This document shows, in pieces, positions 1-64,000 of a stretch of 64,000 nucleotides of DNA. The notes below the pieces were generated by a model. The model was not told where the DNA came from and made no database searches. It saw nothing but the letters and a program-made list of their open reading frames with translations. Source of the DNA: Dehalococcoidia bacterium (GTDB lineage Bacteria > Chloroflexota > Dehalococcoidia > UBA6926); assembly GCA_965220565.1 (NCBI GenBank), contig CBDCQG010000001.1, forward strand, positions 532,297-596,296. The letters run 5' to 3'. Each line of letters opens with the position of its first letter. The first letter of the stretch is position 1. The position numbers were made by a program, and so were the translations under genes.

Positions 1-1353
1 CTGGTCCACCTCGCCGAACGACATCCCCATTGCCCGTCCAACATCGCGGATGCCCGCGCGGGCCCCGAACGTTCCGAACGTGATGATCTGCGCCACGCGA
101 TCCTGGCCGTAACGGCGCGTCACGTAATCGATCAACTCATCCCGCCGCTCGTCCTCGATATCAAGGTCGATATCCGGCATCTCCTTGCGCTCAAGATTCA
201 GGAAACGCTCGAAGACGAGGTCATATCGCAGCGGCTCGATATTCGTGATGTACAGGCAATACAGCACCGCGCTGGCCGCCGCGCTCCCGCGCACGCCCAC
301 AAGGATTCCCTGCTTGCGCGCATACGCCACCAGATCCCATACGACGAGGAAATAGTCGGCGAAGTCCATCTGCCGGATCACGTCCAGCTCATACGCCACG
401 CGTTCCCGCGCCCCCTCCGTGTCCGCGTAGTCCGCGTACCGTTGGTCAAACCCCTCATAGCAGAGCCGCTCAAGGTACTCGAACGACGAGAGCCCGTCCG
501 GCAGTTCGATCTGCGGCAGCAGCAGCCGGTTGAACTCCAGCTCGAGATTGCACTCGTCCGCGATGCGTCCCGCGTTCTCGATCGCCTCCGGCAGGTCTGC
601 GAACAACTCCCGCATCTCCGCCTCGGACTTCAGGTAGAACCCGTCGTCCTCCATCCGCATCCGATTCGTGTCATCGACCGTCGAGTTCGTCTGGATGCAC
701 AGCAGAACATCGTGCGCATCTGCATCCGACTGCCGCGTGTAGTGCAGGTCGTTCGTCGCGACGATGGGAATATCCAGCTCTCGCGCCAGGTCGAGGAGCA
801 TGGTGTTCAGCCGATCAAGCTCAGCAATGCCCGGGTGCCGCTGGATCTCGATGTAATACCCGTCAAACGTCTTCTTGTGCCACAGCGCCGCCTCTCGGGC
901 ATCATCAAGACGGCCCTCCATCAGCGCCCGCGCCACCTCGCCCGCCATGCACGCGGAGAGAGCGATCAGCCCGGCCCCGTTCTTCTCCAGCACCTCCCGA
1001 TCCATACGGGGTCGATAGTAGAAACCCTCGAGGTGGGCGATGCTGACCAGCCGCAGCAGGTTGTGATATCCCTCATCATTCCTGGCCAGGAGGACAAGAT
1101 GATAGGGCTGATTGTTGCCCGGCGTGCGGTCCGTCCTGCTCCCCGGCGCGACGTATCCCTCCACGCCGATGATCGGCTTTATCCCTGCCGCTTGCGCCTC
1201 TCGGTAGAAATCGACGACGCCGTACAGGCTGCCGTGATCCGTCAGGGCGAGCGACTCAAATCCAAGCTCGCGCGCGTGTCCGACTAGGTCGGGAATGCGG
1301 CACAAGCCATCCAGCAGGCTGAACTCTGAATGTGTATGCAGGTGCGCAAACAT
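1..1353 (-). CDS. dnaE: DNA polymerase III alpha subunit, N-terminal part (runs off the window start)
   Basis: Manual translation from ATG at 1353 gives MFAHLHTHSEFSLLDG...LALTDHG (PHP domain) and later GVRGSAAASAV, FERFLNLERKEMPDIDLD. Not in the ORF track because it is truncated. Confidence 0.96.
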   Translation of the reverse strand, partial: MFAHLHTHSEFSLLDGLCRIPDLVGHARELGFESLALTDHGSLYGVVDFYREAQAAGIKPIIGVEGYVAPGSRTDRTPGNNQPYHLVLLARNDEGYHNLLRLVSIAHLEGFYYRPRMDREVLEKNGAGLIALSACMAGEVARALMEGRLDDAREAALWHKKTFDGYYIEIQRHPGIAELDRLNTMLLDLARELDIPIVATNDLHYTRQSDADAHDVLLCIQTNSTVDDTNRMRMEDDGFYLKSEAEMRELFADLPEAIENAGRIADECNLELEFNRLLLPQIELPDGLSSFEYLERLCYEGFDQRYADYADTEGARERVAYELDVIRQMDFADYFLVVWDLVAYARKQGILVGVRGSAAASAVLYCLYITNIEPLRYDLVFERFLNLERKEMPDIDLDIEDERRDELIDYVTRRYGQDRVAQIITFGTFGARAGIRDVGRAMGMSFGEVDQ

Positions 1354-1523
1354 CACAGGATATGCCGATTATATGCCCGCGCGATGAATGGTTTAAGCGC
1401 CGATTCGGTATGATTCAGCGCGTTCCACAGACCTTGTAAGCGCGGCAGACGCTTGGCTCAACCTGCCATCCCCACACCACTAACGTTCATTCCCGCGCAC
1501 CATGGATTCTCTTACGCGGCATC

Positions 1524-2399
1524 CTAACCCATGGTGCTTTTCAAGCCCGATCGCGAACCGAGAAGAAACCGTGCCGCCTCCTGGTTGAAAACCGCCGCCT
1601 GCTCCACCTGCGGCCAGTGCCCGGACGGCGATAGTTCCATGAACTCCGCCTCAGGCCATGACATCAGGTGTCCCTCCTGCCTCTCCGGCGGAGGCACGAT
1701 GATATCCTCCCGCCCCCAGAAGATCAGCGTCGGACAGTGAATGCCGCGCACGCGGCTCCGCAGATCGTACTTGTCCTTGAGCCCTTGTACGGTGAGCCCC
1801 TCCCGGAGCAGCGTGAAGAACGCCTTGCGCTGCTGCGAATCACGCTGCCGGGATACCCACTCATCCATGATCCTGCGATTCACCAGGTCTTCATCGGCGA
1901 AGATGGTCTTGCTCGCCCGATGCCCGGACAATAGCCGTGGCTGCCACAGCGCCTCGCCCAGGAATGGGATGGTCACCAGCCTCAGCGGCCATCCAACCTT
2001 CCGCGTCAGACCGCCCGGCGAGACGAGCACAAGACTCGTCACGCGCCCCGGGTTCTCAAGCGTGGCCAATATCGCTGATATTCCGCCTGCAGAGTGCCCG
2101 ATCAACGAAGCCGTTTCGATTCCCCACGCGTCCAGCAGCGCCATGATCGTCTTGCCGCTTTCGGCCGGATTCCAGTTGTCATGCGGATAATCGGACGTGC
2201 CGTGCCCCGGAGAACTCGGCGCGAACACGTGGTACCCCTGCTCGCCGAAATACCCCAGGTTCGCCCACCAGTCCTCGATGCCCCCGCCGATCCCGTGCAG
2301 GAACACCAGCGGCGGCCCGTCGCTCGGCCCCGCCTCCACATACTGCAGGCGCATCCCCTCAACGGAGACAAACCCCTCTCCCAACGCATAATCAGTCAT
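1524..2399 (-). CDS. alpha/beta fold hydrolase
   Basis: LVFLHGIGG oxyanion motif, GHSAG nucleophile elbow, WGREDIIVP, GHWPQ catalytic His. Confidence 0.9.
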   Translation of the reverse strand: MTDYALGEGFVSVEGMRLQYVEAGPSDGPPLVFLHGIGGGIEDWWANLGYFGEQGYHVFAPSSPGHGTSDYPHDNWNPAESGKTIMALLDAWGIETASLIGHSAGGISAILATLENPGRVTSLVLVSPGGLTRKVGWPLRLVTIPFLGEALWQPRLLSGHRASKTIFADEDLVNRRIMDEWVSRQRDSQQRKAFFTLLREGLTVQGLKDKYDLRSRVRGIHCPTLIFWGREDIIVPPPERQEGHLMSWPEAEFMELSPSGHWPQVEQAAVFNQEAARFLLGSRSGLKSTMG

Positions 2400-2441
2400 T
2401 CAATCCTCGTGTCACTCCCGCCATCTCCGTCACTTCCGCTT

Positions 2442-2480
2442 TTCCCCTCATTCCGGCGAAAGCCGGAATCCATCCGGTCA
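2442..2480. repeat. short palindromic repeat (TCATTCCGGCGAAAGCCGGAATCC family)
   Basis: 39-bp exact copy at 17179..17217; related copies near 6299..6327 and 6393..6426. Confidence 0.85.
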
Positions 2481-4949
2481 CTACACCCGCGCCACCGCAG
2501 CCTCCGGCTCCCGCGCCCCAACCGTCGTGAACGTCAACTCCTCGTCGCCAACGTCCACCGTAATGTCGTCACCGTCGGAGAAACGACCCTCAAGGATCTC
2601 CCGCGCCAGCACGTTCTCCACGTGCCGCTGTACGGCCCGCCTCAACGGCCTCGCGCCGAACGATGGATCAAAGCCAACCTTGGCCAGCCACTCGCGGGCC
2701 GCGTCCGTCAGCGTGATCCGCAGGCTCTTCTCCTCAAGCCGCTCCTGCACCTCCGCCACCATCAGGTCGACGATCTGCAGGATCTGCTCCTCGCTCAGCG
2801 GCTCGAACACGATGATCTCGTCGATGCGGTTGATGAACTCCGGCCGGAACGCCTTCTTGAGCGCCTGATCCACGGACCGCTGGAGGTCCTGGAATGCCTG
2901 CGCCCCGTTCGTGTTGCGCAGCAGCCCGATCTGCTCCCGCTGAAGGATCTCCGTGCCCAGGTTGGACGTCATGATGATGACCGTGTTGCGGAAGTCCACC
3001 GTCCGCCCGTGCCCGTCCGTCAGCCGCCCGTCCTCCAGTATCTGGAGAAACATGTTGAACACGTCCGGGTGCGCCTTCTCGATCTCATCGAACAGGATCA
3101 CCCGATACGGACGCCGACGCACCAGTTCCGTCAGTTGACCGCCGTCGTCGTACCCGATGTACCCGGGCGGCGCGCCGACCAGCCGCGAGACCTCATGCCG
3201 CTCGCCGTATTCCGACATATCAAGCCGGATCATCGCCTCTTCGTCACCGAACAGGAACTGCGCAAGCGCCCGCGCCAACTCCGTCTTGCCGACGCCCGTT
3301 GGCCCCAGGAAGATGAAGCTGCCGATGGGACGCGCGGGATCCTTTAGGCCGGCCCGCGCGCGTCGAATCGCGTCGGATAGTGCTGTTACGGCCTGCTCCT
3401 GCCCGATGACGCGCCTGTGCAGATCCTCTTCCATTCGGGTCAGCCGCTGCGTCTCCTCTTCCAGCATCCGGCTCACCGGCACGCCCGTCCACTCTGCGAT
3501 CAGCGTGGCGATGTCTTCCGCCTCAACGGTATCGCGAATCTTCTTTTCTTGCTTCCACGTGGAGAGCGCTGCCTCATACTCGTTCTGTAGCTGCGCATGT
3601 GCTTGCTTGATGCGCGCCGCCTCTTCGTAATTCTCACGCTGAGAGGCCGCCTCGTCCTCGATCTCAAACTGACTCATCCGTTGTTTCATCTGCTTCAATT
3701 CAAGCGTGAACGACTCCGAGTCGATTCGCAGACGCGATCCTGCCTCGTCGATGAGGTCGATGGCCTTGTCCGGCAGCTGCCGATCCGTGATATACCGCGC
3801 GCTCAGTCGAACCGCGGCCTCCAGCGCCTCCGGCGTGATGGTCACCTTGTGGTGCGCCTCGTAACGCGGCGCGACACCCCTGAGAATGCTGATCGCGTCC
3901 TCCACGGACGGCTCCTCGATATAGACCGGCTGGAAACGCCGCTCCAGCGCCGTGTCCTTTTCGATGTGCTTGCGGTACTCGTCCAGCGTGGTCGCGCCCA
4001 CCGCCTGCAGCTCGCCGCGCGACAGCGCCGGCTTGAGCATGTTGGAGGCGTCCATCGATCCCTCGGCAGCGCCCGCGCCCACAACCGTATGCAGTTCGTC
4101 GATGAACAGCACGATGTCGCCGTGAGCGGCCCGCACGTCGTTCAGAACGTTCTTGACGCGCTCCTCGAACTCGCCGCGGAACTTTGCCCCCGCAACCAGC
4201 GCGCCCATATCCAACGCGCGGACGCGCGCATGGCTCAGCGACTCCGGCACATCTCCGTCAACGATTCGCCGCGCCAGCCCCTCGGCGATAGCCGTCTTGC
4301 CGACGCCAGCCTCGCCGATGATGACCGGGTTGTTCTTGGTGCGGCGCGTGAGAATCTGCATCACTCGCTGGATCTCAACCTGCCGCCCGATGACCGGGTC
4401 CAACTTGCCCTCTTCGGCCAGCGTTGTCAGATCAATGGTGTAGCGGTCCAGCGCTCGGGTTGAACGCTCAGAGCGCCCCTGTCCCGCATCTGCGCCGCCG
4501 TCCGCGCCCCCTTGCGCCTCCTTCAGCGCCGTTTCAAGGCGCGGCTGTGTCAGATTGAACTCCTGGAAAATGGTGTGCGAATCGCCATTATTCACGCCCA
4601 CCGCGCCCAGCAGCAGGTGTTCCGTCCCGATCTGCTCGGAATTGAGCCGCTTGGATGCCGTCGTTGCGCCCGTCAAAAGGCCCTGCGTTCGCGGCGTCAG
4701 ATAGAGCTGCGTCGTGCCGCCCGCCACCTTTGGCGCGCTGTTCAGCACACCCTGGAACCGCTCGGCCATCGCGTCAACGTCGATGTCCAGGCGCTCCAAC
4801 AGCATGATGGCCTGGCTGTCCGGCTGTTGGAAAATCGCATAGACGATGTGCTCCACGTCCATTTGGCTGTGGCTCATGTCCATCACCGTCTGCTGCGCCA
4901 CGGCGAGCGCCTCTTGCGCTCCATTCGTGAAGCGATCAGGGCTCATCAT
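2481..4949 (-). CDS. clpC: ATP-dependent Clp protease ATP-binding subunit (ClpC/ClpB family)
   Basis: Clp N-domain, two AAA+ modules ([16 protein letters not shown]), short middle coiled-coil domain. Confidence 0.9.
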
Positions 4950-5335
4950 GACCGTGTCTCCTCGCTTTCATTGCGATTGATTCTCTGTGATTGCATACCG
5001 TCTGATGATCCGTCAGCCAGCGCCCTGGCGCCTGTGAGCCGCTCCAACGCGCCCTCAAGGTCCTTGATGCGCTGCTCCATCTCCACCATGCGCCCGCTCA
5101 TCCGCATGATGACCTCCGCGCCGGCGAGATTGACGCCAAGCTCATCGATGAGCGACTTGATCTTCTGGATTCGCTCCAGGTCCGCATCACTGTAATAACG
5201 CACGTTGCCGCGGGAACGTTGTGGCTGCACCATTCCGTTCCGTTCGTAGTAGCGCAGCGTCTGCACGTGCAGGCCGACCAGCCGCGCGGCAACGCGGATG
5301 GAATACACAGGATCGCTCGGATTTCGGAAGCTCAT
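4946..5335 (-). CDS. hspR: heat-shock repressor HspR (MerR family)
   Basis: PVYSIRVAARLVGLHVQTLRYYE...GVNLAG; lies between dnaJ and clp with 4-nt overlaps. Confidence 0.88.
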   Translation of the reverse strand: MSFRNPSDPVYSIRVAARLVGLHVQTLRYYERNGMVQPQRSRGNVRYYSDADLERIQKIKSLIDELGVNLAGAEVIMRMSGRMVEMEQRIKDLEGALERLTGARALADGSSDGMQSQRINRNESEETRS

Positions 5336-6270
5336 TCCGTACCTCCTGCCGTCTCGCGCATCTCACGCAGCTGCGTCAGCAGTTCGCGCTCGGATTCTTG
5401 CAAGCCTTTCGGCAGCGTCACGTTCACCTTGACGAGCAGATCGCCCGCGCCGGTCCCACGCATCTTCGGCATCCCCTTGCCCGCGATGCGGAACGTCTGG
5501 CCGTTGTCCGTCTCCGGCGGGATGCGCAGAGCCACGCCGGAACCGTTGATTGTCGGCACGATGACCTCGCCGCCCAGCAGCGCGTCAAGCATCGGAACCT
5601 TGACCTCCGTCGTCAGGTCCGACCCCTTGCGGCTGAACTGTGAATCCGGCGTGACCGTCACTTTCAGATACAGATCAGAGTTGCCGCCCGCAGGCGTCCT
5701 GGGGCCTGCGCCGCTCATTTTCACGCGAGAGCCGCTGTCAACTCCCGCCGGAATCTGCGCCTCAATGGTGCGCGTTCCCCCCTCTCCGTCCTGCACCCGC
5801 ATGGAGCGCCGCGTGCCGTGAAAGGCCTCCTGCAGTGTTATCTCGACAGGCACGTCACGCGGACGCTGGGATTGCGGGCGCTGGCGGAATACCGACTCAC
5901 TCCCGCCGCCACCGCCGCTGAAGAACTGCCCGAGGATATCGCCGAGGCCGGAGAATCCCTGTCCCCCCGCGAATCTGAACGCGCCGCCCATTCCGGGCCC
6001 CACGCCGAATCCCCCCTGCCGCTGCATCTCCTCGATGCGGTCGGCATGCACCCAGTTCTCGCCGTGCTTGTCGTACTTCTTGCGATTGTCCGCGTCGCCG
6101 AGAACCTCGTGCGCCTCGTTGATCTCCTTGAAACGCTGTTCCGCCTCCTCGTCGCCGGGATTCACATCCGGGTGATACTGGCGGGCAAGCTTGCGGAACG
6201 CCGACTTTATTTCCTTGTCGGATGCCGTCCGCGAGACCCCAAGTGTCTTGTAATAGTCCGTCGCTGCCAT
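5332..6270 (-). CDS. dnaJ: DnaJ/CbpA-class J-domain chaperone lacking the zinc finger
   Basis: J domain with HPD motif, G/F-rich linker, C-terminal DnaJ domain. Confidence 0.9.
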   Translation of the reverse strand: MAATDYYKTLGVSRTASDKEIKSAFRKLARQYHPDVNPGDEEAEQRFKEINEAHEVLGDADNRKKYDKHGENWVHADRIEEMQRQGGFGVGPGMGGAFRFAGGQGFSGLGDILGQFFSGGGGGSESVFRQRPQSQRPRDVPVEITLQEAFHGTRRSMRVQDGEGGTRTIEAQIPAGVDSGSRVKMSGAGPRTPAGGNSDLYLKVTVTPDSQFSRKGSDLTTEVKVPMLDALLGGEVIVPTINGSGVALRIPPETDNGQTFRIAGKGMPKMRGTGAGDLLVKVNVTLPKGLQESERELLTQLREMRETAGGTE

Positions 6271-6298
6271 TCCTATAGCCTTATCCGCCGCGTCCCTT

Positions 6299-6453
6299 CG
6301 TCATTCCCGTGAAACTGGGAATCCAGAACCTACCAACAAAATCATCATACATCTAACAATAACATTGTCAACTTTCTATTTGAGCCTCTCCTCTCATTCC
6401 GGTGAGAGCCGGAATCCATCCGGCCATGTCATTCTGAGCGCAGCGAAGAATCC
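6299..6453. repeat. cluster of short palindromic repeats
   Basis: GTCATTCCCGTGAAACTGGGAATCC, TCATTCCGGTGAGAGCCGGAATCC and GTCATTCTGAGCGCAGCGAAGAATC flank the promoter. Confidence 0.7.
6344..6371 (-). promoter_or_regulatory. putative sigma70 promoter of the dnaJ-hspR-clp operon
   Basis: Minus strand reads TTGACA-16 nt-TATGAT, about 75 nt upstream of the dnaJ ATG. Confidence 0.6.
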
Positions 6454-6487
6454 AACTTGAATACAATCTAGCTATAGGAGGTAACGG

Positions 6488-6727
6488 ATGGGATCGAAAT
6501 CGCATGTCTCCAGGTGGGGCTCAAGTCTCGCAGTTCGGATTCCAAAACACATCGCGGAACAATTGGGCATTCAGGAAGGCTCTTCAATCGAGATTTCCTT
6601 TGGAGAAGACCAGCTTGTCTTGCGTAAGGCGTCGTATGACTTGGCCGACATGCTTGATCGCATTAACGCCGACAACATGCATGCCTCACAGCATTTCGAC
6701 GCGGCCTTTGGCAATGAAGAGTGGTAG
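6488..6727 (+). CDS. mazE: AbrB/MazE-family antitoxin with no adjacent intact toxin
   Basis: RWGSSLAVRIP motif, C-terminal GNEEW, GGAGG RBS. Confidence 0.88.
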   Translation: MGSKSHVSRWGSSLAVRIPKHIAEQLGIQEGSSIEISFGEDQLVLRKASYDLADMLDRINADNMHASQHFDAAFGNEEW

Positions 6728-6764
6728 ACTGTGAGCCACAGAATCGACTGTCGAAGGAGAAGAA

Positions 6765-6866
6765 ATGGCCAAGGGCGACGCAAACTCGGATAAGCCGGTG
6801 CGGAAACCCACGCCTCTTCCTGACCCCAAAGTGCCGGATCCTGGTGTTACCGTCCGGGGTGCGTAA
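6765..6866 (+). CDS. small proline-rich peptide, 33 aa (MAKGDANSDKPVRKPTPLPDPKVPDPGVTVRGA)
   Basis: AAGGAGA RBS directly upstream of ATG 6765; below the ORF-track length cutoff. Confidence 0.45.
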   Translation: MAKGDANSDKPVRKPTPLPDPKVPDPGVTVRGA

Positions 6867-6939
6867 CATTTAGTTCGCCTCTAATGGTGGCGACAGAAAT
6901 CATTGAGTTGCGAGATGAACCTAGGGTTCAAGTCAACCC

Positions 6940-7431
6940 TTACAAGAACTGAACCAGCCCCCAATAGATAAGCAGGATAGCCTCCAGCATGAATGCGGCT
7001 GTCATTCCAATGCCGATGAGGCCCTTACAGTTGACTGTCCTTAGGTTTCTTTCGTAATGAAGTGCTGCCCAGCGAACCGCTTCCAATCTAAAGTCATCCT
7101 CAGTTAGAACGAGCCAATAATCTCTTACTTCATTGAGCCCCAAATAAGATATTGTGCCCAATGCCCGAGTAGCAGTGCCGACAGCTAGATTCAGCAATGC
7201 CAGTGCCCCAGCCGTGTAGAAAAAGGGTGAGTTCAACGTGAGATTGGCTTCTGATGCTGCTACTAGTAACGGTGCTGTGAAGAAGAAACTCGCCGAAAAA
7301 ACCATCACCGCTTGAATACGGCTTTCCACCGCGTTTAGACGGGATACTACCGAATCGTATGAGCTCTGCACCATCCCGAAAGCCAAGCCTAGACTAGGCA
7401 GTTCAATCTGGTCTCCATTGGTTTCAGCCAC
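6940..7431 (-). CDS. hypothetical three-transmembrane protein
   Basis: Three hydrophobic segments, GGAGG RBS, lower GC than flanks. Confidence 0.75.
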   Translation of the reverse strand: MAETNGDQIELPSLGLAFGMVQSSYDSVVSRLNAVESRIQAVMVFSASFFFTAPLLVAASEANLTLNSPFFYTAGALALLNLAVGTATRALGTISYLGLNEVRDYWLVLTEDDFRLEAVRWAALHYERNLRTVNCKGLIGIGMTAAFMLEAILLIYWGLVQFL

Positions 7432-7519
7432 CCTGAATTACCTCCCGGCTATCCCCAAGTACGTACAAATGTTTGAATACAGCCTAACATGCTCCCACGC
7501 TCTACGCTAAACTTGAGTC

Positions 7520-8083
7520 ATGCCTCCAAACGTCTACACACGATACGGTGACAAGGGAGAGACCGGCCTCCTGTATGGCGGCCGCGTCCCCAAGAACGAC
7601 CCGCGCGCCGAAGCCTACGGCACCGTCGATGAGGCCGTCTCCGCCATCGGTCTCGGCCGCAGCCACTCCGAAGACGAGCGCGTCCGTGAAATCGCCATCG
7701 CCCTCCAGCGTGAACTCTTCACCGTCGGCGCGGAACTCGCCACGGACGTTGGCCACTTCAACACGTTCCTCAAGCACTTCTCACCCGTCACGCAGGAACA
7801 CGTCGACGCCCTCGAAAAGCACATCGACTCCCTCCAGGAGGAGTTCGAGTTGCCCCGCGCGTTCGTCATCCCCGGCGCGACACCGGCCTCAGCCGCCCTC
7901 GATCTCGCTCGCTCAACGCTGCGCAGTGCGGAGCGTCGAGCTGTCGGCCTCATGCAGGAGGGCTATCTGCGTGAAGAATCGCTCGTGATCCCCTATCTCA
8001 ACCGCGCCGCCGATCTCCTCTTCATCCTTGCCCGCTATCAGGACCGGCATCTGCCCATGGAGCTTCTGACCGGTGAGAAGTAA
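7520..8083 (+). CDS. pduO: cob(I)alamin adenosyltransferase, PduO type
   Basis: VYTRYGDKGET, AYGTVDE, RSAERR, YLNRAADLLF motifs. Confidence 0.93.
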   Translation: MPPNVYTRYGDKGETGLLYGGRVPKNDPRAEAYGTVDEAVSAIGLGRSHSEDERVREIAIALQRELFTVGAELATDVGHFNTFLKHFSPVTQEHVDALEKHIDSLQEEFELPRAFVIPGATPASAALDLARSTLRSAERRAVGLMQEGYLREESLVIPYLNRAADLLFILARYQDRHLPMELLTGEK

Positions 8084-8699
8084 CGCCCCCGCCCCCCTCA
8101 TCGCCGTTGTGGATTACGGCGCGGGCAACCTGCGCTCCGTTGCCAAGGCGCTTGAAACCGTCGGCTTTCGCGTCAACGTCACGGACAAGGCCGCCGATCT
8201 TCACAACGTCGATGGTGTTGTCTTTCCCGGGCAGGGCATCGCAGGCCCGTGCATGGTCAGGCTGCGGGAAGCGGGTATGGGTTCCGCCCTGCAGGACCTC
8301 ATCGCACGAGATGTTCCATTCTTTGGCGTCTGCCTTGGCCTGCAGCTGCTCTTTGACCGCACCGAGGAGGGAGATGCAGAATGCTTGGGACTCATCCCTG
8401 GCGCGTGCATCCGTTTCCCCCATGAACTCACTGTCCCGCACATGGGATGGAACAATGTGGAGTTCACGCGCGACCACCCCGCCGCCGCCAACATCCCGCC
8501 GAACTACCAGTTCTATTTCGTCCACAGCTACTACGCCAGGCCTGCCGACGAGAACATGACGCTTGGTGTCACCGACTACGGCGGCCCGTTCGCCAGCGTC
8601 GTCGCGCGTGACAAGCTCATCGCCACCCAGTTCCACCCGGAAAAGAGCGGCAGGCCCGGCCTTGCCCTCTACCGTGATTTCTTCAACTGGGCTATCTAG
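8073..8699 (+). CDS. hisH: imidazole glycerol phosphate synthase glutaminase subunit
   Basis: DYGAGNLRSV, GVCLGLQ, PHMGWN, YFVHSY, QFHPEKS. Confidence 0.96.
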   Translation: MRSNAPAPLIAVVDYGAGNLRSVAKALETVGFRVNVTDKAADLHNVDGVVFPGQGIAGPCMVRLREAGMGSALQDLIARDVPFFGVCLGLQLLFDRTEEGDAECLGLIPGACIRFPHELTVPHMGWNNVEFTRDHPAAANIPPNYQFYFVHSYYARPADENMTLGVTDYGGPFASVVARDKLIATQFHPEKSGRPGLALYRDFFNWAI

Positions 8700-8742
8700 A
8701 GACACCATAGAAACGACCTGATAAACGGACAATCTCGGTTCG

Positions 8743-9462
8743 ATGATGAAAATAATTCCGGCCATTGATCTCCGCAACGGCAAGGCCGTCCGCCTCTTTC
8801 AGGGTGACTATGACCGCGAAACGGTCTTTGACGACAATCCCGCTGCCGTTGCCCGCTCATGGGAAGAGCAGGGCGCGCAGCGCATCCACCTTGTCGACCT
8901 TGATGGCGCGCGAGAGGGCAACACCGGGCAGGCGCAGCTTGCCGCCTCCATCGCCGCTGCTGTCAGCGTCCCCGTCCAACTCGGCGGCGGAGTACGCTCC
9001 ATGGACGACGTCACCGCCCTCATCGACGCAGGCATCGACCGCGTCATCCTCGGCACCGTCGCCGTCACCAACCCGGACCTCGTCCGTGAGGCATGTGAAC
9101 GCTACGGCGACCGCATCGCAGTCGGCCTAGATGCGCGCGATGGCCGCGTTGCCGTCCGCGGATGGACGGAAGACTCAGGCGTCGACATGATTGAACTGGC
9201 CCAACGCCTCGCGCAAGACGGCGTCCAACGCTTCATCCACACGGACATCTCGCGCGACGGCGCGATGCAGGGCGTCAACGTCGAGGCAATGCAGGGTTTC
9301 GCCGAGGCCGTTGCCCCCATCCCCGTCATCGCCTCCGGCGGCGTCACCACCCTCGATGATATCCGCGCTCTTACGGCCACGGATGTAGAAGCCGTCATCA
9401 TCGGCCGCGCCCTCTACACCGGCGACATCACACTTCCTGATGCAATCGCCGCCGCCACCTAA
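8743..9462 (+). CDS. hisA: ProFAR isomerase
   Basis: IIPAIDL, HLVDLDGA, QLGGGVR, TDISRDG, ASGG. Confidence 0.96.
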   Translation: MMKIIPAIDLRNGKAVRLFQGDYDRETVFDDNPAAVARSWEEQGAQRIHLVDLDGAREGNTGQAQLAASIAAAVSVPVQLGGGVRSMDDVTALIDAGIDRVILGTVAVTNPDLVREACERYGDRIAVGLDARDGRVAVRGWTEDSGVDMIELAQRLAQDGVQRFIHTDISRDGAMQGVNVEAMQGFAEAVAPIPVIASGGVTTLDDIRALTATDVEAVIIGRALYTGDITLPDAIAAAT

Positions 9463-9548
9463 TCCCCTACAATAGTCATGTGAATGTGCCGTTAGAGACA
9501 TGTAGACCATAACGTTAATACGCCGCCAAGCATGATCTGAACTTTAAA

Positions 9549-10388
9549 ATGCTTTCCCGCAGAATCATTCCGTGCCTTGATGTGAAGGGCGGCCGCGTCG
9601 TCAAGGGTGTCCGTTTTCGGGACCACCGCGACGCCGGCGACCCCGTCGAACTCGCCCGCTTCTACGATGAGCAGGGCGCGGATGAACTCGTCTTCTATGA
9701 CATCACCGCCTCATCCGATGGACGCGAAATCATGCTCGATGTCGTTCATCGTGTCGCCGAAGAGGTCTACATCCCTCTCACCGTCGGTGGCGGCATCCGC
9801 TCCGTCGAGGATGTCCGTACCATGCTCAACGCCGGCGCGGACAAGGTCAGCATCAACACCGCCGCCGTCCAGAACCCCGAACTCATCCGCGAGTCCGCCG
9901 CCCAATTCGGCAGCCAGTGCATCGTCCTCGGCATGGATGCCCGACGCGTCGCCCCGTCCCAGATCGATGCGCCGCCCCACGAAATAGCAGAGATAGCCTT
10001 TGACGATTCAACACGCTGGGAGGTCCGCACCCACACCGGCGCCGATGGCGGCCGTGCTGCCGGCATCGATGCCCTCAAATGGACGATCTATGCCGCCGAA
10101 CTTGGCGTGGGTGAGGTCGTCCTTAACAGCATCGACGCCGACGGCACAAAGACCGGGTATGATCTCGAACTCATCCGCGCCGTCGCGGATGCCGTCACAA
10201 TCCCCGTCATTGCGTCAGGCGGCGCGGGCAATGTCGAGCACATGTGTGAGGCCGTCGTGCAGGGCGGGGCGGATGCCGCCCTGGCCGCCAGCATTTTCCA
10301 CTACGGCGAATTCACTATCGAGCAGGCCAAGGAATACATGCGAAGTCAGAACGTCCCCGTTCGACTGAACGCGAGCGCAGGGGCGTGA
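9549..10388 (+). CDS. hisF: imidazole glycerol phosphate synthase cyclase subunit
   Basis: [38 protein letters not shown]. Confidence 0.96.
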
Positions 10389-11170
10389 ACCCTCCCAGCC
10401 GACCTCGCCGCCGCTCCCGTTTCCGGCTCCGCGCCGTCCTCCTTGACGCCTACGGCACCCTCTTCCACTACGAGCCGGGTCTCCTCTCGCGTATCTTTGC
10501 CGCCATCGTCGAGCGGCTCAACGTCCCCGCCGACCCCGAGACCCTCCTCAAACACTGGCGCGTCCACGAGACCGCATTCCGGCAGTCCCGCGTTTGGCTC
10601 AACGAGGACGGTGAATGGGATGCTCCGCCGCCTGATCAATTCACCCCGTACCGCGAGGCGTGGGCCCACGCCTTTGAACTGGCATCCGCCGAACTGGATC
10701 TGGATCCCGCCTACATCCCCGCCGCCATCAAGATGATCTATGACGACCTCAAGGGCAGGGGAATGTACCGTGATGTCGCCCCCGCCCTCGAAGCGCTGTG
10801 CGCCCGCGTTCCATTCGCCATCGTCAGCAACGCCGACCACGAATACCTCCACGGCACGATTGCAACACACGGCCTGACGTTCGACCACGTCATCCATTCC
10901 GAGGGCGTGAAAGTCTACAAGCCTCACCCACGCATCTTTGAAACCGCCCTCGCCGCGTTTGGCATCGATGACCCCTCGCAGGCCATCTACGTGGGAGACA
11001 CCCCCAGGGAGGACATACAGGGCCCCCAACGACTCGGCATCCCCGCCGTCTGGATCAATCGCACCGGAGCGGACTGGCCGGCGGACATCGATGATCGCCC
11101 GGACTACGAAATCACAACCCTCCTCGGCCTCGTTGACATCGTCGCCTCCAAGACCCTCTCCGCTCTCTAA
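10385..11170 (+). CDS. HAD-superfamily hydrolase
   Basis: LLDAYGTL motif [18 protein letters not shown]. Confidence 0.88.
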
Positions 11171-11225
11171 CCACAACCCCATACAATTAACATGTGCCTC
11201 CACTGGAAAAGGCAGGAGAAAACCC

Positions 11226-11858
11226 ATGCCAACCCAACTGACGATCGACGAAAAAGCCCTCATCCCCGCCATCGCGCAGGATGCGGATACCGGCGCCGTC
11301 CTCATGGTCGCCTACATGAACCATGAGTCCCTCACGCGCACCATCGAGTCCGGCCAGGCGTGGTTCTACAGCCGCTCCCGCCAGGAGCTCTGGCACAAGG
11401 GCGCAACGTCGGGCAATTTTCTCAATGTGGTTGAGATCCGACCCGACTGTGATGGCGACGTCATCCTGCTCAAGGTCAACCCTGAAGGCCCCGCCTGCCA
11501 CACCGGCAGCGAGACCTGCTTCTACCCGGACTTCGATACCTCGGACTGGCAGATGGAGCCCGCCGCGCAGGACCAACTCGGCGCGACCCTAACTGAACTC
11601 GCCATGACCGTTGCCCAGCGCAGGAAAGACATGCCTGAGGGCAGCTACACGGCCAGCCTGTTTGAGCGCGGCACGGAGCGCATCGCCCAAAAGGTCATCG
11701 AGGAGGGCGGGGAGACCGCGCTTGCGGCGATGGCCAAAGCCCGGGACCGCGTCCGCGCAGAGGCCGCCGACCTCCTCTACCACCTCACCATCCTCCTTGA
11801 GGACGCCGGCGTCTCCCTCTCAGAAGTCGCCACTGAGCTCGCCGACCGCCGCCGCTAA
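11226..11858 (+). CDS. hisIE: bifunctional phosphoribosyl-AMP cyclohydrolase / phosphoribosyl-ATP pyrophosphatase
   Basis: [40 protein letters not shown]; ATG 11226 follows an AGGAG RBS. Confidence 0.95.
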
Positions 11859-11864
11859 CGATGT

Positions 11865-11902
11865 CCCCTCCCCCCTTGTGGGGGAGGGTTAGGGTGGGGG
11901 GT
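11865..11902. repeat. palindromic repeat (CCCCTCCCCC..GGGGGAGGG-AGGGTGGGG family)
   Basis: Intergenic hairpin; related copy inside the glycosyltransferase at 17965..18001. Confidence 0.65.
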
Positions 11903-11980
11903 GGTTCATTGCCCACCCCAATCTATCTGCGATAAACTGGCTGGTACCTGAATCCGCACTGAGTCCTGGGGGAATCATCA

Positions 11981-12907
11981 ATGCCATCACTCGCCTTCTT
12001 TGAAGGGAAAGTCGTCCCGCTTGAGGAGGCCAAACTCAGCGTCGTCACCCACGCTTTCAACTACGGCACAGGCGTCTTTGAGGGTATCCGCGGCAACTGG
12101 AACGCAGACCAGGAGCAGATGTACCTCTTCCGCGTCCGCGAGCACTACGCCCGCCTCCTCCGCTCCTGCGCCATGCTCAACATCAAGCTCCCGTACTCCC
12201 TCGACGATTTCGAGCGCATCACCCTCGACCTCGTCCAGCAATGCGGCTTCAAAGAGGACGTGTACGTCCGTCCGCTCGCGTATAAGTCCTCGGATGTCGT
12301 CGGACTTCGCGTCCATGATCTTGAGGACGATTTCCTCATCTACATCGTCCCGTTCGGCAACTACCTGGATTCCGACGCGGGCATCCGCTGCACCTTCTCA
12401 AGCTGGACGCGCATCCAGGACAATGTCATCCCGCCCAGCGCCAAGGTCACCGGCATGTACGTCGCCAACAGCCTCGCCAAGAGCGAAGCCGTCTGGCGCG
12501 GCTACGATGAAGCCATCCTGCTCACGGAGGACGGCAACGTCTCCGAGGGCAGCGGCGAGAACATCTTCCTCATCGACAACGGCGTTATCAGCACCCCGCC
12601 GCAAACGGACGGCATCCTGGACGGCATCACCCGCAACACCGTCATGGAACTTGCGCGGGACGTGCTCGGGCTTAAGGTTGTCGAGCGCACGATTCCAAAG
12701 ACGGAAGTCTATGTGACGGACGAGCTGTTCATGACGGGAACCGCCGCCCACGTCACGCCCGTGCTGGAGGTTGATGGCCGCCCCATCGGCGACGGCTCCA
12801 TCGGCCCCGTCACCGCAGAACTCCAGAAGCTCTACTTCGAGGTCGTCAAGGGCGAGCGCGACCAGTACGCCCACTGGCTAACCCCCACCTACACCCCGGC
12901 CACCTAG
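11981..12907 (+). CDS. ilvE: branched-chain amino acid aminotransferase
   Basis: YGTGVFEGIR, AKVTGMY, EGSGENIF, LDGITR, GTAAHVTPV. Confidence 0.95.
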   Translation: MPSLAFFEGKVVPLEEAKLSVVTHAFNYGTGVFEGIRGNWNADQEQMYLFRVREHYARLLRSCAMLNIKLPYSLDDFERITLDLVQQCGFKEDVYVRPLAYKSSDVVGLRVHDLEDDFLIYIVPFGNYLDSDAGIRCTFSSWTRIQDNVIPPSAKVTGMYVANSLAKSEAVWRGYDEAILLTEDGNVSEGSGENIFLIDNGVISTPPQTDGILDGITRNTVMELARDVLGLKVVERTIPKTEVYVTDELFMTGTAAHVTPVLEVDGRPIGDGSIGPVTAELQKLYFEVVKGERDQYAHWLTPTYTPAT

Positions 12908-12912
12908 CGCCC

Positions 12913-12963
12913 CCCGGTCACCCAGAGCGCCCCTCCGGTCACCCTGAGCGCAGTCGAAGGGTC
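12913..12963. repeat. short repeat (GTCACCCTGAGC..GTCGAAGGG family) with a partial tandem copy
   Basis: Related copies at 26199..26226 and 62864..62895. Confidence 0.7.
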
Positions 12964-12987
12964 TAAAAACTCCCTTTCCCCCCGCCT

Positions 12988-14442
12988 CTAGGGATCACAG
13001 AATGGCAGATCCATGCCTAAGTACAGGTCTGCTACATCCAGACCCATGGGTCCACACGTGATGGAATTACCCTTGATCTTCACTTCCAGGTTGTTTAGGC
13101 TGCCCAGTTCCACTGGAATAGGCCCCGTCAGATTGTTGTTCCCCGTAAATCGGGACAACGGCCTGCCGTGAAACAGCTCCGTGAGGTCAGGGTATGTTGC
13201 AGCCTGATCATTGTGCAGATACAGCTTCTCCAGGGCATCCATGTCTCCCAATTCCGACGGTATTTCCCCGGACAGCCTGTTGTTCTGCAGGTACAGAGCC
13301 GTGAGTTTGGTGAGCATCCCCAGTTCTTCCGGTATGGACCCCGAGAGGTCATTATTCTTGAGGTCCAATTCTCCGGCGAGACGGGTGAGATTGCCCAGCG
13401 ATGCCGGTATCTCGCCGCACAGATCGTTGTTGGCAAGCTTCAGGCTGCCGTTCAGGCCGGAGAGGTTCCCCAGCTCGGACGGGATGGGCCCGGTCAGGTC
13501 GTTGTTCTCAAGGTTGAGATACCTCAGCGAGGTCAGCCCGCCCAGCGCAGCCGGTATGTTGCCGGATATCCTGTTGTAGCCCAGGTTGAGCGTGTGGAGC
13601 TTTGAAAGACCGGAAACGTCCAGGTCCGACGGCAACGGCCCCGACAGGCCGTTGTCATAGAGGTCGATCTTGGTCACCTCGCCATTGGAATTGGTCGTCA
13701 CGCCATCCCACTCCCCAAGGGGAGCCTCAGTATTCCATTTGTTATTACCGTCCATGTCCCAGTTAGGCCCGCCGGTTGCCATGTACAGCGCCACCAGCCA
13801 CTCCTTGGCGGTGGCGGATTGCAGCGTTGGGGTTGAGGGCGCAGAGCAGACGCGTGCCGGAGCCGCAGTCGGAGCGGGTGTCGCAACGGCCGTCTGTGTG
13901 GGACGCGGGGTGGCAACCGGTGTGGCCGTCGCCGTCCTGGTCGGTCGTGGCGTCACCTCATCCTCGTCCTCGTCATCGTCGGACTCGGGTGGGTCCGGCT
14001 CAGGCGTTTCCGTGGGTTCGGGGGTGATTTCCACGGGCGGGGGCGTTTCCGTGGGTTCGGGGGTGATCTCCACCGGCGCGGGTGTCTCTGTGGGTTCGGG
14101 GGTGATCTCTACCGGCGCGGGTGTCTCCGTGGGTTCGGGAGTGGTTTCCACGGGCGCGGGTGTTTCTATGGGTTCAGGGGTGGTTTCCGCCGGCGCGGGT
14201 GTTTGTACGGGTTCGGGGGTGCTTGTGGGTGGAACGGGTGTGGGAGCAGGGGTGCTTGTCGGTGGAACGGGTGTGGGAGCGGGAGTGTTTGTGGGTGGAG
14301 CAGCTACGACCGTGGGCGCAGGAGTAATCTCCGATTCTGAGGCGCCACAACGTCCAATTGATAAGAGAAGGATGAATAACAGAATCAAGAGGACAAGAAC
14401 CGCCAAAACGACATAGCCATACCGACTTACGATACCCATCAT
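12988..14442 (-). CDS. membrane-anchored protein with Pro/Thr-rich stalk and plant-type leucine-rich repeats
   Basis: N-terminal hydrophobic helix; 24-aa LxxLxLxxNxLSGxIPxELG repeats; LRRNT-like cap (LVALY...W...WDGVT). Confidence 0.9.
   Translation of the reverse strand: MMGIVSRYGYVVLAVLVLLILLFILLLSIGRCGASESEITPAPTVVAAPPTNTPAPTPVPPTSTPAPTPVPPTSTPEPVQTPAPAETTPEPIETPAPVETTPEPTETPAPVEITPEPTETPAPVEITPEPTETPPPVEITPEPTETPEPDPPESDDDEDEDEVTPRPTRTATATPVATPRPTQTAVATPAPTAAPARVCSAPSTPTLQSATAKEWLVALYMATGGPNWDMDGNNKWNTEAPLGEWDGVTTNSNGEVTKIDLYDNGLSGPLPSDLDVSGLSKLHTLNLGYNRISGNIPAALGGLTSLRYLNLENNDLTGPIPSELGNLSGLNGSLKLANNDLCGEIPASLGNLTRLAGELDLKNNDLSGSIPEELGMLTKLTALYLQNNRLSGEIPSELGDMDALEKLYLHNDQAATYPDLTELFHGRPLSRFTGNNNLTGPIPVELGSLNNLEVKIKGNSITCGPMGLDVADLYLGMDLPFCDP
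14004..14298 (-). repeat. intragenic tandem repeats with 39-bp and 33-bp units
   Basis: About 5.5 copies of TPEPTETPAPVEI and about 2.5 copies of PTSTPAPTPVP; boundaries approximate. Confidence 0.8.
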
Positions 14443-14635
14443 GCCAACTTTCCGCCAAACGGTGCCGAGTAATTTAGCTAGGGTATTTTAGCTGTTTATA
14501 GTACATATGTCAAATCGTATGTCCGGAACTGCGGCGAACACTTGGAAGAATTAGCTACGGTTGAATAGCAATTCGCCGTCGCAAACAGGAAAACCAACGC
14601 GGCAGCGCCAACTGCAAGCAGGCTTTCAGAACCTG

Positions 14636-14857
14636 CTAATCGATATCCGGCTCCTCCCACGGAATATCGTCCGCGGAACGGCACCACCCGCACCGACCGC
14701 CCCCCGCGCTCAACTCCTCCTCCGGCGACTCATTCCCGCACCGGTTGCAGTACCGCAGCGCAGATCCTGAGTCACGACAATCCACACAGACAAACGCGTC
14801 TCGGACGTTAGATTCCCCTTCCCCCCGCCGCCCGCACCGCCCGCAGGCAAGAGTCAT
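14636..14857 (-). CDS. small protein with four CxxC pairs (double zinc ribbon), 73 aa
   Basis: CGRC, CVDC, CNRC, CGWC; ATG 14857 lies 4 nt after the upstream phosphatase stop. Confidence 0.7.
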   Translation of the reverse strand: MTLACGRCGRRGEGESNVRDAFVCVDCRDSGSALRYCNRCGNESPEEELSAGGGRCGWCRSADDIPWEEPDID

Positions 14858-14861
14858 TGGC

Positions 14862-15695
14862 CTATCCGCCCGTGTGGCGTCCTGCTGCGGCCGGTGCTGC
14901 CAACTCGGGCCGATACGGGACCTCCCGTTCCTCCGTGATCGCCAACGGATTGTCCCGCGCCAGCCTCCACGCGCGGCTCTCATCCGTCAACTCGGCCACC
15001 CTGTCAAAGCCAGCCTGCATGTTGGGCACGCGGTTCCCCGTCGCCCCGTGCGCATCCGTCGCGATCACGTGGATCATCTCCTGTTGCAGCAGGTATTCGC
15101 CCGCCTCCCGCGACCCCGGCCCATAGTGGTCAAATAGGCTGCCGGTGTTCATCTGAGCCAGCGCGCCGAGACCGATCAGGCGACGCACGATATCCGGATC
15201 CTTCTGGATGATCGTGTTGCGCTCCGGGTGCGCCAGCACAGGACGATACCCCAGCGCGATGATCGACCTGATCTCCTCTTCAACATAGTCCGGCATCGAA
15301 TTGAACGGCGGCTCCGTGAGCACATAGCGATTCTCATTGATCGTCACGCCGTTGCCGGACTCCAACTGCTCCGTGAGACTCCGCGTGATGCGTATCTCCT
15401 GCCCGGTGAGCAGCGCGACATCCAGGTTGTTTTCCGCCAGCGCGCGCCGCAGCAAGGTGACGCGGTGCCGGGATTCCTCCAGCACGGTCTGGTGCGAACG
15501 GGGAAAATTGTGCGGCGTCGTCACGATGGTTGCCGTGCCCTGGCCGTGGGCGATGCGCGCCATCTCAATGGACTCCGCCCTGTCCCGCGCCCCGTCATCG
15601 ATCCCCGGCAGGATATGGCAATGGATATCCACGAACCCCGCACCACCGTGGGAGCCGTTGCGGTGGATCCCCTCCGAGTGGTTATTCAAATTCAC
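14862..15695 (-). CDS. PHP-family tyrosine-protein phosphatase (CpsB/YwqE-like)
   Basis: DIHCHILPGIDDGA, TPH, GQEI, LAHPERN, ATDAH. Confidence 0.9.
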   Translation of the reverse strand: MNLNNHSEGIHRNGSHGGAGFVDIHCHILPGIDDGARDRAESIEMARIAHGQGTATIVTTPHNFPRSHQTVLEESRHRVTLLRRALAENNLDVALLTGQEIRITRSLTEQLESGNGVTINENRYVLTEPPFNSMPDYVEEEIRSIIALGYRPVLAHPERNTIIQKDPDIVRRLIGLGALAQMNTGSLFDHYGPGSREAGEYLLQQEMIHVIATDAHGATGNRVPNMQAGFDRVAELTDESRAWRLARDNPLAITEEREVPYRPELAAPAAAGRHTGG

Positions 15696-15699
15696 CCGC

Positions 15700-16404
15700 C
15701 TAACCTGGCCACCTGAACCGATGCACGCGGAACCCCTCCGCGTACCGGTAGCCCGGCGATTGTCCCTGCTCCTCGTGCCGGGAGTGAATCCGCTCCATCA
15801 ACCCCTCCGGGTTGCTGATCTGGCTCTTGTGCTCCCGCAGCGCCGCCACCTTCAGGTCAATGGAGTCTGAGATATCGATCCACGTGTCCGGCTCCTCGCT
15901 CCACGACCACGCCTCGGAGACGATGTGCGGCTCGAAGCCCTGCTGCGCCAGGTGCGGAAAATGGTGCACGTCGCGCGCATAGGGGTACATCGCGTCAAAT
16001 GCCGCCTGGCCGATGTTCCGGTGGTCGCGGTGATTGTGACTCCGACGATACGGATCGAACGTGAACACCACCTCCGGCCTGAAACGCCGGATCTCCCGAA
16101 CGATGTGCTCGCGCAGCTCGCGGCTGTCCTCCAGTTCGCCGTCCGGGTAGCCGAGGAACGTCACGTCCTCGATGCCCAGGACCCTGGCCGCGGCCCGCGC
16201 CTCTGCCTCGCGCGTCTTGATGAGGTCCTCCGGCTTGGTGTCCGGGTCGGCAGTGCCCGCTCGCCCGTCCGTGGCGATAACCAGCGCGCCCTCCCAGCCC
16301 TCGCGGATCCATTTGCCGATCGTGCCCCCGCACCCGAACTCCATGTCGTCGGGATGCGCGGAGATCGCCATCAACTTCTTGGGACGGCCCTGCGTATCAA
16401 CCAT
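15700..16404 (-). CDS. PIG-L/LmbE family deacetylase
   Basis: AHPDD, HRDH, HKSQ, AEGF. Confidence 0.92.
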   Translation of the reverse strand: MVDTQGRPKKLMAISAHPDDMEFGCGGTIGKWIREGWEGALVIATDGRAGTADPDTKPEDLIKTREAEARAAARVLGIEDVTFLGYPDGELEDSRELREHIVREIRRFRPEVVFTFDPYRRSHNHRDHRNIGQAAFDAMYPYARDVHHFPHLAQQGFEPHIVSEAWSWSEEPDTWIDISDSIDLKVAALREHKSQISNPEGLMERIHSRHEEQGQSPGYRYAEGFRVHRFRWPG

Positions 16405-16434
16405 GTGTGTTTGTGTCTCCCCGGTGCTAATGTC

Positions 16435-17154
16435 CTAGTCCTCCTCATCGGTTCCCATGCGACTGATCCCGTAGCGGCGAAAGTCCTCCGCGTACGCCAT
16501 GCCGTGCGGCTCGCCCTTGCGGGCCGACCACCGTCGGATCCAGTCGCCGGAATCCGGCTCAAACTGGCTCGAATGGAGCATCGTCGCCTCAATCTTTGCG
16601 TCGATTGTGTCCGAAATGTCAACGAACACGTCGGAATTCTCCGAGCCCCAGAAATAGACCTCCGCCGTCTTGTGCGTCTTCAAACCCTCTGCGTCGTGCT
16701 CCGGGAAATGCAGCCGGTCCCGCGCGAACGGGAACACCGCGTCCATCGTCACCATGCCCGTGATCCGATGATCTCGATGGATGTAGAAGCCCGTGCGGAA
16801 CGGATCGGTGGTGAGGACGATGTCCGGCTTGATGCGCCGCACGTGCCGTGTGATCACTCCCAGCAGCTCCCGTCCGTCCACCAACTCCCCGTCGCCGTTC
16901 TGGAGGATCGTCACCTCTTTCACGCCCAGCATCGCCGCTGCGTCACGTTGCTCCTTGTCACGCACTGCGGCGAGATCGGCGTTCGTCAGGGTAGGGTCCT
17001 CAGTCCCCTTGTCGCCGTTGGTCGCGACGACGTAATAGACCTCGACCCCATCCCGCGCCAGCAGCGCCACCGTTCCCCCGCACCCGATCTCCGCGTCATC
17101 CGGATGGGGCGCAACCACCAACACCCGTTCAATCTCCCCAAACTCCTCAATCAC
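16435..17154 (-). CDS. PIG-L/LmbE family deacetylase, paralog
   Basis: PHPDD, HRDH, HSSQ, AEDF. Confidence 0.92.
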   Translation of the reverse strand: MIEEFGEIERVLVVAPHPDDAEIGCGGTVALLARDGVEVYYVVATNGDKGTEDPTLTNADLAAVRDKEQRDAAAMLGVKEVTILQNGDGELVDGRELLGVITRHVRRIKPDIVLTTDPFRTGFYIHRDHRITGMVTMDAVFPFARDRLHFPEHDAEGLKTHKTAEVYFWGSENSDVFVDISDTIDAKIEATMLHSSQFEPDSGDWIRRWSARKGEPHGMAYAEDFRRYGISRMGTDEED

Positions 17155-18416
17155 AACTCGCCCCCCGCCATTTGCTTATTCCCCTCATTCCGGCGAAAGC
17201 CGGAATCCATCCGGTCAATGACACTCTCATATAAGCCCAGTACAGTCTCCGCGCTCGCCCCCCACGACATCCCTCTTGCAGCTGCCAAGGCCCGAAGGCC
17301 AAGACGCTGCCGCAGCTCCCCATCATCCAGCAGTTCACAGACGGCGCGCGCAAGGGCAGGGGCGTTTCCCGCGGGGACAAGGCGGCCCGACCCCCTGTCC
17401 TCGATGAACGACGCCGGCCCCGGCACATTGGACGCCACCACCGGTGTCCCGCACGCCATCGCCTCCGCAGCAACGATGCTGAAACTCTCTGAATAGGAAG
17501 GGACGATGACCATGTCCGCCGCCGCGTACTGCCACGACAACGCATCATTCGCCACGACTCCCGTCCACGAAATCCGTTCAGCGATACCCATTTCTGACGC
17601 AAGCGCGCGCAGCCCCGCTGCATAGTCCGCGTCCACCTCGCCGCCCACGAATCGCACACGCATCTGCGGCCTCTCGGCCAAAAATCCCGCCGCCCTCACC
17701 AGTACGTCCGCGCCCTTGATCCGGTCCAGCCGACCGACATACAGCAGCGTCTCCTCATCTCTCGGGATGCCAAGCCGCGACCGCGCCTCTGCTCGATCCA
17801 GTGGCCGAAATCGGTCTGTGTCAACGCCGATCGGCGCAACCGTGATCTGATCTCGCTCAGCCCCCAACATCGAGACGAGCGCATCCGCCTCAAATCCCGT
17901 CCACGCAACGACAGCGTCCGCACCCTGCGCAATCGCCCGCTCCGCCTCATGCCGCTCATCCGGCTCCCCCTTTGCCCCGTGGGAGAGGGCCGGGGTGAGG
18001 GCCTGATCCTTGACGGCGGCCATGGTGTGAAACGTTGTCACGTGCGGAATGCCGAACCGCCGTGACACCTCCAGACCCGCCAGGCCCGAAACCCAATAGT
18101 GCGTATGGATGAGGTCACAGCTTTCACCGAGAGCCGCCGGGATTTCCGTTGCGTACTGTTCCGCCTGCGCCACCCACTCGCTCGGGGATTCCGCAGCCGG
18201 TGAGGGCAGGTGTGCCACGCGCATCTCGTCGCAGCACACTTCAACGGAATCTGCATCGCTGTGGGCAGCAGTCACAATCGTCACGGAAATGCCGCGCCGC
18301 GCAAGCTCCCTGCCGAGCCCGAGCACATAGGCGGACATGCCGCCCGCTTTCCCCTCTCCCAATGCGGCCAACGGGTTGGAATGCAGAGCAACCAACCCCA
18401 CCGAACGAACAGTCAC
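17151..18416 (-). CDS. GT4 glycosyltransferase, MshA-like
   Basis: HSNPL..G..KAGGM..YV resembles MshA HTSPL..G..DAGGMNVYV; HTHYW, TFHT, GRL...KG, PSYSESF. Confidence 0.88.
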   Translation of the reverse strand: MTVRSVGLVALHSNPLAALGEGKAGGMSAYVLGLGRELARRGISVTIVTAAHSDADSVEVCCDEMRVAHLPSPAAESPSEWVAQAEQYATEIPAALGESCDLIHTHYWVSGLAGLEVSRRFGIPHVTTFHTMAAVKDQALTPALSHGAKGEPDERHEAERAIAQGADAVVAWTGFEADALVSMLGAERDQITVAPIGVDTDRFRPLDRAEARSRLGIPRDEETLLYVGRLDRIKGADVLVRAAGFLAERPQMRVRFVGGEVDADYAAGLRALASEMGIAERISWTGVVANDALSWQYAAADMVIVPSYSESFSIVAAEAMACGTPVVASNVPGPASFIEDRGSGRLVPAGNAPALARAVCELLDDGELRQRLGLRALAAARGMSWGASAETVLGLYESVIDRMDSGFRRNEGNKQMAGGEL

Positions 18417-19417
18417 GGAGCCTCGCTCTCACGTGCCAGCTGCCAGCGATACAACACGCGATCATTACCGCCAAGATCGTACTTGTACGGCTCATTCCCG
18501 CGCAGGAAATCGTACTCGCGTAGCCCCTGTTCAATCGCCCCGCGCAGCCCGTATGCCTTCAGCAGCAGCCCGACCGACAGATGGCGATACTCAGGGTCGT
18601 AACCACTGTTGTACAAGAGCAGCCGGTCTGCCTCCAGGAAACTCAATGTCGCTGAAACCGGCTTGCCGCCCACGTCCAGAAACGCCAGCTGCAGCGATTC
18701 CGCGTCGGCCATCGTCCGCGTCAGTGTCTCCAGGAATGACCGACGCTCCGGCGTCAGGAAATCCGACTTCGCATCACTGCTCTTGCCCATCAGCGCCACG
18801 AATGCGTCCAGGGCATCGGGCAGTTCATCGTGCTCCCTGTCATACACGCGGTATTCCGCCTCCCCGCTCGCCTCCAGCCGCCGCAGCTTGCGCCGCAGCT
18901 CATGGCGGTCCTTCTTGGAGAGACTCTGCACGTGCGCATCCCATGAATCCGGCAATTCAACATACGGAGAGACGTCCCACACGGAGCGGTCCGCCTGCCA
19001 TCCGTGCTCCGCGGCACGGGACTCCAATATCTGTGTGGACGGAGAATCGTCTCGCACGCCGATCAATTCAATGGACGCCCACCCTGCCGCCGCGCCATGG
19101 TCCAGGATCGCGTCCCAAACCGCTTCTTCCTCGCCCGGTATCGACAAGATATCCTGGTAATCCGTCACGTTGTAATCGAGTCCGAACGTCACGGCATCCT
19201 TGTTATGGTTCAAGGGAGCGATGCCCCGGAGTGAGCCGTCGCTATCCTCTCTCACGGTCAACACCGGATGCTCGTCTGTTGAGCCGCAGCAATTGATCGC
19301 CCACGCCGTCTGCCAGGGCAGGGAGAGGAAGATCGACTGCGTGGCCGACTTTGTGAACAAGTCCGGCCACTCGCTTGTGACGGCCCCAAGCGATTCCCAT
19401 TGCACGATCAGGGTCAT
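18413..19417 (-). CDS. GNAT of the CelD/BcsL (Acetyltransf_6, Fem-like) family
   Basis: ATG 19417 overlaps the folE stop (ATGA); LSKKDRHELRRKLRRL, YNSGYDP, YDFLRGNEPYKYDLG. Confidence 0.88.
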   Translation of the reverse strand: MTLIVQWESLGAVTSEWPDLFTKSATQSIFLSLPWQTAWAINCCGSTDEHPVLTVREDSDGSLRGIAPLNHNKDAVTFGLDYNVTDYQDILSIPGEEEAVWDAILDHGAAAGWASIELIGVRDDSPSTQILESRAAEHGWQADRSVWDVSPYVELPDSWDAHVQSLSKKDRHELRRKLRRLEASGEAEYRVYDREHDELPDALDAFVALMGKSSDAKSDFLTPERRSFLETLTRTMADAESLQLAFLDVGGKPVSATLSFLEADRLLLYNSGYDPEYRHLSVGLLLKAYGLRGAIEQGLREYDFLRGNEPYKYDLGGNDRVLYRWQLARESEAP

Positions 19418-19986
19418 GAGCCTGCCCCGCGTGGCGACGTCAGGGACAGGAACTCTGCCCGCGCCGCCGCGTCTTCCTTGAACACCCCGCGAAACGCCGT
19501 CGTGATCACCCGGCTCCCTGCCGCGCGAACACCGCGAATCGTCATGCACAGGTGCTCCGCCTCCACGCGAACCGCAACCCCCTGGGGCTCGAGCGCCTCC
19601 GTCAACAGGTCCGCGGCCTGGTTCGTCACGCGCTCCTGCATCTGAGGCCGATGCGACAGGCACTCGATGGCCCGCGCCAGCTTGCTGATTCCCACGATGC
19701 GGCCCGTCGGCACGTAGGCCACGTGAACCGAGCCGAAGAACGGCAGAAAGTGGTGCTCGCACATGGACGTGAAGGGGATGTCCCTGATCGTCACCATGTC
19801 CCGCGCGCCCTCGTCATACGACACCGTCAGGAAGTCGCGCGGGTCCTGCTCGATGCCGGAGAAGAGTTCGGCATACATCGCCGCCACGCGCGTGGGTGTC
19901 CTGTCGACTCCCTCACGCCTTGGATCGTCTCCAATCGCGCGAAGAATCTCCTCAACGGCGCGGACAATGCGCTCTTGATCAATCAT
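19414..19986 (-). CDS. folE: GTP cyclohydrolase I
   Basis: SMCEHH, GISKLAR, QMQER, HLCMTIRG. Confidence 0.96.
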   Translation of the reverse strand: MIDQERIVRAVEEILRAIGDDPRREGVDRTPTRVAAMYAELFSGIEQDPRDFLTVSYDEGARDMVTIRDIPFTSMCEHHFLPFFGSVHVAYVPTGRIVGISKLARAIECLSHRPQMQERVTNQAADLLTEALEPQGVAVRVEAEHLCMTIRGVRAAGSRVITTAFRGVFKEDAAARAEFLSLTSPRGAGS

Positions 19987-20043
19987 CCGGGAAAGTATCG
20001 ACCTTCCAATTGCTTAGCAGTAGTGTAGCGCACGCGGCGGCAG

Positions 20044-21093
20044 TCAGTTCATGCCGAGGAGTCGCTGCACCGCAGCGAGATCGGCGGGCGCCTCCTCAAC
20101 GTTCAGCCCCTGCGCCGTCGCATTATCCGGGTCCTTCAGCCCGTTCCCGGTGATGATGCAGACCACTCGCCGGTCCTGCATCTCCGGGTGCGCCGCCGCG
20201 TACTTTGCCAGCCCTGCAACTGACGCCGCAGACGCCGGTTCGCCAAATATCCCTTCCTGTTCAGCCAGCAGTGAATAGGCATCCATTATCTGCTCATCCG
20301 TTACGCTGTCAATCAGCCCGCCGGAATCATCTCGCGCCGCCACCGCGTTCTCCCAACTCGCCGGGCGGCCGATGCGGATGGCGGATGCCACCGTGTGCGG
20401 GTCCTCCACGGGATGACCGAGCACAAGCGGAGCTGCTCCCGCCGCCTGGAACCCCATCATCCGCGGCAGACGCGTCGCGTTGGCCATCTTCTGGTATTCC
20501 GTGAACCCCTTCCAGTAGGCCGTGATATTCCCCGCGTTGCCCACGGGAATGAACAGGTCGTCCGGCGCATCCCCAAGCTCATCGATGATCTCGAACGACG
20601 CCGTCTTTTGACCCTCGATCCGGTCCGGATTGATCGAGTTCACCAGCTTGATCGGCCCCGGCCCGGCAAACGACCGCACGATGTCCAGCGCATCGTCGAA
20701 CAGGCCGGAAATGGCGACAACCCGCGCGCCGTACATCGATGCTTGCGCCAGCTTTCCGACAGCGATATTGCCCTTGGGCACCACAACGATGCTCGCCAGC
20801 CCGCAGGCGGACCCATACGCGGATGCGGAAGCGCTCGTATTCCCCGTTGACGCGCAGATGACGCCTGTGCAGCCGTCCTCCAGCGCCTTCGCCACCGCCA
20901 CCACCATGCCGCGGTCCTTGAATGACCCCGTCGGGTTCATCCCCTCCAGTTTGAAATACAGTTCACCCACGCCTATCTGAGATTCAAGGTGACGCGACCG
21001 GATCAGGGGCGTGCTGCCCTCTCCCAGCGTGATATGAGGCGTCGACTCCGTAACGGCGTCAATCAGGTGGCCGTATCGCGCAAGCACGCCCAT
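20044..21093 (-). CDS. thrC: threonine synthase
   Basis: NPTGSFKDRG, CASTGNTS, PVGNAGN, TGNGLKD. Confidence 0.96.
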   Translation of the reverse strand: MGVLARYGHLIDAVTESTPHITLGEGSTPLIRSRHLESQIGVGELYFKLEGMNPTGSFKDRGMVVAVAKALEDGCTGVICASTGNTSASASAYGSACGLASIVVVPKGNIAVGKLAQASMYGARVVAISGLFDDALDIVRSFAGPGPIKLVNSINPDRIEGQKTASFEIIDELGDAPDDLFIPVGNAGNITAYWKGFTEYQKMANATRLPRMMGFQAAGAAPLVLGHPVEDPHTVASAIRIGRPASWENAVAARDDSGGLIDSVTDEQIMDAYSLLAEQEGIFGEPASAASVAGLAKYAAAHPEMQDRRVVCIITGNGLKDPDNATAQGLNVEEAPADLAAVQRLLGMN

Positions 21094-21106
21094 CGTCACG
21101 CCCCCT

Positions 21107-22429
21107 CTATTCCTCAACGCGAATGATGCTGCCGATCTCCCGCACCACGTCGAGCGCCGTCAGCTTCCCGGTTGCGTCACGCAATGCGGATTCCCGCGCG
21201 CGGTGTGTCGTGATGACGATCTCGGCGGAGCCGGCCGTTTCATCGACCTCCTGCTGGATCACGGAGGCAATGCTGATTGATGCCTCCCCCAGGATGCGCG
21301 CAATCGCCGCGAGAACGCCGGGCTGATCCGCCACGGTCATTCGGAGATAGTAGCGAAAATCCAGCTCGTCGATCGGCCGAACTCGACCGGCCGCGCCATA
21401 TGTTTGTCGCTGCTGCGATCCGCTGCGACCCGTCAACCCCCGCGCCACCTCAATGAGGTCGCTGAGTACCGCGCTCGTCGTCGGCCCGGACCCCGCTCCT
21501 CGTCCATACAGGAGCAGTTCTCCCGCCGAATCACTATCGAACTGCACCGCGTTGTACACGCCGTCAACCTTTGCCAGCTGCGTGTCCGACGCGATGAACG
21601 CCGGATGCACCCGCACGTCCAGTTCCCCGTCATCGATCTCTTTTGCGATTGCGAGCAGCTTGATCGCGTACCCGAGATCATGCGCGTACCGAAAATCCCG
21701 GGGAGCCAGATGGCCGATTCCCTCGCAATAGATTGACTCCGGCGATACGGGCGATCCGTAGGCGAGCGTCGCGAGCACCGCCAGCTTGTAGACGGCGTCC
21801 GTGCCATTGATGTCGTTGCCGGGATCCGCCTCCGCGTACCCCCGCGCCTGTGCGTCTGAGAGGGCATAGTCAAAGGCCATTCCCTCGACGGCCATCCGCG
21901 TCAGGATGTAATTCGTCGTCCCGTTGATGATTGCTCGCAGCGCCTGGACCCGCGCGCCCGTCAAACCCCGTTCCAACGCGGAGATAACCGGAATCGCGCC
22001 GCCCACCGCCGCCTCGAACTTGAGGCTGACCCCCTTCGCCCGCGCCATCGCCAACAGGCCCGCGCCATGCTTGGCCATGACTTCCTTGTTGCCCGTCACA
22101 ACGGAGCGCCCGTCGGCCAACGCACCCCTGATGGCGGGCAGGGCGGCATCCTCGCCGCCCATCAACTCAATGACGATATCGACGTCGGGATTTTCGAGAA
22201 TGTCTTTCCCGTTAGTCGTGATGAGAGATGCGTCAACCACAGAAGACCGGCTGCGTCCGGCATCGCGCACCAGGATGCCGTGCAGCCTGAGGGGGAGTCC
22301 CACCGACTCCTCGAGGAAAGACGCCCTGGTTGTCAGGGCCTCCGCGACACCCGTGCCCACGACGCCCATGCCGAGCAGCCCGACGCCGATGTATCCCCGT
22401 TCAATGGGGCCCGCCGACCCCTTACTCAC
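21107..22429 (-). CDS. hom: homoserine dehydrogenase with C-terminal ACT domain
   Basis: GLLGMGVVG, FEAAVGGAIP, INGTTNYIL, GRGAG, DQPGVLA. Confidence 0.96.
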   Translation of the reverse strand: MSKGSAGPIERGYIGVGLLGMGVVGTGVAEALTTRASFLEESVGLPLRLHGILVRDAGRSRSSVVDASLITTNGKDILENPDVDIVIELMGGEDAALPAIRGALADGRSVVTGNKEVMAKHGAGLLAMARAKGVSLKFEAAVGGAIPVISALERGLTGARVQALRAIINGTTNYILTRMAVEGMAFDYALSDAQARGYAEADPGNDINGTDAVYKLAVLATLAYGSPVSPESIYCEGIGHLAPRDFRYAHDLGYAIKLLAIAKEIDDGELDVRVHPAFIASDTQLAKVDGVYNAVQFDSDSAGELLLYGRGAGSGPTTSAVLSDLIEVARGLTGRSGSQQRQTYGAAGRVRPIDELDFRYYLRMTVADQPGVLAAIARILGEASISIASVIQQEVDETAGSAEIVITTHRARESALRDATGKLTALDVVREIGSIIRVEE

Positions 22430-23522
22430 TCGCGCTCCTCGTTGGGAACAGCTCGCGATCCTGCCGCAACTGGGTGAGGACCCAATTGTATCTGTCTGAA
22501 CTCATTCCACCTCCGGGGCGGATGAGCGCGCCGTCCGTCACCAGGTCCGCGCGGTGGCCTGCGATCCAAGCCCGCAGCGCCTGGTCCTGCAGTGGCTTGA
22601 TGTGGTCTTCTCGAACGTCGCGCAGCTCCAGTACCCCTTCGGCGAGGAAGATCGAAACACCCGTAGAGGTGATCACGGGGCCGGAAACCTCCCCGTCTGC
22701 CAGCTGAGTCATGATGTCGTCGTATTCTTCCTTGATTCCACGCGGCACCCAGCCCAGGTCACCGCCCTGTTCGGCCGTGGCGCGGTCCCCCGATAGTTCG
22801 CGGGCCAGGTCCTGGAAAGACTCGCCGGCATCATAGCGGTCAAGCGCCGCCCGCGCGTCAATCATGTCCGTCTCGGAGTTGGTGAAGCGGATCTCGTACA
22901 GGCGCCGCTGTTCCAGCTTGGCCGGGATATTCGCCTGCAGCAGCGCCTCCAGCTTGTTCTGCAGAGCCTGCTCCCGCGCGATTTCACGGAAGAACTCCTC
23001 AGACACCTGCAGGATCTCAAGACGCAGCCTCAGGCGCTCCCGGTACTCGGATTCCGGTATGTCCGGATTATCCACGTTGGAAACGCCAACAATCCGCGCC
23101 TTCATCTCGTTGTCAATCTCCAGCTCGCTCACCGCCACGTTCTCCAGCGGCGCGTATTGCTTGACGATTTCACGGCGCTCCAGGTCGTTCACCATGTCAA
23201 ATATCAGGTTGTTCAGGGATTCCGGCGACCATGTGCCTATTGCCTGCGCCTCCGCGACGATCATCTTCAACCGTGTCAGGTATTCACCCCACGTGTAACG
23301 GGTGTCGTTGATGATGAGCGCCGTCTCCCGGTGAGGTTGGACGAAGACCACAAAGTACCCCGTGGCCGGAATCACCATGGCAGTGATCAGCATCAGGATG
23401 CCGGCCAATGAGAGGATCCGCGTAAAGCGGTATCGACGGCGCCTTTCCGTCGCGCGCCGATGTCCCCCAATGACGCCCGACGAGGCCAGGTCGTCGTTGT
23501 TGTTCTGGTCCTGTTCGGTCAT
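22422..23522 (-). CDS. membrane-anchored parvulin-type peptidylprolyl isomerase (PrsA/SurA-like)
   Basis: N-terminal TM helix; FQDLARELS.D....GGDLGW. Confidence 0.82.
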   Translation of the reverse strand: MTEQDQNNNDDLASSGVIGGHRRATERRRRYRFTRILSLAGILMLITAMVIPATGYFVVFVQPHRETALIINDTRYTWGEYLTRLKMIVAEAQAIGTWSPESLNNLIFDMVNDLERREIVKQYAPLENVAVSELEIDNEMKARIVGVSNVDNPDIPESEYRERLRLRLEILQVSEEFFREIAREQALQNKLEALLQANIPAKLEQRRLYEIRFTNSETDMIDARAALDRYDAGESFQDLARELSGDRATAEQGGDLGWVPRGIKEEYDDIMTQLADGEVSGPVITSTGVSIFLAEGVLELRDVREDHIKPLQDQALRAWIAGHRADLVTDGALIRPGGGMSSDRYNWVLTQLRQDRELFPTRSASE

Positions 23523-23582
23523 TGTCAGAACCTGTTGCGGAATTCGCTGCCGCTGAGCGGAAATCTCACCGCGGTACGGCGC

Positions 23583-23981
23583 TTACCGCGCCGGCGGCAT
23601 ATCGTGGAGGGTATCCGTCGTGAACGGAATCAGTCCCGCCTGCCGCGCGCGCTTGATCTGCCGCGCCAGCGCCCGCTGGCAACGGGAGCACGTGCTTGTC
23701 TTGCGTCGTGGCTCGATCCGCGCGCGCTCAGAGATAAACCGCCGCAGCGTCTCCGGCTGCTTGAAGTCCATCACCGCGTCCTTGTCAGCGCAGAAGAGGC
23801 ACACACGCCGGCGCGGGTAGAAACGCCGACCGCCCTCACGTCGACCACCCTCACGCCGACCGCCCGGCGGACGGTCTCCGGGCGGGCGTCCGCCCAGCGG
23901 CCTATCCGAGGCTGGTCTCGGCGGCGGCGCTCCGGCAGGCGCGGATGGTGACTCAGGCGAGCTGGGCGTTTCTGTCGTCAT
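23583..23981 (-). CDS. rpsR: 30S ribosomal protein S18 with Pro/Gly/Arg-rich N-terminal extension
   Basis: RRRVCLFC, LRRFISER, CSRCQR, IKRARQAGLIPF; rpsF-ssb-rpsR order. Confidence 0.95.
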   Translation of the reverse strand: MTTETPSSPESPSAPAGAPPPRPASDRPLGGRPPGDRPPGGRREGGRREGGRRFYPRRRVCLFCADKDAVMDFKQPETLRRFISERARIEPRRKTSTCSRCQRALARQIKRARQAGLIPFTTDTLHDMPPAR

Positions 23982-24058
23982 TCATTTCCTCCAGAACTGA
24001 TTGCAGTTAAGTCTACACGGCTTTGTGGGAGTAGGGCAGATGCTATCCCGTGCCGCCC

Positions 24059-24472
24059 CTAGAACGGCAGATCGTCCTCCGCTCCACCGCCGCCGAAAGC
24101 CTCCCCGGGATAGTCCTCTTCACGCGGCATCCCGCCGCCCTCTCCCGGCCTGCTCATAAAGACAACGTTCTGCGCCACGATTTCGATAGTCGTTCGCTGC
24201 ATGCCGTCGCGGCCCTCCCAATTGCGAGTCTGTAGCCGGCCATCGACATACACCTTCTGTCCCTTGCTCAGGTATTGGTTGCAACGTTCTGCCAACTGAT
24301 TCCAGGAAACGACTGAGAACCATTCGGTCTCTTCGCGCCGTTCGCCTTCACTCGTATTGTAAGAACGGCTTACAGCCATACGAAACGTTGTCACCGGATT
24401 CCCATTCGGCGTGTACCGCATCTCCGGATCGCTCCCGAGATTGCCGATCGCCGTCATCCTGTTAAGAGTCAT
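24059..24472 (-). CDS. ssb: single-stranded DNA-binding protein
   Basis: GNLGSDPEMRYTPNG; C-terminal DDLPF. Confidence 0.97.
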   Translation of the reverse strand: MTLNRMTAIGNLGSDPEMRYTPNGNPVTTFRMAVSRSYNTSEGERREETEWFSVVSWNQLAERCNQYLSKGQKVYVDGRLQTRNWEGRDGMQRTTIEIVAQNVVFMSRPGEGGGMPREEDYPGEAFGGGGAEDDLPF

Positions 24473-24500
24473 AGAAAATCACCATCTCCCAACTGTGCGC

Positions 24501-24782
24501 CTAGACGCGCGTCACGAAAGTTCGCAGGTGATTCTCATTGGCGCGGAGAGTAGTGGTAAGCGCGGCAACGGCGTCACCCGACATGTCGAAGCGTGAGACG
24601 ACCATTGTTCCGTCGGTCTTCGCCTTGATTGGATACGCCAGCCGACGGCGTCCCTGGACGTCAGTCGTCTCGTCCGACCCGCCCCGATCGGCAATAACCT
24701 GTTTGATGCGGTCTACCGCCCCGTTCAATTCGTCGTCCTGGATCTCCGGATCCAGGATCACCATCAATTCGTATCGAGTCAC
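24501..24782 (-). CDS. rpsF: 30S ribosomal protein S6
   Basis: YELMVILDP, GRRRLAYPI. Confidence 0.95.
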   Translation of the reverse strand: MTRYELMVILDPEIQDDELNGAVDRIKQVIADRGGSDETTDVQGRRRLAYPIKAKTDGTMVVSRFDMSGDAVAALTTTLRANENHLRTFVTRV

Positions 24783-24871
24783 TCAGCCTCCCTTGCCGTT
24801 TTTCGCTAGTGAAGTATACACGTGACGCCGCCCGGGCACCGTGTCGCCGCGTCACACCGGCAGGTCGTCGA

Positions 24872-26116
24872 TCAGTCGAAAAGCTCCGGTATCGGATGCG
24901 CCCCGGTCAGTTCCTTGACCTCTGCCCGCGCCTCCTCAAGAACGGACTCGTCGTCCGCGTTCCTGAGAACGCGCGTGATCAGCCGGGCAACGGAGCGAGC
25001 GTCATCCTCATTGAAGTTGCGGCTCGTGATTGCCGGCGTCCCGATCCGTATGCCGCTCCCCACGCGCGGCGGAAGCTCATCGAACGGGATCGCATTCGGG
25101 TTCGTGATGATGCCCACCGACTCCAGCAGGTCCGCCGCCGCCTTGCCCGTCGTTCCGATCGTTGTCACGTCGACAAGATAGAGGTGGCAGTCCGTCCCGC
25201 CGGAGACGATGCGCAGCCCCTCTTCCGCCATCTCCGCCGCCATTGCCCGCGCATTCCGCAGCACCTGGTCCTGGTAGGCGTGGAATGATGGCCGCAGCGC
25301 CTCCCCAAAGCACACGGCCTTTGCCGCGATGGTGTGCATCATCGGGCCGCCCTGCGCCCCGGGAAAGACGGATCGGTCGATGGCTGATGCGTATTCCTGC
25401 TTGCACAGGATGAACGCGCCGCGCGGTCCGCGCAGCGTCTTCTGGGTTGTCGACGTCATGATGTCTGCGTAGGGAGCGGGGTCGGGGTACACGCCGCCCG
25501 CAATCAGCCCCGCGTAGTGCGCCATGTCCACCATCAACAGCGCGTCAATCGAGTCCGCCACGCGCCGCAGGTTGGCGAAATCGATCGCCCGCGGGTATGA
25601 ACTTGCGCCCGCGACGATAATCTTTGGGCGATGCTCCCGCGCCAACGACTCAACTTCGTCGTAATCGATCATCTCCGTCTCGCGGTCCACGCCGTACGAG
25701 ACGAATCGATAGTACTGCCCGGAGAAACTGACGGGGCTCCCGTGTGAGAGGTGTCCACCCTGATCAAGCCTCATGCCCAGGATGGTGTCCCCCGGCTTCA
25801 CGAACGCGAAATACGCCGCCATGTTCGCCTGCACGCCGCTGTGCGGCTGAACGTTCGCGTGCTCCATCCCGAATAGCTTCTTCAGGCGCTCTCGCGCCAG
25901 GTCTTCCACAACGTCCGCGAATTCGCACCCCGCGTAATACCGTCGCCCGGGATACCCCTCCGCGTATTTCTCCGTCAGCGCGGAGCCCTGCGCCTCCATC
26001 ACCGCCCGGCTCGTGTGGTTCTCGGACGCGATGAGGATGATGGAGTCCTGCTGACGGGCCTCTTCGCCCTCGATGGCGGCAAATACCTCGGGATCAGACT
26101 GCGACAACACTGACAT
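24872..26116 (-). CDS. glyA: serine hydroxymethyltransferase
   Basis: [38 protein letters not shown]. Confidence 0.97.
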
Positions 26117-26201
26117 GAAAGCTCCTTAATCTACCCCTCGTCTCAGTATACCAACGGCCCACCCCCGCCGCCCCGTTTACCCTAACCATGTCGCCCTCCG
26201 T

Positions 26202-28541
26202 TCACCCTGAGCCTGTCGAAGGGTGAAAGTCCCACACCAACGCCTCCCCATCCGTCGTCAGCGTCACCGTCCCATGGATATCGGTCCGAAGAACCGCCGG
26301 CGCGGACGGCAATGACTCCAACCGCCCAAGCGTCTCGGGATGCGGATGCCCAAACCTGTTGCCCTCACCCGCAGTGATGATCGCAACGCGGGGCGACACG
26401 GCTTCCAGGAACTCCTCGCTCGAGGAATGGCGACTTCCCTGGTGCGCGATCTTCAGCACCGTCGCCTGCACGTCCACCCCGGAATCCAGCAGGAACCTCT
26501 CGCCGGGACTGTAAATGTCGGCGGTAAACAGGAACGACACGTCCCCATGAGACAGCTTCGCAACAACGGAATTGTCATCGTGTTCGGTGGCCGTGTTGAA
26601 TGGCCGGTCGGGCGGCGGATGCAATAGCTCTAAACGCGCTCCCCCTCCCAGGTCGATGGCCGTCCCCCGCTCCGCCCGCGCAACGGTCAGGTCCGTGCGC
26701 TCTCGCAGCGCCTCCGCCCACTGCCTGCCGTAAACGGTGCGCGATTCCAGCTGCGGGTCCACCACATACCCCACGTCGTAGCGTTTCAGGGTTTCCGTCA
26801 GCCCGATCAGGTGATCGGCGCTTGGATGCGTCAGGATCATGACATCGATGCGTCGTGACCACCACGGCAGGTGCTCCGCCAGCCGCTGCTGCAGCAATGC
26901 TCCGTCCGACCCTCCGTCGATTAGAACACGCCGACCCGTCGGCGATTCAATCAGGATGGAGTCGCCCTGTCCCACGTCCAGGACGTGAACCGTCAGCTGT
27001 TCTTCATGCGAGATATACGGAGCCGCCGCTCCAACCCCCGCTGTTGCCGTCAGGATGGCCAGCCCGCCCATGACCGGCCATGAGGTCAGCAGTCGCCGCC
27101 CGCTTGGCATGGAGATGCTCGGCAGAGACACCACCGGCCCCAGCAGTCCGGAGGGACTCCGCACTAGTGGTAGGAGGAACAAGCCGGCTATAACGAGGTA
27201 GATCAGGATCACCGCCCCCACGCTCAACGGCGCTATCGTGATCGCGGCGAATTCCGGCGACGAAAACAGCGACGATAGCCCGATCAGAAATGTCAGGAAC
27301 GGCCATGCCGCCCATGCCGCCGCTGATGCCAGCGCTCCGTCCGTAAACACGCCGGCCACGCCGGTCGCCGCGGATGTAAGCAGGACGGCAGGCAAGGCTG
27401 CTGTCCCCAACAGGCTCGCCGGTATCGTGAATAGCGAGGCCGCGCCGAAATAGTGCAACAGCAGCGGCTTGATTCCGATCACCGCGCCCAATGACGCGGC
27501 GATTCCCGTCGCGCCAACGTGCCGCCAACCCTCCGCCGGACGCGCGCCCGTGTCGGCGGTGTCTCCGCTGAATGGTGTACCCATAACGCGCCGTAAGGGA
27601 TCCGTGAGAAAGACGATTCCTGCCATCGCCGCCACAGTCATCTGGAACGACGCAGTCGCGATCACTCGAGGATCCCAGAGGGCGATGACCGTTGCCGCGA
27701 GCACCAGCGCCAGGCCCCCGCTCGGCTGCCGTCCGGAGGCGATCGCTCCCAGGTAAACGCTTCCCATGATCGCCGCTCGAACAACGGGCGGATTCAGTCC
27801 TGAGAGGATCGCGTATGCCCAGACGATTACAAATGGCAGCAGCACGTATAATCCGCGCCGCCGCCCCAGAACCATCGCGCTTGTTACCAGTGTCACGCCC
27901 AATACCACGCTAACGTGCAGGCCGGAGATCGCCAGCAGGTGCGCCGTCCCCGCCCGCCGCCACTCCTCGCTCAACTCTGACGGCAGATCATCCCGTTGCC
28001 CCAGCAGAAGCGCTCGCGCCAGCTCGGCCTGGGGCGATGGCAGGTTCCGCTCCAATGACGCGCTGAGGCGGCTGCGAACGGAGTTCAGCAGCACCATTGG
28101 CGGGGGCGCCCGCTCGACGAGCCGGAGATCGGGCCGCAACAGGATGACAAGATCGTCCGGCCAGGACGTGACCGCCTGTTGATCTCCCGGCGCAGCGCTC
28201 TCGCCATCGTCCTCCGGCGCAGGCAGGCCTGGAATCCCCGTCAACGTCACGCGATCGGCAGGGCCGAGTTCGTACGGCGGAGGATAGACCCACGCGATTG
28301 CATCTCCCGCCACGGCAAACGTCCCGACCTCCGCTTGGTCGAGCAGATGTGCGTTCTCAAGCGTTACCCGAACGCGAGTCAACTGCCCGCGACGTGACGG
28401 AGCATCCCGCACGACGCCCTCAAAAGCTGTCTCCCTGCCCGCAATCTGCCCCGCAGGAATCGCCGTCGGATTCGTATCCGGCAAGGCCCCCCGCGCCATT
28501 CCCGCCAGAACCCCCACGGCGATCAGGCAGGCCAAAAGAAG
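26202..28541 (-). pseudogene. comEC: comEC/Rec2 DNA uptake channel, 3' part (interrupted by IS1595 element)
   Basis: AHLLAISGLHV, LDVGQGD, THPSADH, LKIAHQGS; joins in frame with 31464..31606 once the element and one target copy are removed. Confidence 0.92.
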
Positions 28542-28627
28542 GGGAGTTATATACAATCCTACCCATGACATAGGCGAACGGCTGTTGCGTTGACGGGTAT
28601 AGGAGCGGCGTATATCCTCAACTCGCT

Positions 28628-29878
28628 ATGACGCTGGCATCGGGAAACTTCGTCAACCGGACACTGTGGACGGGTGACAACCTTGAGATTCTGCGGGGTC
28701 TCAATTCCGAGACGGTAGACCTCATCTACCTCGACCCGCCGTTCAACTCGAATCGCAACTACGAAGCACCTGTCGGCAGCAAGGCGGCGGGAGCCGCGTT
28801 CAAAGACACGTGGACGCTCGACGATCTCGACGTAGCGTGGATGGGCCTCATCGCCGACGAACAGCCGCCCATCGCCAACCTGCTCAAGACGGCGAGCATC
28901 GTCCACGGCGCGGGGATGCAATCCTACCTGACCATGATGGCCGTTCGGCTGTTAGAGCTTCGGCGCGTCCTCAAGACGACGGGGAGTATCTACCTACACT
29001 GCGACCCGTTCGCGTCCCACTATCTCAAGATGCTCATGGACGCCGTGTTCGGACGCGTGAACTACCGCAATGAGGTTGTGTGGTCATACCGCCGCTGGCC
29101 GTCGCAGGCGAAGCGGTATCAGTCCATGCATGACGTGATTCTGTTCTACGGGAAGGGAGAGTCCGTCACATTCAACGTGGCATTCGAGCCGCCCAGTGTG
29201 AGTTACCTCAAGCGATTCAAGGGCAAGACGCAGGTTCTTGACCCTGAGACCAAGACGCGGAAGCTCGTCGTGGACGAGCCGACGAAGGGACTCCCTCAGC
29301 GTGACGTATTCGACATATCGATTGTGGCCGGTTCGTCGAAGGAACGCATCGGCTATCCGACTCAGAAGCCGCTGGCCCTGCTAGAACGAATCATCGCGGC
29401 ATCGTCGAACGAGGGAGACGTGGTGCTCGATCCGTTCTGTGGATGCGCGACGGCGTGTGTGGCGGCTGAGAAGCTGGGCAGGCAATGGGTAGGCATCGAC
29501 CTATCCCCGAAGGCCGTCGAGCTAGTGAACCTGCGCCTACAGGACACGATGGGGAGTCTCTTTCACAACCGGCTCGTCACGGCGCGGACGGACATACCAC
29601 GCCGGACGGACATTGACGCGCCCATCCACTACCGCAAGAACGCTCACGTCCTGTTCGGCCAGCAGGAGGGCCGTTGCGCGGGCTGTGACATGGACTTCCC
29701 GTTCAAGATATTCGAGGTTGACCATATCGTGCCAAAATCGAGGGGGGGGGGGAGACCACCTCGACAACCTTCAGCTTCTATGCCCGTCATGCAATCGCAT
29801 CAAGGGAGACAGGCCGCAGGAATACCTGATGGCACAGCGAAAGGAGATGAGCCATGCCTAGACCTCCGAAGCCGCTAG
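28628..29878 (+). CDS. N6/N4 DNA methyltransferase (beta class) fused to an HNH endonuclease that is frameshifted at a G11 tract
   Basis: [20 protein letters not shown], CAGC...VDHIVP; the rest of the HNH ([18 protein letters not shown], stop at 29861) is in another frame after Gs 29742..29752. Confidence 0.9.
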   Translation: [416 protein letters not shown]

Positions 29879-29952
29879 AGCGGATACCCGATACGTTCGA
29901 GAACATCATCAAGGCACTAGTCAAGCCCGTGAAGAAGCCGACGGGCAAGTAA
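29854..29952 (+). CDS. small basic peptide, 32 aa (MPRPPKPLERIPDTFENIIKALVKPVKKPTGK)
   Basis: AAGGAG RBS; overlaps the end of the MTase-HNH gene. Confidence 0.55.
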   Translation: MPRPPKPLERIPDTFENIIKALVKPVKKPTGK

Positions 29953-29970
29953 AATCGTGATTGCGGTAGG

Positions 29971-30062
29971 CGGAGGGTAGCGGAGTCGAACCGCAATGCT
30001 AGGTGTCTTCTAGCACTCAAGGGATTCGCAGTCCCTGTCCCGTCCGACGGGCAATACCCTCC
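29971..30062 (-). tRNA. non-canonical tRNA with 8/4 (allo-tRNA-like) fold, anticodon GCG, long variable arm, G73
   Basis: Minus strand folds as GGAGGGUA/UACCCUCC acceptor (8 bp), CCCGU/ACGGG D-stem, AGGGA-CUGCGAA-UCCCU anticodon arm, AGUGCUAG/CUAGCAUU variable stem, GCGG-UUCGACU-CCGC T-arm (4 bp), followed by G-CC. Confidence 0.85.
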
Positions 30063-30065
30063 CCG

Positions 30066-30104
30066 AATCCCCTCGGAACTCGACTCCGTTCCGAGGGGAT
30101 TTTT
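30066..30104 (+). terminator. 14-bp hairpin with T-tract, probable intrinsic terminator of the passenger transcript
   Basis: AATCCCCTCGGAAC-TCGACTCC-GTTCCGAGGGGATT followed by TTT. Confidence 0.65.
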
Positions 30105-30105
30105 G

Positions 30106-30135
30106 TTGACAATCGCCGTGTGTTTAGAGTAGAAT
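30106..30135 (+). promoter_or_regulatory. putative transposase promoter
   Basis: TTGACA-18 nt-TAGAAT, then GGGAGGGG RBS before ATG 30161; an overlapping TATAAT on the minus strand (30134..30139) faces the tRNA. Confidence 0.55.
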
Positions 30136-30160
30136 TATACCCATAGGGAGGGGTTACACG

Positions 30161-31096
30161 ATGGCACACAAGGCACCTGGCAAGCACTACCGCAAGGGCA
30201 TGACGATTATCGAAGCCGTCCGCGAGTTTGCCGACGAAGACAAGGTTGAGCGGATGTTCGTTGAGGCGCGCTGGCCGAACGGCGTCACCTGCCCGTTCTG
30301 TGGTTCGGATAGCATCACAACCCGTGCCAACCGGATCCCCGCTCCGTTCCGTTGCAAGACCTGCCGCAAGGACTTCAGCGTCAAGACGAACACGGTCATG
30401 CACTCGTCGAACATCCCGTTGAGCAAGTGGGCATTGGCGTCCTACCTGATGGGAACGAGCCTAAAGGGTGTATCGAGCATGAAGCTTCACCGCGACCTCG
30501 GAATCACGCAGAAGGCGGCATGGCACCTTGAACATCGGATACGCAAGGCATGGGAGTCCGACAACGGACTGTTCTCCGGCCCAGTCGAAGCCGATGAGAC
30601 CGCGATAGGCGGCATTGAGAAGAACAAGCACGCTGACAAGAAGGCGCACGCCGGACGCGGCTCCGTTGGCAAGACCATCGTTCACGGGATGCTAGACCGC
30701 GACTCGAATCAAGTCACGGCGCAGGTCGTCGAATCTCCCGACGCGGCAACCCTACAGGGCCGCGTGCTTGACGCCACTGAGACAACGGCGCAGGTCTACA
30801 CGGACGAAGCTCACGCCTATAAGGGCATCGCTCGGAAGCACGCGGCGGTCAATCACTCAACAGGCGAATACGTCCGTGAGCAGGCGCACACGAACGGCAT
30901 CGAGTCGTTCTGGGCGATGCTCGACCGAGGCATCATGGGAACCTTCCACCATGTCAGCCCGAAGCACCTAGACCGCTACGTCACTGAGTTTGCCGGACGC
31001 CACAACGCACGTCAGCAGGACACGCGAGAGCAGATTCGCGGGCTGGTGGCAGGCATGGACGGGAAGCGGTTGCCCTACAAGGAGCTGACCGCATGA
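30161..31096 (+). CDS. IS1595-family transposase
   Basis: RWPNGVTCPFC...CKTC zinc ribbon, KGVSSMKLHRDLG HTH, VEADET, YTDE, HTNGIESFW, YVTEFAGRHN. Confidence 0.95.
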   Translation: MAHKAPGKHYRKGMTIIEAVREFADEDKVERMFVEARWPNGVTCPFCGSDSITTRANRIPAPFRCKTCRKDFSVKTNTVMHSSNIPLSKWALASYLMGTSLKGVSSMKLHRDLGITQKAAWHLEHRIRKAWESDNGLFSGPVEADETAIGGIEKNKHADKKAHAGRGSVGKTIVHGMLDRDSNQVTAQVVESPDAATLQGRVLDATETTAQVYTDEAHAYKGIARKHAAVNHSTGEYVREQAHTNGIESFWAMLDRGIMGTFHHVSPKHLDRYVTEFAGRHNARQQDTREQIRGLVAGMDGKRLPYKELTA

Positions 31097-31446
31097 GTGA
31101 CGACAACAGCACCATAGGCAAGACGGTATCAGACTACGAGGCAATCAAGAAGCATATCGCCTGCGTCAAGAAGGAGCTTCTCGACGTAGGCACTGCGCTT
31201 GCCGTGTTGGGACAAGCGTTGAGAGACAACCCTGACAGCGTCCGCGTTGACGACGGAGCGGTCAACATCACGAGCCCATCGCCGATTCTCGGTAGACCTT
31301 CGACGCGGACAATCGACGGCTCGACCTTCGACGTGAACGGCATCGACCGACTGCTATCTGACCTAGCCCAATCGACTCAAGACCGCACGCGACTTGAGGC
31401 AACCCTGCGAGACCTCAACCTCGGCGGTCTCATATCCGATGGGTAG
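31093..31446 (+). CDS. hypothetical passenger protein
   Basis: ATGA overlap with the transposase; stop codon lies inside the right IR. Confidence 0.7.
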   Translation: MSDDNSTIGKTVSDYEAIKKHIACVKKELLDVGTALAVLGQALRDNPDSVRVDDGAVNITSPSPILGRPSTRTIDGSTFDVNGIDRLLSDLAQSTQDRTRLEATLRDLNLGGLISDG

Positions 31447-31463
31447 GATTGTATATAACTCCC

Positions 31464-31606
31464 AAAAGAAGACTCCCTCGACGTGACAGCAAGGCGGCCA
31501 GCCCGGCCAGTGCTGCGAGAGCGACAACAAGCGGGAGCGACAGGTGAATGACAAGAGAGAGCGCCAGGCCGCACAGTGTCCCGACGGCCAGCGAAAAAGG
31601 ACGCAT
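31464..31606 (-). pseudogene. comEC: comEC 5' fragment
   Basis: ATG 31606 gives MRPFSLAVGTLCGLALSLVIHLSLPLVVALAALAGLAALLSRRGSLL, directly after comEA and in frame with the 3' part. Confidence 0.88.
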
Positions 31607-31612
31607 CGCAGG

Positions 31613-32782
31613 CTAGGAGACTGAAACGAAGGGACGAATCGGCGCCAGTGTTGACGGGCCGATGCCCGGCACGTCCAGCAGTTGATCCACCTCCGTGAAC
31701 GCTCCGGAGGCCTCCCGATAATTGACGATTGCCTGCGCCACGGTTCGGCTGATGCCCGGCACGGATTCCAACTCGCCCGCGCCCGCGATATTCACATTCA
31801 CGGTGGCGCGCAGAACGGGAATCGCGTACCGCGCCCCGTCACGGATCGGTTCTGCCAGGTTCAGAGCGTGCATGTCCGCTGTCGAAAGCGTGCCGCCGGC
31901 GGCTGCGATCGCGTCGATGAGCCGGGTCCCGTTCGACAGCGTATACAACCCCGGCATCGCCACCGCGCCTGCGATGTGGACCGTCACATCCCCAACAGCC
32001 TCCTCGCCAAGGTACGGCACGTAATAGCGCTGCCCGTCCTCCAGGTGCAGCGCAAGATCGACGGCATTCGTGTCCGCGCCCGCTGAAACTCCACCGGCCA
32101 TCGTGATGAGATCAATCAGACGGGCTCCGGGAGTCAGCGTGTACGTTCCCGGCTGCTCGATCGCGCCCACAACGTGAACAAAGACGGTTCCCGTCTCTGA
32201 ATCAGCCAGGACCGGCACGTCATAGCGCCCGCCATCTTCGAGAACCTCGGCAAGGTTTAGGCCGGACAGGTCGCCCCGCTGCGTGGATCCCCCCGCCGCC
32301 GCCAATGCGTTTGTCACCCGTGAGCCTGCGGGCAATTCATAGAGGCCCGGCTCTCGCACTTCACCCCAAACATGGACAACCACCGTGCCCTCATCGAGCA
32401 GGACATTCTCCTGTGAGGGAACGATGTAACTTTTGCCGTCCTCCAGCACCTCCGCCATGGTCGCCGCGTCCGTATCTGCTCCGTCGGCTAGCCCCCCGGC
32501 CAGTTCGATTGCTTCGACAACCCTTGAATTCACCGGCAGTGAATACACCCCGGGGCGTATGACCGCGCCTCCAACGTGGACCGTGACCGCGCTTATTGCC
32601 GGTTCAGGCGAAGGAAGCTGAATCTCAACCGGAGCCGGCGCTAGAGCCAACTCCCGGGTGATGAGTACTGCGAATGCGACGGCGGCAATAACCAGCAGCC
32701 CTGTCGCGACGAGCGGCCTCAAGCGTGATGAGCGTGATTCGTCTGCGACCTCAGAACCGTCAATCCGTGTCTGCCGATCCAT
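31613..32782 (-). CDS. comEA: ComEA DNA receptor with four SLBB domains
   Basis: TM anchor, four VHV.G.V..PG.Y.L..G.R..D....AGG repeats, C-terminal HhH (VNVNIAG..EL..VPGI); start chosen at ATG 32782. Confidence 0.88.
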   Translation of the reverse strand: MDRQTRIDGSEVADESRSSRLRPLVATGLLVIAAVAFAVLITRELALAPAPVEIQLPSPEPAISAVTVHVGGAVIRPGVYSLPVNSRVVEAIELAGGLADGADTDAATMAEVLEDGKSYIVPSQENVLLDEGTVVVHVWGEVREPGLYELPAGSRVTNALAAAGGSTQRGDLSGLNLAEVLEDGGRYDVPVLADSETGTVFVHVVGAIEQPGTYTLTPGARLIDLITMAGGVSAGADTNAVDLALHLEDGQRYYVPYLGEEAVGDVTVHIAGAVAMPGLYTLSNGTRLIDAIAAAGGTLSTADMHALNLAEPIRDGARYAIPVLRATVNVNIAGAGELESVPGISRTVAQAIVNYREASGAFTEVDQLLDVPGIGPSTLAPIRPFVSVS

Positions 32783-33061
32783 CCAACCGATCCAACCATA
32801 CGTGACTATCGGCCGCATTGGCGCGGCCACGATCTGTTTCAGCGAAACCGGCAAACACTGTGAAGGAGAAGTGAGAGGAATTGCTGACCAGTAACGGATA
32901 CATAGTAGTGCATCGGCATCGGTAATCAAAGTTGACACTGTGATAAAGCGGTTTCCTGCCGCTCTCCCTCTCCCCATATACTCAATAGGAACTTCGCTTG
33001 CCGCAGCAAACCGATATGCCATGATGTGCAGTCCCCTGGAGGTGCAACCGATTTGTCGTCA

Positions 33062-33820
33062 ATGAGTCGTCCTGATGGTCGCGCCGCCGATGAATTGCGG
33101 GCTGTCTCGATCACGCCCGGCTACCTCGACCATGCCGAGGGCTCGGCGCTCATCGTGCAGGGCAGCACCAGGGTGCTCTGTGCCGCGTCCATCGAAGACC
33201 GCATACCAGGCTGGCTGCGCGGCCAACAGAGCGGTTGGGTCACGGCGGAGTACGCCATGCTCCCACGCGCCACCCACACCCGCACCACGCGTGCAAGGGC
33301 GCAGGGCAGGGACGTCGGACGGTCGCAGGAGATTCAGCGATTGATCGGTCGCTCGCTCCGCGCGGTCACCGACCTTGGCGCGCTTGGAGAGCGCAGCATC
33401 ACCATCGACTGCGATGTCATCCAGGCTGATGGCGGAACCCGCACGGCCGCCATCACCGGCGCGTATGTCGCGCTGTACCAGGCACTGCGATGGGCGCAGC
33501 GCGCAGCGATGGAAGCTGGTGACGAAGACCCCTTCCCGGACTTTCCCCTCAAGGAGGCCGTCGCCGCCGTCTCCGTTGGCATCGTGGCTGGAGCATCCGG
33601 CGACCGGATGCTCCTTGACCTCTGCTATGAAGAAGACTCTGAGGCGGGGGCGGATTTCAACATCGTCGCAACGGAATCCGGCCGCCTCGTGGAAGTGCAG
33701 GGCACAGCGGAAGGTTCAACGTACACCCGCGCCCAACTCGATGCTGTCCTCGACCTCGCAATGCAGGGCATCGGCGAACTCATTACCACCCAGAAGACTG
33801 CCATCGCAGCGCTGGCGTAG
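33062..33820 (+). CDS. rph: ribonuclease PH
   Basis: [44 protein letters not shown]. Confidence 0.97.
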
Positions 33821-33874
33821 CCGCAAAATCAACTGCGCTCTGCCAGACATGCCCCGCGATACAATGCACTCACC

Positions 33875-34672
33875 ATGACGCAAAGCAGCTCCGCAGACTC
33901 CAAGAGGCCTTTGGATGGTTCAGTCGCCCTCATTACGGGCGGCTCCCGAGGCATCGGACGAGCCATCACTTTTGAACTCGCATCTTTGGGCGCGGATGTC
34001 GCCGTCAACTTCTTCCGTAATCCCAAACAGGCCGCCGAAACCGTTGCGAGTGTCAGAGAGCGATACGGCGTCCGCGCGGAATCGTTCAAGGCCCATATCG
34101 GCGAGCCGGATCAGGTCGAGGAACTAATCTCTAATGTCATTGAGTCCTTTGGTCGACTCGATATCCTGGTCAACAACGCCGCCTCCGGCATCCAGCGCGC
34201 CGCCACGGAATTGGAAGCGAAACACTGGGACTGGACAATGGGCATCAACGCCCGCGCCCCCTGGCTCGCCGCCAAGTTGGCCGCCCCGCATATGATCGCT
34301 CAGGGCGGCGGCGCAATAATCAACATCTCCAGCCTTGGCTCCACCCGCGTCATGGCCGACTACACCAGCGTCGGCGTCTCCAAGGCAGCTCTTGAATCCC
34401 TCACTCGCTATCTTGCCGTTGAACTCGCCCCGCAGGGCATCCGGGTGAATACTGTCTCTGGCGGCCTCGTCAAGACCGATGCGCTCGACCACTTTGAAGA
34501 CCGCGAGAACATGATTGCCAAGGCAACTCGTGAGACCCCCGCCGGCCGCATGGTTGAACCCGAGGACATCGCCCGTGCTGTGGCATTCCTCTGCTTGCCG
34601 GAATCACAGATGATAATCGGCCAGACCATCATCGTTGATGGCGGAATGACGCTCACATGGCAAACGACATGA
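33875..34672 (+). CDS. fabL: enoyl-ACP reductase FabL-like SDR
   Basis: TGGSRGIG, NNAASG, YTSVGVSKAALE (FabL-type YxxxxxxK). Confidence 0.85.
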   Translation: MTQSSSADSKRPLDGSVALITGGSRGIGRAITFELASLGADVAVNFFRNPKQAAETVASVRERYGVRAESFKAHIGEPDQVEELISNVIESFGRLDILVNNAASGIQRAATELEAKHWDWTMGINARAPWLAAKLAAPHMIAQGGGAIINISSLGSTRVMADYTSVGVSKAALESLTRYLAVELAPQGIRVNTVSGGLVKTDALDHFEDRENMIAKATRETPAGRMVEPEDIARAVAFLCLPESQMIIGQTIIVDGGMTLTWQTT

Positions 34673-35508
34673 CCGACGGGCCAGGCGAGACCTCTTCGAC
34701 CGACGAACTACGCGCCATGGCGCAGTCGGCCCGTGAGCAGGACAAGCCGCTGACGGCGTGGGAGCATCTGCAAAAGGCCCTCGAAATCGACCGCCGCGAT
34801 CATGGCGAGACGCATCCCAACGTCATCCAGGACCTCAACAATCTTGCGACCGTCTTCCAGGAATTGGGGGATATGGGCGGCGCGCGCCAACACTATGAGC
34901 AAGCCCTTGAACGCGCGCGCCAGCACTACGGAGATAGAGACGAGGCCGTCGCAATAGTCCACAACAACCTCGGCGGCGTCCTGCAGGAACTGGGGCACTT
35001 CAACGACGCAAAGCGCCACCTCGAAACCGCGCTGGAGATACTGACCGCAATCCACGGCGACGACCACGCCATCGTCGCCTCAATCATCAACAACCTCGGC
35101 GGCCTCGCGCACGAATCCGGCGACCTCAACGGTGCAAAAGAGTACTACGAACGCGCCCTTGCCATCGATGAGCAACAGCGTGGCCCGGATGATCCCGTCG
35201 TTGCGGCGGAAGTCAATAACATCGCCGGGGTGCTCCGCGACCTCGGTGACCTGGAAGGCGCGCGTGAGGGCTACCAGCGAGCCATGGACATAGATGAGGC
35301 GGCCTATGGCGCGGACCACCCGCTCGTCGCCATCCGCGCCAACAACCTTGCGGGCATCCTGCAATACATGGGTGATATGGAGGGCGCGCGGGAACTCTTT
35401 GAGCGCGCAAGCCGCGTCCTGGAGCAGACCCGCGGCGAGGCCCATCCCGCCACCCAACTCGTCCAAAACAACCTCGACTCCATGCCGCCCACGGAGCGCC
35501 CTCAGTGA
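34669..35508 (+). CDS. tetratricopeptide repeat protein with 42-aa kinesin-light-chain-type repeats
   Basis: Repeated HP.VA...NNL..V...LGD...A...YERAL.I; ATGA overlap with fabL. Confidence 0.9.
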   Translation: MTDGPGETSSTDELRAMAQSAREQDKPLTAWEHLQKALEIDRRDHGETHPNVIQDLNNLATVFQELGDMGGARQHYEQALERARQHYGDRDEAVAIVHNNLGGVLQELGHFNDAKRHLETALEILTAIHGDDHAIVASIINNLGGLAHESGDLNGAKEYYERALAIDEQQRGPDDPVVAAEVNNIAGVLRDLGDLEGAREGYQRAMDIDEAAYGADHPLVAIRANNLAGILQYMGDMEGARELFERASRVLEQTRGEAHPATQLVQNNLDSMPPTERPQ

Positions 35509-35638
35509 TCCGTCTCCTTGATGCCGCAAAGACCCCATCGCATAATAGATTCATAACCACCCATGTCGTTTCGATGGCATGGCGAGACCGCCCGGAGGCG
35601 GTCTCGGTACTTAAGCAACTAAAGGTCCTGCGAGCCAT

Positions 35639-36289
35639 ATGGCAATTGAACCCCGACTTACAGATGTCTTTATTGACGGGCTGAACTTCTATAATGCGGC
35701 CGTTAGGGACTCCCCCTAAAGATGGCTTGATGTCCGTCGACTGGTTGAGAACGCCCTGCCCGAGCACACGATGGGCCGCATTTATTACTTCACTGCTGTT
35801 GTTCTGGGGCGGCCGCCGCACCATCCTGAACCAATCCGGCAGATGGTGTATATGCGGGCGCTGGCTACCATACCCGGGCTTGAAATCCATTACGGTTCCT
35901 TCAGATCGGAGAGACGCAGGATGCCTGCCGCTGACAGTCCGGGGGATACTCCGAATCTCATTCCGGTTATACGAGTTGAAGAAAAACAGACCGACGTTAA
36001 TCTGACGACGTATTTAGTCGCTCGGGCAGTGAATCATGACTATGAGCAGGCGGCCCTGATTTCATCTGATACGGATTTTGTCGGTGCGATTAGATATGTA
36101 CGTGACACGGTTGGCATCCCGGTCGTTGTGCTGAATCCTAATGTGATGCGCGGACGTGGCCTCAGTAGAGGACTTCAAGGCGCTGCGACATATGTCCGTA
36201 ATATCAGGGAGGAACACCTCGCCGAAAGTCAGCTCCCTCACCAACTGACAGATGAGCACGGCATCATCACCAAGCCTGAATCGTGGTGA
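35639..36289 (+). pseudogene. NYN (PIN-like) domain nuclease with a premature in-frame TAA
   Basis: MAIEPRLTDVFIDGLNFY..DSP*RWLD.. then EEKQTDVNL and ISSDTDF; TAA at 35717..35719. Confidence 0.82.
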
Positions 36290-36373
36290 TTCCCCCTCCC
36301 CGCTATAATGGCCGCAAGGGGTAGCAGGGCGACGCCGGCCTGATCTCAATAGGCGTCCCCGGGTGGGAGTCGA

Positions 36374-37783
36374 ATGGCGAGGCAAACGCGAAAGCCGCCC
36401 GCCGCAGCCGGGCCCGATATGTTCGAACAACAGCGGGAGGAACGCCTCTCCCATGAGGCTCCGCTGGCTGCTCGTATGCGCCCTACAACCCTGGATGAAT
36501 TCGTCGGCCAGCAGCACATCGTCGGCGAGGGCCACGTCCTCCGCCGTTCTATAGAGGCTGACCAGGTTCCGTCCATCGTCCTGTGGGGTCCGCCGGGCAC
36601 CGGGAAAACCACGCTTGCCCGCATCATCGCCCACATGACACAATCCCACTTTGAGCCCGTCAGCGCCGTTGAATCCGGCGTCGCGGACCTCCGTCGCGTC
36701 CTTACCGACGCCCGCCAGCGCCGCGGCCTTACCGGACAGCGCACCATCCTCTTCATCGACGAGATTCACCGCTTCAACAAGTCTCAACAGGATGTTGTTC
36801 TGCCCCACGTCGAGGACGGCTCCGTCACCCTCATCGGCGCAACAACGGAGAATCCCTCGTTTGAAATCGTCGCTCCTCTCCTCTCCCGTTCCCGCGTCTA
36901 CACCCTCAACGCCCTGACCGAGGGTGAGATACGAGAACTCGTCGACCGCGCTCTGACTGATCCCGAGCGCGGACTTGGCAATCTCAACGCGCGGTTGGAC
37001 GACAACGCGGAGAGCGCGCTGATTGCAATGGCGGACGGCGATGCCCGCGCCGCCCTCACCACGCTTGAGGTCGCCGTCAGCGCCACGCCACCTGAAGCGG
37101 ACGGCAGCCGCGTGGTTGACCTTGCCACCATCGAAGACGCCATGCAGCACCGCGCCGTCCGTTACGACAAGGGCGGCGAGGAGCACTACAACATCATTTC
37201 AGCGTTCATCAAGTCCATGCGCGCCTCCGATCCGGACGCCGCGATCTACTGGATGGCGCGGATGCTGGAGGGTGGAGAAGACCCGCTGTTTATTGTGCGG
37301 CGCATGGTCATCTTTGCCGCCGAGGATATTGGCCTTGCCGATCCGATGGCCCTGAGCGTCGCCACTGCCTGCCAGCAGGCCGTCCACTTTGTCGGGATGC
37401 CGGAGGGCTACCTGCCCATGGCGGAGGCGTGCCTGTATCTCGCAGCCGCCCCCAAGAGCAACTCCGCCTATAAGGCCTACCTTGCCGCCCAGCAGGACGT
37501 CCGCAACACCGGCGCGCTGCCTGTGCCGCTGCACCTCCGCAACGCCCCGCACCCGCTGATGAGCCACATGGGCTACGCCAACGGTTACAAGTATCCGCAC
37601 GACTTCCCCGGCCACGTCGTTGACCAGCAGATGCGGCCTGACTCCGTCCAGGGCCACCGCTATTTCGAACCCACGGAGCAAGGCCTCGAAGCCGAGATCA
37701 AAGCCCGCATCGCCGACTACGAAAAACGCCGCCGCGCGAATGAAGAAAACGCTACCGGGGACGATGGCCAGACTGGCGCGTAG
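36374..37783 (+). CDS. rarA: replication-associated recombination protein A
   Basis: [42 protein letters not shown]. Confidence 0.96.
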
Positions 37784-37907
37784 GGTAGTCTGGAGTACAT
37801 TCCTTGATGAACGAACCGGGCAACCCTAAACTGGAGCGTTAGTGCTGTCTCATGGCGCTGCCCAAAACCTATGTTGATGGGTCAACCGATGCAGTATGGA
37901 GTGAAAA

Positions 37908-38132
37908 ATGGTCGCGCGGACAAAGTTTTCCAGCCGGGTTTCCCCCCAGGTTCTGTCCCGTATGAGGGAAATCGCTCGCCAGGACGGACGGGATTTCCAA
38001 TCTGTCCTGGAAGACGCAATGAGTGCCTACATCGAAAATCGTGAAGGCAAGAACGTCAGGCCGGAAGTGATGCGGCACTTCGAGAAGAGCGTCGAGAAGA
38101 ATCGGCGCCTCTATGAGTTGTTGGCTGAGTAG
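37908..38132 (+). CDS. putative antitoxin of the Doc toxin
   Basis: 74-aa ORF overlapping the doc start; RHH-like N-terminus; C-terminal LYELLA. Confidence 0.72.
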   Translation: MVARTKFSSRVSPQVLSRMREIARQDGRDFQSVLEDAMSAYIENREGKNVRPEVMRHFEKSVEKNRRLYELLAE

Positions 38133-38518
38133 TGGCCGAGCGTTTCCCAACCATTGAGGAAGTCGTCGCTATCCATGACGATCTGATTGAGCAATTTGGA
38201 GGCGCTTTTGGCCTCCGTGACATTGGGGCATTGGAGTCCGCTCTGATGTGCCCTCAGATCGGCTACTATCAGGATCTCACGGAACAAGCCGCTGCTCTCC
38301 TTGAGAGCTTGGCAGTGAACCATCCATTCGTTGACGGCAATAAGCGAGTTGCCTTTGGCGCCGCTGATGTCTTTCTACGAATGAATGGCAGCTTCATCGA
38401 CTGCGATACCGAAGAAGCCCACGCGCATTTCATGCGCCTGTTCGAAACCAACACCTTCCGGTTTACAGAACTGGTCGAGTGGCTGGAACAACACGTCAAG
38501 CCTGTAAACGAAGCCTGA
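38132..38518 (+). CDS. doc: death-on-curing (Fic/Doc) family toxin
   Basis: GLRDIGALESAL, NHPFVDGNKR. Confidence 0.92.
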   Translation: MAERFPTIEEVVAIHDDLIEQFGGAFGLRDIGALESALMCPQIGYYQDLTEQAAALLESLAVNHPFVDGNKRVAFGAADVFLRMNGSFIDCDTEEAHAHFMRLFETNTFRFTELVEWLEQHVKPVNEA

Positions 38519-38627
38519 ACTCCAACTCTGCCTGGCTCCGCCCCCGCCCTCTCCCCGGGGATCGGCGTACAATAAGCGCAAGCGGAAAGTGCTAACCCTC
38601 GTTGGAATCGTACGGAGCATCCTGAGA

Positions 38628-38957
38628 GTGAACAGCGACGAAAAAGAAAGTGCCCGCTCCGGCCCGGAGCTCGTCCGCTCCCTGGCGGAGTTGAGTCGCG
38701 TCGGCATGACCGAAGAGGAGATCGAGTCCTTCGGCGGCCAGCTTGACGCCATCATCGAGAGCGTGTCCGCGCTGCAGGAAGTCGACACCGAGGGCGTCGA
38801 GCCGACAGGCCACGCCATTGACGTCACCAACGTCTACCGGGAAGACGCCGACCGTGAATCCTATGGCCGCGATGAGATGCTGTCCAACGCGCCCGCCGCG
38901 CAAGAGGGCTACGTCCGCGTCCGCTATGTCTTCGGCGAAGACGAAACTGAGCCCTAA
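38628..38957 (+). CDS. gatC: Asp/Glu-tRNA amidotransferase subunit C
   Basis: LQEVDTEGVEPT, NVYRED, LSNAP..EGY; start uncertain. Confidence 0.85.
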   Translation: MNSDEKESARSGPELVRSLAELSRVGMTEEEIESFGGQLDAIIESVSALQEVDTEGVEPTGHAIDVTNVYREDADRESYGRDEMLSNAPAAQEGYVRVRYVFGEDETEP

Positions 38958-39688
38958 ACCTCCCCCTCCGGCGGCCCCACCACCTCCGTCAGCCAGCCCT
39001 CCAGCTTTTCCTTTAGCTCGTCCTTCGCCTCACGCAGACCGTGGTTCGCGCCTGGGTACAGGATCAGCTCCTTCGGCTCCCCGGCCCACTCATAGATGCG
39101 CTCAGCGTCCGTGTACGGCAGAACGTCGTCCTCGCGCCCGTGCACGACAAGCAGTCGACGCGGCGCTATCTCCGCCACGTCCTGCGCGCCAAAAGTCTGC
39201 CCTGAGAGTGACGCGACCGCAACGACATCCGGTGAGAACGCCGCCGACTTTATCGCCACCGCGCCGTTGGACGAATGACCCACAAGGGCAAGCCGTCGCG
39301 CGCCGATGCCGCGCATGAATGAGATGCCCGCCAACACGTCCGCAACGGCCTCGATGAACACCTCCGGCCGCCGCTGTCCAAGCCGCAGTGATGTCACGCC
39401 CTGCTCGGTAAGTTCTTTGGCCAGCTCCTCATAGATGCCGTCCGCCGGGCCCGTGAGTTCCCGCCCGCCGCCGATGAAGATCACCGCGCCGTCCTGTCCC
39501 TCCTTGGGGTGCAGGATCGCCCGGATCTCGCCACGGTTCGTCCCGATGATGAGCTCGATTGTGCCGTCGTCATTCGGCTTGGCTGAAACGCCGGTGAACG
39601 TGACGACCAGATCGTCGTCCTGCGGCGGCTCCCCCGGCCCATTTGCGGTCGGAGGGTTCCCGTGGCCGTTTGACCCCTGCTCGACCAT
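38954..39688 (-). CDS. alpha/beta hydrolase, dienelactone-hydrolase-like
   Basis: LVGHSSNG, VHGREDDVLP, GANHGL. Confidence 0.82.
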   Translation of the reverse strand: MVEQGSNGHGNPPTANGPGEPPQDDDLVVTFTGVSAKPNDDGTIELIIGTNRGEIRAILHPKEGQDGAVIFIGGGRELTGPADGIYEELAKELTEQGVTSLRLGQRRPEVFIEAVADVLAGISFMRGIGARRLALVGHSSNGAVAIKSAAFSPDVVAVASLSGQTFGAQDVAEIAPRRLLVVHGREDDVLPYTDAERIYEWAGEPKELILYPGANHGLREAKDELKEKLEGWLTEVVGPPEGEV

Positions 39689-39691
39689 CGC

Positions 39692-40918
39692 TCAGCCTGC
39701 CTTCGTATGCCGCTCCACGAATCGGCCCATGCGCGTGAGCGCCTCTTCGATGTCGTCCACGCTCGCGGCGTAGCAGCACCGCACGAAACCCTCGCCGGAC
39801 GGCCCGAACGCGCTCCCCGGCACCACCGCGACTCCCTCTTCCTTCAGCAGCCGTTCCGCAAAGTCCTCGGATGACATACCCGTCGGCATGATGGATGGGA
39901 ATGCGTAGAACGCCCCGCGCGGCTCCACGCACGGCAGGCCGATGCGCCGCAGCCCCTCCACAAGCAGCCGCCGTCGCTGGTCATACGCCTCGCGCATCTC
40001 CGCAACGTCTCGGTCGCCGTCGCGCAAGGCCTCCAGCGCCGCTGCCTGTGCAGCCGTTGGCGCGGACATCATCGTGTACTGGTGGACCTTCATCATCGCC
40101 GAGATGATGTCCGATGGGCCGGCCGCATAACCGACGCGCCATCCCGTCATCGCGTGCGACTTCGAGAATCCGCCCAGCACCAGCGTCTGATCGCTCCGGC
40201 CTGTAAGTGATGCGAACGACGTGAACGGCTCATCCGGCGAGTACACGAGGCGGTCGTAGATTTCATCGGCAATGAGCAGCAGATCATGGCGGGCGGCCAT
40301 CTCGGAGAGTTCCTCGGTCGTCGCCCTGTCCAGCACCGCGCCCGTTGGGTTCGATGGATTGTTGATCAGCAGCGCCCGCGTCCGCGGTGTGATGAGCTTC
40401 TCAACCTCCGATGCGCGCAGGCGGAACTCATCCTCCATCGTCGTCGGCGCGGTGATCAGCGCCCCGCCCGCCATATGGACAACGGGGAAGTACGCCACGT
40501 AGCACGGATCGCCCGTGATCACCTCATCGCCGGGATCGAGCGTTGCCCGCAGCGCAAGGTCCAGCGCCTCTGAGACCCCAACCGTGATGAGCAGCTCGGA
40601 CTGGGGGTCGTAGTGAGCGCCATATAGCCGCTCCAGGTACGCGGACAACTCCTTCCGAAGCTCCGGCGTGCCGTAGTTCGAGGTGTAGTGTGTGTGGCCC
40701 CGTTCCAGCGAATCGATAGCCGCCTCGCGGATATGCCACGGCGTGACGAAATCCGGCTCGCCGACGCCCAGTGAGATGATCCCCTCTTGCCCGGCAATCA
40801 GGTCGAAGAACTTGCGAATGCCGGACGGTGGAATGTCCTCCACCCGCTGCGCGATGCGCCGGCGAGCGGTCTGTTCCTGTGGCGGTGGGGCGGTATCGCG
40901 CTGTGTTGAATTCGTCAT
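39692..40918 (-). CDS. class I/II PLP aminotransferase (YugH-like)
   Basis: SGIRKFFD, LGVGEPDF, NPSNPTG, DEIY, FSKSHAMTGWRVG. Confidence 0.93.
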   Translation of the reverse strand: MTNSTQRDTAPPPQEQTARRRIAQRVEDIPPSGIRKFFDLIAGQEGIISLGVGEPDFVTPWHIREAAIDSLERGHTHYTSNYGTPELRKELSAYLERLYGAHYDPQSELLITVGVSEALDLALRATLDPGDEVITGDPCYVAYFPVVHMAGGALITAPTTMEDEFRLRASEVEKLITPRTRALLINNPSNPTGAVLDRATTEELSEMAARHDLLLIADEIYDRLVYSPDEPFTSFASLTGRSDQTLVLGGFSKSHAMTGWRVGYAAGPSDIISAMMKVHQYTMMSAPTAAQAAALEALRDGDRDVAEMREAYDQRRRLLVEGLRRIGLPCVEPRGAFYAFPSIMPTGMSSEDFAERLLKEEGVAVVPGSAFGPSGEGFVRCCYAASVDDIEEALTRMGRFVERHTKAG

Positions 40919-40928
40919 AAAAACCCGC

Positions 40929-41465
40929 CTACATCGACACCGGCAAGCGCCGCGGAGAATCGTCTTCCGTATCGAACAGCGAGCCGTCCTCCTTGTACCG
41001 CTTGAGGATGAAGTGCGTTACCGTTCCCTGCACGGCCTCCAGCACCGCCAGCTTGCTCGCCACGAAATTCGAGATGGCGTAGATGCTCTCGCCCGTCACC
41101 TGCACCGCGAGGTCGTAGTCGCCGGACACGAGGTGCATGGAGCGCACCTCAGGGAATCGCGCGATGCGCGTCGCGACCGAATCAAAGCCCACCTCGCGCT
41201 GTGGTGCAACGCGCACCTCGATGATCGCGTGCACGTCGCCGCGGCCCAGCGCGTCCCAGTTCACCTGGGATCGGTACGACAAAATGATGCCGTCCCGCTC
41301 GGCCTTAACGATGGCCTCGCGCACGTCATCGATCGACCGTCCGGTCATCTCCGCGATGCGTTCCGGCGGCGTCCGCGCGTCCTGTTCAAGAATCCGAAGA
41401 ATGTCATCCATCACATCAAATGATACCGACTCTGTAAGAACGGCGTCAGGCATTGTGGGCATCAA
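40929..41465 (-). CDS. Lrp/AsnC family regulator (YugG-like)
   Basis: ILRILEQDAR HTH, LVSGDYDL, THFILKRYK; start may be further downstream. Confidence 0.9.
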   Translation of the reverse strand: MMPTMPDAVLTESVSFDVMDDILRILEQDARTPPERIAEMTGRSIDDVREAIVKAERDGIILSYRSQVNWDALGRGDVHAIIEVRVAPQREVGFDSVATRIARFPEVRSMHLVSGDYDLAVQVTGESIYAISNFVASKLAVLEAVQGTVTHFILKRYKEDGSLFDTEDDSPRRLPVSM

Positions 41466-41497
41466 TACCTTGACAGTTTTGTAGGATGACCTGAATC

Positions 41498-42367
41498 TTG
41501 CCTCTTATGGTGAGTCTTATTGGTCGTGGATGGAGAAGCCACCTTGCTGAGCTTATTCAAGGTGCGCACGAATCCCTTGTGATTGCGGCTCCATACATCA
41601 AGCGCGATGAAGCAGCTTGGGTCTGTAACCTCTTAAGCCCCAACGTTGATGTCCACACGCTTGCTCATGTGCAGACCGAAGCAGTGGAGAATTCATCTCT
41701 GGATATTGCAGCCTTGTCGCTGCTTTCCCAAGCGTCACGCGATTCAAGTGTTTATGCGTTGCCGTCTCTTCATGCCAAGGTATACGTTGCCGATGACACG
41801 GCGGCAATCGTGACATCGGGAAACCTGACCCGGGCTGGCCTCGATAGAAACCTCGAATATGGACTAGCCATCCAGGTGCCTGAACTAACAAGGCAGATTT
41901 ATTCGGACATGATGGCGTATAGACAGCTAGGGTCTCCTGTACCTCCACATGTCGTTGCGTCTCTACTGGAGTTGGAAAATCACATTCGTCAAGCTAGGGC
42001 AGGTGTTGTCGACAGTGCAACGAATGCTGCTAAGCGGCGCTTCGAAGATGTGCTGGAGCAGGCGGAAGATACCTTTACAGCCATTCAGGTAGGCAATCGC
42101 ACTAAAAACTCAGTGTTCAGTGAGGCGATTCTCTACGCCTTGGCTGACAGTCGACCTCACTCAACGCAAGAGGTCCAGCAAGCGATACAGCAGTTATTGC
42201 CCGATCTTTGTCAGGACGACAAGGATCGGGTCATCAACGGCAGACACTTCGGAAAGCTCTGGAAACACGATGTGCGGAACGCACAACAATACTTGAAAGG
42301 CCAAGGACGAGTCACATATGATGCTGAATCTCAAACGTGGAGTCTAGTTGAAACCAGGAGGGGTTAA
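41498..42367 (+). CDS. PLD-superfamily nuclease-like protein with a C-terminal winged helix
   Basis: LHAKVYVADD..AIVTSGNLT..G...NLE; C-terminus WKHDVRNAQQYLK..G resembles Mrr N-terminal domains. Confidence 0.8.
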   Translation: MPLMVSLIGRGWRSHLAELIQGAHESLVIAAPYIKRDEAAWVCNLLSPNVDVHTLAHVQTEAVENSSLDIAALSLLSQASRDSSVYALPSLHAKVYVADDTAAIVTSGNLTRAGLDRNLEYGLAIQVPELTRQIYSDMMAYRQLGSPVPPHVVASLLELENHIRQARAGVVDSATNAAKRRFEDVLEQAEDTFTAIQVGNRTKNSVFSEAILYALADSRPHSTQEVQQAIQQLLPDLCQDDKDRVINGRHFGKLWKHDVRNAQQYLKGQGRVTYDAESQTWSLVETRRG

Positions 42368-42423
42368 GAAACGTAGCGGCCAATTCTGGGTAATACATTC
42401 CTCCAACAATCTGGAATAAAGTC

Positions 42424-43896
42424 TCACCCCAACTCAGGCCTTTGGGTGTGCCAATCCGTCGCCTGCTCATACGTGTACGCCGCACGGATGATGGCCTCCT
42501 CTCCGAGAGACGGCCCGATAAGCTGCAGCCCCACCGGCAGCCCGTCGACGAATCCGCACGGCAGGCTGATGGCCGGCACGCCGGCGATGTTCACCGGAAT
42601 CGTGCAGATATCCGCCAGGTACATGGCGAGAGGGTCGTTCGTGCGTTCACCCAACCCAAACGGCAGCGTCGGCGACGTAGGTGTCAACAGGACGTCAAAC
42701 CGTGTGAAAGCGTCCTCATACTCACGCCGGATCAGCGTCCGGACCTGCTGCGCCTTGCGGTAGTACGCGTCGTAATAGCCGGACGAGAGCGCGTATGCGC
42801 CAAGAAGAATACGCCGTTTCACTTCGGGCCCGAACCCGTGCTGCCGCGTCCGCTCCATCCCCTCCCACATATCCGCCGCGCCATCCCATGAGTAGCCGTA
42901 CTTGACCCCGTCGTACCGCGCAAGGTTGGACGATGCCTCCGACGGCGCGAGGATGTAGTAGACGGGCAGGGCATACTCCGTGAGGCTCAGCGAGACCTCC
43001 CAGTCGACAATCGCCCCCGCCTCTTCCAGCACGCGCGCCGCCTCAAGAACCGTGTCCCGCACCTGCGGCTCTACGCCCTCCCCGAACAGTTCCTTGACCA
43101 CACCGATCTTCATGCCCCGTACGTCCGGCACAAGCGCCTGGGTATAGTCGGGCGTGTCACGCTGAATGGACGTTGAGTCCATCGAATCGTAGCCGGAGAT
43201 CGTGTTGAGGGTCAGAGCCGCGTCCGTCACGTTCGACGTGAGCGGCCCGATCTGATCCAGCGATGATGCGAACGCGATGAGTCCGTAACGGCTCACGGTG
43301 CCATAGGTCGGCTTGATGCCGACCACGCCGCAGAACGATGCAGGCTGCCTGATGGAGCCGCCCGTGTCTGAGCCCAATGCGATGAGCGTCTCTCCTGCCG
43401 CGACCGCAGCCGCGGACCCTCCCGATGAGCCGCCCGGCACACGGCCTGCGTCCCACGGGTTATGCGTCGGAAAGAAGGCTGAGTTCTCCGTGGACGATCC
43501 CATCGCGAACTCATCCATGTTGGACTTGCCCACCATCACCGCGCCCGCGTCCAGCAGCTTTTGTGCCGCCGTCGCGGTGTACGGCGGCACAAAGCCCTCC
43601 AACATGCGGGATGAGCACGTTGTCGAGATGCCCGCTGTGCACATGTTGTCTTTCAAAACCAGCGGGATGCCGGTCAGAGGCGTCGTGCTGCCCTCACGGA
43701 TGCGTTTGTCCGCCGCCTGCGCTGCGCTGCGTGCCTGCTCCGCCGTCACCGTCACAAGGCCGCGCACCTGTGGGTCAACCGCCTCGATGCGACCCAGCAC
43801 CGCCTCAGTCAGCTCAACGGCGCTGATCTCGCCCGTGGCCAATAACCGCGACGCCTCATGAGCGGAGAGATGATGCAGGTTGTCGGAAGACATCAT
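42424..43896 (-). CDS. gatA: Asp/Glu-tRNA amidotransferase subunit A
   Basis: [38 protein letters not shown]. Confidence 0.97.
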
Positions 43897-43911
43897 GGTT
43901 GTGTGATGTGC

Positions 43912-44595
43912 CTAGAGAAGTCTCCGCGTCTGTTCAGGATTGAGCAACTCCTCAACTCGGCTCAGTATCTGTTCTTGCAACTCGTCCTCAGGTTTGGTCG
44001 CATCGAGTACGAAGAATCGGTCGGGGTCTCCTTTGGCAATTTCGAGATACCCATCCCGCACGCGACGGTGGAATTCCGTTGCCTGCTTCTCCATGCGGTC
44101 CCTCTTGTCAGGCACACGTCTCAGACCTTCCTCCGCTCTGATATCCAGGAGGATTGTTAGGTCTGGCTTGAGGCCGCTCGTTGCAACATTATTCATCTCG
44201 TTGACTTGATCCAGCGGCAAATCCCGACCGTAGCCTTGGTAGGCGGTGGTGGAATCGGCAAAACGGTCGCAGATAACAACCTCGCCCGCATCCAGAGCCG
44301 GACGCAGAACCTCGTTTACTAACTGCGTTCGCGCGGCGGCAAAGAGAAACAGTTCCGCAATCGGCTCCACCTTGCCCGGGAAGCCGGGACTGCCGAGTTC
44401 GGGGAAGAAGTTCTGACTGGCGGACTGATTACGCTGGTGACTCACGTACGAATAGATGAAGTCACCAAGCTCAGTCCCGCCAGGCTCACGCAGCGTTCTG
44501 ACGGTATGAGATTCGGCCAGCTTGTCCGCCAATAGCGCCGCCTGCGTCGTCTTGCCGGCGCCGTCGCAGCCCTCAAACGTGATGAAAATACCCAC
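43912..44595 (-). CDS. tmk: thymidylate kinase
   Basis: FEGCDGAGKTT, REPGG, CDRF..ST.AYQG. Confidence 0.95.
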   Translation of the reverse strand: MGIFITFEGCDGAGKTTQAALLADKLAESHTVRTLREPGGTELGDFIYSYVSHQRNQSASQNFFPELGSPGFPGKVEPIAELFLFAAARTQLVNEVLRPALDAGEVVICDRFADSTTAYQGYGRDLPLDQVNEMNNVATSGLKPDLTILLDIRAEEGLRRVPDKRDRMEKQATEFHRRVRDGYLEIAKGDPDRFFVLDATKPEDELQEQILSRVEELLNPEQTRRLL

Positions 44596-44602
44596 GGCTG
44601 CG

Positions 44603-46204
44603 TTAGCGCCCGGCCCCGACGGCTTCGCTCGCGCGATAGACCCGAACGCGCCGGTTCGGCTCCCGACCGTTTGAGTGCGACTGCAAGCTTGCCTCCTGCG
44701 CCATCTGGTGTTGAAGCCTGCGGATGTACGCGTTCTGCGGCCTCAATTCAATCTCATCCACGTCCCCCGCCAGGACCCGCTCCAGCGATTCTTCCGTGTC
44801 TTCCAATATGGACTCGATGTCCTCCGCCATGCCGCGAGAATGCGCAATGGCCTGCAAGGCTTGCTCAAGCTGCGTCGGCGTATTCTTCCTCAGCACGTAA
44901 ACGGGAACGTGGTTCTCCTCCGCCGTCCTCACTGCCGGTGTGCGTCGGCGGTACAACTGCTTTGTCGTCAGCATGACATCCGCGGAGCTGATCGAATCAA
45001 CCACGCGGAACGGCAGGCTGAGTGTGTACAGGGTCTCCTCGAGCTTCCCCCGACCGATGCCGTGCGCGAAAACGTCGGCAGATGTCCGCCGGTAGTCCGC
45101 CTCACGCGTCTCATCCAACTCCCGTTCCTCGTCCATCTGGTAGGCCGGGCGGCCTGCGCCGATTAATCCAAACGACTCCTGGTCGCCCTCGGTTTCCTCA
45201 ACCGCTCCCTCGTCGCTGATCTTTCTGACCTGCGGCCGCGGCGGCGCTCCGCGCAGCATCATGTCCACCGTCCGCGCCACGTCGGCGTGCACCGCAACCT
45301 CGTTGCGGCTGCGAATCTCCACAACCACGTTGAACGTCGGCGGCGCCTTGCGCTCCAGGACTGTCTTGCGTGTCCGCCGCCGCCGCGCCTCCTCATCTCC
45401 CAGCGTCACGGCTTGAATCCCGCCCACGAGGTCCGCAAGCGTTGGATTCTGAACGAGATTATCCAGCCGGTTGCCATGAGCCGTCCCGATGAGCTGCACG
45501 CCTCGTTCCGCTATCGTGCGGGCTGCAGCAGCCTCCGCTTCCGTCCCGATCTCATCGATGATGATGACCTCCGGCATGTGGTTCTCCACGGCCTCGATCA
45601 TCACCCGGTGCTGCTGGTGCGGCTGCGGCACCTGCATCCGCCGCGCATGGCCCAATGAGGGATGTGGAATGTCGCCGTCACCGGCGATCTCATTGGACGT
45701 ATCGACAATGATCACACGCCGCAGCGCATCGTCCGCCAGAACGCGCGCCACCTCGCGGAGCATCGTCGTCTTGCCGATGCCGGGACGGCCAAGCAGCAGG
45801 ATATTGCCGCCCTCCGTGATGAGGTCATCGATAATCTTGATCGTTCCGAAGATCGCCCGTCCCACGCGGCACGTAATCCCCACCACGCGCCCCTGCCGGT
45901 TCTTGATTGCCGAGATGCGATGCAGTGTCCGCTCGATCCCCGCGCGGTTGTCGTCGTTGAACTCGCCGATGCGCTCGACAATATAATCGAGGTCCTCTGA
46001 CGTGATCTCCGCGTCGCTCAACTCGATCTCGGCGTCGAGGAAGCGGGCCTCCGGTTTGCGGCCAAGGTCCAGCACGATCTCAAGAAGCTGATCCGCGTTG
46101 CCGTGGGTGCGAAGGGGGATTGAGATGCGCGGCGGGAGAGCGGAGTACAGCGCCTCCATATCGTCGGTTTCCGACTCGCTGGCAACATAGACCTGCTGCT
46201 CCAA
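44603..46204 (-). CDS. Ycf45-like AAA ATPase (SpoIIIAA-type) with C-terminal R3H domain
   Basis: DLGRKP, TLHRIS, GRPGIGKTT, VDTSNEIAGDG, RRLQH. Confidence 0.9.
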   Translation of the reverse strand: MEQQVYVASESETDDMEALYSALPPRISIPLRTHGNADQLLEIVLDLGRKPEARFLDAEIELSDAEITSEDLDYIVERIGEFNDDNRAGIERTLHRISAIKNRQGRVVGITCRVGRAIFGTIKIIDDLITEGGNILLLGRPGIGKTTMLREVARVLADDALRRVIIVDTSNEIAGDGDIPHPSLGHARRMQVPQPHQQHRVMIEAVENHMPEVIIIDEIGTEAEAAAARTIAERGVQLIGTAHGNRLDNLVQNPTLADLVGGIQAVTLGDEEARRRRTRKTVLERKAPPTFNVVVEIRSRNEVAVHADVARTVDMMLRGAPPRPQVRKISDEGAVEETEGDQESFGLIGAGRPAYQMDEERELDETREADYRRTSADVFAHGIGRGKLEETLYTLSLPFRVVDSISSADVMLTTKQLYRRRTPAVRTAEENHVPVYVLRKNTPTQLEQALQAIAHSRGMAEDIESILEDTEESLERVLAGDVDEIELRPQNAYIRRLQHQMAQEASLQSHSNGREPNRRVRVYRASEAVGAGR

Positions 46205-46278
46205 ATGCGTACCCCTTTCGCCTTTGAAGATCCTGTTTTGAGCTTACCGCACGCGCGCCAGAAATTCTGCTATTCGCG

Positions 46279-47220
46279 CTAAAGGCCAACGGGCGCGAAT
46301 GCGCCCTCAAGAACCCGCTGGCCCATTTGGCAGGCGAAGCTCTTGTAGGTCGCCTCCAAACGGAACCCACGCAACGTCAAAGCCCGGGCAGTCGCAGCAT
46401 CGTGGGTGGGCGTCAGGAACATGATCGTCCGGGAGCGGCCCGATGACTGGATGACCGACTCAATCAGCGCGTCGATGGCCTCGGGTTGTTCGGGCGACGC
46501 AGCGCATCGGGCGATCACCGCGTTGGAGCCTACCTGCCCGAACCGCACCCACCCGATCTGCCCGCCATTCACGGACGCCACGATATCTGTCGTATTTCGC
46601 ACGTCGATCCACCGCGTCGCCAATGACTCCTGCCACTCGCGCACCGTCATCCCGTCCGCTGCGCGCATCTCGACCGGCGCCCACGACGTGTGCAGACGGA
46701 ACAATCGAAAATCTGCGGGTTCCGTAAGAACCCTGATGCTGACGTTCGTCGGAATCTCACGCGGCTCTCGATCTCCGGCGGGCCGCACGTAGAGCTCTTC
46801 CTCCGCATAACCCCGGAAACCGGCGCTGCCCACCGATTCCAGGATCGCGCTGTGGCCTGAGACACGGAGAAAGATGGTCGTTCCCTTCTTGGGGCGCAGC
46901 ATCCTGTCGAGTTGTGGCAACAGATCCGCGCACAGTCCTTCTGCATCCGGCGGCACCAGCAGATGCTCGATTTCCCACGAAGAACCGCCCTCCGCGCCCC
47001 GGACGACGGCCAGTCCGCCCGGCCTCTTGCCATCCTTCAGAAGGAGACCGAGCGTCTCGCCCGTTCTTGGCAGGGACGCTGTCCCCACGATTCGCGCGAT
47101 CGATCGCTCAATCCCCCTGTCTTTCCCCACGTGCGTATACGGGAAAGCGTGGTCGATTGTGGGGCGGGATGCCAGCCCGAGAAGGCCGGCGATATCGGTT
47201 GGTCGGGCTCCCTTTAACAT
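46279..47220 (-). CDS. hypothetical protein, possibly tandem GNAT-like fold
   Basis: 313-aa ORF filling the gap, co-oriented with the ycf45-like gene; ends of both halves resemble GNAT ..GF motifs. Confidence 0.65.
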   Translation of the reverse strand: MLKGARPTDIAGLLGLASRPTIDHAFPYTHVGKDRGIERSIARIVGTASLPRTGETLGLLLKDGKRPGGLAVVRGAEGGSSWEIEHLLVPPDAEGLCADLLPQLDRMLRPKKGTTIFLRVSGHSAILESVGSAGFRGYAEEELYVRPAGDREPREIPTNVSIRVLTEPADFRLFRLHTSWAPVEMRAADGMTVREWQESLATRWIDVRNTTDIVASVNGGQIGWVRFGQVGSNAVIARCAASPEQPEAIDALIESVIQSSGRSRTIMFLTPTHDAATARALTLRGFRLEATYKSFACQMGQRVLEGAFAPVGL

Positions 47221-47360
47221 GTCTTAGACCGCGTACAGCAAGATCACGTGCGCTCCGTCCATTACCGGTTATTCTAACGATTTGGCGAGGCAGTGGGGGG
47301 CCTCCGATGGACAGCATCCCCCGTGGCAGGTATACTTCGCGCCAGTAACAACTGAATAGG

Positions 47361-47461
47361 GTCTTGCGGGAGCTGGGTGTGCCCGGCTGAGAGGCCCCGA
47401 CAGACAATGGAATCGGGGCGACCGTCGGAACCTGAGCTGGGTAATGCCAGCGGAGGGAAGA
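47361..47461 (+). promoter_or_regulatory. TPP riboswitch (THI element)
   Basis: GGGAG...GGCTGAGAG...GACC..CGGAACCTGA.CTGGGTAATGCCAGCGGAGGGA directly upstream of the thiamine ABC transporter. Confidence 0.93.
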
Positions 47462-47556
47462 GGCTGCGGAGATGCCGATACATCTCCCAATTCCAGGAGC
47501 GCCGCTGACATGTTCAGCGGCTTTGTTTTTTTGATGAAGGTCTTGGGAGGATAGTC

Positions 47557-48672
47557 ATGGATCGTGCGATGGCAGGGTTTTCACCGCAAGGACTCAGAGG
47601 GTGGCCGTTCCGTACCGCAGTGGTTGCGCTCGTCATGGTTGTGGCGGCGCTTGGCGCGGCCTGTGACAACGTCAGTATCAGCATCAACACTGAGTCCTCT
47701 CCGCGCGACCTCATCATCATGTCCCATGACAGTTTCAATATCGGTGAGGATGTCATTGCGGAATTCGAAGAGGAGCATGATGCCACGGTGACGATCCTCA
47801 AGTCCGGCGATGCCGGCGAAGCGCTCACCAAGGCCATCCTGGCCAAGGACGCGCCCATTGCCGATCTCCTGTACGGCATTGACAACACGTTCCTTGGCAG
47901 GGCGCTGGACGAGGAGATCTTCATCGAGTATGAGTCGCCGATGCTCGAGAGGGTTCCGGGTGAATATCGACTCGATTCCTCCAATCACGTCATGCCCGTC
48001 GACTATGGCTTCGTTGCATTGAACTACGACATCGCGTGGTTTGACGAACGGGGCATCGCTCCTCCGACCGATCTGCGATCGCTCACGGAGCCAACGTATA
48101 GCGGGCTGACGGTTGTCCAGAATCCCGCGACCTCATCGCCCGGCCTTGCTTTCCTGCTGGCAACCGTATCTGCGTTCGGCGAGGACGGGGACTACACGTG
48201 GCAGGACTACTGGACGGATCTGCATGACAACGAGGTGCATGTCACGGACGGATGGACGGATGCCTACTACACGGTCTTTTCGCTCTATGAGGGCAATCGG
48301 CCCATCGTCGTCAGTTACACCACCAGCCCCGCGGCGGAGGTCTTCTACTCCGAGGGCGCGCTGACGGAGCCGCCGACCGCCAACGTGTTGGGCGATAATT
48401 CCGCCTTTCTCCAAATCGAGGGCATCGGCATCCTGGACGGCGTCCGCAACGAGGAACTCGCCCAACAATTCGTGGACTTCGTGATGGACCGCAGATTCCA
48501 GGAGGACTTTCCCACTTTGATGTGGGTCTATCCCGCGAACGAACGGGCCGAGCTGCCGGACGTATTCGAATTCGCTCCCATCCCGGATGATCCGGCGGAA
48601 CTCAGTCCCAGGACCATTGCGGAGAACCGTGAACGCTGGATCGATGAATGGACGGCGCTCTTACGTAGCTAA
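47557..48672 (+). CDS. thiB: thiamine ABC transporter substrate-binding lipoprotein
   Basis: LGAAC lipobox, HDSF, GIDNT, TSSPGLAFL, SYTTSPA. Confidence 0.92.
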   Translation: MDRAMAGFSPQGLRGWPFRTAVVALVMVVAALGAACDNVSISINTESSPRDLIIMSHDSFNIGEDVIAEFEEEHDATVTILKSGDAGEALTKAILAKDAPIADLLYGIDNTFLGRALDEEIFIEYESPMLERVPGEYRLDSSNHVMPVDYGFVALNYDIAWFDERGIAPPTDLRSLTEPTYSGLTVVQNPATSSPGLAFLLATVSAFGEDGDYTWQDYWTDLHDNEVHVTDGWTDAYYTVFSLYEGNRPIVVSYTTSPAAEVFYSEGALTEPPTANVLGDNSAFLQIEGIGILDGVRNEELAQQFVDFVMDRRFQEDFPTLMWVYPANERAELPDVFEFAPIPDDPAELSPRTIAENRERWIDEWTALLRS

Positions 48673-48693
48673 GGCGCGTTGGGGCAGCGCCCG

Positions 48694-50352
48694 ATGAATG
48701 TGTGGCGCATTGCGCGGATTGCCCTGCCGCTGACCTTCCTGCTGGTCGCCTTCGCCTGGCCTCTGGTCAGCGTCATGCGTGTCGGCCTCGGGTGGGACGG
48801 GCAGGGCCTGCTTGCGCCGTTCGTTGATGCTGCGAGTGATCCCTATCTGCGGGGACGCTTCATCTTCACCGTGTGGCAGGCTGCCCTCTCCACCATCCTC
48901 GCGCTTGCGTTCGGCCTGCCGTCGGCCTACGTCTTTGCGCGTCACCGGTTCCGCGGACGCGGCGTGCTTCTTGCGGCGATTACGATCCCGTTCATCTTGC
49001 CCCCCATCGTGATGGCGCTCGGGCTGCTCTCCCTCCTGGGGCCGTCAGGGCTGATCAACGACGCTCTTACAGGTCTCTTCGGATTGGATGAGGGGCCCAT
49101 CAAACTCCTCAACACCTTTGCCATCATCCTCATTGCCCACGTCGTCTACGAGTACGCCATCGTCGTGCGGCTCATCTCCACCTTCTGGGCGAATATGGAC
49201 CCCGCCGTGCAGGAGGCCGCCGCTATGCTTGGCGCATCGCCCCGCCGCGTTTTCTTCAGCGTGACACTGCCGCTTCTGTTGCCCGCCGTCGCCGCCGCCG
49301 CTGCGTTGATCTTCCTTTTCACCTTCACCAGCTTCGGGATCATCCTCATTCTCGGCGCGCCGCAGCACGCGACGCTGGAAGTCGAAATCTACACACTCAT
49401 GACAAAGCTGTTCAGGCCGCATATCGCCGCCGCGCTTGCCCTTACCCAGCTCATCGCGACCTTCGGCATGCTCTGGGCATACGTCAAGCTCCAGTCGGCG
49501 GCTGTGACCCGCATCCGCCTCCGCGCTCAGGGCGGGACAGCGCCTATAGGCCGCTCCCCGGCGGACTACATCATGCGGCTTGGAGCGCTTGCGTCCGTGC
49601 TCCTCGTCCTGTCTCCGCCGCTCGCCCTGCTCGTAGGCTCATTCATCACGTCGGACGGCCCCGGCGTGGTCGGCTACACGGCCATCATGTCCAATGACAG
49701 CAACGAATATTTCTACATCTCCCCGATAGCGGCCATTCGCAACTCGCTTGCATTCGCTGCCGTCACGGTCATCCTTGCCGTGCCGCTTGGCGTCCTTGCC
49801 GCCTATGGCCTGCGGAATCCGAGGGCATGGTGGCGCAATCCGCTTGACGCCCTCTACATGCTCCCGCTCGGAGTCTCCGCCGTCACGCTCGGCCTCGGCT
49901 ACCTGCTCAGTTTGAGAATCGGCGCGTTTGACGTTCGCACCACCGTTGTGCCCATCATCCTTGCCCACACCCTGATCGCGTATCCGTTCGTCATCCGCGT
50001 CGTCCTCTCTACCATGCGGGCCATCCGACCGCACCTGCGAGAGGCCGCCCACGTGCTGGGCGCGGGGCCGATCGCTGCCGTGATGCGTGTCGATCTCCCC
50101 ATCCTTTCCCGCGCCATCCTCGTCGGCAGCGTCTTTGCGTTCGCCGTCTCCCTTGGCGAGTTCGGCGCAACCCTTCTCCTGAACCGCCCCGAATACACGA
50201 CGATGCCCGTTGCCATCCTCAATTACCTGACCCGCCCGGGCGCGATCAACCTGGCGAGCGCCCTCGCCATGAGCACGGTGCTGATGGTCGTCGCAGGAGC
50301 CGGATTCTTCCTCATCGAGCGCGCCCGCTACCGCGGCTGGGGCGAATTTTAA
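48694..50352 (+). CDS. thiP: thiamine ABC transporter permease
   Basis: Two EAA motifs, FTSFG, SLGEFGAT. Confidence 0.9.
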   Translation: MNVWRIARIALPLTFLLVAFAWPLVSVMRVGLGWDGQGLLAPFVDAASDPYLRGRFIFTVWQAALSTILALAFGLPSAYVFARHRFRGRGVLLAAITIPFILPPIVMALGLLSLLGPSGLINDALTGLFGLDEGPIKLLNTFAIILIAHVVYEYAIVVRLISTFWANMDPAVQEAAAMLGASPRRVFFSVTLPLLLPAVAAAAALIFLFTFTSFGIILILGAPQHATLEVEIYTLMTKLFRPHIAAALALTQLIATFGMLWAYVKLQSAAVTRIRLRAQGGTAPIGRSPADYIMRLGALASVLLVLSPPLALLVGSFITSDGPGVVGYTAIMSNDSNEYFYISPIAAIRNSLAFAAVTVILAVPLGVLAAYGLRNPRAWWRNPLDALYMLPLGVSAVTLGLGYLLSLRIGAFDVRTTVVPIILAHTLIAYPFVIRVVLSTMRAIRPHLREAAHVLGAGPIAAVMRVDLPILSRAILVGSVFAFAVSLGEFGATLLLNRPEYTTMPVAILNYLTRPGAINLASALAMSTVLMVVAGAGFFLIERARYRGWGEF

Positions 50353-50365
50353 AGTTGGTCACCGT

Positions 50366-51490
50366 ATGGAACACCATTTCCTGAAGATAATCGGCCTCAC
50401 CAAGAGTTACGACGGTGGCCGCACCCAGGCTCTGTCCGACGTCTCCTTTGACCTGGACGAGGGAAGATCATTGGCCGTTCTTGGACCGAGCGGTTGTGGC
50501 AAGAGCACGCTCCTCCGCCTCATCGCCGGGCTTGAAACGCCTGATGGAGGAGAAGCCGCTGTGAACGGCGATTCGTTGAACGACGTGCCGCCCCATCGCC
50601 GCGGCTTTGGACTCATGCACCAGGACCTCGCCCTGTTCCCACACCTCAACGTCCGTGACAACATCGCATTCGGCCTCCGAAGCCAACGATGGGATGTCGA
50701 GGCGATCGAACGCCGTGTCCATGAACTGCTGGAACTGATGCGCATCGAGCCGCTTGCCGACCGCTCCGTCGATGCCATTTCCGGCGGCGAACAACAGCGT
50801 GTCGCCCTTGCCCGATCCCTCGCGCCCCGCCCCCGGCTGCTCATGCTCGATGAACCGCTCGGCGCGCTCGACCGCCGTCTCCGGGAGGAACTTGTGCAGG
50901 AGGTCCGCCGTATCCGCGACCATGAGGGTGTGACCCTCATCTACGTCACCCACGACCATGACGAAGCGTTCGCAGTTGCCGACGATATCCTTGTGTTGGA
51001 GCAGGGCAGAGCCGTTCAGCACGGCCAGCCGGAAGATGTGTGGCTCAACCCTGCCACGCCGTTCGTCGCCCGATTCCTCGGCCATGAGAACCTCTTTCGG
51101 TGTGAGGTCTCCACGCGCGCCGACGGCACGAACGAGGCGCACTGTGCCCTTGGTGCATGGCAGCCCGCCGAAACCCCGAACAGCCTTCTTTGCACGGCTC
51201 TTATCCCGCCGGAAGCCGTAACCCTTGAGCCCCCCGCCGCTGCAATCGGCGCGAATAGCGAATCCCCTGCCGCTGCAACCGGCCCGGCTGCTGAGTATCC
51301 TGCGCTATCGGCAAAGGTCGTTGACGTCACCCTCCACGGCGGCAGTTATGACGTGCTTTTGGACGTTCGTGGTGAGACACTCCGTGCCCGCGTCCCCGTT
51401 GCAGACACGAGCAATCGCCCTCACCCAGACACAACCGCCTCAGTCACCATCGATTGGAGTCGAGCCCGCCTGCTGAACTGGACTGAGTAA
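50366..51490 (+). CDS. thiQ: ABC transporter ATP-binding protein
   Basis: GPSGCGKST, ISGGEQQR, LMLDEP, VTHD. Confidence 0.88.
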   Translation: MEHHFLKIIGLTKSYDGGRTQALSDVSFDLDEGRSLAVLGPSGCGKSTLLRLIAGLETPDGGEAAVNGDSLNDVPPHRRGFGLMHQDLALFPHLNVRDNIAFGLRSQRWDVEAIERRVHELLELMRIEPLADRSVDAISGGEQQRVALARSLAPRPRLLMLDEPLGALDRRLREELVQEVRRIRDHEGVTLIYVTHDHDEAFAVADDILVLEQGRAVQHGQPEDVWLNPATPFVARFLGHENLFRCEVSTRADGTNEAHCALGAWQPAETPNSLLCTALIPPEAVTLEPPAAAIGANSESPAAATGPAAEYPALSAKVVDVTLHGGSYDVLLDVRGETLRARVPVADTSNRPHPDTTASVTIDWSRARLLNWTE

Positions 51491-52171
51491 CCCTACCCGC
51501 TCCTGGAACACCAGCACCCGGCCCTCTTCTACGGTGATATTCGCCTGCTGCCACGCCAGCTCGTTGCTGACCCCGCGCGTTGAGCCGTACTGAAGCGTGA
51601 TGCCGAGCAGATCATACTTGAGGCCCCACGTGGTAACCGTCGCGCCTGTTTCTGAGAGCGGCAGCAGCGTTACGTAATCCCCGCGTTGTCCCGTCACAAA
51701 TGCCGATGCGTCCTTCCTGAGAACGAACGCCTCCCGGGTTTCATCGATCAGCCGAATATCGATTCCGCTGAGGTCCGACCGTACTGGCAAAAGCAGGTTC
51801 GCCACTCCGTGATCGATTCGATCCTGGCCGGTCAACGCGCCGAGGATGCGGATTCTCCGCGCCCCCCGCGCGATTGCCTCATCCAGCGCCAGTTCGCCGT
51901 CCGTGGCCGCCTTCTCCGATGGGTACTCCAGCAGCAGCCACCCACGCTCACGCGCCGTCCGGATGGCATCCTCTGACGCGGAGTCGAAATCACCGAGGCA
52001 CAGCGTTGGCGTGATACCCAGCTCCAGGCAGGTGTCCAGCCCACGGTCGGCGGCGATGATGATATCGCTCTCCCGCAGCGTGACCATGACACGGTCGCCG
52101 GCCGTGATGTCGCCTCCCGCGACGATGCAGGCGGTCAGCGGCCCGTTCGATGATGATTCTTGAGTGCTCAT
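51440..52171 (-). CDS. thiN: thiamine diphosphokinase
   Basis: AADRG, GDFDS, EKAATDGELA, RIDH, GLKY, RGVSNE. Confidence 0.92.
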   Translation of the reverse strand: MSTQESSSNGPLTACIVAGGDITAGDRVMVTLRESDIIIAADRGLDTCLELGITPTLCLGDFDSASEDAIRTARERGWLLLEYPSEKAATDGELALDEAIARGARRIRILGALTGQDRIDHGVANLLLPVRSDLSGIDIRLIDETREAFVLRKDASAFVTGQRGDYVTLLPLSETGATVTTWGLKYDLLGITLQYGSTRGVSNELAWQQANITVEEGRVLVFQERVGLLSPVQQAGSTPIDGD

Positions 52172-52277
52172 CGGCTTGCTGTGTTATTGTCGGTTGATTG
52201 TGCGGGCATTGGGCGATCACGCCCGCCAACCTATACTAGTATCAGTCGCAGGGTAGGGAACCGCCTGGGGGTAGACA

Positions 52278-53252
52278 TTGGTAGCGACGGTTGACCGCGC
52301 GCGCGAAGTTGTCGACAAGACGTTGGAGAACGTCGAACGGGTGATAGTAGGAAAGCGCGCGGCTGCGGAGCTTGCCCTGACGGCGGTATTGGGCGGAGGC
52401 CACTTCCTGATCGAGGACGTGCCCGGCGTCGGCAAGACAATGCTGGCCCGCAGCGTCGCCACCTCCCTCGGCGCATCCTTCAAGCGCGTGCAGTTCACGC
52501 CTGATCTGCTGCCCACCGACGTCATCGGCGTCAACCTCTACAACCAGCGGACCGGCGAGTTCGAGTTCCGCGCAGGCCCCGTTCTCGCTCATATCCTCCT
52601 CGCCGATGAGATCAACCGCGGCACGCCCAAGACCCAATCCGCGCTGTTGGAGGCGATGGAGGAAGGGCAGGTGACGGTGGATGGCGTGACCCATCCTCTC
52701 CCGCAGCCATTTCATGTCATCGCCACGCAGAATCCCCTGGAGCATGAGGGAACGTTCCTGCTGCCCGAGGCGCAGCGGGATCGCTTCTTCCTGCGCCTGT
52801 CGCTTGGCTATCCGACGGTCGACTCCGAGATGGAAATCATGGATCGAACCCGTCTTGAACACCCCATAGATAGTATTGAGCCCGTGACCACGCCGGAAGA
52901 GGCGCTGGATCTCCAACAGACGGTGCGGCAGGTGTACGTGGACGACCTCATCAAGCGATACATCGTCGACATCGTGGACGGCACGCGGGAACACGGCTCC
53001 GTCTACGTCGGGGCGTCCCCGCGCGGCGCGCTGACACTCTTCCGCGGCGGGCAGGCCCGCGCCGTCATGGACGGGCGCGACTATGTCCTGCCGGACGACA
53101 TCAAGTACCTGGTCAATCCGGTCCTGGGACATCGCATCATCCTCAATCCGAACGCCAGGATGCAGGGAATCAGCACGGATGACGTGCTGTCGCAGGTGCT
53201 GGAGCGTGTCCCTGTGCCGGGAGCCGTGCCGCGAGGGTGGCTGCGGAACTGA
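52278..53252 (+). CDS. moxR: MoxR-family AAA+ ATPase
   Basis: EDVPGVGKT, RVQFTPDLLP, DEINR, ATQNP, PEAQ.DRF. Confidence 0.95.
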   Translation: MVATVDRAREVVDKTLENVERVIVGKRAAAELALTAVLGGGHFLIEDVPGVGKTMLARSVATSLGASFKRVQFTPDLLPTDVIGVNLYNQRTGEFEFRAGPVLAHILLADEINRGTPKTQSALLEAMEEGQVTVDGVTHPLPQPFHVIATQNPLEHEGTFLLPEAQRDRFFLRLSLGYPTVDSEMEIMDRTRLEHPIDSIEPVTTPEEALDLQQTVRQVYVDDLIKRYIVDIVDGTREHGSVYVGASPRGALTLFRGGQARAVMDGRDYVLPDDIKYLVNPVLGHRIILNPNARMQGISTDDVLSQVLERVPVPGAVPRGWLRN

Positions 53253-53261
53253 GGGAACACC

Positions 53262-54518
53262 GTGCGGAGTCGCCGCGTCTATCTCGCCGCGCTGATCCTG
53301 ATGGCGCTGTTCCTGACCCTCGGGTCGGGATTCTACGTCATGTCCTACCTTCTCAGCGCCGTCATCGGCGTGTTCGTCCTGGCATGGCTCTGGACCAGGC
53401 TCAGCATGAGAGGCATCTCCGCCGGCGCTGATGATCAACCCTCCCTCGCCCAGGTGGGAGAGCGCGTGGAAGAGTCCGTCTGGCTTCAGAATTCATCCCT
53501 CCTTCCCCGCCCCTGGCTGCATGTTGAGGACATCGGCGACGTTCCCAGACTTGCGTCTGAGGTCATGGGCGTGCCCACGCGCGGCTCGCGGAACTGGACG
53601 AAACTGGGAACGCGGGCAGACACACGCGGCCGCTTTCACTGGGGTCCGTTGCGTGTCACCGCATCCGACCCCTTCGGCCTCTTTGAAATGACAAGAGTTA
53701 TCGGTGAAAAACGCGAGCTGGTCGTCTACCCGGCCCCGTTCCCACTGGAGGACTTCGTCATCTCCAGCGCAGAGGAGACCGGCGACGCGCCGGACTACCG
53801 CGCAACGTCCCAATTCACTCCCAACGTCGTCTCCGTCCGACGCTACACCGTCGGAGACAGCCTGAACCGCATCCACTGGAAGAGCAGCGCCAAGCTCAAC
53901 CGCTTGATGGTCAAGGAGTTTGAGACGGAGGTGCAGTCCGATCTCGCCATCCTGCTCGACCTCAACGCCGCCGTGCAGGTGGGTGAGGGCCTGACCGGAA
54001 CGGAAGAGGTTGCCGTCACGGTCGCCGCATCTCTTGCGCGATACTTGCTCGAATTTGACAACGGTGTTGGATTCTCCGCGATCGGCGACACGGAATACAC
54101 CATCCCCAACGGCACCGGCGATAAGCACATGTGGCGCATCTTGGAAGCACTGGCGCTCTGCAAAGCCGAGGGCAGGGTAAGCCTGAGTGAGTTGCTTGGC
54201 ATCCACGAGGCTCGTTTCAGCAGACGAACCGGCGTTATTGCCGTCACTCCGTCCGTTGAGGACGCGATGGCCGCCGCTAGCGTGCTGCAGGAGCGAAACT
54301 CCCCGGGAGCAGTCGTCCTCCTGGAGCCCACAAGCTTCGGAGCGCCCGGGGATTACACAGCGGAGTTGGCGACTCTCTACTCCATGGGCATCGCCGCCTA
54401 CGTCGTTCGCCTCGGTGACGATATTTCGCGGGCGCTGAGCTTCAACGCGCTCGGGCCCATCGCCATGCAGCCCGGTAATCGTCGCAGCTTTACGCGACCT
54501 GAAAGGTGGGGGGCGTGA
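53262..54518 (+). CDS. DUF58 domain protein
   Basis: DPFGLF, VRRYTVGDSLNRIHWKSSAK. Confidence 0.92.
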   Translation: MRSRRVYLAALILMALFLTLGSGFYVMSYLLSAVIGVFVLAWLWTRLSMRGISAGADDQPSLAQVGERVEESVWLQNSSLLPRPWLHVEDIGDVPRLASEVMGVPTRGSRNWTKLGTRADTRGRFHWGPLRVTASDPFGLFEMTRVIGEKRELVVYPAPFPLEDFVISSAEETGDAPDYRATSQFTPNVVSVRRYTVGDSLNRIHWKSSAKLNRLMVKEFETEVQSDLAILLDLNAAVQVGEGLTGTEEVAVTVAASLARYLLEFDNGVGFSAIGDTEYTIPNGTGDKHMWRILEALALCKAEGRVSLSELLGIHEARFSRRTGVIAVTPSVEDAMAAASVLQERNSPGAVVLLEPTSFGAPGDYTAELATLYSMGIAAYVVRLGDDISRALSFNALGPIAMQPGNRRSFTRPERWGA

Positions 54519-56857
54519 GCACGGAAGCGCGGCGCATGCCGCCTACCCAGCCCGCCTCTATGCCGCAGTGGCTGACCCGCGCGTGGCATCGCCTGGTGAC
54601 GTATCCGGACACAGGATGGCTGACAGTCTTCTTGGCGCTTATGGTCGCCGCCACTGTTGTCTGGAGTGTTGAGGACGCCCACTGGGTGCCGGTGATCCCG
54701 GGGGTGGGATTTGCCGTGCTCATCGGGGGCGCGGCAGGGTTGATCAACGCGACGCATCGCCGGAATTACGTCGCCCAACACGCCGTGGCCCTGTTCATCG
54801 CGCTGGCGCAGGCGTTCGCTCAAACGCTCACGGTCGTTACCGCTGCGAGCCTCGAAGGCAAGGCCCTGAGCGCCGGCTATCGCATGACGCTGTGGGCGCA
54901 GGCCCTCCTGGAGGGAGGCGCAAGCACGGATCGGCTGACCTTCGTCTTCCTCCTCCTGCTCGGCGCATGGGCCGTCGCCTATGTCACGGTCTACCTGACC
55001 CTCCTTCTGCGCAACATCTGGGCCACCTTGCCCGCGGGGTTTGCCATCGTCACCAACCTGACGTACCTGCCGCCGAGCACCCTCCCGTTCTTCATGGCGT
55101 TCCTGTTGGCCTCCGCGCTGCTCATCGTCCGCCTCGTGCATCTTGAGCGCCGCCGCAGATGGGATGAAACGACAACCACGCAGGGATCATGGCTGCCCGT
55201 CCACGTCATGCACGCCGGCATCTGGTTCGCGCTCATCATCTTTCTCGTGATCACCGTGGCCCCGACGCTCGACTCGGGCCCGCGATTCATCCGTTCGATG
55301 TGGACGGAGATACGCTCTCCCATCGGTGACGCGGAGGGCACATTCGCCCGCATCTTTGCCTCGCTGCCCGCTCGCCGGTCGATGGGGCTGTTCGGCTTTA
55401 CGGACGAACTGCCGTTCAGGGGAAACATCAACCTGCCCTCTGATGTGTTGATGCACGTCGAGAGCGATGAGCGGCTGTACTGGCGCGCCCGTACCTATGA
55501 CCGGTACGCGCGCTGGGGCTGGAGCAACAGCCCACTCGTCGTTGCTGAGCGGCGCGGCCTGGAAGACATCGCCGGAAGCAGTTACACCGGCTGCGCGGAG
55601 TGCATCAGGAACGTGACCTTTGAACTCAAGGCCCCGGCCAGCACGGTCTTTACCGCCGCCACCCCGCTCCGCACCACGCTGCCCGTCGAGGCCCAATTCA
55701 CCAACCTCGACGTCGACGAAGGCCATCGGCTGGTCAAGCTGGAAAGCCAGGACGTTCTGCAGCCCAACCAGCGGTATACCGTTCAGAGCTATGTCCCCCA
55801 GGTAACCGTCGAGAATATGAGCACGCTCACTCCCAACTATGAGAACTGGGTGACGGAGAGGTATCTGCAGCTGCCGGACGACCTCCCGCCGCGCGTCCGG
55901 CTGCTGTCCGAATCACTGGCTCAGAATGTCGATACGCCGTACCTCAAGGCCATCGCAATCCGGGAATACCTGCGGACGCTCGAATATTCGCAGAACATCA
56001 ACGCCCCTCCGCCCGGCGCCGATGGCCTCGAGCATTTCCTTTTCAGAGAACGGGCAGGGTATAGCGAGTATTTTGGCTCCGCCATGACGGTCATGCTTCG
56101 TGCGGCGGGCGTTCCGTCTCGAATGGTGGTCGGGTATCTGCCCGGTGAGTACAGCGACGAGCTGGGCGCGTTTGTTGTCCGCGAGACTGATCTCCATTCC
56201 TGGGCGGAGGCCTATTTCCCGGGATACGGATGGATTCCGTTTGAGGCGACACCGAATGTCGAGCCGGACGCCCCCGGCGGCCCGACGGGTACTTTCTCCG
56301 CCCTCGTTCCGGACGTTGACCTCGAACTCGCCGCCGATCTTGGCGCATTTGCATTTGAAGAGGCAGATCTGCTTCTGGAGGATAGTTTTTTCCAGTTCGG
56401 CGATGAGACCTTTGAAGACGCCGGGGGTGGCCTGATCCCCGGCGTGGGAGGCATTGATCCAAGGGTGTGGTACGCAGCCGGAGGAGCGGTTGGCGTTGCC
56501 GCGCTGGCAGCCATCCTCTTCTTGTGGTGGCAGGCCCTCGCGCGGCCGCGCACGGCGGGGAGGGCATACGCGCAAACCGTTCGCCTGGGGCGGCTGGCCG
56601 GCATCAAGACCCGGTCGGACGAAACTCCGGCGGAATATATCAGCCGCGTTTCCGCCGCGTGGCCTCGCGCAACATGGGCGCTTTATGGTGTAGTGCAGTG
56701 GTACGACCATGTCCTGTACGGCCCTGATAAGGACGCCCCGCCGGACAGGCCGTTCTCATGGCGCGCCATCGTCTTTGGGCTGCTGGCGCTCACATTCCTG
56801 AGATTCGTTCCCAGAGGGCGCGCCCGGGTGAGAAGGAGAACTGCAGATGCAAGCTAA
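54515..56857 (+). CDS. multi-TM transglutaminase-like protein (TgpA-type)
   Basis: LYWRARTYD, GYSEYFGSAM, HSWAEAYFPGYGWIPFEATP, C-terminal ETPAEY. Confidence 0.9.
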   Translation: MSTEARRMPPTQPASMPQWLTRAWHRLVTYPDTGWLTVFLALMVAATVVWSVEDAHWVPVIPGVGFAVLIGGAAGLINATHRRNYVAQHAVALFIALAQAFAQTLTVVTAASLEGKALSAGYRMTLWAQALLEGGASTDRLTFVFLLLLGAWAVAYVTVYLTLLLRNIWATLPAGFAIVTNLTYLPPSTLPFFMAFLLASALLIVRLVHLERRRRWDETTTTQGSWLPVHVMHAGIWFALIIFLVITVAPTLDSGPRFIRSMWTEIRSPIGDAEGTFARIFASLPARRSMGLFGFTDELPFRGNINLPSDVLMHVESDERLYWRARTYDRYARWGWSNSPLVVAERRGLEDIAGSSYTGCAECIRNVTFELKAPASTVFTAATPLRTTLPVEAQFTNLDVDEGHRLVKLESQDVLQPNQRYTVQSYVPQVTVENMSTLTPNYENWVTERYLQLPDDLPPRVRLLSESLAQNVDTPYLKAIAIREYLRTLEYSQNINAPPPGADGLEHFLFRERAGYSEYFGSAMTVMLRAAGVPSRMVVGYLPGEYSDELGAFVVRETDLHSWAEAYFPGYGWIPFEATPNVEPDAPGGPTGTFSALVPDVDLELAADLGAFAFEEADLLLEDSFFQFGDETFEDAGGGLIPGVGGIDPRVWYAAGGAVGVAALAAILFLWWQALARPRTAGRAYAQTVRLGRLAGIKTRSDETPAEYISRVSAAWPRATWALYGVVQWYDHVLYGPDKDAPPDRPFSWRAIVFGLLALTFLRFVPRGRARVRRRTADAS

Positions 56858-57449
56858 TGCCTACCGGACTATCTCAACACCGCTTGGATTCCTCGGCCTC
56901 GTCGCTTCTCCAAAGGGCCTCAAGGCAGTCTTGGGACCGCATGATGACCGAGAACTCGTCGAGCAGGAACGCGCCGAGATCCTTGCTCCACTGAGTGACG
57001 ACCCCGCCGGCGAGATCCTCAATCACTGGGCGGATGTTCTCTTACGCTACACAAACGGGGAGACGATGGACCTCTCCGGTCCGATGGACATGGACGGCGG
57101 CACGGAATTCCAGCGCGCCGTCTGGCAGGCGCTCACGGAGATTCCCGCCGGCGCCGTGTGGACATACGGTGACGTTGCCCACGCTATCGGCAGGCCAAAG
57201 GCGGCGCGTGCCGTTGGACAGGCCGTTGGCGCTAATCCGCTCGGAATCGCCGTTCCTTGACATCGTGTCGTGGGCGCGGACGGCGCCCTGACCGGTTTCG
57301 GCGGCGGACTCGCCACCAAGGAACGCCTCCTCCTCCATGAGGGTTGGGCGGACGCATCGAAACAGCGAGAGCGGACTGAGTCCCGGGCCGGATTCAGGCT
57401 GACGCGCCGTGAGCGAGGTCTGCGGCCCCGCATCGGCGTCATCGACTAG
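56847..57449 (+). CDS. ogt: methylated-DNA--protein-cysteine methyltransferase, predicted selenoprotein (UGA at the active-site Cys)
   Basis: GTEFQ..VW, ARAVG...[30 protein letters not shown]; read-through ends at TAG 57449. Confidence 0.9.
57261..57293 (+). promoter_or_regulatory. putative bacterial SECIS element of ogt
   Basis: 11 nt after the UGA comes the stem GGGCGC-GGACG-GCGCCC, with a G-first loop and GTC/GAC lower pairs. Confidence 0.75.
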
Positions 57450-57453
57450 CTGC

Positions 57454-59166
57454 TTACTCCTCCTCCAGGGACTCGTCCTCCACCGGCGCGCGCGGGCTGG
57501 AGCGGGCGCGTTCCAGGTATGTCGGATCCCGCAGCGTTTCTTCAATCATCTCTGACGCCCGCTCGCCCGCGGCCTCAAATGGAAGCAGCACCAGCGTCGC
57601 GCCAAGGTCTTCCAGGCGATGGGCCGTGGCGGCGGACTGGCTTGTCAGGAGAACGGGGCGGCGGAAGTCGTTTTCTCGCAGCGCCTCAAGCAGGCCCACT
57701 TCGATATCGGGCGCGCGGATCGTTGACACGGCGATGCGCGCAGAGCGGAGGGGCAGCCCCTGGAGGAATTCCGGCGCTTCAACGTCGGCGAATCTCATGT
57801 GAAAACCGAGGTCTTGCAGGCGGCGCACTGCCACAGGGTCGAAATCGACGCCCATCGCCTCAACACCAATGTCGCGCAGGCGGGACAGGATGACCGTGCC
57901 CAGCCGTCCCGTTCCGAAGACGAGCACCTGCACGGGCTGGTCCGCCTCGTCAACGATTTCGTCCTCCCTGTGAGCGATGGGGCGTTCCAGCTTGTTCGTG
58001 ACGGGCTGCACGAATCGGTAGATCTGGTTGGCATACGTGATCATGTAGGTGGACGCGGCGAAGGTGATCAATCCCACCAGCGTGACAAGGGCAAGGCTGG
58101 ATTCATCCACGTGACCCAGGTCCAGCCCGAGCGCCATCAGGATGAAGGAGAATTCGCTGATCTGGGCAAGCGCCATGCCGGCCACCAGCCCTGTACGGGC
58201 GCGGAAGCCCATTGCGATGGCGATGCCCATGACGATGAGCGGGTTGCCGATCAGCACGAAGAGCGAAAGCCCGATAGCGGGAAGAAGTTGGTCCTGCAGG
58301 TCGGAAAGCTGCAGATGCACACCCAGGCTCACAAAGAAGAACAGGAGGAGAAAGTCCCGAACCGTTGTCAGGCGGGCAGCAACCAGTTGGCGCGGCCTCT
58401 TGGTTGCCAGCACGACACCGGCAACGAATGCGCCCATCTCCGGGCTGAATCCCGCCCACGTCGCCCCTGCGGCCATGAGTACGGCCCAGGCGATGCCGCC
58501 GAGAACCAGCACTTCAGGTGTCGTGATCATGCGCGGCTCAATGAGCGGGATCAGGAACCGCGCCACGATGATCATGCCGATAACAAGCGCCGCGCCACGC
58601 AGCAGGCTCAGCCCCAGCTGCTCAAGAGTCGCCTCGGCGCCCTCCGCCCCTTCGAGGCCGGACAGCAGTGTGAGGGCAACGATGACGACAATGTCCTGCA
58701 CGATGAGGATGCCGAGCGCGATGCGCCCGTGCAGGGAGTCGATCTCTCGCCGGTCAGAGAGAACCTTGACGATGATGACCGTGCTGGAGAAAGTCAGCGC
58801 GAGAGAGATGTAGAAGGCGGTCAGGAGATCAAGGCCGAACAGGAGCGTGATCAGGAAACCGACGACGGTCGTGACGATCACCTGTCCGAGGCCGGATATC
58901 ACAGCAACGAAACCGGCTGTGCGGATGAGCGACGGATCAAGCTTCAGGCCAACAACGAAGAGCAGCAGCGCAATGCCAACGCGGCCAAACAGGTCAACAA
59001 ATTCGGAGTCCGCGGGCACCATGTCGACGCCGGCCGGACCAACGAAGACGCCCACGAAGATGAATGCCACGACAATCGGCTGGCGCAGCACTGTCGCGAC
59101 AACTGCCGCGAGAGTGGCGACACCGAGAATCTGTATCAGATCAACGAATTCGGCAGACGGAGTCAT
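57454..59166 (-). CDS. CPA2 cation:proton antiporter with TrkA-N domain (KefB/KefC-like)
   Basis: LLFVVGL, FSSTVI, LIVQD, QISEFSF, C-terminal GTGRLG. Confidence 0.92.
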   Translation of the reverse strand: MTPSAEFVDLIQILGVATLAAVVATVLRQPIVVAFIFVGVFVGPAGVDMVPADSEFVDLFGRVGIALLLFVVGLKLDPSLIRTAGFVAVISGLGQVIVTTVVGFLITLLFGLDLLTAFYISLALTFSSTVIIVKVLSDRREIDSLHGRIALGILIVQDIVVIVALTLLSGLEGAEGAEATLEQLGLSLLRGAALVIGMIIVARFLIPLIEPRMITTPEVLVLGGIAWAVLMAAGATWAGFSPEMGAFVAGVVLATKRPRQLVAARLTTVRDFLLLFFFVSLGVHLQLSDLQDQLLPAIGLSLFVLIGNPLIVMGIAIAMGFRARTGLVAGMALAQISEFSFILMALGLDLGHVDESSLALVTLVGLITFAASTYMITYANQIYRFVQPVTNKLERPIAHREDEIVDEADQPVQVLVFGTGRLGTVILSRLRDIGVEAMGVDFDPVAVRRLQDLGFHMRFADVEAPEFLQGLPLRSARIAVSTIRAPDIEVGLLEALRENDFRRPVLLTSQSAATAHRLEDLGATLVLLPFEAAGERASEMIEETLRDPTYLERARSSPRAPVEDESLEEE

Positions 59167-59280
59167 ATCCCTCGTCCCCGTGAATCGAAAGTGTGATTAC
59201 GCGTCAGGCCAACTATTCAATGATAGGGGATGAGTTGGGGCATGGGGGAGTCTGGCCGTGTCAGGTCTGGAGCCCGGTAG

Positions 59281-59703
59281 TTAGTCCCGCTCCTGGATGG
59301 CCTCCGGCATCATGCCGCGCACAATGTCAACGCGCATCAGTACGGCGGTCCCGATTCTCTCAGGGTCGCGCGCCTGCTCCGGCTCCACCACGCGCTCCCA
59401 CACCTGCTCCCAGAGGGGATCGCCCTGTGGATGGAACGTGACCTCGCCGTAGAATCGCCACCCGATGTTGAGTTCATTGTTGCGGAAGACAACGGCTGCC
59501 CTGGGATTCTCCTCCATGTTGCCCATCTGGTTGCGCCGCCCCCGCTCCCACCACGCGATGTGCTCGTCATCCCAGATCATTAGACTGCCGCGAAAGCCCA
59601 GGCCGGGCTCGCCGTCTTTTGATGCAGTCGAAATAATGCAGGGGTAGCCCTTCTCCAGCGCCGAGTTCACGTGCTCGCGCATCTCATCCGTCAGCTTGAT
59701 CAT
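59281..59703 (-). CDS. pyridoxamine 5'-phosphate oxidase-like (split beta-barrel) protein
   Basis: STASKDGEP...RGS, NMEENPR, GWRFYG; ATG 59703 follows a GGAGG RBS. Confidence 0.8.
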   Translation of the reverse strand: MIKLTDEMREHVNSALEKGYPCIISTASKDGEPGLGFRGSLMIWDDEHIAWWERGRRNQMGNMEENPRAAVVFRNNELNIGWRFYGEVTFHPQGDPLWEQVWERVVEPEQARDPERIGTAVLMRVDIVRGMMPEAIQERD

Positions 59704-59841
59704 GCAGTCGAATCCTCCGTGTCTTGTGTCGTGCGAAAGTTCTGTGACGCCTCGTAAATCGTACGCGTCAAGCCCCTCCGTAGTGTAAACTCTAGTCTCA
59801 TCAACGCGCATGATGAATATCATGTGGATTGGGGGTGAGTC

Positions 59842-60999
59842 ATGACAATGCGAGGCGCAGCGGCAATAGTGGGATTCGCGGAGATGCCGACGCGGCGCAC
59901 GTATGAGGGCCGCACGGCGCTCGGGCTCATGGCGGAGGCGTCACGTGACGCAATGGCAGACGCCGGCATCCGCAAGGAAGAAATCGATGGGCTTGTCGTC
60001 GAGGGCGGCAGCTTCTACCCCGCTCCCATCGGCGAATACATGGGCCTCAACCCCAACTTTGTAACGGGTGTCAGCACCATGGGCGCGAGCGGCGCAACGG
60101 CCACATCCGTCGCGGCGATGGCCATCTATTCCGGCCTCGCCACCACTGTTCTCGTCACGCTGTCCGAGGCCCGCCAGGCAGGAAGCCCATGGGGCAGCCC
60201 TCCCTCACCGGGCTTGAGGACCGAATTTGAAGATCCGTATGGCCCTGCCGTGGCGGCCAACACGGGCTATGGCCTCATGTATTCCCGCCACATGGCCGAA
60301 TACGGCACGACGCAAGAGCAGTTGGCCAACATCTCCGTGAACCAGCGATTCAACGCGTTGGAGAACGAGAACGCGGTGTTCCGCGGCCAGCCGCTGACCA
60401 TCGATGACGTGCTCAATTCGCGGTACATCAACTATCCGATCCGGCTATTGGAATCCGTCATGCCCTGCGCGGGTGGATCGGCCATCATCCTCACGTCGGC
60501 GGAGAGAGCCAAATCGTTGAGGAACAAGCCGGTGTACATCCTGGGCGCGGGAATCGCGTGTGATCCGCTTTCGGGTTGGCAGCGGGAACGCCTGACACGC
60601 TCCGTCGTCACACGGTCGGCCCCCATCGCGCTTGGGATGGCCGGATACGGGCCGTCGGATATCCAGTTCGCCCAGTTCTATGACTGCTACACCATCCTGC
60701 ATGCCGTTTGTCTTGAGGATGCGGGGCTTGTGCCCAAGGGGGACATCGGCCCCTTCTTCGCCTCAACGGACACCACGTATAAGGGCGAGTTTCCGATTAA
60801 CACGGACGGCGGGCAGCTCTCATGCGGCCAGCCCGGCGATGCCGGGGGATTCCGCCACGTGATCGAGGCGACGCGGCAGATCATGGGCCGCGGCGGTGTC
60901 AGACAGGTTGAGCGCAATGATCTCTGCCTGGTGAACGGTTGAGGCGGCACGGTGTCCAGTATGGCCACCCTGGTCCTCGGGTCCGAGGCCACGCTCTAG
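59842..60999 (+). CDS. thiolase-fold (SCP-x/Ltp2-like) protein, predicted selenoprotein (in-frame UGA at 60940..60942)
   Basis: AAIVG, YDCYT, PINTDGGQLS; after the TGA the frame continues GGTVSSMATLVLGSEATL-TAG, the normal final strand of this family. Confidence 0.85.
60943..60969 (+). promoter_or_regulatory. putative SECIS element of the thiolase-like gene
   Basis: GGTGTCC-AGTAT-GGCCACC hairpin with one mismatch; loop starts about 16 nt after the UGA and has G at position 2. Confidence 0.55.
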
Positions 61000-61055
61000 A
61001 AGAAACGGAGTATCGCGGCGGGATATTCTCGTTCGCGTCTGAGTGAGATACAGCG

Positions 61056-61490
61056 ATGACGACTGAATACACAAAGCCCCTGCCGATCCCCGGCGGACTG
61101 CACGGAACGACGTTGGGCGACTTTACCAAGCCGTTCTGGGAGGCGACGAAGCGGCACGAGCTGGTGATCCAGCGTTGCCGCACGTGTGACAGGTTCTTCT
61201 TCTATCCGCGTGAGCTTTGCCCCACCTGCCTCTCCGACAATCTCGAATGGGCGCCGGTCTCGGGGCGTGGACGCGTCCACGCCTTCACCATCGTCTACCA
61301 GCCCAACGATCCCCGATTCAACGAGGACGTGCCCTATGTGTACGCCGTCATCCAACTTGATGAAGGCGCGCGCATGATCTCGAACGTCATCGACATCGAG
61401 CCACACGATGTCCAGGTTGACATGCCCGTCGTCGCCGTTTTTGAGGACATCACGCCTGAATGGACGCTGGTGAAATTCAAACCTGCGTGA
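61056..61490 (+). CDS. DUF35 zinc-ribbon/OB-fold protein (thiolase partner)
   Basis: PFWEA, CRTC...PR..CPTC, SGRG, PYV.A...LDEG. Confidence 0.93.
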   Translation: MTTEYTKPLPIPGGLHGTTLGDFTKPFWEATKRHELVIQRCRTCDRFFFYPRELCPTCLSDNLEWAPVSGRGRVHAFTIVYQPNDPRFNEDVPYVYAVIQLDEGARMISNVIDIEPHDVQVDMPVVAVFEDITPEWTLVKFKPA

Positions 61491-61497
61491 CTCGTCG

Positions 61498-62811
61498 ATG
61501 AGCGGCCCACCGGCCGCTGCGCTATCTACGCCGCCCACCGGGAATCGAACCGGATGGATTGTCATGTCCGCCCTCTGGGCGGTCGACGGCACGTCCACGG
61601 TGATGATCTTCCTGATCGGGCTGACGCTGCCGGAGATTCGCGATGAGTTCAACATCAGCCCTGTCCAGGAGGGCTACCTGGGGTCGGCGTTCTTTGTCGC
61701 GCTGACGACTCTCTCCCTGCCATCCGCGATCTGGATGTCCAGGTTCAGCCCGCGCCTCGTGACGCTGCTGGCCCTCATCGGCATGACCGTCACGGCAGTG
61801 CTGCAGGGCATCGCGCCGAACTACTGGATCCTGTTGGCGGCAAGGCTCATGTTCATGTATGCGCTTGTCTCCAGGACCCAGGCGGAAGTGATGCTCATCC
61901 AGCAGTGGTTCAGCGGCCCGCGCATCGCCACCCTGAACTCCATAACAGTCGCGAGCTTTGGCATTGGCCAACTGGCGGCAATCGGCCTCGTGCCGATACT
62001 CATGCCGCACGTCGGCGGCTGGCGGGGCATTCATCTCTTGCTTGCCGTCGTTTACGCCGCCGTTGCAATCATCTGGTTCATCGTCGGGCGTGAGCGTGCG
62101 TATCAGGATTCCTCCGCCGATGCCCCTCCAACCGCGCTGCGGGCCGACGGGACGCCGGGCGGCCCCGCCGGTGTGCTCAAGCGCCACCCAATTCTCTTTG
62201 TGATTGCCTCAACCCAGTTCGGCGGGGCGATGGCGTGGGCGACATTCGTCACGTTCTTCCCCACGTTTGCGCAGGAGGAGCACGGCCTGTCGCTGATCAC
62301 GGTGGGTTTGCTCTTCTCGGCATTCCCGATTGGCGGCACGATTGGCTCGCTCAGTGTTGGCCCCTTATCCAACTGGATCAGGCGGCGCAAACCGTTCATC
62401 TTCACCCAGGGATTCATCATGCCCGTTCTCTACCTGGCGATCCTGTCCATGGGCCCTGACAATCCACTGATATCATGGCTGCCCGATAGTTTCTTATCGT
62501 CTGATTCGTGGACGCTGGCATTACTGCCGTTCCTGGTTATCCAGGGAATGATGACGTCCTCCGTCGTGCCGATGATCATGACGGTTCCATTCGACATGCA
62601 ATTCAGACCGCGCGAAGTGGCCGTCGCCGTCGGCCTCATCAGAACCATCACGCCGCTCGGCTCCACCATCGGCCCGGTGCTTGCGGGCGTCCTTCAGGAG
62701 GGGACGGGCTCACTGGCAACGGCGTTGTTCATCGTGCTGCCCGTCTCCGTCACAGTTGGGCTGATCGGCATACTACTACCGGAATCACACCCGTCACGGC
62801 GAACCGGTTAA
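61498..62811 (+). CDS. MFS transporter
   Basis: About 12 hydrophobic segments, MFS-like loops. Confidence 0.87.
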   Translation: MSGPPAAALSTPPTGNRTGWIVMSALWAVDGTSTVMIFLIGLTLPEIRDEFNISPVQEGYLGSAFFVALTTLSLPSAIWMSRFSPRLVTLLALIGMTVTAVLQGIAPNYWILLAARLMFMYALVSRTQAEVMLIQQWFSGPRIATLNSITVASFGIGQLAAIGLVPILMPHVGGWRGIHLLLAVVYAAVAIIWFIVGRERAYQDSSADAPPTALRADGTPGGPAGVLKRHPILFVIASTQFGGAMAWATFVTFFPTFAQEEHGLSLITVGLLFSAFPIGGTIGSLSVGPLSNWIRRRKPFIFTQGFIMPVLYLAILSMGPDNPLISWLPDSFLSSDSWTLALLPFLVIQGMMTSSVVPMIMTVPFDMQFRPREVAVAVGLIRTITPLGSTIGPVLAGVLQEGTGSLATALFIVLPVSVTVGLIGILLPESHPSRRTG

Positions 62812-62816
62812 GCAGA

Positions 62817-62895
62817 TGTGGGGGCGCATCGCGATGCGCCCCCACAAGGTTCTTCTGGATTCCCGCTCACCCTGAGCTTGTCGAAGGGTTGAGCG
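62817..62895. repeat. 30-bp perfect palindrome (REP-like) plus a CACCCTGAGC..GTCGAAGGG repeat
   Basis: TGTGGGGGCGCATCG-CGATGCGCCCCCACA at 62817..62846 between convergent genes; second family at 62864..62895. Confidence 0.8.
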
Positions 62896-62912
62896 AGGTC
62901 TGACGATAGTTG

Positions 62913-63704
62913 CTATCGCCCCTTCCACTCCGGCGTGCGCCGCTCGGCAAAGGCGGCAGGGCCGACGGCGGCGTCCTCGCTGCCAAGCACCTTCGCGGTC
63001 AACTCCTGTGCGAACCTGTACGAGTACTCCGGCGGCATGCTGCGGCCCACGTATGCAATCTGCTTGATCGCCTGAACGGCCAACGGCGCGCAGAGCTTGA
63101 CCTCCTCCGCGATGCCCTCCGCTGCCTCCATCAGCGCGTCGCGATCCGGATGCACTTCCTGGATCAGGCCGATTCGCAGCGCAGTATCGGACATGATGCG
63201 GCTGCCCGTCAGCATCATCCGCAGCGCGTCGCCCGTCGGAACCATCCGCATCATGTGGTGCAGGCCGTAGGCGGGCATGATGCTCCAACGCGGCTCCGGC
63301 AGGCCGAACTGCGACTTCTCCGTTGCGAGACGGATATCGGTCTGCATGGCGAGCTCAAGGCCGCCCGCGACGCAATAGCCGTCGATGGCGGAGATGATTG
63401 GCTTCCAGACGTTGAGGTCCGGGATGAACCTCGAACCGGGCCCTCTCGATTCGAACTGAGATTTCCCTTCCGCCTGCCTGCCACTGACCTCTTTGAGATC
63501 TGCGCCGGCGGAGAATGCCCGGCCGCCCGCGCCGGTGAGGATCGCAACCAGCAGATCGTCATCGTCGCGGAAATCGCTCCAGATCTCGTAGAGGCGCGCG
63601 CCCACCGCGGAATTCAGCGCGTTCATCGCCTCCGGTCGATTCAACGTCACGTAAGCGATGCGATTCCGCTTTTCGTATAGGACAACGTCTGATGAACCTG
63701 TCAT
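62913..63704 (-). CDS. enoyl-CoA hydratase/isomerase family protein
   Basis: LNRPEAMNAL, FSAGADL, AGGLELA, FGLPE, AFAERRTPEWKGR. Confidence 0.93.
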   Translation of the reverse strand: MTGSSDVVLYEKRNRIAYVTLNRPEAMNALNSAVGARLYEIWSDFRDDDDLLVAILTGAGGRAFSAGADLKEVSGRQAEGKSQFESRGPGSRFIPDLNVWKPIISAIDGYCVAGGLELAMQTDIRLATEKSQFGLPEPRWSIMPAYGLHHMMRMVPTGDALRMMLTGSRIMSDTALRIGLIQEVHPDRDALMEAAEGIAEEVKLCAPLAVQAIKQIAYVGRSMPPEYSYRFAQELTAKVLGSEDAAVGPAAFAERRTPEWKGR

Positions 63705-64000
63705 GGCTATCTGCTCCTTTTGGCTTTGCAGCCGCTCCCCAATAGACCCTCAAAAGGGACGGTAGCGAGCCGCCCGCCAACCGTCAACCACAGTTCGATG
63801 CCGTATTGTAGATAGTGCGATGGTCTTCTTGTTGCAATCCTTGTTTAGTCGTGGCCCACTGCGATCCTTCCAGACAGGCGACTATACCCTGTTCTGGTTG
63901 TCGTCCGTTGCCGCAATCATGTCCCACATGATGCTCCTCCTCTTCCGGGGGTGGGTCGTGCTTGAACTAACGGATTCGCCTGAACTTGTCGCCGCCGCCG

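Follow-up and report, generated by a model that had tools for sequence, protein, structure and literature searches.

An O6-alkylguanine-DNA alkyltransferase gene (ogt) in a Dehalococcoidia bacterium of the Chloroflexota carries an in-frame TGA at its catalytic position, and the question that this locus raises is whether the gene is broken at that codon or continues across it with selenocysteine (Sec) as the nucleophile of a working repair enzyme. We examined the gene in a window of 64,000 nucleotides (the whole stretch of DNA analyzed, from contig CBDCQG010000001.1), whose coordinates are used throughout. Judged from comparative sequence evidence, the TGA almost certainly encodes Sec, and we hold with great confidence that the gene specifies a full-length, functional alkyltransferase with Sec138 as its nucleophile, decoded through a SECIS and derived from a single in-place Cys-to-Sec replacement.

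Gene anatomy and the predicted active site

Read with TGA as Sec, the ogt frame yields 200 residues, with 62 codons beyond the TGA, and the local sequence around codon 138 is A-V-P-TGA-H-R-V-V. Under translation table 11 the same frame falls into two ORFs, 56847-57260 with 137 aa and 57270-57449 with 59 aa. The features of the locus are as follows:

54506..56857, plus strand: upstream gene, transglutaminase-like (TgpA-type), with an 11-nt overlap between its stop and the ogt start
56833..56838, plus strand: Shine-Dalgarno-like AAGGAG, 8 nt ahead of the ATG and inside the upstream gene's 3' end
56847..57449, plus strand: complete ogt CDS, 200 codons including one TGA read (as predicted) as Sec, then TAG
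56847, plus strand: ATG start codon, read directly from the letters
56847..57104, plus strand: N-terminal domain, residues 1-86, with three strands and two helices in the predicted secondary structure
57105..57344, plus strand: catalytic/DNA-binding domain, residues 87-166, matched by PF01035
57258..57260, plus strand: codon 138, TGA, predicted Sec at the nucleophile of P-[C/U]-H-R-V
57261..57271, plus strand: 11-nt spacer from UGA to hairpin, of the same length in 21/21 TGA forms
57272..57288, plus strand: putative SECIS core, codons 142-147, encoding V-G-A-D-G-A
57345..57446, plus strand: basic C-terminal extension, residues 167-200, found in this bacterial family's Cys and Sec forms alike
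57447-57449, plus strand: TAG stop codon, read directly from the letters

The transglutaminase-like gene lies directly upstream of ogt in all 27 genomes of the family, and the two genes probably form one operon.

Both family models recognize the product: PF01035 spans the TGA (residues 87-166, E 5.2e-35, 119.6 bits against a cut-off of 27), and TIGR00589 scores 113.8 bits (cut-off 46.4). Every one of the 23 columns that are invariant among 69 aligned homologues is kept in the ogt product, including Y107, R121, N130, P137, C/U138, H139, R140, and E165, and the TGA itself pairs with the invariant Cys column. With a numbering offset of 7, N137, C145, H146, and E172 of human AGT have equivalents in the product; by the same offset, Y107 and R121 correspond to human Y114 and R128, which count among the active-site and DNA-binding residues. 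The roles of human N137, H146, and E172 are described in PMC4150793.

Among solved sequences, the closest belongs to M. tuberculosis OGT (E 2.3e-28; query residues 6-163 on chain residues 4-151), to whose N-terminal domain that of the ogt product aligns both in sequence and in Foldseek. The predicted structure (pLDDT 91.6, pTM 0.87) has the two-domain alkyltransferase fold and matches 4bhb, 1sfe, and 1yfh at E 1e-12 to 1e-10, with 4bhb at E 1.5e-12 and TM 0.78 on the target and 1sfe at TM 0.81. The product thus resembles the Cys-type Ogt, Ada-C, and human AGT proteins (MGMT; 4bhb, 1sfe, 1eh6) in its two-domain fold, helix-turn-helix, P-x-H-R-V loop, and equivalents of N137, H146, and E172; single-turnover alkyl transfer would be expected. 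It differs from them in that the nucleophile codon is TGA rather than TGY, in carrying a putative SECIS hairpin within the gene, and in a C-terminal extension absent from the solved chains, matches to which stop at query residues 162-169. At Gly133 (human AGT position 140 by the offset) the 21/21 Sec forms are invariant, the six Cys orthologues having Thr or Ile there. This extension is modeled with a helix at 170-178 and high pLDDT to about residue 190, its motif (...QRxRTExRxGFRxTRRExGLRxR...) is conserved in 27/27 orthologues, and residues 166-200 evolve at a dN/dS of 0.095.

We also considered an alkyltransferase-like (ATL) damage sensor, a class marked by one domain of the C-terminal type and a non-reactive residue in place of the nucleophile, and rejected it: the N-terminal domain is present in the model, the ATL structures 3gva and 3gx4 match over just 87-92 columns (E 4.5e-5 to 2.8e-4, far behind true Ogt), and the nucleophile codon is a recoded TGA, neither Trp nor Ala.

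Conservation past the TGA and the Sec machinery

If the TGA were a true stop, or an artefact of sequencing, the cell would make a 137-aa fragment or nothing at all. The two ORFs of table 11 agree with such a gene, and so do public gene calls, in which 42 of the 120 90%-identity clusters listed end at 137-139 aa and cover 69% of the query, as the original prediction expected of automated annotation. The comparative record runs the other way. An orthologue occurs in 21 of the 22 genomes of the genus (own genome included; 69-100% identity), each with exactly one TGA; the remaining member, G008 (230 contigs, 90% complete), yielded no orthologue with this query. The catalytic codon is TGA in 21/21 genus orthologues versus TGT or TGC in 6/6 syntenic orthologues of two sister genera, which, together with the invariant Cys column of the 69-sequence alignment, bears out the prediction that the TGA replaces the Cys of a PCHRV motif.

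Downstream of the TGA (codons 139-200), dN/dS is 0.076 over 210 pairs, and upstream it is 0.126 (186 of the 210 pairs, saturated pairs having been dropped). The 62 codons past the TGA, noted at the outset as conserved, are by this measure under purifying selection. Decay of a 3' fragment would bring in stops and frameshifts, and all 21 TGA-form genes are free of extra stops and of frameshifts; nor was a conserved overlapping gene on another frame or strand identified that would explain the downstream conservation. The letters at 57258..57260 also stand, with no TGC or TGT in contigs from three runs of one sample (X1-X3), which span the TGA without differences, although that sample may be the source of the assembly. 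A 151-nt contig from another study (X4; 57130-57280) differs at two letters, one of them listed (57212), and is not clean independent proof. With the same TGA in 21 genomes, an intact frame behind it, and no variant at the TGA in the run contigs, we regard a pseudogene, truncated gene, or sequencing error as having a negligible chance of being correct. With the gene entered in public protein sets as a fragment of 137 aa (42 of the 120 clusters listed), both the DNA-repair capacity and the size of the selenoproteome are undercounted in this group, whose nearest named relatives in public protein clusters are labeled 'Dehalococcoidia bacterium'.

The genome encodes a complete Sec system. The search for sel genes that the original prediction called for returned SelA (542 bits), SelB (a 633-aa frame), SelD (391 bits), and tRNA-SeC(tca), the single tca-anticodon tRNA among 49 called by ARAGORN. 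SelD has its own in-frame TGA, at SHCAG-U-AAK. The same genome encodes a separate Cys-type Ada alkyltransferase.

A second product might accompany the Sec enzyme, with Sec-Ogt made when selenium is available and a 137-residue protein with its own role, such as damage binding, made when it is not. UGA/Sec decoding generally competes with termination, and the efficiency of read-through amounts to a few percent of a normal codon according to a review (PMC8659212); the separate Ada could cover repair under selenium scarcity. A stable or functional truncated product finds no support in these data, however. A protein ending at residue 137 would lack the active-site loop and helix 155-164, both of which pack in the catalytic domain of the model, and the N-terminal part is under weaker selection than the downstream part (0.126 versus 0.076). 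We therefore consider such a dual output improbable, though not negligibly so. The truncated form would comprise the N-terminal domain and helix-turn-helix but lack the active site, and this reading would supplement, and not replace, decoding of codon 138 as Sec.

A constrained hairpin behind the UGA

The hairpin consists of GGGCGC (57272-57277), the loop GGACG (57278-57282), and GCGCCC (57283-57288), spanning 17 nt and starting 11 nt past the TGA, precisely the perfect 6-bp stem and G-first loop first noted at this site. Its folding energy is -13.7 kcal/mol in isolation (z -3.16), a value matched by 1 of 200 shuffles, and -33.8 kcal/mol in a 66-nt context (z -2.72). Published bSECIS criteria (Fig. 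2 legend of PMC13188914) specify a loop of 3-9 nt, a stem of 4-16 bp, a G within the loop's first two positions, a distance of 16-37 nt between UGA and loop, and an MFE of -7.5 kcal/mol or below; the ogt hairpin, with a 5-nt loop, a 6-bp stem, GG, 17 nt, and -13.7 kcal/mol, falls within every one of these bounds. So do 21/21 TGA forms, against 14/102 Cys forms (1/6, 4/20, and 9/76), and these 14, at the same position, show that the criteria are permissive. Five of the six Cys orthologues have weaker hairpins at the same spot (-3.2 to -7.6 kcal/mol).

Stem positions are 100% paired across the 21 TGA forms, the sole change being G-C to G-U in three sequences; the single hairpin variant, GCC to GCT, retains a G-U pair. 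Compensatory changes affect 0 of the 6 core pairs in these 21 sequences, so that support for the hairpin comes from constraint and not from covariation, and since the stem does not vary, the shuffle and slide covariation controls carry no information. That constraint is visible in the codons: five of the six hairpin codons (142-147) are monomorphic, as against 3 of the 93 conserved degenerate codons elsewhere (Fisher p 4.6e-6, a value overstated by bounds set after seeing the data and by the kinship of the 21 species). The remaining possibility named at the outset, that relatives would all carry Cys without the hairpin, does not describe this genus, where TGA and hairpin occur together in 21/21 orthologues.

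No SECIS family was matched when 56000-58500 was searched against Rfam with E up to 10. The sole match was a chance one to a snoRNA, on the minus strand (18.1 bits, where the gathering threshold is 45; E 5.8).

The E. coli fdhF SECIS, whose spacing the original prediction had recognized here, is described in PMC8659212 as an upper stem-loop of 17 nt at a distance of 11 nt from the UGA, with a bulged U and G23-U24 in the apical loop. Measured against that description, the ogt hairpin has the same length and distance and a G in its apical loop, but it lacks the bulged U, its GGACG loop has GG in place of G23-U24, and there is no further sequence similarity. By analogy, it would act like the fdhF SECIS without being a sequence member of the fdhF type. 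The SelD UGA is followed by a hairpin of another shape (CUCGGC-CCC-GCCGAG in the MFE fold), and since the two differ, no lineage-specific SECIS consensus can be drawn from two genes. A naive genome scan for TGA followed at 9-13 nt by a perfect 6-bp GC-rich stem with a GG or GU loop returned 35 sites, none of which except that in ogt resembled a coding Sec site; the pattern is therefore not a usable selenoprotein finder in this genome. By itself, the hairpin is not beyond chance in a genome of 62% GC, and the comparative evidence bears the weight.

That evidence establishes translation past the TGA and does not name the residue that enters, which leaves room for a near-cognate or suppressor tRNA inserting a standard amino acid (Cys, Trp, or Arg), with the hairpin as a generic read-through stimulator; a stem without covariation would fit this as well. 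We judge it very unlikely. A complete Sec system is present, in which SelD uses TGA at a Cys-equivalent site, and the only tca tRNA among 49 is called tRNA-SeC. Moreover, the ogt TGA falls exactly on a nucleophile at which Cys and Sec are interchangeable, the hairpin agrees with a bacterial SECIS in size, spacing, and GG loop, and Trp or Arg as nucleophile would inactivate the enzyme, which is hard to square with a dN/dS of 0.076.

Proposed mechanism, origin, and known relatives

With Sec138 as the favored reading, we propose the following steps:

(i) SelB carrying Sec-tRNA(Sec) would be drawn in by the 17-nt hairpin 11 nt past the UGA, so that the UGA would be decoded as Sec138 and the ribosome would run on for 62 codons to the TAG.

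(ii) The protein would bind DNA through its helix-turn-helix and flip out the alkylated guanine.

(iii) The alkyl group would be moved irreversibly, in a single turnover, to the selenolate of residue 138 in place of a thiolate. The chemistry is feasible: in an ada- and ogt-deficient E. coli, an engineered human AGT with Sec145 (hAGT U145) gave protection from MNNG (Nucleic Acids Res 2014, PMC4150793).

As to origin, the TGA forms make up one clade (99/99) nested among Cys forms in the phylogeny, and the same upstream gene accompanies ogt in 27/27 genomes. In the sister genera, SelA and SelB are each present in 4/5. The Sec form would have arisen once and in place, by TGY to TGA from a Cys ancestor at the base of the genus, the lineage being by then equipped with the Sec machinery. 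Elsewhere in the phylum, sampled with 401 genomes, the 20 TGA-bearing matches listed all have Cys at this position and use the TGA as a natural stop (352 further matches were obtained). A search of named genome records that left out close relatives returned only distant Cys-type homologues (at most 52% identity among 80 of 578 loci). Among the best 150 representatives of a library of 1.84 billion proteins, two end at query position 137, both from this clade; truncated distant forms score too low to enter the best 150, so this count is silent on distant lineages.

The Sec alkyltransferase family itself has been catalogued since 2005, and the gene described here adds a member, in keeping with the initial assessment of 'rare rather than new'. 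The first example, a Sec methylated-DNA-protein-cysteine methyltransferase, was reported that year in Carboxydothermus hydrogenoformans (CHY0809 / ABB14497.1; PMC1287953), and Sec alkyltransferases are listed as predicted selenoproteins in PMC1976440, PMC2398784, PMC9312934, and PMC13188914; this clade's gene may already stand in the supplements of selenoproteome papers or in BSepDB tables. As described in its source, CHY0809 belongs to the same family (pfam01035), has Sec for the active-site Cys, and has a stem-loop right behind the UGA. The present gene differs in belonging to another lineage, in a Sec state fixed across a genus (21/22 genomes) and thus no oddity of a single genome, and in the basic C-terminal extension of about 35 residues on its product. 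That the nearest sister-genus orthologues carry Cys suggests an origin that may be separate from that of the Carboxydothermus gene. Sec forms from an Olavius symbiont and from GOS are also known.

Ogt is a suicide protein, each molecule repairing one lesion, and the costly, selenium-dependent insertion of Sec would be paid for at every repair event. That at least 21 species have kept up this cost speaks for a genuine benefit, kinetic or chemical, of having a selenolate rather than a thiolate accept the alkyl group. The literature searched yielded a biochemical study of the engineered human Sec alkyltransferase (PMC4150793) but none of a natural one. hAGT U145, as presented there, shares the fold and has Sec at the same catalytic position; it is, however, artificial, UAG- and EF-Tu-dependent, and SECIS-free, whereas the present ogt is a natural gene that would rely on UGA, SelB, and a SECIS. 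Independence from the Asn has been reported for hAGT.

More tentatively, and with the odds against the whole, these threads may be joined into one reading: a natural, genus-wide Sec-Ogt created by TGY to TGA and eased by self-complementary codons, whose selenolate gives Asn-independent and perhaps faster or broader repair beside Ada, with selenium deciding between the two. The switch to TGA would have been easy because the GGC-GCG...GGC-GCC of V-G-A-D-G-A was already self-complementary at SECIS distance. Were this so, a selenolate, deprotonated at physiological pH, would free the enzyme from the Asn-assisted thiolate activation of human AGT, selenium supply would decide whether Sec-Ogt or the Cys-type Ada is produced, and the enzyme would be the natural counterpart of hAGT U145, spending one Sec per repaired lesion.

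For biochemical comparison, the clade supplies natural orthologues of both kinds, Sec and Cys, as pairs set in one gene context, as well as a dated Cys-to-Sec conversion in which the origin of the putative SECIS is visible.

The ogt gene and its in-frame TGA

When its single internal stop is read as selenocysteine (Sec, U), the ogt frame yields a 200-residue protein (Sec-Ogt) whose 6-O-methylguanine DNA methyltransferase domain (PF01035, residues 87-166) spans the TGA (E 5.2e-35; 119.6 bits, Pfam cut-off 27), and the NCBIfam model TIGR00589 scores 113.8 bits against a cut-off of 46.4. The original prediction had proposed an O6-alkylguanine-DNA alkyltransferase with Sec at its catalytic position and a hairpin downstream, and reading of the window, Pfam and RNA folding located every element of that description where it had been placed. 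The features of the locus are:

52278-57449: row of MoxR AAA ATPase, DUF58, transglutaminase (TgpA-like) and ogt, with ogt as the last gene
56847-57449, + strand: ogt coding sequence, ATG start, TAG end, AAGGAG 8 nt before the ATG
57258-57260, + strand: in-frame TGA, the sole internal stop of the ogt frame
57272-57288, + strand: candidate SECIS hairpin GGGCGC-GGACG-GCGCCC, beginning 11 nt past the TGA

The start of ogt overlaps the stop of the upstream transglutaminase-like gene by 11 nt. The two are neighbours in 27/27 genomes of three genera, an odd partnership for a DNA repair gene.

A whole-genome search of 28 genomes of the taxonomic family recovered an ogt orthologue in 21/22 genomes of the window's genus (its own included), at 69-100% identity and with exactly one TGA each; in G008, a fragmentary genome (230 contigs, 90% complete), the search returned the paralogue only and no ogt orthologue. 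The pairing of TGA with cysteine among homologues, proposed earlier as a check, was observed: TGA is the catalytic codon in 21/21 genus orthologues, and TGT or TGC takes its place in 6/6 genomes of two sister genera. The frame past the TGA is intact in all 21 and encodes a common conserved C-terminus. By the Nei-Gojobori method, the 21 genes have a dN/dS of 0.076 over codons 139-200 (210 pairs), of 0.126 over codons 1-137 (186/210 pairs, those with saturated dS being dropped) and of 0.095 over the tail, codons 166-200 (185 pairs); protein-level selection behind the 'stop' is therefore at least as strong as in front of it. The strength of this selection excludes a pseudogene or truncated gene.

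The sel genes, a further check named by the original prediction, are present in the 1.97-Mb genome (4 contigs; G000), together with the cognate tRNA:

SelA: 542 bits
SelB: wing domain at 43 bits, in a 633-aa open frame
G000:C1:1322754-1323677, - strand (the selD locus, L003): SelD, 391 bits, with an in-frame TGA at SHCAG-U-AAK
tRNA-SeC: anticodon tca

The TGA of SelD lies at the known Sec/Cys site of this protein, and with this in-frame TGA the Sec system relies on what it makes itself. Past the SelD UGA lies a hairpin that differs in look from that of ogt. We infer that Sec is inserted at the ogt TGA, and hold it very probable that ogt is a genuine selenoprotein gene.

The hairpin as a putative RNA signal

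The ogt hairpin folds at -13.7 kcal/mol alone (z -3.16), and its 66-nt context at -33.8 kcal/mol (z -2.72). Taken alone, it is not beyond chance: a naive scan of this 62% GC genome returned 35 sites of the same geometry, with a TGA, a 6-bp GC-rich stem and a GG/GU loop. It is the comparative data, not the hairpin alone, that settle the beyond-chance question. Across the 21 TGA forms, 99 codon columns have an invariant degenerate amino acid, and eight of these are monomorphic at the DNA level. Five of the eight are the consecutive codons 142-146 (GTG GGC GCG GAC GGC), which make the stem and loop, and the sixth hairpin codon varies only between GCC and GCT, changing a G-C pair to G-U. Frozen degenerate codons thus number 5/6 in the hairpin versus 3/93 elsewhere (Fisher p 4.6e-6, a generous value because the bounds were picked with the data already in view and related species were compared). 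Pairing holds in 120/120 stem cells, and no compensatory changes were found in the stem among these forms; the evidence for the hairpin is one of frozen synonymous sites, not covariation.

Outside the hairpin, the only monomorphic degenerate codons are P137 CCT, A3 GCT and H164 CAT. The first of these (window 57255-57257) encodes the proline that directly precedes the UGA; 21/21 species use CCT for it, which may reflect a codon-context constraint on Sec insertion.

A bacterial SECIS model specifies a loop of 3-9 nt, an upper stem of 4-16 bp, a G within the first two nucleotides of the loop, a UGA-to-loop distance of 16-37 nt and an MFE no higher than -7.5 kcal/mol (PMC13188914, Fig. 2 legend). 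The ogt hairpin falls within all of these limits (5 nt, 6 bp, GG, 17 nt, -13.7 kcal/mol), as do 21/21 TGA forms, all with the same hairpin at 17 nt. When the same rules were run as a control at the equivalent place in Cys-type homologues, 14/102 passed (1/6 sister-genus, 4/20 phylum sample, 9/76 other phyla). The ogt hairpin has no Rfam match. In the published description of the E. coli fdhF element, the upper stem-loop is 17 nt long and lies 11 nt from the UGA; U17 bulges out, and the loop holds G23/U24 (PMC8659212). The ogt hairpin is alike in size and spacing (17 nt at 11 nt in both), as the original prediction had said of the spacing, but it lacks a bulge and carries GG in its loop.

Protein family, fold and predicted chemistry

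Among solved sequences, Sec-Ogt is closest to M. tuberculosis OGT (E 2.3e-28), followed by E. coli Ada-C (4.1e-27) and human AGT (about 1e-18). An AlphaFold2 model, built from a 69-sequence alignment with Sec entered as Cys, reached pLDDT 91.6 and pTM 0.87, and matched 4bhb, 1sfe and 1yfh in Foldseek (E 1.5e-12 to 1.1e-10). Sec-Ogt retains 23/23 columns that are invariant in the alignment, among them Y107, R121, N130, P137, C/U138, H139, R140 and E165, the equivalents (offset 7) of human AGT Y114, R128, N137, P144, C145, H146, R147 and E172. Sec-Ogt would bind DNA and flip the base, and the alkyl group would pass irreversibly, in a single turnover, to residue 138, as in every Ogt. That selenium can serve in this role is known from an engineered human AGT U145, reported to guard E. 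coli without ada and ogt against MNNG; in the same study, N137A inactivates the Cys enzyme and leaves the Sec version active (PMC4150793).

All Sec forms (21/21) have Gly133 (codon 133, window 57243-57245; NPLG-I/V), where the six Cys orthologues carry Thr or Ile. By offset Gly133 corresponds to human AGT position 140, near the substrate pocket, and it may be an adjustment accompanying the Cys-to-Sec switch.

Two further features belong here:

57345-57446: basic C-terminal extension, some 35 residues long (167-200), ...QRxRTExRxGFRxTRRExGLRxR...
G000:C1:611963-613063, ~16 kb past the window end: Ada-type fusion of a Zn-finger/AraC-like N-terminus and an Ogt C-domain

The extension, absent from solved Ogt structures, occurs in this bacterial family whether the enzyme is of Sec or Cys type, and also in a group of metagenomic homologues 197-215 aa long. 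Purifying selection acts on it (dN/dS 0.095); it is predicted by AlphaFold2 at high confidence to about residue 190, with a helix at 170-178, and might add DNA contacts. The Ada-type protein has an ordinary PCHRV cysteine; in the listed genus genomes with both genes, the paralogue is 37-43% identical to Sec-Ogt and lies ~23-32 kb from the Sec gene.

Origin, distribution and annotation of the Sec form

In a maximum-likelihood tree of 27 orthologues and 12 Cys homologues, the 21 TGA forms group as a single clade (support 99/99) that branches from within the Cys forms, a topology for which a single Cys-to-Sec change would suffice. Because the transglutaminase-like gene lies directly upstream in 27/27 genomes, Sec and Cys forms are orthologous by position and the switch took place in situ; its date can be set at the base of the genus. 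SelA and SelB were each found in 4/5 sister-genus genomes searched, and the Sec machinery is older than the switch. At the equivalent spot, 5/6 Cys orthologues form a hairpin of lower stability (-3.2 to -7.6 kcal/mol) and 1/6 forms none; the G-A-D-G-A codons are partly self-complementary, which may have eased the birth of the SECIS.

In a phylum sample of 401 genomes (five of them, G253, G171, G298, G370 and G065, unpublished and counted in tallies only), no further Sec form occurred among the 20 TGA-bearing matches listed, all being Cys types in which TGA is the natural stop; another 352 matches fell outside this listing. In a library of 1.84 billion proteins, only two of the best 150 representatives end at the catalytic position, both 137 aa long and from this clade.

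The Sec form of the alkyltransferase was already catalogued before this clade. It was reported in 2005 as CHY0809 of Carboxydothermus hydrogenoformans, with a stem-loop after the UGA (PMC1287953), which bears out the earlier remark that such enzymes are rare rather than new; later entries comprise two Sec and eight Cys forms in the Olavius symbiont metagenome (PMC1976440), one Sec sequence versus 2,879 Cys homologues in the GOS survey (PMC2398784), and a place under 'predicted' families in reviews of 2022 (PMC9312934) and 2026 (PMC13188914). BSepDB is reported to hold 46-49 selenoproteins for Dehalococcoidia (PMC13326102). Among the papers retrieved by our literature search, none reports biochemistry on a naturally occurring Sec alkyltransferase; this clade may already figure in BSepDB or in supplements. 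To this record we add: (i) genus-wide fixation of the Sec state; (ii) an in-place Cys-to-Sec origin at the base of the genus; (iii) RNA-level constraint on the putative SECIS; (iv) co-occurrence in one genome with a Cys-type Ada paralogue; and (v) systematic 137-aa mis-annotation.

Public protein sets systematically carry the gene as a fragment, as the original prediction had anticipated: 42 of the 120 clusters listed (90% identity) have calls of 137-139 aa that stop immediately short of the catalytic residue. Within NCBIfam, Sec-Ogt lacks a selenoprotein model of its own. The fragment calls come from NCBI, ENA, JGI and Logan assemblies, and the nearest named homologues are labelled 'Dehalococcoidia bacterium'.

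Follow-up and report, generated by a model that had tools for sequence, protein, structure and literature searches.

Is the TGA that ends a thiolase-like open reading frame in a Dehalococcoidia genome a stop codon, or is it read as selenocysteine (Sec), and if the latter, what would Sec do in a protein of this fold? The frame lies in a stretch of 64,000 nucleotides (the window; contig CBDCQG010000001.1), in which all features discussed here are on the + strand and numbered from the first letter. An earlier note on this DNA had proposed a selenoprotein candidate of the thiolase fold paired with a DUF35 protein, and the analysis supports that pairing and that candidacy, with some changes to the active site that had been envisaged.

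Reading frame and C-terminal tail

Under translation table 11 the ORF covers 59842..60942 and ends ...LCLVNG-TGA, the next in-frame stop being the TAG at 60997-60999; on re-translation, the frame does run on from LCLVNG through GGTVSSMATLVLGSEATL to this TAG, as first read. With TGA translated as U, the full Sec-containing, Sal-like thiolase-fold frame occupies 59842..60999 (+) and has 385 residues before the TAG. The TGA itself (60940..60942, +) is codon 367, in the motif VNG-U-GG, and TGA recurs at the same codon among homologs. The 18-codon tail that follows (60943..60996, +; GGTVSSMATLVLGSEATL) holds the last beta-strand, residues 373-380 in the AF2 model, and evolves as coding sequence. 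The earlier note had proposed looking for conserved downstream coding in homologs, and the check came out in its favor: over 41 unique tails, the entropy at codon positions 1/2/3 is 0.63/0.58/1.19, a pattern like that of the 18 codons 5' of the TGA (0.62/0.46/1.29), none of the 41 has an in-frame stop, and the peptide pattern GGxxSxMxxLVLGS is kept. The Pfam domain Thiolase_C_1 spans residues 243-380, across the TGA.

These observations bear on the simplest alternative, that the UGA is a true stop giving a 366-residue product, with the downstream conservation belonging to a terminator-like RNA element or to translational coupling with the DUF35 gene. Gene callers throughout the databases do annotate proteins of ~366 residues, and the stretch from the TGA to the DUF35 start contains two hairpins. 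This reading is nevertheless highly improbable: third positions in the tail vary just as they do in the coding sequence upstream, and a stop never appears; the tail is the last strand of the fold, found in every full-length homolog and every solved relative; and it is conserved as peptide, not as RNA alone, across 45-99% identity.

Conservation of the TGA codon

Of 75 homologous genes retrieved within the class, a set picked so as to include non-TGA genes, 50 have TGA as codon 367. So do all of the best loci (76/76) when 185,579 species genomes are scanned, one genome per species; these loci all belong to Dehalococcoidia, Chloroflexota or SAR202 MAGs. Closer relatives are consistent with this: matches were found in 17/17 other genomes of the family (16 of them of the same genus), the best-match genus loci carry TGA in 16/16 cases (L030-L045, 16 different genomes), and the stops that interrupt family and genus matches are TGA, apart from a TAA and a TAG found in two matches of 42% identity. 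The earlier note had allowed for a TGA peculiar to this sequence and for Trp at this site in homologs; the codon is kept across many genomes, and Trp is the norm at codon 367 in no homolog examined. The idea that the TGA is an error of sequencing, or a recent nonsense mutation in a pseudogene, has nothing more than the bare stop codon in its favor, and the independent assemblies behind these genus and scan loci refute it, leaving it a negligible chance.

What replaces Sec in relatives was less expected. Alternation of TGA with Cys had been predicted, but the full-length close non-Sec homologs (n = 16) give mostly TGA/Asn instead, with 14 Asn, 1 Cys (P0097) and 1 Ser. Among 130 aligned representatives, position 367 is N in 28, T in 17, V in 10, S in 10, Q in 9, F in 9 and C in 2; by these alignments, the family at large does not conserve it as a catalytic site. 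A word-based protein search with residues 340-385 for further Cys homologs returned 16 candidates and nothing new.

Selenocysteine machinery and UGA recoding

The genome search that the earlier note had suggested found tRNA-Sec (RF01852 at 64.9 bits; ARAGORN SeC(tca), anticodon TCA), selA (TIGR00474, 542 bits), selB (TIGR00475, 311 bits) and a Sec-type selD (TIGR00476, 391 bits) with one in-frame TGA of its own. The window also contains a second UGA-recoded gene, not part of the enzyme: a Sec-type O6-alkylguanine-DNA alkyltransferase (ogt; 56847..57449, +), a family already listed among known selenoproteins. It had been taken as a sign of UGA recoding, and this holds: its TGA (57258-57260) stands for the catalytic Cys of PCHRV (IAVP-U-HRVV), Pfam DNA_binding_1 covers residues 87-166 across that TGA, and the downstream hairpin has a z of -2.07. 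Global reassignment of UGA is ruled out, with TGA terminating the DUF35 gene and ordinary genes of the window (SHMT, amidase, HisF, SDR, DnaJ and others); in the 48 scanned of 88 read-through candidates in the window, no Pfam domain crosses the TGA.

Might readthrough or recoding instead place a standard amino acid, such as Trp, Cys or Gly, at the UGA? A conserved TGA and a coding tail show continued translation only, not which residue is inserted. Against this reading, which we consider very unlikely, stand the complete Sec machinery, including the Sec-type selD; the use of TGA as a terminator in ordinary window genes, DUF35 among them; the neighboring ogt, with its TGA exactly at the catalytic Cys; and structured RNA after the TGA, as SelB-dependent decoding needs. 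On sequence evidence of these kinds, the gene is very probably a real selenoprotein, the UGA at 60940-60942 being decoded, we would expect, as Sec by the cell's SelA/SelB/SelD/tRNA-Sec system.

RNA structure downstream of the UGA

A stem-loop inside the next 18 codons would direct this decoding, and the role may fall to either of two candidate bSECIS elements. Hairpin 1 (60951..60969, +; GGUGUCC / AGUAU / GGCCACC) folds at -7.7 kcal/mol (z -1.67), and hairpin 2 (60973..60990, +; GUCCUCG / GGUC / CGAGGCC) at -10.7 kcal/mol (z -1.79). The published bSECIS model has a loop of 3-9 nt with a G in its first two positions, a stem of at least 4 bp, a distance of 16-37 nt after the UGA and an MFE of -7.5 kcal/mol or lower. 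The AGUAU loop of hairpin 1 starts 15 nt after the UGA, and the GGUC loop of hairpin 2 has a spacing of 37 nt, the upper limit; with the energies just given, the two satisfy the published constraints or come close to doing so, at the edges of the model. The selD of the same genome has a GGUCU-loop hairpin at +36.

The earlier note had seen one G-loop hairpin after the UGA. Two hairpins are there, and this sequence taken singly does not set them apart from chance: the full 59 nt downstream of the UGA have a z of -0.19, with 83/200 shuffles folding equally well. The support is comparative. Measured against synonymous recodings, this gene gives z of -0.5 for hairpin 1 and -2.3 for hairpin 2, while the mean over homologs is -1.41 in 47 Sec genes vs -0.50 in 25 non-Sec homologs for hairpin 1, and -1.77 vs -0.02 in the same two sets for hairpin 2. 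The proposed check of hairpin conservation thus found structure above synonymous recodings in Sec genes, and compensatory pairs with it: most Sec homologs have a hairpin at the hairpin 1 place, in slightly shifted registers and with compensatory changes, pair 20-28 of hairpin 1 being UA in 11 and AU in 10 sequences, and pair 36-49 of hairpin 2 being CG in 9 and UA in 6. Cells changed on both sides of pairs number 27, equalled in 0/500 shuffles, and 67% of cells are paired vs 33-48% in slid controls. A strong hairpin also stands at the place of hairpin 1 in several non-Sec (Asn) homologs, e.g., L084 and L098, and hairpin 1 is therefore not confined to Sec genes.

Fold and active site

What kind of protein would the recoded frame make? 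The product would have 385 residues, its last beta-strand completing the thiolase fold; the AF2 model (pLDDT 91.1, pTM 0.93) has as its best Foldseek match 9myr_A, the CtSal-Shy(DUF35) aldolase (TM 0.92, 40% identity), and phmmer against the PDB gives E-values of 7.8e-79 for 9myr_A, 3.1e-72 for 4u4e and 8.1e-33 for 6ok1. Among the NCBIfam models, TIGR01930 scores 19.4 bits (cut-off 240), none reaches its cut-off, and none is selenoprotein-specific.

Two motifs, STMGASG (residues 78-84) and SCGQPG (327-332), bear on the comparison with thiolases. The missing N-terminal nucleophile remarked on earlier is borne out, except that the residue aligned with the nucleophilic Cys is G81 (60082..60084, +), not M80: CxS here reads G-A-S, and G81 aligns with CtSal Gly89, is invariant in alignments A1 and A2, and is Gly in 128/137 aligned representatives. 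The reading of GHP as GQP was also correct, with Q330 (60829..60831, +) in place of the His, aligned with CtSal Gln352 and conserved at 90% or more in alignment A2. The absence of both the CxS Cys and the GHP His excludes thiolytic cleavage via an acyl-enzyme, and by these residues the protein is not a thiolase.

The remaining active site matches that of CtSal. The Sal-type catalytic dyad lies in YDCY (Y280, D281, C282, Y283; 60679..60690, +), aligned with CtSal Y302-D-C304-Y, and Q325 and Q330 correspond to Gln347 and Gln352, which flank the Cys; the roles of these residues are those given in PMC12329534, where activity of CtSal Y302F and C304A/S/H was not detectable. The CtSal oxyanion hole is built from the side chain of Gln161 and the main chain of Gly391; Gly391 corresponds to G369 here, but Gln161 to Ala139 (phmmer alignment). 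The earlier note had pictured an active site rebuilt around Sec; what we find instead is a Sal-type site (Y280/C282, Q325, Q330, G81) common to non-Sec relatives, and Sec therefore need not supply the missing nucleophile.

Aldolase-like chemistry of the Sal type is, from these correspondences, likely. The protein belongs to the Sal/Ltp2 branch of thiolase-fold enzymes, which lack a Cys nucleophile and act on 3-hydroxyacyl-CoA thioesters by retro-aldol C-C cleavage; here Tyr280 would be the base and Cys282 would donate a proton to the enolate, with Gln325 and Gln330 also kept.

Presumed DUF35 partner and gene neighborhood

The presumed structural partner is a stand-alone DUF35 protein (61056..61490, +) of 144 residues, with Pfam zf-ChsH2 and OB_ChsH2_C domains (a Cys4 zinc ribbon and an OB fold), whose gene ends at TGA. 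Among the loci with 1.5 kb flanks, 32/33 have a DUF35 gene directly downstream of the thiolase-like gene, and, as in the solved complexes of homologs, the Sal-like protein would most likely form a heteromer with the adjoining DUF35 protein. An MFS transporter gene (61498..62811, +; Pfam MFS_1), 8 nt after DUF35, is possibly in the same operon, to judge by that spacing only. Beyond DUF35, no constant neighbor was found in 10 loci (CoA-transferase III, SDR, acyl-CoA dehydrogenase, Zn-ADH and others occur), nor a conserved hydratase next to the pair.

Position and possible role of Sec367

In the AF2 model, Sec367 is in the loop that joins the strand at residues 361-365 to the one at 373-380; model and alignments together support its earlier placement in the last (Cβ4-Cβ5, "CxG") loop. 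The main chain of the CxG loop forms an oxyanion hole in thiolases, a structure-based alignment of MsTLP1 equates CXG with NGG, and the non-Sec homologs carry N-G-G at 367-369. Judged by such alignments, Sec367 most probably coincides exactly with Cys378, the base of classical thiolases. A profile alignment to the genome's own classical thiolase, which put Cys378 opposite C362, was set aside as uninformative: it had a probability of 4% and a register in conflict with the other evidence.

Some relatives have a second Sec. Codon 282 is TGA in 16/75 fetched homologs, and the 76 scan loci divide into 40 Cys vs 36 Sec, a clear Cys/Sec alternation in paralogs. Sec282 always occurs alongside Sec367 (16/16 fetched genes, 36/36 scan loci), these counts being drawn from related genes and so not independent. 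P0097, the sole close homolog with Cys367, has Gly at 282. Both observations fit a functional coupling between positions 282 and 367. There is no excess RNA structure 3' of the codon-282 Sec (mean z -0.22 in 16 Sec genes vs -0.18 in 59 others), and the hairpin GAGGC/CGUGU/GCCUC at this site is there because of the encoded peptide, LEAVCLE.

With the Cys378 register, Sec367 would lie beside Cys282, on the alpha-carbon side of the substrate, and the two together would form the proton-transfer (acid/base) group. As a whole, the best explanation of the locus, a Sec-decoded UGA in a Sal-type aldolase with Sec367 and Cys282 sharing in proton transfer, seems to us quite probable; the particular choice of acid/base over redox partner for Sec367 is more tentative, at a little short of an even chance.

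Another possibility, for which we see an appreciable but clearly smaller chance, is that in a genuine selenoprotein Sec367 is a redox partner, forming a through-space selenenylsulfide with Cys282 or, in double-Sec paralogs, a diselenide; such a bond would protect the catalytic thiol from over-oxidation in oxic seawater, or serve as an on/off switch for the enzyme. The restriction of Sec282 to genes with Sec367 points this way, within the limits of counts from related genes, and known selenoproteins are mostly redox proteins with a nearby Cys (PMC13188914). Active relatives moreover have Asn, Thr or Ser at position 367 (e.g., CtSal Thr389), and the residue is therefore not needed for aldol chemistry as such. 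Against a redox partner, no thioredoxin-like or reductase gene is kept beside the enzyme/DUF35 pair. In a further, improbable version, Sec367 and Cys282/Sec282 would form a through-space Se-S or Se-Se redox centre in the active site for redox-coupled chemistry at the acyl-CoA alpha-carbon, for instance a glycine-reductase-like reductive cleavage via a selenoether, resolved by the neighboring thiol or selenol. If true, this would be a selenoenzyme chemistry not known for the thiolase fold, with which SAR202-type bacteria would process refractory organic matter in the sea.

Significance

The gene almost certainly belongs, on the strength of the homologs aligned, to a large uncatalogued selenoenzyme family of marine Dehalococcoidia: all 76 best loci have the Sec codon, and about half have two. 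The BSepDB paper had already remarked on the very large selenoproteomes of marine Dehalococcoidia/SAR202. Public databases list these enzymes as cut short at 366 residues by gene callers, and the family is therefore mis-annotated wholesale. Searches based on Cys homologs would also tend to miss it, since Sec here stands for Asn, not Cys, and similar families may exist. If confirmed, it would be the first UGA-encoded Sec enzyme of the thiolase superfamily, and among the few selenoenzymes with likely C-C bond chemistry rather than a thiol-redox job. The natural series of Asn, Ser, Cys and Sec at 367, with Cys or Sec at 282, offers a ready test of selenium's part in acid/base catalysis.

Comparison with known systems

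The closest solved relative is CtSal, a Comamonas testosteroni aldolase that acts on bile-acid side chains, with its Shy DUF35 domain (PDB 9MYR; PMC12329534). Both proteins have Gly at the nucleophile position, YDCY with the catalytic Tyr and Cys, two Gln flanking the Cys, and a DUF35 partner, presumed in the present case; they differ in Sec367 here vs Thr389, and in Ala139 here vs the oxyanion Gln161. The DUF35 domain that accompanies CtSal shares a chain with a MaoC hydratase; in the present locus DUF35 is a separate protein of 144 residues, and no hydratase gene is conserved next to it. The TcLtp2-ChsH2(DUF35) steroid aldolase (6OK1), whose chemistry is retro-aldol, likewise combines a thiolase fold lacking the Cys nucleophile with a DUF35 partner, but has YDHF and a catalytic Tyr344, and no Sec, where the protein here has YDCY and Gln330. 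The second-best match (TM 0.86), 4U4E, is a structural-genomics entry for a putative thiolase of Sphaerobacter thermophilus, also of the Chloroflexota; it differs in keeping the His (THP), in T-G-G at the Sec position and in Ser at 282. The literature search found no paper on it.

Classical and SCP2 thiolases share the fold, with Sec367-G-G equivalent to their CxG loop and YDCY to their NEAF/HDCF loop; in SCP2 thiolases the HDCF Cys acts as acid/base. The classical CxS Cys, NEAF Asn and GHP His motifs read G81-A-S, Y-D-C-Y and G-Q330-P here. The "selenium-containing thiolase" of Clostridium kluyveri reportedly owes its selenium to non-specific selenomethionine, not to UGA-encoded Sec. A 2019 review counts "thiolase" among selenoenzymes. 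The earlier remark that no characterized Sec thiolase family was known to its author agrees with the catalogues: the 119 prokaryotic families and subfamilies in Table 1 of the 2026 catalogue (PMC13188914) include no thiolase-fold family, and the search found no paper on a Sec-containing thiolase or a DUF35-partnered selenoprotein, though BSepDB/deep-Sep Table S2 could hold an entry.

As in Sec-type Ogt, SelD and FdhA, there is an in-frame UGA with a stem-loop directly downstream and a predicted dependence on selABCD, and hairpin 2 shares its GGUC loop with the genome's own selD hairpin. Unlike known bacterial selenoproteins, this one would bring a new fold and a new chemistry, with Sec standing for Asn, not Cys, in most relatives.

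Conservation and probable read-through of an in-frame TGA

The thiolase-fold ORF (59842..60942, forward strand, table 11) ends at TGA 60940-60942 after ...NDLCLVNG, and translation confirmed the earlier note's claim of an open frame beyond: it reads GGTVSSMATLVLGSEATL, then TAG 60997-60999. Read-through of 59842..60999 gives a product of 385 residues, in which Pfam Thiolase_C_1 spans residues 243-380 and thus runs over the TGA. In an AlphaFold model of this protein (pLDDT 91.1, pTM 0.93) the tail is a strand (373-380) paired with strand 361-365, also present in full-length non-Sec homologs and in all solved relatives. Among 41 distinct 18-codon tails, none of which contains an in-frame stop, nucleotide entropy at codon positions 1, 2 and 3 is 0.63, 0.58 and 1.19, compared with 0.62, 0.46 and 1.29 for the 18 codons 5' of the TGA; the tail peptide GG-x-x-S-x-M-x-[TS]-L-V-L-G-S is kept over an identity range of 45 to 99%.

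A protein search returned 2192 relatives, and the majority of the best 120 are ~366 residues long at 95% query coverage, so that they are cut off at the same place. At the DNA level, 131 of 301 genomes of the class gave matches at E ≤ 1e-60. The family's other 17 genomes, of which 16 belong to the same genus, each have a match. Many of the class-genome matches have a single in-frame TGA or two of them; apart from TGA, the frame is interrupted just twice, by a TAA and by a TAG, in two matches at 42% identity. Codon 367 is TGA in 50 of 75 full-length genes taken from 73 loci (25 have another codon), a set that purposely included genes reported without stops. An independent scan of 185,579 species, one genome each, identified 247 relatives, and codon 367 is TGA in every one of the top 76 loci, all of which come from Dehalococcoidia, Chloroflexota or SAR202 MAGs. 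With TGA in 50/75 and 76/76 genes, sequencing error and a private nonsense mutation are excluded. The homolog collection proposed in the earlier note has thus yielded a TGA conserved, with its coding tail, across many genomes, and these comparisons point to a real and widespread family of thiolase-fold selenoproteins, which databases wrongly truncate.

Selenocysteine machinery and use of UGA in the genome

The source genome (1.97 Mb, 4 contigs, 92.9% complete) contains every component for which a search had been suggested: tRNA-Sec (RF01852, 64.9 bits; SeC with anticodon TCA by ARAGORN), selA (542 bits), selB (311 bits, its C-terminal part matched separately within the same 633-residue frame) and selD (391 bits, with one in-frame TGA). 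The selD gene (L018, G000:C1:1322754-1323677, reverse strand) is itself of the Sec type, with Sec in CAG-U-AAKLG and a hairpin, UUGCGCA/GGUCU/UGCGCAA, whose loop begins 36 nt from the UGA and which resembles the second hairpin of the thiolase-fold gene. The Sec-type O6-alkylguanine-DNA alkyltransferase gene (ogt; 56847-57449, forward strand), cited earlier as independent support for recoding, is borne out: ~3 kb upstream of the thiolase-fold gene, its TGA (57258-57260) lies exactly at the active-site Cys of PCHRV, and a GGACG-loop hairpin (z -2.07) comes after it. Sec-type ogt is a selenoprotein family already known.

Otherwise TGA is an ordinary stop in this organism. The neighboring DUF35 gene itself terminates at TGA, and a Pfam read-through screen of 48 of the window's 88 ORFs that end in TGA with an open frame beyond detected no domain crossing the TGA; SHMT, amidase, HisF, SDR, DnaJ and others among them end normally. 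Genes for a MoxR-type AAA_3 ATPase and a DUF58 protein (52278-54515, forward strand) share a frame with one TGA between them, and look like two ordinary neighboring genes rather than a case of recoding. The window also contains a 93-nt tRNA (29971-30063, reverse strand) assigned by ARAGORN as tRNA-Arg with anticodon GCG, with a long extra arm and the anticodon loop CUGCGAA; in Rfam it matches tRNA-Sec alone, over the full model, scoring 45 bits where the gathering score is 47. The genuine tRNA-Sec (TCA) is located elsewhere in the genome; this molecule, with tRNA-Sec shape and an Arg anticodon, is similar to the published "allo-tRNAs."

RNA structure downstream of the UGA

Two candidate bSECIS stem-loops follow the TGA on the forward strand: hairpin 1 (60951-60969, loop AGUAU) and hairpin 2 (60973-60990, loop GGUC). 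The hairpin noted earlier is therefore present, but judged from this one sequence neither is remarkable for GC-rich RNA (hairpin 1, z -1.67; hairpin 2, z -1.79; the whole 59 nt after the UGA, z -0.19). Comparison among homologs is more informative. Most Sec genes have a hairpin at the position of hairpin 1, with varied sequences and slightly shifted registers. In a covariation test of 35 sequences in fixed register, controlled by slid registers and 500 shuffles, 67% of cells were paired (33-48% in the slid controls) and both sides had changed in 27 cells, a value reached by none of the shuffles; one position pairs as UA in 11 sequences and as AU in 10, and one in hairpin 2 alternates between CG (9 sequences) and UA (6). 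The weightiest control holds the peptide fixed and redraws synonymous codons: relative to such recodings, Sec genes (n=47) have mean z of -1.41 (hairpin 1) and -1.77 (hairpin 2), against -0.50 and -0.02 in non-Sec homologs (n=25), so that the RNA is more structured than expected in Sec genes and not in the others. In the gene studied here, the signal lies in hairpin 2 (z -2.3) and not in hairpin 1 (z -0.5).

The published bSECIS model has a loop of 3-9 nt with G in its first two positions, a spacing of 16-37 nt and MFE ≤ -7.5 (PMC13188914); at spacings of 15 and 37 from the UGA, both hairpins are at its edge, and either may be the one used by SelB. Some non-Sec homologs with AAC (Asn) at codon 367 (among them L084, L098 and L090) also form a strong hairpin of 8-9 bp in the place of hairpin 1, which may be a SECIS relic or a structure older than the acquisition of Sec.

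A Sal-type aldolase site with a probable DUF35 partner

The top solved match is the bile-acid side-chain aldolase of Comamonas testosteroni, CtSal, with the DUF35 domain of its partner Shy (9MYR; phmmer E 7.8e-79; Foldseek TM 0.92, 40% identity); other closest structures are an uncharacterised Sphaerobacter protein (4U4E) and Ltp2-ChsH2(DUF35) (6OK1). According to the CtSal report (PMC12329534), that enzyme has Gly89 at the thiolase nucleophile position and catalytic Tyr302 and Cys304 in YDCY, the Cys being essential. Aligned by phmmer, these correspond to G81, Y280 and C282 here, as do Gln347/Gln352 to Q325/Q330 and the oxyanion-hole Gly391 to G369; Gln161 is not retained (Ala139). G81 is invariant in family alignments, and 128 of 137 aligned representatives have Gly there. 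The earlier proposal that MGASG replaces CASG was right that the nucleophile Cys is absent and one residue off in register, the Cys position being G81. Its "rebuilt" active site does not stand: the site, which non-Sec relatives also have, is the known Sal-type aldolase site and not one rebuilt round Sec. Identity as a thiolase is rejected on the same residues and closest structures. An NCBIfam search gave no model at cut-off, the classical thiolase model scoring 19 bits against 240.

The predicted DUF35 pairing was upheld in gene order: a gene with zf-ChsH2 and OB_ChsH2_C (61056-61490, forward strand) comes next on the 3' side, and 32 of the 33 loci whose flanks were long enough have a DUF35 gene directly 3'. 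An MFS transporter gene follows on the same strand, and a crotonase-type enoyl-CoA hydratase gene (62913-63704) is convergent. Beyond DUF35, the neighbors differ between loci, with no constant hydratase among them; those in other genomes (CoA-transferase III, acyl-CoA dehydrogenase, SDR) indicate no more than a link to acyl-CoA metabolism. The window's DUF35 protein has a Cys4 zinc ribbon (61176-61232; C41, C44, C55, C58); in close orthologs (L044-L046) the first pair is C-x2-H, giving a Cys3His site of the kind called unusual for CtShy-DUF35 (PMC12329534).

Predicted selenocysteine at positions 367 and 282

The AlphaFold model places Sec367 between the last two strands, in the Cβ4-Cβ5 "CxG" loop of thiolases, as the earlier note had proposed. 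It would occupy exactly the position of the thiolase base Cys378, because G369 follows U367 (Thr389 in CtSal) by two residues as Gly380 follows Cys378, because a structure-based alignment of MsTLP1 equates CXG with NGG (PMC3406046) and non-Sec homologs have N-G-G at 367-369, and because the last-strand hydrophobic pattern suits this register. A profile alignment with the genome's own classical thiolase sets C362 opposite Cys378; at a probability of 4%, that register is given little weight.

In place of the alternation of TGA with Cys anticipated earlier, codon 367 shows mostly TGA and Asn, encoding Asn (14), Cys (1) or Ser (1) in 16 full-length close homologs; Cys and Sec do alternate at codon 282 of paralogs. 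Among the 130 sequences aligned at position 367 from the best 150 representatives in a library of 1.84 billion proteins, N (28), T (17), V (10), S (10), Q (9) and F (9) outnumber C (2): with the position variable and Cys rare, Sec367 is a novelty at an active-site position that varies, and does not replace a conserved Cys. Sec forms are intermixed in a tree with Asn, Ser and Cys forms, and TGA, TGC, AGC and AAC are connected by single steps.

Codon 282, the catalytic Cys of YDCY, is a second Sec site in 16 of the 75 fetched genes, including a paralog in the source genome (L023), and divides as 36 Sec to 40 Cys in the best 76 scan loci; it is a textbook Cys/Sec pair. All Sec282 genes also have Sec367, and the Cys367 homolog (P0097) has Gly at 282, which suggests that the two positions work jointly or can substitute for each other, although the genes are related and the counts therefore not independent. 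The chief alternative to the acid/base mechanism set out below, somewhat less likely than it, would have Sec367 form an Se-S or Se-Se bond with Cys282 or Sec282, protecting or switching the site.

The L023 paralog belongs to a tandem array (L023/L024, G000:C1:1396778-1399691, reverse strand) of thiolase-like, DUF35, thiolase-like and DUF35 genes: the first enzyme has two Sec (YD-U-Y, NG-U-GG), the second Ala and Asn, hence neither thiol nor selenol, and the two may be a catalytic and a non-catalytic member. Other genomes of the genus have two TGAs in both copies. A more distant paralog (L025, G000:C1:1329701-1330855, and L086; 48% identity) has TGA in VNT-U-RG and a covarying hairpin of its own; a search with the window's DUF35 as query revealed no such gene within 1.5 kb of it. 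In another genome, an ORF (L058:709-1011, forward strand) that matches UGSC, a selenoprotein family already known, adjoins a double-Sec thiolase-like gene.

Possible mechanism and relation to known systems

The term "thiolase" is absent from the main texts of the GOS, deep-Sep and BSepDB papers, whose supplementary tables may hold an entry, and full-text searches linking thiolase, DUF35, Ltp2, SAR202 or Dehalococcoidia with selenocysteine or selenoprotein found nothing relevant, in keeping with the earlier note, whose author knew of no characterised Sec-containing thiolase family. One review names "thiolase" among selenoenzymes; we take this to be the selenomethionine-containing clostridial thiolase, a different thing.

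The family combines a recoding signature, the thiolase fold, a conserved Sal-type dyad and DUF35 synteny. Its enzyme would use aldol-type acid/base chemistry to break or make a C-C bond in a CoA thioester, with Tyr280 acting on the hydroxyl, Cys282 and Sec367 on the alpha-carbon/enolate, and the low-pKa selenol as a putative proton shuttle. The family is a novel variant of two known kinds: the bacterial selenoproteins specified by UGA and SECIS, and the Sal/Ltp2-DUF35 aldolases.
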